From the NCBI GenBank assembly GCA_043746165.1, contig JAYTRM010000191.1:1-46525 (forward strand): DNA of 46,525 nucleotides, read 5' to 3'. The notes below the pieces were generated by a model. It worked only from the letters and a program-made list of their open reading frames with translations. It was not told where the DNA came from and searched no databases. Both the position numbers and the translations under genes were made by a program. Below, piece after piece: positions 1-46,525 of this stretch. The stretch comes from Bdellovibrionales bacterium. GTDB lineage: Bacteria; Bdellovibrionota; Bdellovibrionia; Bdellovibrionales; JAMPXM01. Every line of letters starts with the position of its first letter. The first letter of the stretch is position 1.

Positions 1-32
1 GCGCATAGTTCGGCAAAAGCTCACGATAAAAA

Positions 33-668
33 GTGATCTGGCTCGGTCCGCACTCGCTCCCAGCGCCAATGGACGTTGAACAATTCGAGTTTACGTCCAA
101 AAAAAGTCTCTATTCAGCCCGTTTACAGGTCAGGCGCACGAAGACCGAACTAGGTTGGCTGTCGCAAGTCGAAGGTGTTGCGACCGTCGCAATCTTGAAA
201 AAATGGACTTACGCGATTTGGTCAGAGTCGAGCCACGCGGGTCTAGTCTCTCAAGCTGAAGGCACCGACCGGAAAAATATTTCGTGGCAATGGCAGAAGC
301 AAACTCAAGGCTTTGAAGTTCGCAATCGGAGTTCCGCGCAAATCAGGGAACCTAAACTCAATCCGGTCGGGGTTTCTGACGTCTTATTTCTTTTCAATCA
401 GCTGCTGCGTGAAGAGGCGACTGAGCTACGGGAAGTTGCCGTGGTTTTTCCCGTGGGCTCAAAGTTTTATGCCGCAGCCCTGAGAATAGCGCCAAATCGC
501 GAGGAGCACGCGGGAATCTTCTGTCCTGCGCCAGATGGGAGCCGAGAGATCGACTGGCAACAGGGTACATCTTTTACTGTGAAGTGGAACGCAAACCAGA
601 GTGCGATCACTTCCATTCAAACCCGGCATCGCGTGCTCGGCGATCTTAGACTGGACCTTCAAGTATAG
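33..668 (+). CDS. hypothetical protein
   Basis: 211-aa ORF convergent with the GH3 gene; in-frame stop at 6-8, so the start is GTG33 or ATG69; no recognisable motif. Confidence 0.55.
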   Translation: MIWLGPHSLPAPMDVEQFEFTSKKSLYSARLQVRRTKTELGWLSQVEGVATVAILKKWTYAIWSESSHAGLVSQAEGTDRKNISWQWQKQTQGFEVRNRSSAQIREPKLNPVGVSDVLFLFNQLLREEATELREVAVVFPVGSKFYAAALRIAPNREEHAGIFCPAPDGSREIDWQQGTSFTVKWNANQSAITSIQTRHRVLGDLRLDLQV

Positions 669-689
669 ACGGCTTGCGACCTGTAGTTC

Positions 690-2468
690 TCACCCACCCC
701 GGGTGTTCTTCACTTGTGTGGGCCTGCGGACCTCGGTCGTCACTGTCGGCTTTTGGTTAAAGTACCGTTCTGCGATCATCTTGCCGAGTTCGGGATGGCG
801 AAAGTAAGTCTCCGCAATGTAATTAAAGTCACGGGCATTGACGAGGCTGCCTGGCGTCTCGGTCGAGACAAGTAGCATTCTTCGTGCGACGTCGGGCGCG
901 ATGTGTGCGGCGGCTCTTTCCGCTTGGGCGCCCGAAACGTAAAATACACCGAACGCCCGCGGATTGCTTAGCATGGTGCGGTTAACGGCCTCGGGATGTA
1001 AATAGTCGATGCCAAAGGTACCAACCCTTCGATTCTTTTCAGCGGCGAGTTTAAACGATAAAGCAAAACGCTGATTGGCTGAGAACACGAAGATCGGATG
1101 ACTTTTGGGCTCCTGCCCACTCTTAACCAGCGTTGCTTGTCGCAACTGCATTTCGTCGCTATCGAGCGGTCGGCGAAATTGCGCCACCATTGCGGCGGTC
1201 GCGATTTCAGAGAACGCGCTATTTTCCAAGGCGAGTTTCATTTCTGAGCGGGTGTGCAGAACTGGTGGACCGGCCGCGTAGATCATTTTCACTCGCAAAA
1301 TTCGTCCGACGCTTTCCTCGATCCGCGCCGCCCTCAAGCGACCAGACTGCACGGCACGCTCGATGGAGTTTACGAGTTCACGTTGTAGTCGTCGATTCCA
1401 TGCGACCATGATCATATCGGCGCCAGATTCGATGGCGCGCACCGCGCGCTCACGGGGATCCTTGAGCTCACCAGCACCTTCCATCTGAATATCGTCGGTG
1501 AGCACCAAGCCGTTGAAACCAATCGTGTCACGCAAGACGTCCGTCAAAATCGGCTTCGAGTAAACCGCTGCCGTTCCGCTTGGATCGATTTCGGGGCAGG
1601 CAATGTGACCAACCATGATCGCCCATCTGTCGCCGAGGCTGTTGTTGATTTTGGTGAAGGGCAAAAGATCGAGTTTCATCATTTCGTCCAGAGAAACATT
1701 TTTCTCGGCACGTTCGCTATGCGGATCCTGCGCGAGACTTCCCTGCCCTGGAAAATGTTTTCCCGTGGGCAAGACGCCGCCGCGAATGAGCCCAGAAGAA
1801 AATGCGGTGCCCATGTCGGCGACCAGATTTGGCTCTTCGCCGTAGGAGCGGGTGCCGATAAACGACATCCGATGCGGATCGGCCACGTCGAGGACCGGCG
1901 CGAGATTCATATTAAAACCAAGCGCTTTCATCAAGCGAGCCGTGGCAAAACCGGCTTTTTCTGCAAGACTTGGATCACCACTCCGCCCGATCGCCAGCGC
2001 GCTCGGCAAAGGATTGGCAGTTTTCAAGCGAATGACGCTTCCACCCTCTTGATCGGTGCTGACGAGTAATGGGACGTGAACGTTTTTTTCGGAGATTTGT
2101 TGGGCGCGAAACAGAAGATCTGAAATCTGTTGAGCCGAGGTGATATTGCGGCCGAAAACAATCAAGCCCCCTGGCTGCACTGCCGGCAAGGTGTCCTTTA
2201 GACTCTCGTCAAGTGACACGCCATTGAAGCCGATCATCAAGAGCTGTCCGATTTTCTGCCTTAGTGTCATATTTTTAATTTGCTCAGCGACGGCAATCGC
2301 CGTGGAGTCGCGCGCAAACTTCTCTGCCGCAAACGAAACCGAACTTGCGATCGTCAGCATTCCGAACGCGAAGGGAAAAATAAATTGCAGTTTCGATTGA
2401 GAAGACAGCGGTACCACCAATTTCATTTTCACCGCTCGCGCCCAGCCTGAAAAGGCCGGCACGAACAA
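690..2468 (-). CDS. nagZ: GH3 beta-N-acetylhexosaminidase (NagZ-like), probable signal peptide, C-terminal extension
   Basis: MTLRQKIGQL, DQEGG, APVLDV, KHFPGQG..DPH (variant of KHFPGHG..DSH) and TDDIQM nucleophile motif; true start may be downstream (e.g. 2426). Confidence 0.88.
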   Translation of the reverse strand: MFVPAFSGWARAVKMKLVVPLSSQSKLQFIFPFAFGMLTIASSVSFAAEKFARDSTAIAVAEQIKNMTLRQKIGQLLMIGFNGVSLDESLKDTLPAVQPGGLIVFGRNITSAQQISDLLFRAQQISEKNVHVPLLVSTDQEGGSVIRLKTANPLPSALAIGRSGDPSLAEKAGFATARLMKALGFNMNLAPVLDVADPHRMSFIGTRSYGEEPNLVADMGTAFSSGLIRGGVLPTGKHFPGQGSLAQDPHSERAEKNVSLDEMMKLDLLPFTKINNSLGDRWAIMVGHIACPEIDPSGTAAVYSKPILTDVLRDTIGFNGLVLTDDIQMEGAGELKDPRERAVRAIESGADMIMVAWNRRLQRELVNSIERAVQSGRLRAARIEESVGRILRVKMIYAAGPPVLHTRSEMKLALENSAFSEIATAAMVAQFRRPLDSDEMQLRQATLVKSGQEPKSHPIFVFSANQRFALSFKLAAEKNRRVGTFGIDYLHPEAVNRTMLSNPRAFGVFYVSGAQAERAAAHIAPDVARRMLLVSTETPGSLVNARDFNYIAETYFRHPELGKMIAERYFNQKPTVTTEVRRPTQVKNTRGG

Positions 2469-2477
2469 TTCAAATAC

Positions 2478-5400
2478 TTATCGGCGCACTGTTGCCACGG
2501 CCTGAGGCTTCGACCGGTTTTGGCTAGGGTCCAGACGAGGAGGGACGAGCTTTTCCAAACGCAGAAGTTCGTCATAGATGTTGGGCCAGCTCAAGACATC
2601 CAGGCGAATAATGAGACGCATATCGGGAGTGAGCGAGTACTTCTTACTTTCGCGGCTTGCCAGGTTTACGACTTCAGCTGGCGGAAGCCGTGTCTGCTCG
2701 GTGAACGCGAGAGAAACAGACTTTGGTCCGGAGCTGAGATCACGAATGCCGAGTTCGCGGCAGTGATGGCGAATGAGCATCAATCCCATGAGATTGACGA
2801 CCTGTTCGGGAATGCGGCCGAACTGATCAGAAAGCTCAGATTCGATTCGATCCATGTCCGAAGGCTGCGCGATTTCGGTCATCGCTTTGTAATACGAAAG
2901 ACGGATGCGAATGTCCGGAATGTATTGATCAGGAATGAGCGCCGGAATGCGCACATTTATCTCGGGCTCAACTTGCTCCAGGCTCGGCTCGCCCTTAAGT
3001 TCTGAGATCGCCTGCTGCAAAAGCTCGAGGTACATTTCGTAGCCGACGGCATCGATTTGGCCTGACTGATCTTCACCGAGAATATTTCCCGATCCGCGAA
3101 GTTCTAAATCATGATGCGCGATACGGATACCACTTCCGAGAGCGGTATTTTCTTGAATCACCTTCAGGCGCTCTTGAGCGTCTTTTTCAATGCGCTTGTG
3201 CGCCGGAATTAAGAGGTAGCAATACGCACGCTCTTTGCTTCGTCCGACCCGGCCGCGCAGTTGGTAAAGCTGACTCAGGCCCAACTGATGAGCATTGTCG
3301 ATGAACATCGTATTGGCGCGAGGGTTGTCAATGCCCGATTCAATGATCGTCGTGCAAACCAAGACGTCGATTTGATGGTGATAGAAAGCGACCATCACTT
3401 CTTCGAGCTCGCCTTCATCCATCTGCCCGTGACCGATGCGGATCCGCGCATGCGGCACGATCTGGCGAATTTCGTCTGCAACACCTTGAATACTCTGCAC
3501 GCGGTTGTGCAGGTAAAAAACCTGCCCTCCGCGCGCGATTTCCGCTTCGATCGCCTTGCGTACGGTCTCGGGATCGTACCGGGTCACGAACGTTCGAGTT
3601 GGCAAGCGATCAACTGGCGCAGTGTTGATAATGCTCAGGTCGCGCATTCCAACGAGTGACATATTCAGGGTTCTCGGAATTGGTGTCGCCGAAAGCGTCA
3701 ACGTGTCGATAGCCGTGCGCATCTTTTTTATACGCTCTTTGTGAATCACACCAAAACGCTGCTCTTCATCGACGATCAAGAGACCGAGATCCTTAAACAC
3801 AACGTCCTTGCTGAGTAGACGATGCGTGCCGATGACGATGTCGATTTGGCCGTCCTTAGCCTCGGCTAAAGTTTTGCGCACATCTGCTGGAGAGACGAAG
3901 CGATTCAAGGCGCGAATCTTCACGGGCCAATTTTTAAACCGGCGCTGAAATGTTTCTAAATGCTGAAAACTCAAAACTGTGGTCGGCGCGAGCACCGCAA
4001 TCTGTTTTTGTCCCTCGATCGCTTTAAATGCCGCGCGCATCGCCACTTCTGTTTTACCAAAGCCGACATCGCCGCAAACCAGCCGATCCATGGGTTTATC
4101 CGACGTCATATCGCCAACGATATCGTCAACGGCTTTGAGCTGATCGATCGTCTCGTCATACGGAAACGCGCCTTCAAATTTCGCAAAATCATCGTCGTTG
4201 CGTGGAAACGAAGGTCTGCGAATTTGGCTACGTTTGGCGTAGAGCTCGAGCAGTTCGGCGGCAAGTTCGCGCAGATGACCGCGAACGCGGATTTTGGTCT
4301 TTTGCCACTGAGTGCCGCCAAGTTTGTCGATCAAGTGAGAGCCGCGCGGTCCCGAATATTTTTGAATCTGGGCGATCCGGTAGATCGGCAGGTACAGCTT
4401 GTCGCCGTCTTTATAAGAAAGCGCGATGAATTCGGCCTCAATGCCCGCAATCGGCATCACTTTAAGACCGTCGTAAATTCCGATTCCATGCGCCACATGA
4501 ACAATCGCGTCGCCGGGATTGAGATCGGCAAAACTCAGTGCGCCCGCGCGTTGCTCGAGCGTACCTGCAGCCTTGTGCTCACGCCTTCGATGTTGTTTTT
4601 TTCCAAAGAAATCTTCGTCACGAATAAAAATTAGATTTTCATCGGTGAGCCGCAAGCTTTCGTTTAAGCCTCGAGGCACAATGTGGATGACCTGAGGGTC
4701 GCTTTCCTGCAGAGCCGCCCAGCTTGCCAGGTCAAAGTCGGCCTCCGCAACGAGAGACGCCCGAAAACGGCTGCGTTCAAAAAATGCTGTTAACCGTTGG
4801 CACTGTGCTTGAGTTGCGGCCGCTACCAAAACCGTGGCACCAGACTCGCGCCATTTGTGCACTCGCATGAGCATCGCATCGAGCGCATCTGCCGGATTGG
4901 CCGGTGGAGCAAACCGCAAATCCTGCGAAGCGACCTGCACCGCGCGGTCGTTGGTCGATTCACGGGCGCTCGGATCTTCGCCGAATGTGGCGAACTCAAC
5001 TTTCGAAAATGACATTGTAAAGCGCACGTGATCGCGCGGAAGGCTTTCAAATTTGCCGTAGAGATTGAGCGGCGTGGGCCGAATCACCAAATCTTGCGCC
5101 TCGGCAAATTCCTTGAGCAGCGACTCGTGAAGGGCATCGGCCTCACGCTCGATTTCGGAAAGATTTAAAAGCCATAAATTGAGACCCTGGGATCTGAAAT
5201 GATCGATGGGAAAGGTAAATTCCGGCTCACATGAGCCGATGAGAAAGTCGACACCGGAAAAATACTGGCCCTGCGCGAGTGCCGTCTGAATGGATTCGCG
5301 ATCTTCTTGATCGACTTCGCGCCCGCGGCAACTTGCCTGGAACTCGAGCGAAGCCCGTTGGCGAACATCGTCATCAAAAATAACTTCACGGGCCGGCAAA

Positions 5401-6116
5401 ATCGTCGCCCGGTCGGCCTTTGACTCCGACCGCTGTGTCTCAGGATTGAAAAACCGAAGAGATTCTACCGTATCGCCAAACAGCTCAATCCGCATGGGCA
5501 GGTCATGGGCCGGCGAGTAGATGTCAACAATGCCGCCGCGAATTGCAAACGAACCCTGATCTTCAACCAGGGGCACGGAGTGATAGCCGAGTTTGCCGAG
5601 CAAGCGGGCGAGTTCTGCAGGCAGGTCCTCGCCGACGGCAATTTCTAGGGTGTGGTCATTGAGTCGACCCGCGGAGAGCGTTCGTTGCAACAAGGCTGGC
5701 GCCGAAGCGATAAAAAAATGTTTGAGGCCTGGCGATTTTGCTTCGTGCAGCCAACGTAAGCGCCCGCTAATTGTCCGGGCATTCGGGTAGAGTCCGGTAA
5801 AAGGCGAAACATCAAACGCCGGTAAAATTGAAATTCTGGATTCGGGATCGAAAAAACGCAAATTTTCGGCGAGTTCTTCGGCTTCATTGGCTCGGCTGAC
5901 CACGATTAGGTTTGGCTCTTGCCAAAATCTGCGGTCATTGGATTGGCTGAGGAAAAGAGCAAGTGCGAGCTTGGAGTCGACTCCGGAGATTTCAATATGC
6001 ACATCACCGGAGCTGGCCGCAGAACTCGGCGAGTTCAACGATTGCCGTGAACTCGCAGAGTTCAACGCCCGGCCCAGAACTTTTTCAAAATGAAGGGAGA
6101 GTGGCTCGATCGACAT
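2478..6116 (-). CDS. mfd: transcription-repair coupling factor
   Basis: UvrB-like N-terminus (RGGIVDIY), RID (HGIGIYDG), GDVGFGKT Walker A, DEEQRFG, QLRGRVGRS, TRCF C-terminus. Confidence 0.98.
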   Translation of the reverse strand: MSIEPLSLHFEKVLGRALNSASSRQSLNSPSSAASSGDVHIEISGVDSKLALALFLSQSNDRRFWQEPNLIVVSRANEAEELAENLRFFDPESRISILPAFDVSPFTGLYPNARTISGRLRWLHEAKSPGLKHFFIASAPALLQRTLSAGRLNDHTLEIAVGEDLPAELARLLGKLGYHSVPLVEDQGSFAIRGGIVDIYSPAHDLPMRIELFGDTVESLRFFNPETQRSESKADRATILPAREVIFDDDVRQRASLEFQASCRGREVDQEDRESIQTALAQGQYFSGVDFLIGSCEPEFTFPIDHFRSQGLNLWLLNLSEIEREADALHESLLKEFAEAQDLVIRPTPLNLYGKFESLPRDHVRFTMSFSKVEFATFGEDPSARESTNDRAVQVASQDLRFAPPANPADALDAMLMRVHKWRESGATVLVAAATQAQCQRLTAFFERSRFRASLVAEADFDLASWAALQESDPQVIHIVPRGLNESLRLTDENLIFIRDEDFFGKKQHRRREHKAAGTLEQRAGALSFADLNPGDAIVHVAHGIGIYDGLKVMPIAGIEAEFIALSYKDGDKLYLPIYRIAQIQKYSGPRGSHLIDKLGGTQWQKTKIRVRGHLRELAAELLELYAKRSQIRRPSFPRNDDDFAKFEGAFPYDETIDQLKAVDDIVGDMTSDKPMDRLVCGDVGFGKTEVAMRAAFKAIEGQKQIAVLAPTTVLSFQHLETFQRRFKNWPVKIRALNRFVSPADVRKTLAEAKDGQIDIVIGTHRLLSKDVVFKDLGLLIVDEEQRFGVIHKERIKKMRTAIDTLTLSATPIPRTLNMSLVGMRDLSIINTAPVDRLPTRTFVTRYDPETVRKAIEAEIARGGQVFYLHNRVQSIQGVADEIRQIVPHARIRIGHGQMDEGELEEVMVAFYHHQIDVLVCTTIIESGIDNPRANTMFIDNAHQLGLSQLYQLRGRVGRSKERAYCYLLIPAHKRIEKDAQERLKVIQENTALGSGIRIAHHDLELRGSGNILGEDQSGQIDAVGYEMYLELLQQAISELKGEPSLEQVEPEINVRIPALIPDQYIPDIRIRLSYYKAMTEIAQPSDMDRIESELSDQFGRIPEQVVNLMGLMLIRHHCRELGIRDLSSGPKSVSLAFTEQTRLPPAEVVNLASRESKKYSLTPDMRLIIRLDVLSWPNIYDELLRLEKLVPPRLDPSQNRSKPQAVATVRR

Positions 6117-6285
6117 AGAAGGCTGCCACTATCGCATGCGCGGGCGCGAGGAAAAAGAGAAATGCGATCTGTCCGACCGAGGTGTCGAAAAGGTTCAGCC
6201 TCATTTTTATAAAATCATTACAGCTGCGCCGCGCCAAAGAGTGCGGTGCCAGCCCGACCGAAACTCGCGAAACCGCTTATAACGC

Positions 6286-6314
6286 TTGGATTATCCGAAT
6301 CGCGTCGGTATAAC
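6286..6314 (+). promoter_or_regulatory. sigma70-like promoter for the nuo operon
   Basis: TTGGAT-N17-TATAAC, ~30 bp upstream of nuoA, which has a GGAGG SD. Confidence 0.45.
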
Positions 6315-6343
6315 GAAAAGCACTTGAGAATGACGGAGGGTGA

Positions 6344-6715
6344 ATGTCGAGCTTGCTCGCGGTGATGTTATTGGGATTCATCATTCTTCTTTTCGGAATT
6401 TTTCTTGTTTGGGGTACCGCGCAACTCGGTCCCAAGCGTAAAATGAGCCCGGCAAAGTTAATGCCTTACGAATGCGGCATCCCTGGCGAACGCACCAAAG
6501 ACAGCAAAATTTCGGTCAAATTTTATCTGACAGCCATTCTCTTTATTATTTTCGATATTGAAATCATCTTTATGTATCCATGGGCCGTTGCCTTCACGGA
6601 TTTTATCAAGCAGGGCATGGGCGGCTACATTTTGATCGGCATGGGAATTTTCATCGCCTTGTTCGTTGTCGGTCTGATTTGGGAAGTGAAATCCAAAGCA
6701 CTCGATTGGAATTAA
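6344..6715 (+). CDS. nuoA: NADH-quinone oxidoreductase subunit A
   Basis: PYECG, FYLTAILFIIFDIE, YPWA, ALDW; three TM segments. Confidence 0.97.
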   Translation: MSSLLAVMLLGFIILLFGIFLVWGTAQLGPKRKMSPAKLMPYECGIPGERTKDSKISVKFYLTAILFIIFDIEIIFMYPWAVAFTDFIKQGMGGYILIGMGIFIALFVVGLIWEVKSKALDWN

Positions 6716-6718
6716 GCA

Positions 6719-7870
6719 ATGGGAAAAGACGCGTTCGAGGTTATCGTCAACGTCGCTAAAATGTTTGTCATCTTCCTGATGATGGTTCAGGCCGTGCCCA
6801 TTCTCGTTTGGGCCGAGCGCCGCGGATCCGCTTTCATTCAAAATCGTCTCGGCCCCAACCGAGTCGGTCCGTTGGGGCTCATGCAGCTTCTAGCCGATGC
6901 TGTAAAGTTTCTTTTTAAGGAAGAGTTCGTTCCCGAAGAAGGAATGCGACTCATGTACTTCGGTGCTCCGATCATGGCGCTCATTCCAGGTGCCTTGGCA
7001 TTTGCTTCGATTCCGCTCTCGCTGCCAATCGATATCCAAGAATTTCAGATGCTGGGCCATAGCTTTGGGCCGTATCAGTTTCTCTTTCAGGGCTACGACA
7101 TCGGCGTCGGCATCGTTTTCGTGCTCGGCATTTCCTCGCTTGGGGCGTATTCGCTATTGATGGCAGGGTGGGGCTCGGCCAATAAGTATTCGCTTATGGG
7201 CGCCGTCCGCGCGAGTGCGCAGATGATCAGTTACGAATTGGCGCTCAGCCTCTCTCTCGTCGGCATCTTGATGGTCTTTGGAACGTTTCATTTTGCCGAC
7301 ATTGTCACTGCCCAGACCGGCCCGCTGACCTTTACCTTCCTCGGCAATGTGCACGTCGTTCCGTTTCTTCCGAATTGGGGAATATTCTACAATCCGCTCG
7401 GCGCAGTTTTATTTTTCTGCGCGACCTTTGCCGAGACCAACCGACTTCCCTTTGATTTGCCCGAAGCCGAAGGTGAGTTGGTTGCTGGATTTCATACCGA
7501 ATACGGCGGCTTCAAGATGTTGATGTTCTACATTGGTGAGTATGGCCACATGATGGTCGCGAGTGCCTTGCTAGCCACGTTTTATTTCGGCGGCTATAAT
7601 TTCCCCGGTGTCATGCCCTCGTCAGTTCTGGATTTCTTGAACACAAACCTCGGGCATCCCAATATCGCGAGCATTTTGACGGCTCTGATTTTTCATCTGG
7701 TGATTCTAGTGAAAATCGGATTTTTTCTCTGGGTCTTTATCTGGGTGCGTTGGACTTTGCCACGCTTTCGCTACGACCAATTGATGGACCTAGGCTGGAA
7801 GTCCATGCTGCCCTGGGCGCTTTTCAACACTGTGCTGACTGCGGTTTGGTTGTACGTAAGTCATTCGTGA
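6719..7870 (+). CDS. nuoH: NADH-quinone oxidoreductase subunit H
   Basis: ERR..IQNRLGPNRVG, AQMISYE, ETNRLPFDLPEAEGELVAG, PRFRYDQLM. Confidence 0.98.
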   Translation: MGKDAFEVIVNVAKMFVIFLMMVQAVPILVWAERRGSAFIQNRLGPNRVGPLGLMQLLADAVKFLFKEEFVPEEGMRLMYFGAPIMALIPGALAFASIPLSLPIDIQEFQMLGHSFGPYQFLFQGYDIGVGIVFVLGISSLGAYSLLMAGWGSANKYSLMGAVRASAQMISYELALSLSLVGILMVFGTFHFADIVTAQTGPLTFTFLGNVHVVPFLPNWGIFYNPLGAVLFFCATFAETNRLPFDLPEAEGELVAGFHTEYGGFKMLMFYIGEYGHMMVASALLATFYFGGYNFPGVMPSSVLDFLNTNLGHPNIASILTALIFHLVILVKIGFFLWVFIWVRWTLPRFRYDQLMDLGWKSMLPWALFNTVLTAVWLYVSHS

Positions 7871-7886
7871 ACGAGGTGAATTTTCC

Positions 7887-8426
7887 ATGTTAACCGTCAA
7901 TGATTATCTCTTCTATATTCTCTCGCTGGTCTCGCTTTTTTGCGGCGTTGGAGTGATCACCGTTCAAAACCCGATTTTTTCGGCGTTCTACCTCGCTGTC
8001 ACCATGGTCAGCATCGCCGGTCTCTTCGTCACTCTCAATGCATTCTTCATTGCCGGCGTGCAGCTGATCGTCTACGCCGGAGCCGTGCTGGTTTTGTTTG
8101 TCATGGTTTTGATGTTGTTCGATCTCAAACACGAGATGAAAACATTTTCGCGCGGCCTTGTCGGCAACGTTTTCAAAATCGCGTCAGCTGGTGTGCTGCT
8201 CGGCATGCTGCTCACTTACACTTGGTACACGTTCTCGTCAGATCCGGGTTTTGTTCCTCTGAACAACGATCCTCAAAAAGCCATGGATGTGACTAAGGCC
8301 CTTTCAACTGCGCTCTTTACCCGTTACATTTTTGCTTTCGAAGCGATCGGCGCCTTACTTCTTATGATTGCAGTTGGCGCGGTCACTCTTTCTCGTATCG
8401 CCGGGGGAACACATGCCGACCATTGA
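7887..8426 (+). CDS. nuoJ: NADH-quinone oxidoreductase subunit J
   Basis: NPIFSA, QLIVYAGAVLVLFVMVLML, FAFE. Confidence 0.96.
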   Translation: MLTVNDYLFYILSLVSLFCGVGVITVQNPIFSAFYLAVTMVSIAGLFVTLNAFFIAGVQLIVYAGAVLVLFVMVLMLFDLKHEMKTFSRGLVGNVFKIASAGVLLGMLLTYTWYTFSSDPGFVPLNNDPQKAMDVTKALSTALFTRYIFAFEAIGALLLMIAVGAVTLSRIAGGTHADH

Positions 8427-8739
8427 AGCCGCACTCAAAGTTGGACTGAATCAGTACCTTTATCTTTCGGCCATTCTCTTTGTGCTTGGAATGGTCGGCG
8501 TTCTGCTTCGCCGCAATGTGATCGTTATTTTGATGAGCATCGAGCTCATGCTCAACGCCGTCAATATTAGCTTTTTGGCGTTCAGTCGCTTCAGTGAGAG
8601 CGTCAACGGTCAGATCATGGTCTTCTTTGTCATGACCATCGCGGCCGCCGAAGCCGCTGTTGGCCTGGCTCTTGCCGTGACAATATTTAAAAAATTTCGC
8701 GAAGTGAACATTCGCTTCTTTGAGCACTTGAAAGGCTAG
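8413..8739 (+). CDS. nuoK: NADH-quinone oxidoreductase subunit K
   Basis: RRNVIVILMSIELMLNAVN, AAAEAAVGLA; ATG8413 preceded by GGGGG SD. Confidence 0.97.
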   Translation: MPTIEAALKVGLNQYLYLSAILFVLGMVGVLLRRNVIVILMSIELMLNAVNISFLAFSRFSESVNGQIMVFFVMTIAAAEAAVGLALAVTIFKKFREVNIRFFEHLKG

Positions 8740-8752
8740 AGGAAACGACCGC

Positions 8753-10816
8753 ATGACGGATACCGCGCTTTTTGCCATTCTCCTTCTCGCGCCACTCGTT
8801 GGCTTTTTGATCAATGGCGTTCGCCTCGAGAGACAACCCGCACATAGCCATGGTGAGCACGGACACGGAAATGCTGCGGAGCCAGCCGACGGGCACTCCA
8901 ACGCGCACGACGATGCGCACGACGACGCGCACGGCGACCATGCAAATCATGGCGGTAACAGCGCCGCCAGACCACTTCTCGCGGGCGTCATCGCCACCAC
9001 TGCGGTTGCGATTTCATTTTTGTGCGCCATCGCTTTGGTCTCAAAACTCTTCGGCGAAGGTGCGCCTTCTTCGGTCTCTGCCCAATTTTATGAGTGGTTG
9101 AATATTGGTTCGCTGCGAATTTCGGCAGGCGTCGTCATCGATCACATCAGTGCAATTATGGTTTTGGTCGTAACTGGGGTCGGAACTCTGATCCACCTAT
9201 TTTCGGTCGGCTATATGTCGCACGATGCCCGTCCATCGAAGTACTTCGCGTACTTGAACCTGTTCTTGTTCAACATGCTTCTCCTGATCCTCGGCGATAA
9301 TTTGCTGATGATGTTCATCGGCTGGGAAGGTGTTGGCCTTTGCTCGTATCTGCTCATTGGCTTCTGGTTCACGGACAAAGAAAAAGCCGCCGCTGGAATG
9401 AAGGCCTTCGTCACCAACCGAATCGGCGACGCCGGCTTTCTACTTGGAATTTTCTCGCTCTTTTTCCTGTTCGGCACCGTTAACTTTCAAGAACTGATTC
9501 AACACGCCCCCCACGTTCCAGAAGTTCTTTGGACTGGCCCGGTGACTCTCGCCTGTCTCTTTCTCTTTGTCGGCGCGACGGGCAAGTCGGCGCAGATTCC
9601 CTTGTACGTCTGGCTGCCCGACGCGATGGCCGGTCCGACGCCCGTTTCAGCCCTGATCCACGCAGCGACGATGGTGACCGCGGGCGTTTACATGATCGTC
9701 CGCTTGCATCCGCTCTTTCTGGCGGCCCCCCATGCTCTGAATGTCATCGCCGTGATCGGTGCGGCGACGGCTTTGCTGGCGGCGACGATTGGCCTCACCC
9801 AATGGGACATCAAAAAAGTTCTCGCTTATTCGACAGTTTCGCAGCTGGGCTACATGTTCCTTGCGTGCGGCGTCGGTGCCTTCGGCGCGGCGATTTTTCA
9901 CTTGATGACCCACGCATTTTTTAAAGCTTTGATGTTCTTGGGCTCGGGCTCGGTCATCCATGCCATGAGCGAAGAGCAAGATATTCGCAAAATGGGTGGA
10001 CTCCGAAAATACCTGCCAATCACCCACTTTACTTTTTTAATGGGTTGGCTCGCAATTATTGGCCTTCCACCCTTTGCTGGATTTTTTTCCAAAGATGAAA
10101 TTCTCTGGCAGGCGTTCAGTAGTCCCTTCGGCAACAGAGGTCTGTGGATCGTTGGCGTGATCGCTGCAGCTTGCACGGCGTTCTACATGACTCGCTTGAT
10201 GGCTATGACCTTCTGGGGTGAGAGCCGCGTGAGTAAGAGCGTGCATCCGCACGAATCACCACTTGTAATGACTTTGCCGCTGATCATTTTGGCCATCTTG
10301 TCGGTGGTCGGCGGCCTTATCGGCATTCCGCATGCGCTCACTGAAATTCTTCCCGGTCATCCGGGCAACTGGCTTGAGCACTGGTTTGAAGGCGTGATCG
10401 TGACACCTGAGGTCGCCGAGGGCGGCGCAAAGACTGCGCTCGAACTTTCGCTGATGGGCGTGTCTGTTTCGGTCGCAGGCGTGGCGGCGTTGCTCGCTTA
10501 TTCGTTCTACGTCGTCTCGCCAGGCCGTCCAGCAGCTTTCGTGTCAAATATTCGCTGGTTTTATAACCTGGTTTACAACAAATACTTCGTCGACGAATTT
10601 TACGTTGCCAAGATCATCGACCCGATCGTGGGCGCCAGTAAAGCCTTATGGGCCTATGTCGACGTCGGCTTCATCGACAAAGCCACCTACGTGCTTGCCG
10701 ATTTGGTTAAAGGCTTAGGCTCGATGATGAGAACTTTGCAAAATGGCAATATGCAGCAGTACGCCCTCTACATTGCGATGGGCGTGGCCGCGACTATCTT
10801 TTTGATTTTGAGGTGA
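8753..10816 (+). CDS. nuoL: NADH-quinone oxidoreductase subunit L, with a His-rich insertion
   Basis: GWEGVG, TNRIGD, GKSAQIPL..WLPDAMAGPTPVSALIHAATMV, HAFFKA. Confidence 0.98.
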   Translation: MTDTALFAILLLAPLVGFLINGVRLERQPAHSHGEHGHGNAAEPADGHSNAHDDAHDDAHGDHANHGGNSAARPLLAGVIATTAVAISFLCAIALVSKLFGEGAPSSVSAQFYEWLNIGSLRISAGVVIDHISAIMVLVVTGVGTLIHLFSVGYMSHDARPSKYFAYLNLFLFNMLLLILGDNLLMMFIGWEGVGLCSYLLIGFWFTDKEKAAAGMKAFVTNRIGDAGFLLGIFSLFFLFGTVNFQELIQHAPHVPEVLWTGPVTLACLFLFVGATGKSAQIPLYVWLPDAMAGPTPVSALIHAATMVTAGVYMIVRLHPLFLAAPHALNVIAVIGAATALLAATIGLTQWDIKKVLAYSTVSQLGYMFLACGVGAFGAAIFHLMTHAFFKALMFLGSGSVIHAMSEEQDIRKMGGLRKYLPITHFTFLMGWLAIIGLPPFAGFFSKDEILWQAFSSPFGNRGLWIVGVIAAACTAFYMTRLMAMTFWGESRVSKSVHPHESPLVMTLPLIILAILSVVGGLIGIPHALTEILPGHPGNWLEHWFEGVIVTPEVAEGGAKTALELSLMGVSVSVAGVAALLAYSFYVVSPGRPAAFVSNIRWFYNLVYNKYFVDEFYVAKIIDPIVGASKALWAYVDVGFIDKATYVLADLVKGLGSMMRTLQNGNMQQYALYIAMGVAATIFLILR
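8903..8938 (+). repeat. 12-bp in-frame tandem repeat x3 (AHDD/AHDD/AHGD) in nuoL
   Basis: gcgcacgacgat gcgcacgacgac gcgcacggcgac. Confidence 0.85.
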
Positions 10817-10823
10817 GGACCTA

Positions 10824-12419
10824 ATGAATCTTCTTTCTGCGATTACGCTCCTGCCGGTGCTTTTTGCCGTTATTGTGATGTGCGTGCCGAAAACCGTGGT
10901 GCGGCCCGTGGCGCTGCTCTTGGCGTTGTTTGAGTTCGGTCTAAGTCTCAGTATCCTGAGCCATTTTGATAAGGGTTCGGCCCTCTTACAGATGGCAGAA
11001 AACATCCCGTGGATCCCCGAATTCGGAGTCAGTTATTACATCGGCGTCGACGGCCTCTCTCTTTGGCTCGTTCTCCTGACGACGTTCCTCACGCCGCTCG
11101 TGGTTCTCGGCAGCTGGACATCGATTGATAAATCGATCAAGGGATTTCACGCCGCTCTTTTTGTCTTGCAGACCTCCATGCTCGGCTCGTTCGTCGCGAT
11201 GGACGCGATTTTATTCTACGTTTTTTTCGAACTTTCACTGGTGCCGATGTATTTCATGGTCGGTATTTGGGGTGGGCAGCGGCGCGTTTACGCGACCGTA
11301 AAGTTCTTTATTTTCACAATGGTGGGCTCGCTCCTGATGTTGCTTGCGATCATCTATTTGATGTTCGCTGCGCACGACACCCTCGGCACGATGACTGCGA
11401 GCCTTCCGGCGCTTTATCAGCTTAAATTGCCGTTCATTGCCGGTGACCTCTTAAATCCGCAGACGCTGCTTTTCCTGGCATTCTCGATCGCCTTTGCAAT
11501 TAAGGTTCCGATGTTTCCGGTGCATACGTGGCTGCCCGATGCGCACGTCGAGGCGCCGACTCCCGGTTCGGTCATCCTGGCGGGCGTGATGCTGAAAATG
11601 GGAAGTTTTGGTTTCTTGCGCTTCGTGATCCCACTCTTTCCCGAAGCTTCTGAACACTTTGCGTGGGTTTTCATCTTGCTCGGCGTGGTTGGCATTATTT
11701 ACGGCGCACTCGTGGCTATGGTTCAGCCAGATATCAAAAAGCTCGTTGCCTATTCTTCAGTTTCGCACATGGGCTACGTGATGATCGGAATGTTTGCGCT
11801 CAATAACTATGGCGTGAGCGGTAGTCTTTACCAAATGCTCAATCACGGTATCTCGACCGGCGCGCTCTTTTTCTTGGTCGGCATGATTTACGAGCGCACG
11901 CATTCGCGTGAAATCTCTCGATATGGCGGTTTGGCAAAAGTCCTTCCAATCTTTACGATCTTGTTTTTCATCGTGACGCTCTCAAGCATAGCGGTGCCCA
12001 TGACCAATGGTTTCATCGGCGAATTTCTGATCCTGATGGGGACCTTCGCAGTGCAAAAAGGTTTCGCGATTTTGGCAGTTATGGGCGTCGTGCTTGGTGC
12101 CGTCTACATGCTCTGGATGTTTAAACGGGTCTTTTTCGGTGAGCCAGGCGAGCTGGTAAAAGATACCCATCATCCACTGCACGATTTGAATCTTCGTGAG
12201 ATCGCGGTCATAGTGCCTTTGCTGGTGATGATTTTCTGGATGGGTCTTTTTCCCAATCACTTTCTCGATTGGACAAAGGCAAGCGTCGATAACCTAGTCG
12301 ACAACAAAGACAATTACCGAATCACCGCGACGAATGGAGCAACAGCGGGATCAGCAGCTCCAGTGGGCAACTTAGCGCGCGTGACCGCACACCTGCCGCC
12401 AGTTAAGGAGCAGAAATGA
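10824..12419 (+). CDS. nuoM: NADH-quinone oxidoreductase subunit M
   Basis: HTWLPDAHVEAPT, LKMG, AYSSVSHMG, NGFIGEF. Confidence 0.98.
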   Translation: MNLLSAITLLPVLFAVIVMCVPKTVVRPVALLLALFEFGLSLSILSHFDKGSALLQMAENIPWIPEFGVSYYIGVDGLSLWLVLLTTFLTPLVVLGSWTSIDKSIKGFHAALFVLQTSMLGSFVAMDAILFYVFFELSLVPMYFMVGIWGGQRRVYATVKFFIFTMVGSLLMLLAIIYLMFAAHDTLGTMTASLPALYQLKLPFIAGDLLNPQTLLFLAFSIAFAIKVPMFPVHTWLPDAHVEAPTPGSVILAGVMLKMGSFGFLRFVIPLFPEASEHFAWVFILLGVVGIIYGALVAMVQPDIKKLVAYSSVSHMGYVMIGMFALNNYGVSGSLYQMLNHGISTGALFFLVGMIYERTHSREISRYGGLAKVLPIFTILFFIVTLSSIAVPMTNGFIGEFLILMGTFAVQKGFAILAVMGVVLGAVYMLWMFKRVFFGEPGELVKDTHHPLHDLNLREIAVIVPLLVMIFWMGLFPNHFLDWTKASVDNLVDNKDNYRITATNGATAGSAAPVGNLARVTAHLPPVKEQK

Positions 12420-13906
12420 ACGCGCAGACCCAACAAGTTTTGCAGGATTCCGTCGTCATTTTGCCGATCAGTGTTCTATTTTTGGTAAGTTTGATTCCGA
12501 TTCTAATTAAGGTTTTCCGCGGCAATCGCGAGCCGCAACCGTTTTCCACTTTGCTGTACGGCTTCATTGGATTGGTATTTGCCACCGGTATCACTGCGGC
12601 TATGGCCGGCGGCCAAAAAACCGCTTTCTCGCTCGCCATCGTGCTCGATGATGTCTCGGTGTGGAGCAGCTGCCTTGTTTATTTCATCACTGCGATTGTC
12701 CTGATGCTCAGCTATGACCACGCGGCGACGAAGGGCAAACAGTTTTCGGAATTTTGTTTTCTCTTAATCAGCTCCGCGATCGGCATGGTGATTTTGATCA
12801 TGTCTAACGACCTGATTGTCACGTTCCTCGGTATTGAAATGATGTCGCTAGCGCTTTACATCCTGGTGGCGATGAGTAAAGAAGAGACACTCGCGAAAGA
12901 AGCCGCGTTTAAATACTTTATCCTCGGAAGCTTTGCCTCGGCGATTTTTCTTTACGGTATTGCGCTGATCTACGGCACTGCGGGCACGACCTACCTGATC
13001 GGCAACGAGAGTACGGTCGGCCTCGTGCAAAACGCTGGGCGACTGATTTCTACCAACCGAATCTTTCTGGTCGGACTTGGTTTTGTCACTCTGGGCTTCT
13101 CATTCAAGGTGGCACTCTTTCCGTTCCATGCCTGGGCGCCCGATGTTTACCAGGGAGCCCCGACGCCGATCACGGCTTTCATGGCGACAGCGGTGAAGGC
13201 AGCGACCTTCGTGGCCTTCATTCGACTTTTCCATTGCCAAGGACTCGCGTCATCTGCGGCGTTTATGAACGCGATGTCATGGATTGCCGTGCTGACCATG
13301 GTGCTTGGAAATGCCGCGGCCATCATGCAGGACAACGTCAAACGCATGCTCGCTTATTCGAGCGTTGCGCATTCTGGCTACGCGATGGTGGGCCTTATCG
13401 CCGCGGGCTTTGGCTCGGATTTCAATGCCAGCGCTTCGAGCGTGCTATTTTACTTGTTTAGCTACTCCTTCATGACCATGGGGTCTTTCGCGCTCGTTGG
13501 ACTTTTAGAAAAGGAAGCCGGCACGATCATTCGCATGGATGACCTCAAGGGGCTCGCGCGCCGCCATCCGGTACTTGCACTTAGCTTCACCATTCTCATG
13601 CTGAGTCTTGCGGGAATCCCACCGACCCTCGGATTTTTTGGTAAGTTGTACATCTTCTCGGCCGCGATCGAACAAGATATGTACTGGCTCGCGTTCTGGG
13701 GCGTTCTTAGCTCCGCGATCAGCGTGTATTACTACTTGCGTCCGGTTGTCATGATGTACATGTCTGAAGAAGAAGGTGCCGAGATCGTTCATGCCAATAT
13801 CATGACCCGCTTCACGGTCATAGCAGCGGCCCTGATCATCGTCGTCGTCGGAATTTTTTCGTCGCCGGCGATTCGCGCGATTCGCTCGGCCTTTAATTTA
13901 CTCTAA
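12416..13906 (+). CDS. nuoN: NADH-quinone oxidoreductase subunit N
   Basis: EAAFKYF, PFHAWAPDVYQGAP, KRMLAYSSVAH, SLAGIPP; 4-bp overlap with nuoM. Confidence 0.98.
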   Translation: MNAQTQQVLQDSVVILPISVLFLVSLIPILIKVFRGNREPQPFSTLLYGFIGLVFATGITAAMAGGQKTAFSLAIVLDDVSVWSSCLVYFITAIVLMLSYDHAATKGKQFSEFCFLLISSAIGMVILIMSNDLIVTFLGIEMMSLALYILVAMSKEETLAKEAAFKYFILGSFASAIFLYGIALIYGTAGTTYLIGNESTVGLVQNAGRLISTNRIFLVGLGFVTLGFSFKVALFPFHAWAPDVYQGAPTPITAFMATAVKAATFVAFIRLFHCQGLASSAAFMNAMSWIAVLTMVLGNAAAIMQDNVKRMLAYSSVAHSGYAMVGLIAAGFGSDFNASASSVLFYLFSYSFMTMGSFALVGLLEKEAGTIIRMDDLKGLARRHPVLALSFTILMLSLAGIPPTLGFFGKLYIFSAAIEQDMYWLAFWGVLSSAISVYYYLRPVVMMYMSEEEGAEIVHANIMTRFTVIAAALIIVVVGIFSSPAIRAIRSAFNLL

Positions 13907-13923
13907 GTTTGTCTCAGTTGCTG

Positions 13924-14586
13924 TCAGTAGACTGGCGTTTCCTCTGCAGTGGGCTCGTCATCCGGCGCAGCCTCGTCCGCTTGCTTGAGCATTTTTTCGA
14001 TCTCACTTTGCAGATTGATTCCGGGCGGAGGAAAATTATGATTTTCAACTTGGTGAATTCGTCTGTTGCAACCGCCATTGTAGTTGCCGTGCGCACCTTG
14101 ATCTCCCATGATCACGATTCGTGAAAAAACGCCGAGTGATCCGCAGCCCGGTGGCAGAGCTCCAGTTTCGGCCGCGATACTTTCAAGCAACACAGTTACA
14201 CGTTTCGCACCACTCGAAAATGCGATCAGCCCTGGGTGGTCAAACGTCATGCCCTTACAGGCTGCTTTAGCTCGTTTTATAATGAGCGAGGGCTGAACAC
14301 CTATCCAGGTGAAATCCATTCCAGTTGAGAGATTGCGTACATTGGCTTGCGGGACCGCGATGGTCGCACCCGTCGCGTCTGCGACCGCCTGGAGTTTGGC
14401 CCGATTTCCCGTTTCCCAATTGGTGAAGACATCGCTCCCTTTAAATTGTGGGTACTGGCCACTCATGTATACAGCTGTGATGGTCCCGTTCGAGCCGGCT
14501 TTGGGCACGATGCAAGTGGGAGTGAAATAACTCCTTGCTTGAGCTTCGACCGCGAACATGGACCATAAAAGAATAAGAATCTTCAT
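13924..14586 (-). CDS. secreted protein, putative minimal alpha/beta-hydrolase (paralogue A)
   Basis: Signal peptide (AQA), AFSSGA nucleophile-elbow-like motif, HNFPP, four Cys; clear similarity to the adjacent ORF. Confidence 0.7.
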   Translation of the reverse strand: MKILILLWSMFAVEAQARSYFTPTCIVPKAGSNGTITAVYMSGQYPQFKGSDVFTNWETGNRAKLQAVADATGATIAVPQANVRNLSTGMDFTWIGVQPSLIIKRAKAACKGMTFDHPGLIAFSSGAKRVTVLLESIAAETGALPPGCGSLGVFSRIVIMGDQGAHGNYNGGCNRRIHQVENHNFPPPGINLQSEIEKMLKQADEAAPDDEPTAEETPVY

Positions 14587-15299
14587 CGAGAATCTCCGTT
14601 TGCATTGTTATCTAGCTCGCTTATTTTAGGACTGCTAGGGTCCACCGCCGGTTTCGCCGGTAGAATTTTTTTCAAGATCGCCGGCAGGCTCGGGCTTAGC
14701 GGTGGGAAAACGTGGGGAGAAATTTCGAAAACAGTCCGGCCGCATTTTCCCTGCTGGGGACCGTTCACACCTTGGGCACCGATCACAAAGATGCCGTTGT
14801 ATTTTTTGAATGCCGCGCATGTCATTTCGTCTAGCATTCGCGCCAGGCGAATCGCGCCACTCGAAAAGCCAAGAAGCACGCGGTGGAGGGATAGCGAAGA
14901 GCCGCACGCGTCGACAGCGGCTTTCTCAATTTTCGCAAGTGAAACAAGATTCCAAGCGTGCTGCGTCCCGTAACCGTCACCGAAGTTTCGGAGCGGCGCC
15001 AGGGGAACTGCGATCTTGATATTTAACTTATTAGCGAGACTGCTTAAGTAGACTCGATTTGCCTCTTCAATTTCGATGTAACCATTTGAATCATCATCGC
15101 TGTTTGCTGGAAATAAACCGCTTAGATAGATGACCTGTACAGGCAAATCGCTGGCCGATGTAGAATAAAAGCACGTTGGATTCTGCACGGATTCGTCGTC
15201 AGCAAGAGCGCGCGGCATAAGTACAAACACTGTCATTACAAACAGCATGACCGGTTTTATTCGCCTTAGGCCTAAGTCAATCTTGCGATGCAAAAGCAT
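14583..15299 (-). CDS. secreted protein, putative minimal alpha/beta-hydrolase (paralogue B)
   Basis: ATG15299 gives a signal peptide ending ALA; GFSSGA (GxSxG), HVFPP, four Cys; the track's start at 15509 overlaps the upstream gene. Confidence 0.7.
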   Translation of the reverse strand: MLLHRKIDLGLRRIKPVMLFVMTVFVLMPRALADDESVQNPTCFYSTSASDLPVQVIYLSGLFPANSDDDSNGYIEIEEANRVYLSSLANKLNIKIAVPLAPLRNFGDGYGTQHAWNLVSLAKIEKAAVDACGSSLSLHRVLLGFSSGAIRLARMLDEMTCAAFKKYNGIFVIGAQGVNGPQQGKCGRTVFEISPHVFPPLSPSLPAILKKILPAKPAVDPSSPKISELDNNANGDSR

Positions 15300-16191
15300 A
15301 AATGAGGCTTCCACCTTTAATTTTTTTGAGCAATTCACGAGTGTGAGCACCGCGCGGAATTCCGAAGCAACCTTCGTCGAGTTCACCTTCGGGCCGACAC
15401 CATTCAGGATGTCGCAAGCCCGAGGGATAGTGCTGTTCGCGCCGCCGGCATTTTGCTTGATTGTATTCTGGGCCGACGTCGTACTCGTGAACCCAGATTC
15501 CCCTCGCAAAGGCGTTTGAATTGGTTGGACTTATTCCGTAGAGATTCATTTTTTTCCCAAAGATCGGATGAGTCTCGACCTTTCTTCCGGTCAAAAAACC
15601 GCCAATGGAGGTTTTGAAAGAATTGATTCGATTGGAGAAGTACTTGGGCTTGCCACCCACGTCGGTTCTGCGTCCGTGCGAGACTGCCATGCGATCGACG
15701 GTTCCTGCCTTAAGATCGAGAAGCCAAAAACCTTGCTCGTTCATCGGCATCGAGCTGTTGATGATGGTGAGAAAAGACCGATTTTTAAATTGCTTGCGAT
15801 ACCTGTCATTGGCTGTTTGATCGAAAAGCTTAAAGGCCTTGGTGAGTGGCTCCTGGGGAATTCCTAGGGCGACGAAATGATCAAACAGTGTTTGCGGCAG
15901 TCCGTTTTCATCCGTCAGCATACGCTGAAACAGCGAGACATGCGCAAGCTCGACCGGATCATCGGCAAGGAGGGGATCTGGGTCCGCTGCGAAATTCTGA
16001 TCTGAGTTCTGATCTGAGTTCTGGGTAGGAGAATCAAAACCGTGATTTTGACCCCACTGCGCTTCGGCCAATTCGCTCATGAACAGGCAAGTCATGAGGG
16101 CGAAAGGGAAGCCGATTAAAATAAAGCGAAGACGGCACATCATAGATTTTTGATCGGCAAAATATGTTCTGATATCAAGATCCTGCGTCAC
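15277..16191 (-). CDS. murein L,D-transpeptidase catalytic-domain family protein (YkuD-like), atypical active site
   Basis: VSHGR, FSNRINSFKTSIGGFLTG, NSNAFARGIWVH, GC.., IKGGSLIY resemble the YkuD_2-type family; signal peptide if the start is ATG16143. Confidence 0.78.
   Translation of the reverse strand: MTQDLDIRTYFADQKSMMCRLRFILIGFPFALMTCLFMSELAEAQWGQNHGFDSPTQNSDQNSDQNFAADPDPLLADDPVELAHVSLFQRMLTDENGLPQTLFDHFVALGIPQEPLTKAFKLFDQTANDRYRKQFKNRSFLTIINSSMPMNEQGFWLLDLKAGTVDRMAVSHGRRTDVGGKPKYFSNRINSFKTSIGGFLTGRKVETHPIFGKKMNLYGISPTNSNAFARGIWVHEYDVGPEYNQAKCRRREQHYPSGLRHPEWCRPEGELDEGCFGIPRGAHTRELLKKIKGGSLIYAFASQD
15995..16023. repeat. 12-bp tandem repeat x2.4 (QNSD) in the L,D-transpeptidase N-terminal linker
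   Basis: ttctgatctgag ttctgatctgag ttctg. Confidence 0.8.
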
Positions 16192-16216
16192 TTATTATCA
16201 AATTGAGACGATCTAC

Positions 16217-17422
16217 TCAAAGGTCGAATTTTCGTAAGACCTGCAGGGCAGCACGGAATCCAATGTGCACGATTCGGCCGAGAATTTCGGCGTTGAGGCT
16301 GAAGTGATCGACGAAGAACATCTCGTGGTCCTGCGGACTCGGATGAATATAAATGTAGTCGACGCCGGTCTTGTGATTCGCACGTTGTGCGATAATTTCG
16401 AGCAGTCGGGTGCGGTGTTCCTCCGAAAGTCCAGCATTGCGGCAGTAGCCATCGACTGTCTCGAGAATGGCGGAGATGTGGCCCTGGTGTTCAATATGCT
16501 TTTCGATTTTCTGCTCGACCAATTGATAGAGAGCCTGGTTGATGATGAGCGGAATTCCGTAATTGTGCAAGCTGCCCATGGCAGGCGTGTAGTGATACGG
16601 TTGCACGGAGTAACTCGAGATGACAAGATCGGCACCAGCATCGGCAGCTGCGTGAGTCGAGAGTGTTTCGCGAATTTCCCCATCGAAGAAAAAAATCTCA
16701 CGCCCCTTATTATTGACGATTCCATACGGGGCAAATACTGGGGGAAGGCTCGCGCTCGCAGCCACCGCTTCGCTGATCGTCGCGTAATTGGCATATTCGA
16801 TGCGTTTTTCTTTGCGGGTCTCGGGAAAATTTCCAAAGATCACTTTGCGCGAGTGATTGAGCTGAGTTGCAACAATGTACAGCTCGACCCCGAGGCTCGC
16901 AAAACTGTTTTCGCGTAAGACTTGAGTGCGCAAGTAGCGCTCGATTCCTTTAGTCGTAAACAGTCCATTGATCTTAAAACCGTTTTTGATCAGCGCTTCG
17001 AGGCCGCCAGTCACGATCGATTTTCGCCTGAGCATGTTGGGAATGAAGCCAAGGAAATTGCCGCCGTTCAGTGCGAAAATATCGCGATAGGTGATCGGCT
17101 TAAGTCGGGTTTCGGGTCTGCGGAGTTTGGTGAGGCCGTGGAGATCGCTGGCCGCGCCCCGTTCAAAGGCATCGATCACGGCTTCGATCGAGTATCCGGC
17201 AGCTAAGAAAGTCGTAATCACCGCACCGGCGCTGGAGCCAACATAGATTTTAAAAGTCAGCCTACCATCAGAGTGACGCGCCTCAATATCGCTGGCCGTA
17301 CCACCGGCAAATGAAAAACCTTTTTCTCGGAGAGCCAAGCAAACTCCGAGGTGAAAGGCCGCAGCTTTTATCCCGCCGCCACTAAGGACAAGCGCGATTC
17401 TTTTTTTTTCGCTCAGGCGCAT
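16217..17422 (-). CDS. patatin-like phospholipase
   Basis: LSGGGIKAAAFHLG glycine-rich loop, GSSAG, ASASLPPVF, DGE in place of DGG; start likely ATG17422. Confidence 0.9.
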   Translation of the reverse strand: MRLSEKKRIALVLSGGGIKAAAFHLGVCLALREKGFSFAGGTASDIEARHSDGRLTFKIYVGSSAGAVITTFLAAGYSIEAVIDAFERGAASDLHGLTKLRRPETRLKPITYRDIFALNGGNFLGFIPNMLRRKSIVTGGLEALIKNGFKINGLFTTKGIERYLRTQVLRENSFASLGVELYIVATQLNHSRKVIFGNFPETRKEKRIEYANYATISEAVAASASLPPVFAPYGIVNNKGREIFFFDGEIRETLSTHAAADAGADLVISSYSVQPYHYTPAMGSLHNYGIPLIINQALYQLVEQKIEKHIEHQGHISAILETVDGYCRNAGLSEEHRTRLLEIIAQRANHKTGVDYIYIHPSPQDHEMFFVDHFSLNAEILGRIVHIGFRAALQVLRKFDL

Positions 17423-17468
17423 CAGCGCATAGTACCACACCCAAAAGGAATTATGATAGAACCTAGCA

Positions 17469-17873
17469 ATGGCAACTGGACAGTGGCTGCGCTTGACAGA
17501 TTATTCTTCAAAGTACCGAGTCAGTATTTCGACTCTGCGCCGTCGCATCAAAGACGGTCGTCTCCAACATCGATTTGCAGATGGCCGCTATTTGATTATG
17601 GATGAAGCCCCGACCGAGCCGTTCAATGAACCTGGCGACGGCGAAGCTGCTCAAATCTCAAGCACGATGGCCGCAGACGGACCCATTCTTTCGTCGGCCA
17701 ATAAACTTCTCTCCGAGTTGAAGCTCGCCTACATGAGCATTCTTCATGAAAAAGAAGAACAAATCATCGAACTGAAAGCGGAAGTCAGCGACCTTGCGAC
17801 CCTGGTTAGAGTGCTCGAGGATGACAACCGAAGTCTTCGCCACCAACTCGGGCGCCCGGCTGCAGATTGTTAA
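17469..17873 (+). CDS. MerR/Xis-like HTH protein with C-terminal coiled coil
   Basis: WLRLTDYSSKYRVSISTLRRRIKDG HTH; heptad region KEEQIIELKAEVSDLATLVRVLEDDNRSL. Confidence 0.75.
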   Translation: MATGQWLRLTDYSSKYRVSISTLRRRIKDGRLQHRFADGRYLIMDEAPTEPFNEPGDGEAAQISSTMAADGPILSSANKLLSELKLAYMSILHEKEEQIIELKAEVSDLATLVRVLEDDNRSLRHQLGRPAADC

Positions 17874-17970
17874 TTTTTATCTCTGCGTTAAAGACTCAGG
17901 CCTGAATTTCGAATCACGTTGAACTCACGTTGAACGTCGGCGAAATCAGCAATGGCTTTGCCGTGCCACA

Positions 17971-18002
17971 ATAAAAAAGCCGCTCTCTAAAAGAGCGGCT
18001 TT
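17971..18002 (-). terminator. intrinsic terminator of lon (possibly bidirectional)
   Basis: AAAGCCGCTCT-5nt-AGAGCGGCTTT hairpin, running into a T6 tract on the minus strand. Confidence 0.88.
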
Positions 18003-18028
18003 GGTGAGCGTCGGGTCGGCGCGGCCGG

Positions 18029-20449
18029 TTAAGCGGCTGACGCTGCTGCCGCGTCCTTCGGCTTTTTTCCGCCTTTGTTGGTCGGACCGGTGCGCTTGCT
18101 CTTACCTAGTTTCTCTTCGAGGGCGAGAGCGAGAACTTCGTCCAAATGCTCAACAAAAATGAAGGTCAGTTGCTTTTTGAATTCTTCCGGAATCTCCGCG
18201 ACATCCTTTTGGTTTTGGAAAGGAACGATCACGGTCTTCACACCCTGCTGCAAGGCCGCAAGGGCTTTTTCTTTTATTCCGCCAATCGGCAGTACCCGGC
18301 CTTGAAGAGTCACCTCTCCCGTCATGGCGACATCGGCGCGAACCGGGGTGTCGGTCATTAAACTGATCAGTGCCGTAGCCATCGTGATACCCGCTGACGG
18401 TCCATCTTTAGGAATCGAACCGGCCGGCATGTGGATGTGGACCGTCCAGTTTTCGCTCCAGTCCTCGGGAATGCCGAAGTCTTTCGCGTTGGCGCGAGCG
18501 TAGCTCATTGCTGCCGTCGCAGATTCTTTCATGACGTCGCCCATTTGACCGGTGAGTACCAGGCCGCCTTTACCCTTCATTTTGAGGGCTTCGACGTACA
18601 GAACTTCTCCGCCCGCTTGGGTCCATGCAAGACCCGTCGCGATACCGATTTGATTCTCTTTGAGTTTCTCGTCGCGCAAATATTTTGGCGCACCCAGGAG
18701 TTCAGAGACTTTATCAGCCGTGATCACAATTTTCTCTTTGTTGCCGATCACTTTCATTTTAGCGACCTTGCGGCACAAAGACCCGACCTCGCGCTCCAAG
18801 TTTCTGAGACCCGCTTCGCGAGTGTAGTGACCGATGAGGTATTTTAGACCGTCATCTGTAAACTCGATCTCTTGATCATTGATCCCGTTATTTTCCATCT
18901 GTCTTTCGAGCAAATGTTTTTTCGTGATCAACAACTTATCATTCTCTGTGTATCCCGAGATGTGGATGAGCTCCATTCGATCGCGAAGAGCGGCGGGAAT
19001 ATTTTCCACCACGTTTGCTGTCGCGATAAAGAGAGCGTTGCTCAAGTTGAAGTCGACGTTGAGGTAGTTATCTCGGAACGCGTGGTTCTGTTCGGGGTCG
19101 AGAACCTCGAGCATCGCTGCCGACGGATCACCGCGGAAATCTGAGCCGAGTTTGTCGATCTCATCTAACACGATCACTGGATTATTGGTTTTAATCTGTT
19201 TCAGTGCCTGCACGACTTTTCCGGGCATGGCGCCGACATACGTACGGCGATGACCGCGAATTTCGGCTTCATCCTTCACTCCACCGAGAGCGATCCGGAA
19301 GTATTCGCGTCCCATCGAGCGGGCGATCGATTTACCGAGCGAAGTTTTTCCCACCCCTGGAGGTCCGCAGAAACACAGGATCGGACCTTTGAGATCTTTG
19401 GGCTTAAGCTTCCGAACCGCAAGGAATTCAAGGATACGATCTTTCACTTTGTTTAAGTCATAATGATCATCATCAAGAATTTGCTGCGCGTGATTGATGT
19501 CGAGATTGTCCTCAGAATGCTTGTTCCATGGCAGATCGACCATCCAGTCGAGGTACGTACGAACCATCGAGGCTTCAGACGCATCAGGATGCATCCTCTC
19601 GAGGCGCCCAAGCTGTTTCAAAGCTTCGGTTAAAACTGTCTCGGGCATCCCGGCGTCGGTGATTTTCTGACGGAGTTCTTCCATCTCTTCACCTTTGGAA
19701 TCTTGCTCACCAAGCTCAGACTTTATAGCGCGCATTTGCTCGCGCAAGAAGTACTCACGCTGTGATTTTGACATTTCGTCTTTAGCCGTGTTGCGAATGC
19801 GGGCTTGCATCTGCAGGACTTCAAGTTCATTAGCTAAGATTTCATTTACCAATTGCAAGCGCTGCTTCGGCTGCGAAGTCTCGAGCACTCGTTGCGCGTC
19901 TGAGACTTTAAGTCCGAGGTTCGAAGCAATCAAATCCGCGAGGCGACCCGGATCTGTGACGTCATCGAGAATCAAAAGAATATCCGGCGACAGCATGCGG
20001 CCGAGCGCGATGATTTTCTCGAGTTGTTCGCGGGCATTGCGAATCATCGCTTCGTACTCCACCGGAGCCCCGGGAAGTTCAGAGTCAGCGACTTTTTCAA
20101 CGGCGACTTCGAAGTTCGGCGACGATTTCAAATAGCGTTTGATGCGCCCTTTGGCTTCGCCTTGGATGAGGATCTTCACCCGGCCATCCGCGAGTTTGCG
20201 CATGCGCATGATCCGCGCGATCGTGCCAGTGGTGTAGATGGTCTCTTCCGTCGGATTCTCTTCGGTGATCTCTTTTTGAGAGGCCAGAAAGATAAGACGG
20301 TTTTTCGCCAGCGCCTCTTCGACCGAGCGGATCGAAGCCTCTCGCCCAACAAAGAGCGGAAGAATCATGTACGGGAATACGACAATGTCGCGTACAGGAA
20401 GCATTGGAAGAGTTTCAGGGATCTCGGTCACTTTATCGTCAAAAGCCAT
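18029..20449 (-). CDS. lon: ATP-dependent protease La
   Basis: Lon N-domain, GPPGVGKTS, HRRTYVGAMPG, PKDGPSAG (catalytic Ser), GGIKEK. Confidence 0.99.
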   Translation of the reverse strand: MAFDDKVTEIPETLPMLPVRDIVVFPYMILPLFVGREASIRSVEEALAKNRLIFLASQKEITEENPTEETIYTTGTIARIMRMRKLADGRVKILIQGEAKGRIKRYLKSSPNFEVAVEKVADSELPGAPVEYEAMIRNAREQLEKIIALGRMLSPDILLILDDVTDPGRLADLIASNLGLKVSDAQRVLETSQPKQRLQLVNEILANELEVLQMQARIRNTAKDEMSKSQREYFLREQMRAIKSELGEQDSKGEEMEELRQKITDAGMPETVLTEALKQLGRLERMHPDASEASMVRTYLDWMVDLPWNKHSEDNLDINHAQQILDDDHYDLNKVKDRILEFLAVRKLKPKDLKGPILCFCGPPGVGKTSLGKSIARSMGREYFRIALGGVKDEAEIRGHRRTYVGAMPGKVVQALKQIKTNNPVIVLDEIDKLGSDFRGDPSAAMLEVLDPEQNHAFRDNYLNVDFNLSNALFIATANVVENIPAALRDRMELIHISGYTENDKLLITKKHLLERQMENNGINDQEIEFTDDGLKYLIGHYTREAGLRNLEREVGSLCRKVAKMKVIGNKEKIVITADKVSELLGAPKYLRDEKLKENQIGIATGLAWTQAGGEVLYVEALKMKGKGGLVLTGQMGDVMKESATAAMSYARANAKDFGIPEDWSENWTVHIHMPAGSIPKDGPSAGITMATALISLMTDTPVRADVAMTGEVTLQGRVLPIGGIKEKALAALQQGVKTVIVPFQNQKDVAEIPEEFKKQLTFIFVEHLDEVLALALEEKLGKSKRTGPTNKGGKKPKDAAAASAA

Positions 20450-20482
20450 TTGTTCCCCCGACAGGAGTTGCTTGCTTCATAC

Positions 20483-20510
20483 TTGTCGGCCTGCAAATGC
20501 TTGGGCTTTA
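20483..20510 (-). promoter_or_regulatory. sigma28 (FliA)-like promoter upstream of lon
   Basis: TAAA-N16-GCCGACAA on the minus strand, ~35 bp before the ATG. Confidence 0.55.
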
Positions 20511-20791
20511 AGGGCGGGGAGCGTCGAAAAGGTCCGGAAATAGCGAAAAAGTACCTGAATTGTGTGCTCTTTTTGAGATTTTTCAAAAATCAGAGCAAAA
20601 GTCTAACCCGCGGAAAACCAGTCTCCTAGCCCTTCTGATTGACCTTATGGGCTGGTTAAGATCGTCCCTATAACGAAAGCATTGATCAATATAGTGAAGA
20701 TGGTGTGACTGTAAAACCGATTTCAAAATCACTGGATAAGGGCTCTGTGAAGCCCTCTGAAGACTCTCGCGTCTTTGGGAATCAGCTGAAC

Positions 20792-21151
20792 TTAAGCAAA
20801 CAATCGCTCTTTATTTTCTTGTTCTTCTTTGCAGGCGACGCAAAGAGTAGCAACTGGACGCGCCTTGAGTCGAGCAACATGGAGTGGTTCTTCACACTGC
20901 TCGCAGAGGCCAAATGAGCCCTCTTCGAACTTGCTCAATGCCCGATCAATTTTTTGTAAGAGCTGAGTTTCTCTTTCACGTAGCCTGAGACTTAAACTCA
21001 GACTCACCTCAGAAACAGCTAAGTCACCCTCATCCCCTTGAGAGGTGCTTTCGACTGTCGCTGCCGTCTTAAAGAAATCAGACTTATTGAGAATCTCTGA
21101 TTTTTGACCCAGAAGAAGTTCTTTGAAAAACTGAAGCTCGTTTGCTCTCAT
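20792..21151 (-). CDS. dksA: DksA/TraR family protein, C4 zinc finger
   Basis: Coiled-coil tip DEGDLA (DxxDxA), CEQC...RLKARP.ATLCVAC. Confidence 0.9.
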   Translation of the reverse strand: MRANELQFFKELLLGQKSEILNKSDFFKTAATVESTSQGDEGDLAVSEVSLSLSLRLRERETQLLQKIDRALSKFEEGSFGLCEQCEEPLHVARLKARPVATLCVACKEEQENKERLFA

Positions 21152-21198
21152 CGTTGGTAGCCCCTCTGCAGATGATTAAAAACTAAGCACAACTTTGC

Positions 21199-21215
21199 GA
21201 GAAAGAATCTTTCTC
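21199..21215. promoter_or_regulatory. perfect 8-1-8 palindrome, candidate operator upstream of the C4 dksA
   Basis: GAGAAAGA-A-TCTTTCTC. Confidence 0.45.
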
Positions 21216-21462
21216 AGTACAGGTTTTGTAAGCTTCTAAGGGTGACGGGGAAAGTTTGCAATAAAAAAATTACACTGCCCAATTCTTCCGCAGAGTGTGA
21301 AACCACGCGAGATTTTGAATATTAGGTGATTTTGAAGGTTCCTCAATTTGCCCAATTCTATTAAGCCGGATCGTCAGAATCGCGCGAATCAGGCAGTGCC
21401 CCGAAAAAAAGGTCCTGGGCACTGTAATTTTCTGTCTTAAGAATCTGTCAGCCGGCGACGGA

Positions 21463-21849
21463 TTAAGGGCGAGCAAACTTGCGGCGTACCGCTTCGCGAA
21501 TTTCGGCGCCCTCAATACTCAGACGAGTCCAGGGAATCGCGCGCAAGCGCTCGACTTCAATTTGTTCTTCAGTCTCTTCGCAAGTTCCGTAAGTTCCGCT
21601 CTGAATGCGAGACAGGGCAAAATCAATTTCCATGAGGAGCTCGCGCAGACGTTGCTGAGAAGCGAGAAAGTCATGTTCTGCCAAAAGTGCCATCGTTTGA
21701 TCGGCCTCGTCACCACCACTTTTGTCGAGCGTTTCAAACTCTGAGCGCTGCCGACGAACGCGATTGAGTAAGTCCATTCGCGCTTCAAGAAGCTTTGTGC
21801 GGCACTCCTGAATAACAGTTTCGGTGATGGTCCTTGTTAACAACCTCAT
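21463..21849 (-). CDS. DksA/TraR family protein with a degenerate (1-Cys) finger
   Basis: GDEADQT tip, YGTCEETEEQI..ERLRAIPWTRLSIEG; GGGAGGA SD. Confidence 0.88.
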   Translation of the reverse strand: MRLLTRTITETVIQECRTKLLEARMDLLNRVRRQRSEFETLDKSGGDEADQTMALLAEHDFLASQQRLRELLMEIDFALSRIQSGTYGTCEETEEQIEVERLRAIPWTRLSIEGAEIREAVRRKFARP

Positions 21850-21851
21850 AA

Positions 21852-21995
21852 AACGGTCCTCCCTTCTATTAGATTAACGACGCTGCGGCAGTTTCGGCCC
21901 CGCCTTTCGTCCTCACTTTCGCGCCCTTCGCGAGAAGTTGAACGATAGGACCTTCTTCGGGGGAGGAGCGGTTAGAACAGGCGGTGGAATTATCT
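21852..21995. other. candidate structured leader or sRNA upstream of the 1-Cys dksA
   Basis: GC-rich block with nested stems and a 7-nt exact complement of the SD. Confidence 0.4.
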
Positions 21996-22126
21996 ATTCA
22001 ATATTTTGATGGAAACTATAGGTTGGATTGAGGAATTTGATGTTTCTTTGTCCCGAATAATTTCCGGTCAATGATTTTAGCTAGTTATAACGCTTTGGCA
22101 GGGAGTAGAAGGATGACAGATTACCC

Positions 22127-22156
22127 TTGCCTCAATTGTACGCAATAGCGTATAGT
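22127..22156 (+). promoter_or_regulatory. TA operon promoter with overlapping palindromic operator
   Basis: TTGCCT-N18-TATAGT; TGTACGC-AATA-GCGTATA palindrome overlaps the -10. Confidence 0.65.
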
Positions 22157-22176
22157 CAGAAATAAGCGGAGGTCTC

Positions 22177-22491
22177 TTGAATCTTGCTTTTACCATCCTA
22201 AAAACCAATCACTTCACCGATTGGTTCGAGGAGCAAGACAAAGAGACTCAGGCGAGGGTGCAGATCCGTCTGGATCGAATCGCGATCGACGGTCATTTTG
22301 GCGTTACGAATTTCTTTGATGGAATCACGGAGCTGAAGTGGAAATCAGGCCTTCGCGTTTATACGGCCCGCTTAGGCGGAGTCGTGATTGTAATTTTAGC
22401 TGGAGGAACAAAACATGGCCAAAGTAGAGACATCAAAAAAGCAAAAAAGCTCCTTGAAGAAGTCAAAGGCAGTGGTTTTACATCCTCATAA
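22177..22491 (+). CDS. type II TA toxin, RelE/ParE superfamily (addiction module killer type)
   Basis: F..WF...D....RV..RL.RI...GHFG, ITELKWKSGLRVY, ILAGGTK..QSRDIKKA; TTG start with GGAGG SD. Confidence 0.88.
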   Translation: MNLAFTILKTNHFTDWFEEQDKETQARVQIRLDRIAIDGHFGVTNFFDGITELKWKSGLRVYTARLGGVVIVILAGGTKHGQSRDIKKAKKLLEEVKGSGFTSS

Positions 22492-22735
22492 GGTTTTGGA
22501 TGCTGAAATTTTGGATCGTGACACCCTCAAGGCTATTCTGGTCGAGGCGCTGCTTGATGGCGATTTTGAAACGCTGAAGGATGTGCTCGTCACACAGATT
22601 CGGATTCAAAACAAGGCGGAGATTGTCCGCAAATCTAAACTAGGGCGCCAAACCCTTTACGACTTGATTGATGGGAAAAGAGAATTTAATCCTACCGTGA
22701 AAACTTTGAGCAGCTTACTGAAGGCAATTGCCTGA
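22415..22735 (+). CDS. type II TA antitoxin, Cro/XRE HTH (addiction module antidote type)
   Basis: KAEIVRKSKLGRQTLY..REFNPTVKTLSSLLKA; GGAGG SD; overlaps the toxin 3' end by 77 bp. Confidence 0.85.
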   Translation: MAKVETSKKQKSSLKKSKAVVLHPHKVLDAEILDRDTLKAILVEALLDGDFETLKDVLVTQIRIQNKAEIVRKSKLGRQTLYDLIDGKREFNPTVKTLSSLLKAIA

Positions 22736-22760
22736 GGTTACCTGGGCCGGATGACTTGCG

Positions 22761-24755
22761 TTATCTCTTACTCGCAGGGAAGTTAATAATATGCCCATCC
22801 TTAACAGTAAGAGCCTCAACCGGTCGCCGGAACTCTCGGTCTGCGTTGACAGAAATTTTACCTAGAGCTCCTTGCGCACCATCAAGATGGGCCATCTTAT
22901 TTCGCAAAGATACGCGATTGGTTTCACCTGATTCGATCAACTGGCGAAGAATCAACGCCGAGTCATACGCCTGAACTTCGGTCAGGCCCGGCTCTTCTTC
23001 GAAAACGTCTTTGAAGTTGGCGAAGAAGTGAGAATTGACGAACGTCGGATCGGTCGCAAGGTAGCTATCGACAAAAACCGCGTTCTCGACAAAGCGCTGG
23101 CCGCGTGAAATGAGGCTCGGGCTGTTCCAAATATTGGTGCCGAGTAGGCGCGTGCCGTTGACGTTATTGTAAGCGAGCATCGGCGCAATTTGGCCAGCGG
23201 CGCGAGCATCATCGGGAATGAAAACCGCGTCAAAGTCGGCCACCGGTGAGAGCAAATCTTCAGGTGCGGGAGGAGCTTTACGGGCGGAAAGTTTCGGATT
23301 TTTCTCGGACCAGGCTTTGCTGACGAGGCGATATTCATCCAGGCGGTCTTCGAGGTAGTAAGTGCCGATTAAACGCTGCACGGGCGCGCGGAAGTCCGTC
23401 TCTTTAGTATCGTAAGGCTGCGCGCCGGTGATTTCGCCGCCGTGCGAGCGCACTTCATCCCAGAATAAATTGGCGAATTCGATGCCGTAAGCATCATTGG
23501 GATAAAGAATCGCAAAAGAATGAAGACTTAGTTTCCCCATCGCGGTTTCGACAAGGGCTTGAATCTGCATTTGGCTGGTGAGCGAGTTCCGAAAAATTGA
23601 ATCGCCAGCTTGCGTGATGCCCGATTTTTGCGTGAGCATGATCGTCGGAACTCCGAATTCTTGGGCCTTCGCGCCTTCAGCGATCGCAGTCTTGCTGAGC
23701 AAACCGCCGATGATGGCGATCGCCCCGTCTTCTTCAACCAGACGCTCGATCGCGCGGCGGGCGCCGTCGGGGCTACCTTCGCTATCGACCACCGCGAGCT
23801 TAAAGGGGGTTTTGCTGGATTCGGATCTTCCCGTCCCGAAAATTCCCAAGGCCAATTGAATTCCCCGCAAGGCTTTGTAGCCGATTTTAGCTTGTTGACC
23901 CGAGAGGGGCAGGACAACGCCGATTGTGTGTGGGTCGATGTGATTACGAGATTCGAGTTGCTGCAAGTAGGCCTTGGATCGATCGGCGAGGTCAGTTCCT
24001 GGAACGAGAGAAATCACGCCCGTAAAGGCCTCGTGGGCGTGCGCGAACTGCTGCTGCTCAAGCGACAATACGCCATAACGAAACTTCGCCACCGGCTGAA
24101 TGAACGAGTAGCGCGAGCTGCCGGCCACTTCGCGAAGATCGTCTTCACCGAGGCGTGCTTCGACCACTTCTTGCGCGATTGACTTGTAACGGTCGCGATC
24201 GGTAGGCGCCGTCGCTTGTTCAGATAAGGTAATGATTGCTTTCAGGCCCGGAAGATAGCGTTTCTGGGCGATGAGAGATTCAGCGCGTAGGCTCTCAGCC
24301 TCGATAAGATTCTCGGCTGATGGATTTTTCCACTGCGTGGCGCGGTCAAGTGTCTTTTCAGCCTCAAGCGCGTCGCCGTGTTTGAGTTGAATTTTCGCCG
24401 CCGCGATCGTTGCTGCCGGTTCGAGGGGTGTCGCGACCGGAAGTGCAAGGATTGCTTTAAAATTCACGAGCGCTTCCGCATCGTGCTGTTCGTTGAGATT
24501 CATTTCCGCCATCAAGTAATAGGCGTTGGCCGTGAGATCCGAAACTGGCGCCTGTCCGACGAAGGCCTTCAGGCGTGGCATCGCGTGTTTGTAATCGCCG
24601 GCCTTGGCCATGGCCTCAGCTGCGCGATAATTTTTTTCGACGTCGGGAGCTGCATGTTGCGCCGGTTGACGAACGGGAGCCGAAGCCGAACAGGAACAGA
24701 CACCAAGGAGCATGATGATGGGAATTTGCGAAAACCAATTCATGGACACCATCAT
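22761..24755 (-). CDS. penicillin-binding protein activator LpoA/LppC-like lipoprotein (TPR plus periplasmic-binding-protein fold)
   Basis: Lipobox-like LGVC/SC, TPR-like helical N-half, [26 protein letters not shown]. Confidence 0.8.
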
Positions 24756-25819
24756 TTCTTGGTTTTAAGTAATCTGTCTACCTTGTCATTGTACGCCTTG
24801 ATCAAAGGACTGGGCTTGAGCGTGCTTGAGAATTTTTTGAGCAAATCGCGCTGTTCGTCGGTCAATTCTCTCGGCACATCGATGACGACTCGCACCAACA
24901 AATCACCAGTTCCCGGACCGCTGACTGACGCAAACCCTTTTCCCTTTAAGCGAAAAACTTGGCCTGCCGGCGTAAAAGCAGGAATTTTCAACGAGGCTTT
25001 TCCCGTTAACGTTGGAACATCAGCGCTTGTGCCGAAAACCGCATCTTGATAGCTGAGGGGAAGATCCAGGTGAACATCGTCATCCACGCGTCGAAAGACC
25101 GGATGCTCTTGAATGTTGATGATGACGTAGAGATCGCCCGCGACTCCGCCGGCTCCGCTATCACCCTCTCCACGGATTTTGAGACGCTGGCCAGCCTTAA
25201 CGCCAGCTGGAACCGTAATTGCCAACTTGGCCGGATCTTCTTTACCTGCTCTCTGGCGAATGAAGCTGATCGTTTTCTCTGCTCCGGTCGCGGCTTCTTC
25301 AAAACTGATATTGAGCGTGTAACGGAGATCGGCGCCGCGTCCGCCGCGAGCCTGCCCAGGGCGTTGTGCGCTCGGGCCACCTGGTCTAGGGCCTCCGGCG
25401 GGGCGGCCGTTGAATAAATCGCCGAAAATGTCGCCGAACAAATCCTGAAAGGAAGCATCGGCGCCAGCATTGGCGCCAGAATTGGCGTTAGAGCCAAACC
25501 CGCCAAAGTTTTCAAATCCACCCGGGCCGCCAGTAGCACCTTGCCGAGCGAAGCCTTCGAAAGGATTCCCGGCGCCGGGCTTGAATCCGGCTTGGGCCCC
25601 CATGTGTCCGAATTGGTCATAAGCTTGACGCTTTTGGGGGTCGGATAAAGTTTCGTACGCTTCGCCGAGTTCTTTGAAACGCTCTTCGGCTTTTTTATCG
25701 CCAGGATTTTTGTCAGGGTGATACTGCATCGCGAGTTTGCGAAAAGCTTTTTTCAGCTCGTCGGCTCCGACGCTGCGGTTAACCCCTAAAACTTCGTAAT
25801 AATCACGTTTCGCGGCCAA
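24752..25819 (-). CDS. dnaJ: J-domain chaperone, class B (no zinc finger)
   Basis: [15 protein letters not shown]-rich region and C-terminal domain; no CxxCxGxG repeats. Confidence 0.9.
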
Positions 25820-25846
25820 ACCCGAACTCCCCAGTCACATGGGTGA

Positions 25847-26479
25847 CTATGTTTTTGCCTTCGCCCCTGAATTTGCCACGGGCTTTGCCACGACGACTTG
25901 ACCGGGCCGAATCACGCGGTCGTGAAGCTTGTAAGGTTTTTTGAAAACCTGAGTGACTGTCCCCGGAGAATGCGCGTCGGTCTCTTCACTCGTGACGGCT
26001 TCGTGCACGGACGGATCAAAAGGCTGTCCGTGCGACGACACTTCGCTCACGCCGTGACGCAGAAATGTGTTGCGAAACTCGGCTGCCGTCATCTCAATTC
26101 CCTTACGAAAGTTACTCAAGGCTTCGGGACTCACCAGAGACTTCGCTTCGGTACTCAAGGCCGTCTCGAGAATATCGAGTACGCCGAGCAGGTCAGAGAT
26201 CACGCGCTCAGCGCCGTATTTACGAAGATCGGCGCGCTCTTTGATCGCATTTTTTTTGAAATTCTCAAATTCGGCACGAAGATAGAGATACTCATTTTTG
26301 AATTTTTCCGCTTCTTCACGAGCCATCGACAAAGCGTCGGCCCCGCCAGATTTCTGGCCGGAATTCGCTACCGAGCCCGGTCCGTCGGCATCGACAGGCG
26401 TCGCACCCGAGGTGTTAAATTCATCATCACTCAAGCGCTGAGGACCCGAGGTGGTTCCCGCCTTCTCATTTTCATTCAT
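25847..26479 (-). CDS. grpE: nucleotide exchange factor GrpE
   Basis: AEFENFKK, FDPSVHEAV, YKLHDRVIRPGQVVV; ATG26479 with AAGGAG SD. Confidence 0.96.
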   Translation of the reverse strand: MNENEKAGTTSGPQRLSDDEFNTSGATPVDADGPGSVANSGQKSGGADALSMAREEAEKFKNEYLYLRAEFENFKKNAIKERADLRKYGAERVISDLLGVLDILETALSTEAKSLVSPEALSNFRKGIEMTAAEFRNTFLRHGVSEVSSHGQPFDPSVHEAVTSEETDAHSPGTVTQVFKKPYKLHDRVIRPGQVVVAKPVANSGAKAKT

Positions 26480-26509
26480 ATCGGCTCCTTTTAGCAATCG
26501 AGCATCATC

Positions 26510-26537
26510 ATTATGGGTTCGCTTAGCGGCTTGTCAA
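26510..26537 (-). promoter_or_regulatory. grpE promoter (sigma70- and/or sigma32-like)
   Basis: TTGACA-N16-CATAAT; the -10 also reads CCCATAAT. Confidence 0.6.
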
Positions 26538-26539
26538 TT

Positions 26540-27760
26540 TTATAGGCCATGCAATTCCTCCTCGAGAAAGGTCAGTTGCATGAACACCTGGTTGGCGACC
26601 ACGCGGCCCGCTGCAGTCAGGCGCCAATTGTCTCCGACTTTCTGCAACAATCCTCGGTCGATTAGTTTTTCGCATATTTCTTGAACCCGCCCGAGGATGG
26701 CCTCTCCAAATTTAAGACGCAGGGCGTTCGCGCTGAGACCGACCTGAAGCCGAAGTGCCGTGTGGCTGAAATCTGTGAGCGCCTGGTGCCTTGCCAGCCG
26801 TTCAATGCTTCGAGCTGGGAGATCGCGGCCGAAATTCCAGACCCCATGAGTTTTTGAAAGCGCATCCATTTCCTTGATCGAACGCTCATAGAGCGGAAGT
26901 GAGGGTTCATTCCAAAAGCGAAATCCCCAATCGTATTCGGGCGCGAAAGCCGAGTTGAAATAACTGTGCGCACCTGTCCCAAGCGACCAATAATTCTGGT
27001 CGGTCCAGTAAAGATGATTATGCCGAGATTCAAAACCAGGGCGCGCGTAATTTGAAATTTCGTAGCGCAAGACCCCAGCTGCCTCAAGATCCGCGTCGAT
27101 GGCTGCGAACATCTCGACCTGTTCTTCCTCCGGAGCTCGACCCTTGGCCATGGGGTGGTGATCGCCAACCGTCAAACAATAGGTGCTAATATGAGCCGGC
27201 GCGAATTCGAGCGCGCGAGCCACATCAGCCCTGACTTCCGCAAGCGTCTGGGTTGGCAGGGCAAAGAGGAGATCAAAGGTGTAGTTAACGCGCTTCGCCT
27301 GAAGCAGACTGAGGAGCTTCACGGTGTCGTCGGCGCTGTGTTCACGTCCGGCGATCTGCAAAAGGCGAGGATTAAAGGTCTGCGCTCCGACGCTGAAGCG
27401 ATTGACGCCAATTTCTAGGTAGCGATCGAGCCGCGCCTCGTCGACCGTGCGAGGGTCAATCTCGAGGGTGAATTCTCCCTCCGCCTTCAGGACTAGGCCC
27501 GCGTTTGCAAGTTCTGTGATTAGCGTTAGAATGAGCGGGGGCTCGATCAGGCTCGGAGTGCCGCCGCCGAAATAGATCGTGTCGATCTTTTGTCCTCGAA
27601 GTCCGCTGCGAACCTCGCTGGCGCGTCCGCGAATTTCGCGAATCAAGAGGTCGACGTATTGTTCGGGCGGCATGATGGTGCCCATCCTGTACTTCGTGAA
27701 ATCGCAGTACGGGCAGATCTGACGACAGTAAGGAATGTGGACGTAAACACCGAACGCCAT
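26540..27760 (-). CDS. hemW: radical SAM heme chaperone HemW (HemN-like)
   Basis: YVHIPYC, CRQICPYC, YFGGGTPS, YEISNY, HNHLYW; start ATG27760 or GTG27769. Confidence 0.9.
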   Translation of the reverse strand: MAFGVYVHIPYCRQICPYCDFTKYRMGTIMPPEQYVDLLIREIRGRASEVRSGLRGQKIDTIYFGGGTPSLIEPPLILTLITELANAGLVLKAEGEFTLEIDPRTVDEARLDRYLEIGVNRFSVGAQTFNPRLLQIAGREHSADDTVKLLSLLQAKRVNYTFDLLFALPTQTLAEVRADVARALEFAPAHISTYCLTVGDHHPMAKGRAPEEEQVEMFAAIDADLEAAGVLRYEISNYARPGFESRHNHLYWTDQNYWSLGTGAHSYFNSAFAPEYDWGFRFWNEPSLPLYERSIKEMDALSKTHGVWNFGRDLPARSIERLARHQALTDFSHTALRLQVGLSANALRLKFGEAILGRVQEICEKLIDRGLLQKVGDNWRLTAAGRVVANQVFMQLTFLEEELHGL

Positions 27761-27771
27761 GGAGCTCACAA

Positions 27772-30426
27772 ATGTCTGTTCGAAAGGCCAAAGCCAGTCC
27801 TAAAGCGTCTTTGATCAAGCGCCGCAAACTCAAAAACGGCATGGACGTGCTGCTCATTGAAAATCACAAAGCGCCGGTTGTGTCAGTACAAATGTGGGTT
27901 AAAACAGGATCGGCCGACGAACAAAAGGGTGAAGAGGGCATCAGCCACTTCATCGAGCACTTAGTATTCAAAGGCACCGAGCGCTACGGAGTGGGCGAAA
28001 TCGCAGCCATTGTTGAAGCTTCGGGAGGTGAGCTCAATGCCTACACGTCCTTTGATCAGACGGTGTTTTACGTCAATATTTCGCGTGAGTTCGCGGAAGT
28101 TGGCCTCGATGTCATCGCGCAGATGATGGGCTTTCCGAAATTTGATTCGGGCGAGATCGATAACGAACGCGAAGTTGTCATTGAAGAAATCAAGCGCGGC
28201 AACGATAGCCCCGGACGCCAGGCGAGTCGGCTGCTGTTTTCAACAGTGTTTAAAAAGCATCCCTACGGTATTCCGGTCATCGGCTACGACCGCGTGATTA
28301 AAAAAGTGAAGCGAAAGACGCTCGCTGACTATTACCAAAGTCGCTATATTCCGAAAAATATGCATCTCGTGGTCGCGGGGGATTTCGAAACTTCGGAGAT
28401 GGCGAAGAGAATCGACGAACTTTTTGGCAGGTTTGCGCCGAACCGCTTGCGCAAAGTGACACGTCACAAGGAGCCGAAACAGAGCAGTTGTCGAATCAAG
28501 GTCGAGAAAGCTGCATTTGAAGAGGCGCAGTTTCACTTTGCCTGGCGTGTTCCAGGTGCCGCGCACAAAGACGTGGCGGCTCTCGACGTCCTAGCAATGA
28601 TCCTGGGCCAGGGCGAAAGCTCGCGCCTCGCACAAAAATTGCGAATGGAATCTCCGATTACCAATTCAATCGGCGCGAGCACATTCACTCCCAGAGAAAA
28701 CGGCTTATTTACGATTTCGGCCACGCTCAATGTCGATCAGGCAGAGGCCGCGTTCAACGGTTTAAAAAATGAGCTCCTTCGCATGGCGAGCGAGCCGCCA
28801 ACACCCGCCGAGCTTCAGCGAGCAATCGTGAATTTCGAGAGCGAAGAATTCTATTCGATGGAAACAATCGAGGGCGTGGCCCGCAAAGCCGGTAGCTTTG
28901 AAAACCTCATGGGCGACTACAATTACTTTCAGAAGTTTATGAAACAGATTTATGCGCTGAAGCCAGAAGATATTTTAAAAGCTGCTCGCAAGTATCTAGG
29001 AACGGCGGAGCTCACGATCGTGTCGATGGTCCCGCGACATGAAAAGCAAGTTGCCGCTCACCTGAAGTCCTGGGTGAAGACCTATCAAAAAGAATACGAT
29101 CAGGCGAAAAAAGCAAAGATCGCTCGGCAAAAAATTTCTAAAGCCAAAAAAGTGAAATGGTCTCTCGACAACAAGCGTGCTGGGACCTCGGGGCTGGAAG
29201 TTGAAAAGCACATCCTCAAATCGGGCGCGACGGTGTTTTTCCGGCCGACCCACGATACACCGGTGTTCAGTGCTAAGGCCGGCTTTCTCGGAGGCTTGCG
29301 CCTCGAAGATTCGTCGCAAGCGGGTGTGACCGAGCTTCTGTCGCGGGTGTGGACAAGCGGAACCAAAGATTGGAGCGAAGCCGAAATCGCCAATCGCATC
29401 GAAAACATGGCGGGTGGTCTCAGTGCGTTCGGCGGTCGCAACTCAGTGGGGCTTTCACTGCAGTCGATTGCTCCGTTTGAAAATGAAGCCCTCGACCTTT
29501 TTGACGAAATCCTCGTCGCCCCGGTGATTAATGCAGGTGCGGTTGATCGCGAAAAAACCGTCATGCAGGAGGCGATCCGTTCGCGCGACGATAATCCCGG
29601 GCAGATCGTCTCGCAAATGTTCGCCGAGATGATGTTTAAGGGCCATCCGTACGCGCGTGACCTTTACGGCAGCCGCGAATCGGTTGAGACTTTAAAACTT
29701 CCAATCGTGAATTCGCACCTCGCAAAAATGGCGAGCGCAAAAAATCTCACGGTCGCAATTACCGGAAGTGTTCATCCTAAACTTTGGCTCGATCGTTTGG
29801 AAGCCGCTACGGAACGACTTGGCGGCGGAGCAGCTGTGAAAAATAACTTTCCTCATAGCGGCCCGAAAACCCAGGTGGAAGATTATCGCCACCTCACTCG
29901 AGAGCAAAGTCATATCATCGTCGGTTACAAGGGCCTAACCTTGAGCGATCCGAGGCGCTACACTCTGCAAGTCATGCAGTCTATTTTAGCTGGCCAAGGT
30001 GGTCGCCTGTTTCTCGAGCTACGCGATAAGGCATCCCTCGCCTACACGGTATCGCCGCTGCGCATGGAAGGTCTTGAAACTGGATATTTCGGCGCCTACA
30101 TTGGCTGTTCGCCCGAAAAGGGCGCAAAAGCGATCGAGATGATGAATATTGAATTTCGCAAGCTCGTCGACAGCAAAGTCGGAGATGCCGAGCTCGAGCG
30201 CGCTAAACGATATTTAATTGGTCGTCACGATATCGATCTGCAGCGCAGTTCTGCGATTTGCTCTTCGATCCTGTTCAACGAGATTTACGGAATCTCGAGT
30301 GACGAAGTGTTCAAATACTCAGAATACCTTCATGAAATTTCTGCTGCCGATGTTCAGAAGCTCGCGAGCGAAATATTCTCGCAACCAAAGGTGTTGGCTG
30401 CAGTTGGGCCCACGAAGCCTTGGTAA
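27772..30426 (+). CDS. M16 family zinc peptidase (two fused M16 units)
   Basis: HFIEH (HxxEH), NAYTSFDQTVF, EREVVIEE; second unit lacks HxxEH but has LF.ELR....AY. Confidence 0.93.
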   Translation: MSVRKAKASPKASLIKRRKLKNGMDVLLIENHKAPVVSVQMWVKTGSADEQKGEEGISHFIEHLVFKGTERYGVGEIAAIVEASGGELNAYTSFDQTVFYVNISREFAEVGLDVIAQMMGFPKFDSGEIDNEREVVIEEIKRGNDSPGRQASRLLFSTVFKKHPYGIPVIGYDRVIKKVKRKTLADYYQSRYIPKNMHLVVAGDFETSEMAKRIDELFGRFAPNRLRKVTRHKEPKQSSCRIKVEKAAFEEAQFHFAWRVPGAAHKDVAALDVLAMILGQGESSRLAQKLRMESPITNSIGASTFTPRENGLFTISATLNVDQAEAAFNGLKNELLRMASEPPTPAELQRAIVNFESEEFYSMETIEGVARKAGSFENLMGDYNYFQKFMKQIYALKPEDILKAARKYLGTAELTIVSMVPRHEKQVAAHLKSWVKTYQKEYDQAKKAKIARQKISKAKKVKWSLDNKRAGTSGLEVEKHILKSGATVFFRPTHDTPVFSAKAGFLGGLRLEDSSQAGVTELLSRVWTSGTKDWSEAEIANRIENMAGGLSAFGGRNSVGLSLQSIAPFENEALDLFDEILVAPVINAGAVDREKTVMQEAIRSRDDNPGQIVSQMFAEMMFKGHPYARDLYGSRESVETLKLPIVNSHLAKMASAKNLTVAITGSVHPKLWLDRLEAATERLGGGAAVKNNFPHSGPKTQVEDYRHLTREQSHIIVGYKGLTLSDPRRYTLQVMQSILAGQGGRLFLELRDKASLAYTVSPLRMEGLETGYFGAYIGCSPEKGAKAIEMMNIEFRKLVDSKVGDAELERAKRYLIGRHDIDLQRSSAICSSILFNEIYGISSDEVFKYSEYLHEISAADVQKLASEIFSQPKVLAAVGPTKPW

Positions 30427-30454
30427 GAGAAGGTTCGTCACCAGGCTCGCTTTT

Positions 30455-31012
30455 TTACCAGGTTCGCTTCCGTTGGGGAATTTTTTGGTACGCGGGATTT
30501 TGTAATAATCCCGCAAGGTAGTCGATCTCATAGCGACTGAGCCCAAGCGCGGTCGCCCACTTCAGCTGGAAGCGAAGGGCGCCCCTTTCGTTGCTCGCGT
30601 GCTCCTGGGAGTTCATTTTTCCGTAACGAAACCAGGCCTGGTAACCGTCGAGATGGTTCATAAATTGGTGAATGTGATAGCAGTCGTGGAGGATTGAACT
30701 GGCGAGATACTCGCGGCTCGATCTCTCGATGAGTCCTCGTCCGATATAGAAGACCCCGCTTTCGACCTTCACTCCGGAACCAAGGTTGGCGCTGACGCGA
30801 ATTTCCTTGAGTAGCTTGAGAATCTTTTCCGCCTCGGCACTCAAGGTTGTCTCTTCGAGCAGATTGATCGCGCTGCCGATTTTCCTTTTGAACTGAAGTC
30901 GGGTCGACCTCAGGTAGCGACGATCGATTTTTATTTTGGTACGCACGTTCATCTCTTTTAGCATCGTGGCCTCCCGGCCGTATGGAAAGTCCAACGTTTC
31001 AAAACGAGACAT
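30455..31012 (-). CDS. hypothetical protein with a zincin-like HDxxH motif
   Basis: LASSILHDCYHIHQ, then NERGALRFQ; start uncertain. Confidence 0.6.
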   Translation of the reverse strand: MSRFETLDFPYGREATMLKEMNVRTKIKIDRRYLRSTRLQFKRKIGSAINLLEETTLSAEAEKILKLLKEIRVSANLGSGVKVESGVFYIGRGLIERSSREYLASSILHDCYHIHQFMNHLDGYQAWFRYGKMNSQEHASNERGALRFQLKWATALGLSRYEIDYLAGLLQNPAYQKIPQRKRTW

Positions 31013-31071
31013 GCTCGCACGTCCTTGGACCAGAAATAACGATTACAGCCTAGCGACGAAAGGTTGGTGCG

Positions 31072-31097
31072 TAAATTTCGCCGCATTATGCCGATTA
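31072..31097 (+). promoter_or_regulatory. sigma28-like promoter
   Basis: TAAA-N14-GCCGATTA upstream of ORF 31125. Confidence 0.4.
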
Positions 31098-31124
31098 CTG
31101 ATAAAATGAAGTTCGGAGCTGAAC

Positions 31125-31745
31125 ATGGGTCGTAATGACCAAGACTTAAGCCAGTCGCTAGTTCTCTCATCTCACGAGTATTTTTCTGAGATCGTGACGG
31201 ACGCGTTTGAGCGTCGCAAGCTTCGCACCTTCCCCCACGTAAAGAGCTATATGGTAGAGTTGCTTGAAGCCCATATTCCTGCAGAGAATCTTTTTGATGA
31301 CAAGGATTCTTCAGGCCGGCGCATACGCGATACCCTGGCTGAAACTTTGCTGCGGGCTCAATCGTCTGACACTTTAGTCAAGATTGAACTGCTTAAGAAA
31401 CTTGGAGATCGCTCTCTTTATATCAGTGGATTTTTTGGCGATAGCCTTCAGCGCAAGCTGGTCGATGTCGATTATTACGCCGACATGGGTTGCACCGCGT
31501 ACTCGGCCCTCTCTGATTGCGTGCGTGAGGACGCTGCGGCACGAATATATCGAGAAATTTCCAAGAGATTCTTGGAATTCGTTGATGTACTGGCCGATAT
31601 CAGCACCCGCTCTCACGTGGCAAATGAGGAAAACCTTTTACGTCTCTTCGAAATTTACGCCAGGACCGGATCTGAGGTCGCGCGCGAGCGATTGATTGAA
31701 AAGGGCCTCATTTCGATTCCAGAAACAATCAAGAAAAACCAATAG
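31125..31745 (+). CDS. conserved hypothetical helical protein
   Basis: LGDRSLYISGFF..SL.RKLVDVDYY..MG..AY block resembles an uncharacterised family recalled from other Gram-negatives; GGAG SD. Confidence 0.8.
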   Translation: MGRNDQDLSQSLVLSSHEYFSEIVTDAFERRKLRTFPHVKSYMVELLEAHIPAENLFDDKDSSGRRIRDTLAETLLRAQSSDTLVKIELLKKLGDRSLYISGFFGDSLQRKLVDVDYYADMGCTAYSALSDCVREDAAARIYREISKRFLEFVDVLADISTRSHVANEENLLRLFEIYARTGSEVARERLIEKGLISIPETIKKNQ

Positions 31746-31859
31746 AAACTTTCTCCCTGTGCCGGACGAATCGTAACATACGGTAGACTAATCGCCTGCG
31801 AGCAAGCTAGACTCTATATGGTTGAAGTCGAGAGTCTCGCAGCGGAGCTTGAGAACACT

Positions 31860-32288
31860 ATGTTTGGATTTAATTTCGGAGAAATGTTGTTGATTGCGGC
31901 AATTGCGTTGATCGCGCTCGGGCCGAAGCAACTGCCTGAAGTCGCACGGGTCATTGGCAAATTTTTAAATGAATTCAAAAGGGCGAGCAGCGAGTTCCAG
32001 CGCAATCTGACCGACGCAAATAACACCACGAACCAGGCCTTTACCAATATGAAAAAGGTCATGGACGAAACGCTTAAACCAGTGGTTGGGCAAATTAATC
32101 AAAGCCTCAATCAGCAGCTCGATCTTACCGCCCAAACTCCGGCTCCGCCGGCACATCACGCGCCGGCCAAAGAGACAATCGCTCTCGATGACGCCCATCA
32201 AATGAGTTTTAACCTTGACGAGTCAAAGCCCGGCATACAGATGGCCTTGGTTGACGAGCCCTCGACTTCCGGCAAGAAAGTCGACTGA
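31860..32288 (+). CDS. tatB: twin-arginine translocase TatB (TatA/B family)
   Basis: MFGFNFGEMLLIAAIALIALGPKQLPEVAR, amphipathic helix; adjacent to tatC. Confidence 0.88.
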   Translation: MFGFNFGEMLLIAAIALIALGPKQLPEVARVIGKFLNEFKRASSEFQRNLTDANNTTNQAFTNMKKVMDETLKPVVGQINQSLNQQLDLTAQTPAPPAHHAPAKETIALDDAHQMSFNLDESKPGIQMALVDEPSTSGKKVD

Positions 32289-33031
32289 TGTCTGGAAATC
32301 CCAACGACATGGCTCCTGGGCAGTCACTTTTCGATCATTTAGGCGAGCTTCGCGACCGACTCGTGAAATCGGCTTGGGCAATTGCTTTGACGACCGCAGT
32401 TTGTTGGATCTTCCACGAACAACTTTTCGATGCTTTGCGTGAACCCATCGCTCCCTTTCTTGAGGGAAATGGTCTCGTTTTCACCCATCCCATCGACAAA
32501 TTCATGTCGCATTTAAAAGTCACGGTCCTCGCGGGGGTCGTAATCGCGTGTCCAATTTGGCTTTATCAAGCGTGGATGTTCGTGGCGCCCGGTCTTTACA
32601 GTCACGAAAAAAAGTACAGCATCATTTTTATTACTTCCGGCACCGTGCTTTTTGCGGTCGGTGTTTCGTTTTGTTATTTCTTGGTTTTGCCGGCGGCATT
32701 TCAGTTCTTGCTCAATTTCGGGGGTAAAACGGATCACCCGATGATTACGATCAATGAGTACTTATCGTTTTTCACTACGATGATCTTGGTTTTTGGTTTG
32801 GCGTTTGAGCTGCCGCTGGTCATCGTCGTGCTCGGAGTGATCGGCATCGTCGATGCTAAATTTTTGCGCGACAAACGTCGCATCATGATCGTAGTTCTCG
32901 CCATAGCTTCGGCAATCGTGACTCCGCCGGATATCATGAGTATGCTTTTGCTCTTCGTTCCTCTCTGGGTACTCTACGAGATTTCGATTATCTTAGTGGC
33001 GGTCCTGGGGAAAAAGAAATCTGTAGCGTAG
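32288..33031 (+). CDS. tatC: twin-arginine translocase TatC
   Basis: HLGELRDRL, YQAWMFVAPGLY, FELP, TPPD. Confidence 0.97.
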   Translation: MSGNPNDMAPGQSLFDHLGELRDRLVKSAWAIALTTAVCWIFHEQLFDALREPIAPFLEGNGLVFTHPIDKFMSHLKVTVLAGVVIACPIWLYQAWMFVAPGLYSHEKKYSIIFITSGTVLFAVGVSFCYFLVLPAAFQFLLNFGGKTDHPMITINEYLSFFTTMILVFGLAFELPLVIVVLGVIGIVDAKFLRDKRRIMIVVLAIASAIVTPPDIMSMLLLFVPLWVLYEISIILVAVLGKKKSVA

Positions 33032-33037
33032 GCGTCG

Positions 33038-34498
33038 ATGAAAGATTTCAATCAGGCGAAATTCACCGCAGTCATCAGCGACCTTCATCTCTGTGAAGCT
33101 GAGCCAATCAATTCCAAATTCCCGCTGTGGAAAAAGTATAAGACGCGCGAGTTCTTTTTTGATGACGTGTTCGCCGACTTTCTACGACACATAGTCACGA
33201 TGGCCGAAGGGCAAGAAGTCGAACTCGTGCTCAACGGCGATATCTTTGATTTCGACAGCGTCTTGGCGTTGCCCGAAGATCCACCTTATCGGGTCAGTTC
33301 TATTGAACGAAGCCGCGGACTTTATTCCGAAGCGGAAAAGTCAGTTTTCAAGCTCGATAAAATTCTTGACGACCACACCGGATGGCTCACTGCGCTTCGC
33401 TGGTTTGTCCAGTGTGGACACCGAGTGATCTTTGTCATTGGCAATCACGATCTTGAGCTGCACTGGCCTCAGGTGCAGGCTCTTTTTTTAAAGCGCCTCA
33501 ATCTGCCGGAGACTTTTTGTGAAAACGTTCGCTTCTGCGAATGGTTTTATATTTCCAATGCCGATACCTTCATCGAGCATGGCAACCAGCTCGATCCGTA
33601 TTGCGTTTGCCTGGATCCACTCAATCCCTACGTTTTGCAGTACAACAAGGTCGAAATTCGTCTGCCATTTGGCAACCTTGCCTGCCGCTACATGATAAAC
33701 GGAATGGGATTTTTTAATCCGCATGTCGATGCCAATTACATCATGTCGATTCCCGAATATTTGAAGTTTTTCTTTCAGTATATGGCGCGCGCCCAACCGT
33801 TGATTGTGTGGACGTGGTTTTACGGCTCATTCCTCACTCTGACTAAATCGATTTCGGACACGCTGCTTCCGGCCCTACGTGATCCCTTGAAAACTGAGGA
33901 CCGTGTGGATGAAGTTGCGGTCAAAGCCAATGCCACGCCGCGGATGGTTCGCGAGCTCAGAGAAATTTTCGCCCACCCGGCGACCCACCGACCCTTGATA
34001 ATCGCCCGCGAACTCTGGCTCGATCGCGCTTTCATGATCTTGATTACGCTCGTGGCCCTCCTCGAAGCATTTTTGTTTATTAAGCAAGTTTTTGACATCT
34101 CATTTTTCTGGATGTTCATCCCCATTTTGCTTTTTGTTCCGTTTTTTCTTTTCTACAGCCGTGCGATTCGCTCCAACGTCAGCCAATTTAAAGAGCCACA
34201 GGACGATATTTTGGCGATGACCGGGACGATCACCCACACTCACCGAGTTATTTATGGCCATACACACATCGTTCGCCACGAAATTATTGGCGCAATTGAA
34301 CATCTTAATCCTGGCTCCTGGTCGCCTGCTTTTCTCGATGTCGAATGCACCAGGCCGATGGGCCAGCGCACCTTCATATGGATTTATCCCAGTGCGGGCG
34401 GCGCACGCGAGGCGCGGCTTTATAATTTTGCCGGAAATATGACTGATGCGAATCGCGATGCGCGCCGAGCCATCGGCCCTGCTTCCACGGCGCGTTAA
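33038..34498 (+). CDS. calcineurin-like metallophosphoesterase with two TM helices
   Basis: SDLH, NGDIFD, GNHD, EHGN, GHTH; hydrophobic hairpin between motifs IV and V. Confidence 0.85.
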   Translation: MKDFNQAKFTAVISDLHLCEAEPINSKFPLWKKYKTREFFFDDVFADFLRHIVTMAEGQEVELVLNGDIFDFDSVLALPEDPPYRVSSIERSRGLYSEAEKSVFKLDKILDDHTGWLTALRWFVQCGHRVIFVIGNHDLELHWPQVQALFLKRLNLPETFCENVRFCEWFYISNADTFIEHGNQLDPYCVCLDPLNPYVLQYNKVEIRLPFGNLACRYMINGMGFFNPHVDANYIMSIPEYLKFFFQYMARAQPLIVWTWFYGSFLTLTKSISDTLLPALRDPLKTEDRVDEVAVKANATPRMVRELREIFAHPATHRPLIIARELWLDRAFMILITLVALLEAFLFIKQVFDISFFWMFIPILLFVPFFLFYSRAIRSNVSQFKEPQDDILAMTGTITHTHRVIYGHTHIVRHEIIGAIEHLNPGSWSPAFLDVECTRPMGQRTFIWIYPSAGGAREARLYNFAGNMTDANRDARRAIGPASTAR

Positions 34499-34510
34499 GA
34501 GGCTGAGCTG

Positions 34511-34539
34511 TTGCTTGGCCCTTAAAATCGTTTTAAACT
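34511..34539 (+). promoter_or_regulatory. sigma70-like promoter of the histone gene
   Basis: TTGCTT-N17-TAAACT; strong TAAGGAG SD downstream. Confidence 0.55.
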
Positions 34540-34583
34540 GCAATGGTCGTGAAGTTATCTAGACCAAGTAAGGAGATATCGAT

Positions 34584-34778
34584 ATGGCAGAAGTTCTTGT
34601 CGTAACCAGCAAAGTTAAGAAATACATCAAAGAAAAAGGCGACTGCAACACGTCTGCGGAAACCATCGATGTCTTGAGTAAGGCCGTCGAAGCTCTCTGC
34701 GAAAAAGGAATGGAAAGTGCTAAAGCCGATGGGCGCAAAACGGTCATGGCCCGCGACATCGTCATCGATCACCTGTAG
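34584..34778 (+). CDS. bacterial histone-fold protein, orthologue of Bdellovibrio Bd0055 (HBb)
   Basis: 64 aa; MAEVLVVTSKVKK.IKEKG..NTSAETIDVLSKA and histone L2/alpha3 signature A.ADGRKTVMARD; own promoter, SD and terminator. Confidence 0.93.
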   Translation: MAEVLVVTSKVKKYIKEKGDCNTSAETIDVLSKAVEALCEKGMESAKADGRKTVMARDIVIDHL

Positions 34779-34820
34779 TCGCTTCGAAGTTCTTAAGCAT
34801 CAAAATGATATCAAGATTGA

Positions 34821-37015
<2,195 letters not shown>

Positions 37016-37121
37016 CTAGAATAGATCCGTCAAGGCCGACGCTGCAGGTGTCCGAGAATCGGCAATCCTCATTGAAGAAAAATCATGCATCCGGTAGTTT
37101 CAAGCAAACCAAGGAGCCCCG

Positions 37122-37403
37122 ATGCTAGATAAGAAGACGGTTGAAAAAGTCGCGGGCTTAGCCCGGCTCAAAATGTCGGAGACCGAAATTGAGGATTTCA
37201 CCAAGGTCCTTTCTGCCGTTCTCGAAAATTTCGAACAAATCTCCAAAGTGAATACCGACAACGTCAAGCCACTGGTCACCCCGACCGACATGGCCCTGAG
37301 CCTCAGACCCGATCAAGTTGAAGCGATGCCCGGGCACAGCCGCATTCTCGATCATGCGCCTGAAACGACAGGTCGCCTTTTCCGAGTTCCCCCCGTTGTC
37401 TAA
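37122..37403 (+). CDS. gatC: Asp/Glu-tRNA amidotransferase subunit C
   Basis: VAGLARL, FRVPPV; first gene of gatCAB; AAGGAG SD. Confidence 0.95.
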   Translation: MLDKKTVEKVAGLARLKMSETEIEDFTKVLSAVLENFEQISKVNTDNVKPLVTPTDMALSLRPDQVEAMPGHSRILDHAPETTGRLFRVPPVV

Positions 37404-37425
37404 TTTTAATCAGGAGTCTTAAGAA

Positions 37426-38898
37426 ATGGATCTGCTCAAAGAAAACCTTGTTGCAATCGCCGGAGCGGTGCGAAGCAAAAAGATTTCCGCTCGCGAAGTC
37501 ACCGAATTTTTTCTCAAACGAGTGAAGAAACTCGATACTCAGCTCAATTCGTTTATCAGCGTGAATGACCGCGCGTTGAATGAGGCCGACGAAGTCGACG
37601 CGAAAATTAAAAAAGGTGAAGAGCCTGGCCTCCTCGCTGGCGTACCGATTGCTGTTAAAGACCTGCTCTGCACAGAAGGTCTGCGCACGACCGCCGCATC
37701 TAAAATACTCACGAACTTCGTCCCGCCCTATTCGGCTACCGTCATCAACCGACTGAAAATCGCCGGCGCTGTCGTGCTCGGAAAAACTAACCTCGATGAA
37801 TTCGCGATGGGTTCGAGCAATGAAACCTCGGCCTTCGGGGCGGTGAAAAACCCGTGGAATGTCGATTACGTCCCTGGCGGAAGCAGTGGTGGTTCGGCGG
37901 CCGCGTTGGCTGCGAGGCTCGCCCCCGGCGCGATTGGTACCGACACCGGCGGATCAATTCGTCAGCCCGCGAGTTTTTGCGGCGTGTATGGTATCAAGCC
38001 GACCTACGGCCGCGTGAGCCGCTACGGTATCATCGCCTACGCCTCAAGCCTCGATCAGGCTGGTCCGATGGCAAATTCAACAGAAGACTGCGCGACCATG
38101 CTCGAGGTGATAGCGGGAAAATGCAAACACGACGCGACCACTGCGAGCGAAGCGGTGCCAGCTTGGTCTCGGCAAACCAAAGCCGACGTGCGGGGTTTGC
38201 GCATAGGTCTTCCCAAAGAATATTTTAGTGAGACAATTGATGCTGACGTTATGCGGGTCACGCGAGATGCGATCGAGGCGTTAAAGAAGCTAGGAGCCAC
38301 GACTGTTGAGGTTTCCCTACCGCTCGTGAAATATTCAGTTCCTATTTACTATCTCATCGCGACCAGCGAGGCTTCGAGCAACTTAGCCCGCTATGACGGA
38401 GTTCGGTTTGGCCACCGAGCGGATTTCTCGCACGACGCTGCCAAAAATCTCGAAGAGTTCTACAGCACGACTCGCGCCGAGGGCTTCGGTACTGAAGTCA
38501 AACGTAGAATTATGCTCGGCACCTACGCGCTCAGCAGTGGCTACTACGATGCGTACTATCTCAAAGCCTGCCAAGTGCGCAGGCTATTGCGTGACGAATT
38601 TAGCAAAGCTTTTGAAAGCTGCGATGTGATGTTATCCCCGGTCACGACGTCGCCGGCGTTCAAAATCGGTTCACGTATTTCTGATCCTCTAGAAATGTAT
38701 CTCAACGACATCTTTACAACGTCGACCAATCTCGCGGGGCTTCCGGGAATGTCGGTGCCGGCTGGATTCTCCGCGAGTGGGCTACCCATTGGCATTCAGC
38801 TCACAGCGCGACACTTCGACGAGCAGAGAATCTTCAATACGGCTCTCGCCCTCGAGCAGTGCCTCGTAAAGGGTGAAAGGACACCGCATGTCATCTGA
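37426..38898 (+). CDS. gatA: Asp/Glu-tRNA amidotransferase subunit A
   Basis: Amidase signature GKTNLDEFAMGSS, GGSSGGS, DTGGSIRQPA; EVKRRIMLG. Confidence 0.98.
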   Translation: MDLLKENLVAIAGAVRSKKISAREVTEFFLKRVKKLDTQLNSFISVNDRALNEADEVDAKIKKGEEPGLLAGVPIAVKDLLCTEGLRTTAASKILTNFVPPYSATVINRLKIAGAVVLGKTNLDEFAMGSSNETSAFGAVKNPWNVDYVPGGSSGGSAAALAARLAPGAIGTDTGGSIRQPASFCGVYGIKPTYGRVSRYGIIAYASSLDQAGPMANSTEDCATMLEVIAGKCKHDATTASEAVPAWSRQTKADVRGLRIGLPKEYFSETIDADVMRVTRDAIEALKKLGATTVEVSLPLVKYSVPIYYLIATSEASSNLARYDGVRFGHRADFSHDAAKNLEEFYSTTRAEGFGTEVKRRIMLGTYALSSGYYDAYYLKACQVRRLLRDEFSKAFESCDVMLSPVTTSPAFKIGSRISDPLEMYLNDIFTTSTNLAGLPGMSVPAGFSASGLPIGIQLTARHFDEQRIFNTALALEQCLVKGERTPHVI

Positions 38899-40324
38899 AA
38901 CTCAATACGAACCGGTGATTGGCCTAGAAATTCATGTTCAGCTTCAAACCGCCAGCAAAATATTTTGCGCGAACTCAACTCACTTTGGCAGTCAGGACAA
39001 CGAAAACATATGTCCCGTCTGCACGGCGCTGCCCGGTGCATTACCTGTGCTCAACGAAAAGGTGGTCGAATTTTCGGTGAAAACCGGACTTGCCTTGGGT
39101 TGTCAAATTCGTCGCCAGGCGGTGTTTGCACGCAAGCAATATTTTTATCCGGATTTACCCAAAGGATATCAAATATCCCAATATGATCGACCCCTCTGTG
39201 AGCATGGCCAGTTGACGTTCTCGCTCGACGGAGTGAAGAAGGAAGTGAGCATCACGCGGGCCCACATGGAAGAAGACGCCGGCAAATCCACCCACCACGG
39301 TGAGTACAGTCTGATCAACCTCAATCGGGCGGGTATTCCGCTTCTTGAGATTGTTTCAGGTCCTGATATGTCTTCACCAGCCGAGGCGGCCGAATATGCA
39401 CGAAACATCCGGAAAATCGTTCGCTATCTGGAGGTTTGCGATGGCAACCTCGAAGAGGGGTCATTGCGCTGCGACTGCAACGTGAGTGTTCGCAAAAAAG
39501 GCACGACCAAGCTCGGAACGAAAGTTGAGATCAAGAATATCAACTCATTTCGGTTTATCGAAAAGGCCATAGAATACGAGATTCACCGGCAGATCGATTG
39601 CCTCGAGACGGGAGAACTCATTCGCCAGGAAACGAGACTCTACGATCCCGATAAAAACCGAACGTTCGCGATGCGCTCCAAAGAGGAGGCTCACGATTAT
39701 CGATATTTTCCAGATCCTGATTTACTGCCGCTCGATCTTGATCAGGTTTGGATCGATTCACTTAAAAAATCTTTGCCGGAGCTTCCGCTCGCGCGCATTG
39801 ACCGATTTGTCTCCGAATATCAGCTTCCAGAATACGACGCTGCCGCTCTAACCCAGGAGCGCGACCTGGCCGATTATTTTGAAAATGTCGCTCGCGTCAG
39901 CAAAAACGCTAAGGCGGCTTCAAATTGGGTGATGACGGATCTAACTCGGCAATTAAATGATTCAAAAAAGGCAATTCTGGACTCCCCCATTTCTGCCCAA
40001 CAGCTCGGAAAGCTGATCGCCCTCATCGACGGAGGAACCATCTCGGGGAAAATTGCAAAAACGGTATTTGCGGAGATGTGGTCAAGCCGCAAAGATCCTG
40101 ATGTCGTCATCCAAGAAAAAGGTTTAGTGCAAATAACGGACACGAGTGCCATCGAAAAAATCATTGATGCTGTCATCGCGTCCAATCCGCGCGAACTCGA
40201 GCAGTATCGCGGCGGAAAAGAAAAAGTGTTCGGATTTTTTGTTGGCCAGGCGATGAGGGCGTCCAAAGGTCAGGCCAGTCCTGACCTCGTCAATGAACTT
40301 CTCAAAAAGAAGCTCAAGTCATGA
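38888..40324 (+). CDS. gatB: Asp/Glu-tRNA amidotransferase subunit B
   Basis: IGLEIHVQL, YFYPDLPKGYQISQ, EEDAGK, DYRYFPDPDL; ATG38888. Confidence 0.98.
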   Translation: MSSETQYEPVIGLEIHVQLQTASKIFCANSTHFGSQDNENICPVCTALPGALPVLNEKVVEFSVKTGLALGCQIRRQAVFARKQYFYPDLPKGYQISQYDRPLCEHGQLTFSLDGVKKEVSITRAHMEEDAGKSTHHGEYSLINLNRAGIPLLEIVSGPDMSSPAEAAEYARNIRKIVRYLEVCDGNLEEGSLRCDCNVSVRKKGTTKLGTKVEIKNINSFRFIEKAIEYEIHRQIDCLETGELIRQETRLYDPDKNRTFAMRSKEEAHDYRYFPDPDLLPLDLDQVWIDSLKKSLPELPLARIDRFVSEYQLPEYDAAALTQERDLADYFENVARVSKNAKAASNWVMTDLTRQLNDSKKAILDSPISAQQLGKLIALIDGGTISGKIAKTVFAEMWSSRKDPDVVIQEKGLVQITDTSAIEKIIDAVIASNPRELEQYRGGKEKVFGFFVGQAMRASKGQASPDLVNELLKKKLKS

Positions 40325-41271
40325 GAGTCGCTGCGCTCGATCTTGGCACCAACACCTTCATACTTCTGGTCTGCGAGGTCGAGCTCGATGGCTCGCGGGC
40401 GCAGGTGACGAAAGTCCTACGAGACGAAGTGCGCCTCGTGCGGCTCGGCCAAGAGGTCAATCGCACGCGGCGGCTTCACCCCGAGGCGCTTGAGCGCGCG
40501 CGCGCATGTCTAGTTGAGTTTCAAAAAATTATTTCGGAAACAGGACCGGAGCGCGTCCAGGCAGTCGCCACGAGTGCAGCTCGAGACGTCGAAAATCGTG
40601 AGGAGCTCTTGGCGATCGGTCGCGCCGCCGGAATTCCGATCGCGATTGTTCCAGGAGAAACCGAAGCCGAATTTACTTTTTCTGGCACCGTAGAGTCGCA
40701 AGCGAGCGATGACGCGGATGAACTAAATATGATCGTCGATATTGGCGGAGGTTCGACCGAATACATAGTCGGAGACAAGCGGGGAATTATCTCACGGATC
40801 AGTCTTGATATTGGCAGCGTGCGGCTTACCGAAAAATTCATCACGAGTCATCCACCCTCGTTCGATGAGCGTGAACGTTTAAATAAATGGATCGACCAAG
40901 AGCTTGCTCGAGTCCAAAAAATGCTTGAACAGAATAGCGAGAGCCAGATGTCGGCGATTGCAGTCGCTGGAACTGCGACGACCCTCGCAACGCTTGACCA
41001 AGGTCGAGCGTTTGAATCAGAAGTCGTGAATGGCTACAAACTTACGATGGAGAGTTTGGCAAAATGGACTGCGCGCCTCGGCGAAATGACGGTCGAGGAG
41101 CGGCAGAAACTCGCCGGCATGGAGCCAAAACGCGCTGATGTGATCTTTGCCGGCGCCACGATTCTCTTTAGGTCGGCTCTTCAGCTTAAGATTCCCGATT
41201 TTTCGGTCTCGACTAGAGGGCTGCGCTTCGGCGTTGCAAAAGCACTCGCTCGCGGTGATGATTTTACCTGA
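40321..41271 (+). CDS. ppx: Ppx/GppA family phosphatase (short form, no HD domain)
   Basis: DLGTN, ATSAAR, GETEA, DIGGGSTE, RADVI, GLRFG; 4-bp overlap with gatB. Confidence 0.9.
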   Translation: MRVAALDLGTNTFILLVCEVELDGSRAQVTKVLRDEVRLVRLGQEVNRTRRLHPEALERARACLVEFQKIISETGPERVQAVATSAARDVENREELLAIGRAAGIPIAIVPGETEAEFTFSGTVESQASDDADELNMIVDIGGGSTEYIVGDKRGIISRISLDIGSVRLTEKFITSHPPSFDERERLNKWIDQELARVQKMLEQNSESQMSAIAVAGTATTLATLDQGRAFESEVVNGYKLTMESLAKWTARLGEMTVEERQKLAGMEPKRADVIFAGATILFRSALQLKIPDFSVSTRGLRFGVAKALARGDDFT

Positions 41272-41308
41272 CCTCAGCTGCAATTGCCTAAAGTCGCGGG
41301 GGAAACAG

Positions 41309-41827
41309 ATGATCAATTTTCGTCTTCGCCAGCCTCTCTCACTGAATCTCTTAATAATTATAACCGCGATGATGATTTGCAGTCCGCAGCTGAAAGCGCA
41401 ACCTGCAAACAAGGCTGATGCCGCCACTACAAAATTTTCAACTGGACAGCTTAAGATCGCCGGTCAAAACGTGACGGTTGAAATTGCCGATACTGATGCG
41501 CTTCGCACCCAAGGACTGATGTTTCGCGACAAGCTCGCTGATGGCCACGGAATGTTGTTCGTATTCGATGGTGAACAGTCACTGTCCTTTTGGATGAAGA
41601 ATACGTTGATCCCTCTTTCGATCGGCTATTTCGATCACAACCGCAAACTCGTAACGATATTAGAAATGACCCCGGCACTCGCGAGCGAACTCGAACCAAA
41701 GACTTATCCTAGCGGTTCACCCGTGCAATTTGCGCTGGAAATGCCCAAAGGTTGGTTTTCAAAAAACAAAATCACCGTTGGCACAACGTTCAGTTGGCCT
41801 GGTAAAAGTGAAAAATATCAGCATTGA
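41309..41827 (+). CDS. DUF192 family exported protein
   Basis: VEIADT...R.QGLMFR, GMLFVF, FWMKNTLIPLSI, ALE; signal peptide from ATG41309. Confidence 0.88.
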   Translation: MINFRLRQPLSLNLLIIITAMMICSPQLKAQPANKADAATTKFSTGQLKIAGQNVTVEIADTDALRTQGLMFRDKLADGHGMLFVFDGEQSLSFWMKNTLIPLSIGYFDHNRKLVTILEMTPALASELEPKTYPSGSPVQFALEMPKGWFSKNKITVGTTFSWPGKSEKYQH

Positions 41828-42029
41828 AAATATAATTAATTTCGCGACTAGCCTCGACATTCCTCACGGAAACCGCTCGACATCAGTCGCTCTCGCCTAG
41901 CCAAACAAAGAGTAAAGCTACCGACTTTAGTCATCAAAAATCAGCTTTTCCGCCGCTGTGGCTATGACTAAGGCCGCGATTGCATCGATAGCATTGCAGA
42001 AACTTTGTGGTTCCAAGACTTGCTGTGAT

Positions 42030-42057
42030 TTAATTATTGGTAAGCCAGTGCCGATAG
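42030..42057 (+). promoter_or_regulatory. sigma28-like promoter upstream of the LysM lipoprotein gene
   Basis: TTAA-N16-GCCGATAG. Confidence 0.55.
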
Positions 42058-42132
42058 GCTGAATGACGTGTTACCAGCAGATAGGCTGATAACGTAATTT
42101 AACTTCGCCAGCGGCTTAAGGACTTAGCAGCT

Positions 42133-43509
42133 ATGACGAAAAAAAGATTGTTCTTCGTACTCATCGCACTTTGCGTCTCCACTCATTTGACGGGTTGCAG
42201 TTCGAGCGACTCCAAAGATGACGATTCAGCTGACTCCGCCTCCACCGAAGGTGGACAGGACGGAGACTTCGCGCAGGATGACGGCGGGGCTGGTAGCCCG
42301 CAGGATCAAATCGCGCAAGATGACACGGCTAAAAAAAGCGACGAGGCTACTCCTCAAGATAACGGCCAAGACTTGGCTCTTGATGGGCAAGCTAAGGACG
42401 CTGGGAAAAAAGTAGCCGACGCAGCTAAGGATGACCTCTCTTTAAATGATGGGCTTCCGGACCAGGCGCCCGCAGCAGATCAAGCAAAGACTGCTGCGAT
42501 AAAAGCTGAAGAAGCAGTAGCACCGGTTGCGGACGGCAAAGCTGAGCAAGCCTCAAGCGCGCCTCCAGCAACTGAGGCGCCAAAAGACGAGGCCGCAGCA
42601 GGTGCCGCTCCTCCGTCAGAAGGAATGGCTGCAGCTGCTCCGGCTGAGGAAAAACCCAAGGCGAACAATTCGCTTCAAAAAGCTAAAGAAGCAGCATTTG
42701 ATTCAGGTGGCACGCTGCTAAACCGGGTTTATATTGGTCGGGCTAATGACACCGTTAAAGGCGTCAGCGAGCGACTCTACGGTAAAAATCGTCAGAAAGA
42801 TTTGAAGGCTTGGAACAGCTTTCTTAAGCGCGGAGTAAAAGTCGGCGACAAAATTTATTATCAATCTCCAACAGCGCCCGATGATCAAAAGATGTTGACC
42901 TACTTTGAGGAAATGAATATTCCGCCGCAGATTTATACGGCCAAAGAAGGCGACAATATTCGCTCAGTTGCAACGACCCTACTTGGTGACAAAGATAGCT
43001 GGAAAGAAGTTTGGGAAACCAACGCTGGTGTGGAGTCGAAAGCTTCCATCGCAGCCGGAACCGAGCTTAAGTACTGGCCCGACAGCGCCCTCAGCGCGGC
43101 GGCTGCGCCCCCGGCGGGCAACGAAGCTCCCGGTGGCAAAGACGTAGCTATGAATACTCCGCCGGACTCGAATGTGGCACCACCGAACCCTGACACGGGC
43201 GCCCCTTCGATGACGCCACCTGCGCCAGCTTCAACTCCAGATAAACCGACGGCCGCCATGGGAACTGCCGGCGCTCCGCCAGTGGAAGCGCCGCCGCCGC
43301 CACCACCTCCACCGCCGCCACCACCACCGCCTCCGGAGCAGCCGAAGCCGATGAAAAAGATCGTAGCAAAGGAAGACCCTTCCAGCGATCCCGACCAGAT
43401 GATGATGATTGGAATTGGAGCGATTTTGATTACGGCAGCTGGTGTCTTGTTCTTTGTCCTCAAGAGAAATCGGGCAAAGCGTGTTGACCTAAGCCAAACC
43501 CAAGTCTAA
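42133..43509 (+). CDS. lipoprotein with acidic IDR, LysM-like domains, poly-Pro linker and C-terminal TM helix
   Basis: LTGC lipobox; YTAKEGDNIRSVA..LG...WKEVWETN LysM-like unit plus a second degenerate one; P15; MMMIGIGAILITAAGVLFFVL-KRNRAKR. Confidence 0.85.
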   Translation: MTKKRLFFVLIALCVSTHLTGCSSSDSKDDDSADSASTEGGQDGDFAQDDGGAGSPQDQIAQDDTAKKSDEATPQDNGQDLALDGQAKDAGKKVADAAKDDLSLNDGLPDQAPAADQAKTAAIKAEEAVAPVADGKAEQASSAPPATEAPKDEAAAGAAPPSEGMAAAAPAEEKPKANNSLQKAKEAAFDSGGTLLNRVYIGRANDTVKGVSERLYGKNRQKDLKAWNSFLKRGVKVGDKIYYQSPTAPDDQKMLTYFEEMNIPPQIYTAKEGDNIRSVATTLLGDKDSWKEVWETNAGVESKASIAAGTELKYWPDSALSAAAAPPAGNEAPGGKDVAMNTPPDSNVAPPNPDTGAPSMTPPAPASTPDKPTAAMGTAGAPPVEAPPPPPPPPPPPPPPPEQPKPMKKIVAKEDPSSDPDQMMMIGIGAILITAAGVLFFVLKRNRAKRVDLSQTQV

Positions 43510-43556
43510 GTCGTGAAACCCGCCGCTCAAGCTGCGGGGGTCAGAATAAAGAGAGT

Positions 43557-43581
43557 CAAAAGGCCCGAACAGGGCCTTTTG
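43557..43581. terminator. bidirectional terminator-like hairpin after the LysM gene
   Basis: CAAAAGGCCC-GAACA-GGGCCTTTTG. Confidence 0.8.
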
Positions 43582-43583
43582 CA

Positions 43584-43754
43584 TTTTGTAAACTGCCCCC
43601 TTACACTGTGTTGCGAGCTACCGGTGATATTAGGATGCCGGCAGAGGAAACGGGCGTTTGTCCCCTGAGAGTTACCAGAATCTAGTCGTTTGCTGGCGAT
43701 TGACTCTCGAACGTAACTCTTCACTTGCAACACAATAAGGGGCCAGTTTCAAAA
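43584..43754 (+). ncRNA. candidate structured ncRNA or MITE-like element (long closing stem plus three hairpins)
   Basis: ~30-bp imperfect terminal inverted repeat enclosing three abutting hairpins; several G-U pairs work only on the + strand. Confidence 0.5.
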
Positions 43755-43756
43755 GC

Positions 43757-43780
43757 AAAAGGCCCTTTGCAGGGCCTTTT
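43757..43780. terminator. bidirectional terminator-like hairpin after the PilZ gene
   Basis: AAAAGGCCCT-TTGC-AGGGCCTTTT, perfect 10-bp stem. Confidence 0.82.
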
Positions 43781-43818
43781 CACCTTTGGGGCGATGTGGG
43801 TTTTTGAGAAATTAAAGA

Positions 43819-44187
43819 TCAGCCGGTTTGTTTAAAGATGTCGTCGAGAACAGTGCGACGGTTTTCGCGCTTGCTCTCGACGAAGTACATCAAGTCATCG
43901 ACAATTTGAACGTCTCGGTTGTTGGTCGGATTGAATTTGATCCCTGAGCCTTGGGGGCTCGACCATATAATGGAGGCGCCAATCTTGCGTACGCGGCCGC
44001 CGACCTTGAAGGTAATGGCAACTTTGTCTCCCTTTTTAAGGGCTTCGTTCACGTGCTCCAGGAAGGCACCCGAGATACTGATATTCTTGAGTTGGCCTGT
44101 ATCGTTAGAGCGGCCATAACTCTTGCGATACTCAATCTCAAGTTTGAGAGGTATGCGCGGGGACGGATTCGTTTCGCTTGCGTTCAT
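43819..44187 (-). CDS. stand-alone PilZ-domain protein
   Basis: PRIPLKL, NISISGAFL (D/NxSxxG), GIKF; GGAGG SD. Confidence 0.88.
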   Translation of the reverse strand: MNASETNPSPRIPLKLEIEYRKSYGRSNDTGQLKNISISGAFLEHVNEALKKGDKVAITFKVGGRVRKIGASIIWSSPQGSGIKFNPTNNRDVQIVDDLMYFVESKRENRRTVLDDIFKQTG

Positions 44188-44265
44188 CTTTTAACCTCCA
44201 AGTCAGCTAGTCGACCCGGTTACATTTAGGTTCAGCGACAAAATCGCTGAAGCAGCTTACAGTGC

Positions 44266-44292
44266 TCATCGGTGCGAGGTGGGTTAAATTAA
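44266..44292 (-). promoter_or_regulatory. sigma28-like promoter of the PilZ gene
   Basis: TTAA-N15-ACCGATGA on the minus strand. Confidence 0.45.
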
Positions 44293-44444
44293 GGCTATTC
44301 TTGAGTTTTTGAAGAACTCACAGAAAATTCCGCACCAATTTGAGAATTTTCCATCCAAGGTTGCTATGAGGGGTCCTCAAAGCTCGGAAAACTGTTGATT
44401 CGATAGACACCTACAAACTCCTCAAAACGGCAGCAGAATCGCCG

Positions 44445-44473
44445 TTGACAAGAGTAGGGTACTAGCTCAAACT
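44445..44473 (+). promoter_or_regulatory. sigma70-like promoter for rho
   Basis: TTGACA-N17-CAAACT, implying a ~270-nt leader. Confidence 0.45.
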
Positions 44474-44747
44474 AGTCCCAGCTCGAACTTGAGATCTTAC
44501 GCGATAGGCAAAGCAACGGCTAAGCCCAGTCCGATGAGTTTTTGCAAGATATACTGATAGTGTTTCGATGGGCTTCGTGAAATGTGCCGAGCAGCCAATC
44601 CGATAACCAACCAATAAGTCAAAAAATTCCGGCTGGTCAAAGCGTTAGCGATTAACTAATTAAAATTACAGAACAAATACAGAATAAAAACGTACTTTAA
44701 GACAGATTTAACCAACCAACCGAACTATTCCAAGGAGCTGCATCGCC

Positions 44748-46525
44748 GTGTCAGATGCCAATGAGCCAAGCGCCCCCAAACCGGTAAGATCCAAAACAAC
44801 AGCAGCTGAAAGCAACGAGGGAAATTCCTCCTCTCCACCTGCGGTGCAGAGCGTTTCCGAAGGTGCTGGTCGAGCGGAGTCTCCCTCCGCAGTCCACCCG
44901 CAAAACTCTGCACCTCGCGAACACTCGGGCGAAGAAGGTAGTAGACCTGAGCGTCCTCCTCAAGAGCGGCCGCAGTACAGTGGCGGTGGCGAAAGAAAAC
45001 GAACATTCAAAGATAAACGCCACAGTGGTCCGCGCGGTGACGGCGGGGGACCAGGAAATGGATCGGGCGGGCCATCCTACGGTGGATCAGGTGGTGGACC
45101 GGGCGGCGGATCTGCCAACGGTAAATATCGTGACCGGCACCAAGGTGGTGGCGGCGGCGGTGGCGGTGGCCGTGATCGCCAAAATCAGGGTCGTGATCGC
45201 TATGGTCAACAAAACGGTGGCCATCATCGCGATATGATGATGGATGATCCGGTTGATATTCCGCCGGTTTCGGATGCCGACCTTTCGGCAATCGAACTGA
45301 GTGAAGCAGATCGAACCGATCTGACCTCAAAAGGCTTGAAATCCAAAAAGATCGAAGAGCTGACCGCGCTCGCGGGCAAGCTGATGATCGAAAACGCAGC
45401 CGGACTTCGTCGTCAGGATTTGGTTTTCGAAATTCTCAAGCGTGCGGCGCGTCTCGGCGATATTTATGGCAACGGCGTTCTCGAAATTCTTCCTGATGGC
45501 TATGGCTTCTTGCGATCGCCTGACTACAACTATCTTCCAGGACCGGATGACATTTACGTTAGCCCCTCGCAAATTCGCCGTTTCGGCCTGCGCACCGGCG
45601 ATACGGTAAGCGGTACGGTTCGTCCTCCCAAGGAAGGCGAGCGTTACTTTGCACTTTTGAAGGTCGAGAATCTCAACCATGAGGCTCCCGAAAAAGCGCG
45701 TGAGAAAATTCTTTTTGATAACTTGACGCCACTTTATCCCGAAGATCGCCTGAAGCTCGAACATTTACCGAACGAGTACACCACGCGCGTCGTGGATCTG
45801 ATGTCTCCGCTCGGCAAAGGGCAACGAGCTCTGATCGTCGCTCCTCCACGAACTGGTAAAACAGTTCTTATGCAGAATATTGCCAACGCGATTTCGGCAA
45901 ATCATCCCGAAGTGAAGTTGATTGTTCTGCTGATCGACGAACGTCCCGAAGAAGTGACTGACATGCTCCGCAACGTCAAAGGTGAAGTCATCAGCTCGAC
46001 CTTTGATGAACCGCCCACGCGTCACGTGCAAGTGGCCGAGATGGTCATCGAAAAAGCGAAGCGTCTTGTGGAACACAAGCATGACGTCGTGATCTTGCTC
46101 GACTCGATCACGCGCCTCGCTCGCGCCTACAATACAGTGGTTCCGCCATCGGGCAAAATTCTGTCCGGCGGTGTCGACTCCAACGCTCTTCACAAGCCGA
46201 AGCGTTTCTTCGGAGCCGCTCGAAATATCGAAGAGGGTGGAAGTCTCACGATCATTGCAACTGCGTTGATCGACACGGGCTCGCGCATGGACGAAGAGAT
46301 CTTCGAGGAGTTCAAAGGTACGGGTAACTCCGAAATTCACCTCGATCGCAAGTTGATGGAGAAGCGAATCTTCCCTTGTATGGACATCAATAAGTCGGGA
46401 ACTCGAAAAGAAGATCTCTTGGTCGAACGCGCGGATCTCAACCGCCTGTGGATTTTGCGCAAAGTTTTGGCACCCATGAACGTTGTGGATAGCATGGAGT
46501 TTTTGCTCGATAAACTGAGCGCAAC
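44748..46525 (+). CDS. rho: transcription termination factor Rho with a long disordered N-terminal extension (runs off the window)
   Basis: Absent from the ORF track because there is no stop in the window; GTG44748 after AAGGAG; translated by hand: [61 protein letters not shown]. Confidence 0.97.

Follow-up and report, generated by a model that had tools for sequence, protein, structure and literature searches.

Does the long inverted repeat that separates two convergent genes in a Bdellovibrionales genome represent a new structured RNA, or is it a mobile element? An earlier note on this DNA, made from the sequence alone, had described a single unannotated element with a long closing stem, a four-way junction, and twin terminators. 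It had left two readings standing: a structured non-coding RNA or switch, and a MITE with ends like those of the IS3 family. We evaluated these readings through searches of the element's own genome, of orthologous loci in related genomes, and of metagenomic contigs, and through folding of the element and its copies. The window (the whole stretch of DNA that was analysed, 46,525 nucleotides) is one contig, C191, of a genome of 3.3 Mb in 359 contigs, and related records are MAGs of the Bdellovibrionales or Pseudobdellovibrionaceae.

Locus and Neighboring Genes

The element occupies a gap of 309 nt between two convergent genes, an ORF of 458 aa and a PilZ-domain gene (Table 1). The 458-aa protein comprises a Pro-rich tract and a C-terminal membrane anchor that ends in RNRAKRVDLSQTQV before the stop, and no Pfam family was detected in it in a Pfam search. 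Its poly-proline tract is encoded by CCG/CCA-rich sequence (window positions 43290-43340) that draws hundreds of unrelated metagenome contigs in read/contig mapping, so that depth is inflated there. The PilZ gene is present as a single-copy ortholog in 29 of 35 family genomes (the genome under study, G000, being counted), and a gene for Rho lies beyond it at 44748-46523. The Rho protein has an N-terminal extension of ~195 aa ahead of its Rho_N domain (Pfam, 197-235), and this extension aligns poorly among relatives. Contigs of the two samples that are the probable source of the genome (X1 and X2) cover positions 43512-44150 with 0 differences, and none of them contains a joint that skips the element, as an empty site would.

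Table 1. Features of the locus, in window coordinates (a point marks a feature without assigned strand).
Feature	Position	Strand	Description or basis
458-aa upstream convergent gene	42133..43509	+	ORF list; outside the element, defines the locus
Hairpin 1	43557..43581	.	CAAAAGGCCC-GAACA-GGGCCTTTTG then CATTTTGT; terminator called on + and -
MITE copy, profile envelope	43585..43753	.	169 bp; nhmmer family
Element proper	~43589-43750	.	nAAACTG...CAGTTTn; by analogy with IS ends, boundaries from IS/MITE target duplications
Left TIR	43590..43617	+	AAACTGCCCCCTTACACTGTGTTGCGAG; arms and genome copies, same termini bound full IS copies
MITE interior	43618..43723	.	Motifs common to family members; fold not conserved
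Right TIR	43724..43749	-	Reverse complement AAACTGGCCCCTTATTGTGTTGCAAG; arms and genome copies
Spacer and hairpin 2	43750..43780	.	CAAAAG, then CAAAAGGCCC-TTTG-CAGGGCCTTTT; inverted duplicate of hairpin 1 with T-tail
PilZ-domain gene, downstream convergent	43819..44187	-	122 aa; PF07238, E 4.4e-09; outside the element

A Repeat Family in the Same Genome

The core of the element, which had been taken for a single unannotated feature, belongs to a repeat family. Searches of its own genome with blastn and nhmmer (two profile iterations, 31 rows on both strands) identified seven full-length loci. Six of these are 165–169 nt in length (C191, C249, C244, C44, C128, and C340), and the seventh is a long form of 326 bp (C9). 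About 10 truncated pieces were also identified (C4, C174, C6, C3, C247, C215, two in C37, and C288, the last one truncated by a contig end). The earlier note had proposed a BLASTN search of the genome as a means of distinguishing a MITE from a single-copy RNA, and the many copies recovered, on separate contigs, favor the MITE.

Mean column identity among the copies is 63%, with termini (AAACTGnCCCCTTACTGTGTTGC) that are nearly invariant. The TIRs are 28–36 bp in length and start with AAACTGnCCCCTTAC. The same start bounds unrelated interiors at C241:556-863 (308 bp) and C262:5829-6226 (398 bp), and occurs as solo ends as well. All 12 copies examined were intergenic by a crude call based on ORFs of ≥110 aa, two of them with overlapping frames that we take as chance, and a target duplication was identified at one of nine copies in this genome (C244, 8 bp).

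The copy in the window lacks coding capacity, being overlapped only by chance ORFs of 51 and 68 aa. Its interior carries motifs that recur in the family (GGAAAy..TTTGTC, CCAGAATCTAGTCGG, and CTCTCGAAC), and alignment shows these to be about as conserved as the TIRs, which neutral decay does not explain. These motifs may represent functional cargo or a host-factor site rather than the outcome of drift. An assignment of one interior motif, by eye, to an IHF site was dropped, as the fit to the consensus was imperfect.

Two further repeats were observed in this genome. One is a perfect palindrome of 44–46 nt, TCCTTCAGnAAnnnnGTAACCTATAGGTTACnnnnTTnCTGAAGGA, found at C215:7645-7690, C247:4960-5005, and C125:~20312-20360; its arms vary among copies yet stay perfectly complementary within each, and two of the three copies lie 8–12 nt from a truncated MITE or IS end. 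The other is a module of ~130 nt (containing AATCGGTCGCAG, then the palindrome TTCGGTTTrAACCGAA) within long MITE variants at C9:6701-7032, C174:2647-2857, C3:8200-8552, and C262:5829-6226. It is also found, adjoining a MITE or without one, at C6:33680-33760, C128:13984, C266:14740, and C336:3893. The module may represent a second, nested family of repeats or the ancestral long form, and Rfam returned nothing for it in the five loci that were scanned.

The Parent Insertion Sequence

The genome contains three pieces of a parent insertion sequence (IS), all located at contig ends; a complete copy is not assembled. Inward of the TIR at C294:2576 lies a C-terminal frame of 192 aa, with its stop directly against the TIR and its other side open to the end of the contig. 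At C44:1-527, a TIR and 70 nt precede the N-terminal 152 aa of a transposase (C44:1-456); this piece, truncated where the contig stops, carries two CxxC pairs as well as an HTH-like stretch and EVEFDDLETFEH. The third IS end, C234:1-129, holds a short transposase fragment and is likewise cut by a contig end. The TIRs of the MITE in the window are identical to these three IS ends at 21–27 of 36 positions (24–27 of 36 for the left TIR). Neither Pfam nor NCBIfam returned anything for the 192-aa C-terminal fragment. The N-terminal piece matched 1056 proteins among 1589 candidates at E ≤ 0.001. Most of the 120 homologs listed are 293–294 aa in length, and several among these 120 bear NCBI names, either 'transposase' of Bdellovibrio or 'IS1 family transposase'. 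The full-length member P0003 is present in 74 of the 201 genomes that were sampled from the order.

The TIR accompanies this transposase in other genomes. The 15-mer AAACTGnCCCCTTAC was found inverted at both ends of the ORF with ≤2 mismatches at 9 of 30 loci and with ≤4 mismatches at 20 of 30; by our own arithmetic, the chance of a match with ≤2 mismatches is ~8e-4 per end. IS copies delimited by these TIRs are 961–1108 bp long and encode a single transposase of 293 aa. Clean target duplications of 9 bp flank 4 of the 14 IS copies displayed (L055, L058, L069, and L073), and these place one more base outside AAACTG inside the element. The targets seen for IS and MITE copies are AT-rich (TTAGAAATT, TAATCTTTAA, and TAAAACTTA). 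No significant match was detected between the MITE interior and the parent IS loci, to which the family profile aligns only over the TIRs (terminal ~40 nt).

The ends of the element had been likened to those of the IS3 family. This attribution does not hold: no rve or HTH_Tnp_1 domain was found in the frames that abut the TIRs or in the full-length homologs, and the parent is not an IS3 element because no rve domain lies beside its TIRs. Instead, the best NCBIfam match of all three full-length proteins searched was NF033558 (transpos_IS1; E 2e-10 to 2.5e-11), which is sub-threshold at 41–44 bits against a cut-off of 100. No Pfam family scored above its cut-off on these proteins (HTH_Tnp_IS1 was at E 0.03–0.04). 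A profile of 16 transposase sequences was further compared by hhalign with InsA and InsB of Escherichia coli IS1A (K-12). The alignment with InsA (88.8% probability, E 2.5e-06, 79 columns) included both CxxC zinc-finger pairs and the HTH, and that with InsB, a single-sequence template of low sensitivity, gave 0.2% probability and E 0.36 over 20 columns. The core of the IS1A inverted repeat, CTGCCAACTTAC, matches the TIR (CTGCCCCCTTAC) at 10 of 12 positions and lies about as far from the tip, a likeness that is suggestive only. Target duplications of 8–9 bp are a trait of the IS1 family (ISfinder). Judged from the InsA-like N-terminus and the 9-bp duplications, the parent appears to be an IS1-like element, albeit a distant one.

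Orthologous Loci Lack the Element

The order of the 458-aa gene, PilZ, and Rho is kept at orthologous loci in the family, with an ortholog of the 458-aa gene adjacent at 16 of 19 loci and Rho at 15 of 19. When the MITE profile was searched against these 19 loci, all from other genera, there were 0 matches at E ≤ 1. In the closest of them, the genes are separated by ~80–100 nt that comprise one A-run, GC-hairpin, and T-run. A metagenome scan with PilZ recovered three loci only (L108–L110; 72–76% identity, other genera), and the element is absent from all three; the gap in L108 is ~70 nt, as compared to 309 nt in the window. In two of these three relatives the sole hairpin is AAAAGAAAAGGCCCC-loop-GGGGCCTTTTT, which is recognizable as hairpin 1 with its A-run.

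The subfamily itself was seen in this genome only. The core had no blastn match in 60 relatives, and a TIR-pair pattern for the ~160-bp form was not found in 34 other family genomes. The same pattern with a gap of 100–130 nt, which is too short for the copies of the present genome, was searched in 384 genomes of the order and identified only 154-bp MITEs in one genome (G058); absence of the 160-bp form is accordingly claimed for the 34 genomes only. The MITE of G058 is present in four copies that share the termini but not the interior of the family described here, with target duplications of 9–10 bp in two of the four. An exact-pattern scan of contigs located the TIR in 10 stretches of other Bdellovibrionales MAGs, where the TIRs alone, and not the interior, were matched. 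In another Bdellovibrionales MAG (L047, JAYTQQ010000191.1, positions 5094-5157), TIRs face each other ~64 bp apart with almost no interior.

The membership in a multi-copy family, the TIRs held in common with a transposase-bearing IS, the transposase frames beside those TIRs, the 9-bp duplications that flank copies of both IS and MITE, and the lack of the element at orthologous loci all point to the same origin. We consider it highly probable that positions 43585-43753 are a non-coding MITE copy of ~165 bp, bounded by the TIRs of a ~1-kb IS1-like IS of the Bdellovibrionales.

Twin Terminators and an Inverted Flank

The two hairpins that flank the MITE have arms of 10 nt that are each 100% complementary (43557-43566/43572-43581 and 43757-43766/43771-43780). 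Hairpin 1 is likely the ortholog of an ancestral single terminator that was bidirectional, and hairpin 2, which reads GGCCC-TGCAAA-GGGCC followed by TTTTGCTTTTG on the - strand, is the predicted terminator on the PilZ side. The sequence of the hairpins (AAAGGCCC..GGGCCTTT) occurs at only two sites in the 3.3-Mb genome, one on each side of the copy in the window. Aligned in inverted orientation, the two flanks match in 30 of 35 columns (score 43), and the match is contiguous to the ends of the element. Aligned directly they score 31, over the self-complementary hairpin only. The maximum score in 500 random pairs was 23. None of the 12 other copies has an inverted flank of this kind. The copy in the window has no target duplication, its flanks being inverted rather than direct with no 9-bp direct repeat. 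The terminators described earlier as twins, with inner strands whose pairing excludes terminator folding, are real, and the minimum free energy (MFE) structure does pair those inner strands; this exclusive pairing arises because the flank is an inverted duplication.

How might such a flank have arisen? We tentatively propose that the hairpin of the MITE seeded fold-back replication, which extended the palindrome through the terminator and restored a private terminator to pilZ; on the sequence in hand this is a possible course of events, and we hold it with something short of even confidence. The MITE, mobilized by a transposase presumed to act in trans through the TIRs, would have inserted into an AT-rich run between PilZ and a single bidirectional terminator that was once common to both genes. 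A later fold-back (template switch) at the hairpin of the element would have copied the left flank, comprising the T-tail and terminator hairpin, in inverted orientation to the right. The target duplication on the right would have been overwritten in this step and pilZ would have gained a terminator of its own; the lack of a target duplication at this copy would then be due to that overwriting. The loops of the two hairpins differ (GAACA in hairpin 1 and TTTGCA in hairpin 2), and therefore either the duplication is not recent or the proposal is wrong. If true, fold-back represents a route from the insertion of a transposon to a new functional terminator.

A simpler history, in which back-to-back terminators, one per gene, predate the insertion and the MITE landed in an AT-rich spacer between them, is in our judgment unlikely. 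It agrees with the AT-rich targets seen for both IS and MITE, and the spacer that it requires (TTTTGC(A)TTTTG/CAAAAGCAAAA) would be of the same kind. However, the syntenic loci that were read closely all have one hairpin rather than two identical ones, simple insertion leaves a 9-bp direct repeat in place of flanks that are inverted up to the ends of the element, and the hairpin sequence is found nowhere else in the genome.

Possible Recruitment of the Element by the Host

Correia, ERIC, and REP elements have been suggested to act as insulators or 3' stabilizers, and the hairpin-MITE-hairpin arrangement could similarly have been selected as a bidirectional transcription insulator or a stabilizer of mRNA 3' ends. 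Four of the 12 copies examined lie in gaps between convergent ORFs, and the copies in C340 and C44 occupy the whole of the gap; because they fill it exactly, these two necessarily supply the 3' end of each mRNA. In addition, the stem of the duplicated terminator is perfect though its loop has diverged, which suggests selection on the stem. Nevertheless, the terminators at the present locus are outside the element, which is itself unneeded for termination, and the 3' ends of genes are the least harmful sites for insertion, so that selection is not required to account for copies there. We regard domestication as quite improbable. With a terminator on each side, transcription of the element should be low, and the MITE is probably little transcribed and without a function of its own at this locus.

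At C340:2022-2188 and C44:1207-1372, the ORFs on either side have stops that touch or run into the TIR tips (in C340, TGATAG/AAACTG ... CAGTTT/CTA, with slashes at the tips).

Fold of the Element and Its Copies

The sequence contains every complementarity that had been claimed for it, the long closing stem and both hairpins included. Three pairs of arms were identified: 43558-43586/43751-43779 (29 nt, 79% complementary), 43585-43603/43736-43754 (19 nt, 84%), and 43607-43617/43724-43734 (11 nt, 91%). The 8-nt complementarity of AGAGTTAC and GTAACTCT is present, as is that of GAGAGTCAA and TTGACTCTC (9 nt), although by rough arithmetic a complement of the latter length is expected about once per ten such regions.

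As regards stability, a comparison with shuffled controls places the 235-nt stretch far beyond chance: on the + strand it folds with -109.1 kcal/mol (z -8.80), which none of 200 shuffles equaled. The - strand yields -112.5 kcal/mol (z -9.98). A preference for the + strand had been argued from G-U pairs, and this argument fails because the - strand folds at least as well and the MFE structures contain about the same number of G-U pairs (7 on + and 6 on -). Nor did the four-way junction of three abutting hairpins survive the comparison with shuffles. For the enclosed 100 nt (43621-43720), z is -0.5 on the + strand, where 62 of 200 shuffles reach the same stability, and -1.55 on the - strand. With the inner 100 nt at the level of shuffles, all of the excess stability therefore resides in the closing inverted repeat.

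Similar results were obtained when the MFE structure of the window copy was mapped onto the six full copies of the short form. The two closing helices were paired at 87% and 79% across the six copies, and both partners had changed in 10 of 32 pairs of helices 1 and 2. The six inner helices were paired at 33–70% with almost no compensatory change, and helices 4, 5, 6, and 8 showed no change on both sides among these six copies. Moreover, the MFE structure of the interior differs in each of the six, and the inner hairpins of the window copy are not kept elsewhere. RNAalifold retained essentially the closing stem alone for the six full copies and no structure whatever for 11 sequences that included truncated pieces. 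The co-variation of the arms is what would be observed, between subfamilies, in TIRs that are bound to match one transposase. The signal is that of an inverted repeat in DNA, not that of an RNA fold.

Consistent with the earlier note, which had matched the element to no RNA family, a search of the whole window against Rfam 15 returned 0 matches at the gathering score. A permissive search of 43300-44000 returned chance-level matches only (the best, on the terminator hairpin, scored 26 bits against 50), and five loci with other copies of the family had 0 matches at E ≤ 0.01.

A novel structured RNA or a switch resembling a riboswitch, read from the + strand, perhaps excised by RNase III and acting through competition between terminator and antiterminator, could draw on the very stable fold, the pairing of the inner strands of both hairpins, the conserved interior motifs, and the compensatory changes in the closing stem, yet we judge it extremely improbable, given the equal or greater stability of the - strand, a junction and inner helices that are neither more stable than shuffles nor kept among copies, the lack of an Rfam match, the transposon termini of a multi-copy element that is absent from orthologous loci, a stem covariation equal to that of matching TIRs, and a terminator that precedes the element from either side. 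The structure that resembles RNA is the expected product of a TIR element combined with an inverted duplication of its flank.

Discussion

The element between the 458-aa gene and pilZ is an ordinary genome parasite rather than a new class of RNA, and a false lead is thereby removed. The MITE family of the Bdellovibrionales and its IS1-like parent are not known to have been described; full-text literature searches returned no paper that deals with MITEs or IS1-family elements of Bdellovibrio. Screens for RNA motifs and annotation pipelines will go on flagging copies of this family as highly stable structures, and the TIR signature AAACTGnCCCCTTAC provides an aid to masking them. A single broader point comes from the inverted flank duplication, a natural extension of a palindrome beside a mobile element that apparently yielded a second terminator.

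MITEs of IS1-family insertion sequences are non-autonomous TIR elements that are mobilized in trans. One bacterial MITE that derives from an IS is MITEAba12 (PMC6382973). The present element resembles IS-derived MITEs in being ~165 bp in length, non-coding, multi-copy, and intergenic, with TIRs of a transposase-bearing IS and heterogeneous interiors, and it resembles IS1-derived MITEs in the 9-bp target duplications of family members. Unlike IS1-derived MITEs, its parent transposase is only distantly IS1-like, with a sub-threshold match to NF033558 and a catalytic half that is not alignable to InsB. The observation of the subfamily in one genome only and, at the window copy, an inverted flank duplication in place of a target duplication are further differences.

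The parent IS shares with E. coli IS1 an InsA-like zinc finger and HTH, the 9-bp duplication, a similar core of the inverted repeat, and a length of ~0.8–1.1 kb. It differs in having one ORF of 293 aa where IS1 has InsA and InsB with a frameshift, in the lack of a significant InsB match, and in its termini (nAAACTG as compared to GGTRATG in E. coli IS1).

Correia/NEMIS, ERIC, and REP/BIME elements are small palindromic repeats at the 3' ends of genes whose RNA hairpins may affect termination, stability, and RNase III processing. If transcribed, the MITE would be analogous to these elements in presenting a long, near-perfect hairpin at convergent 3' ends. In contrast to them, its termini tie it to an IS of the DDE type rather than, presumably, to a RAYT or some other mobilizer, and it is unrelated to them in sequence.
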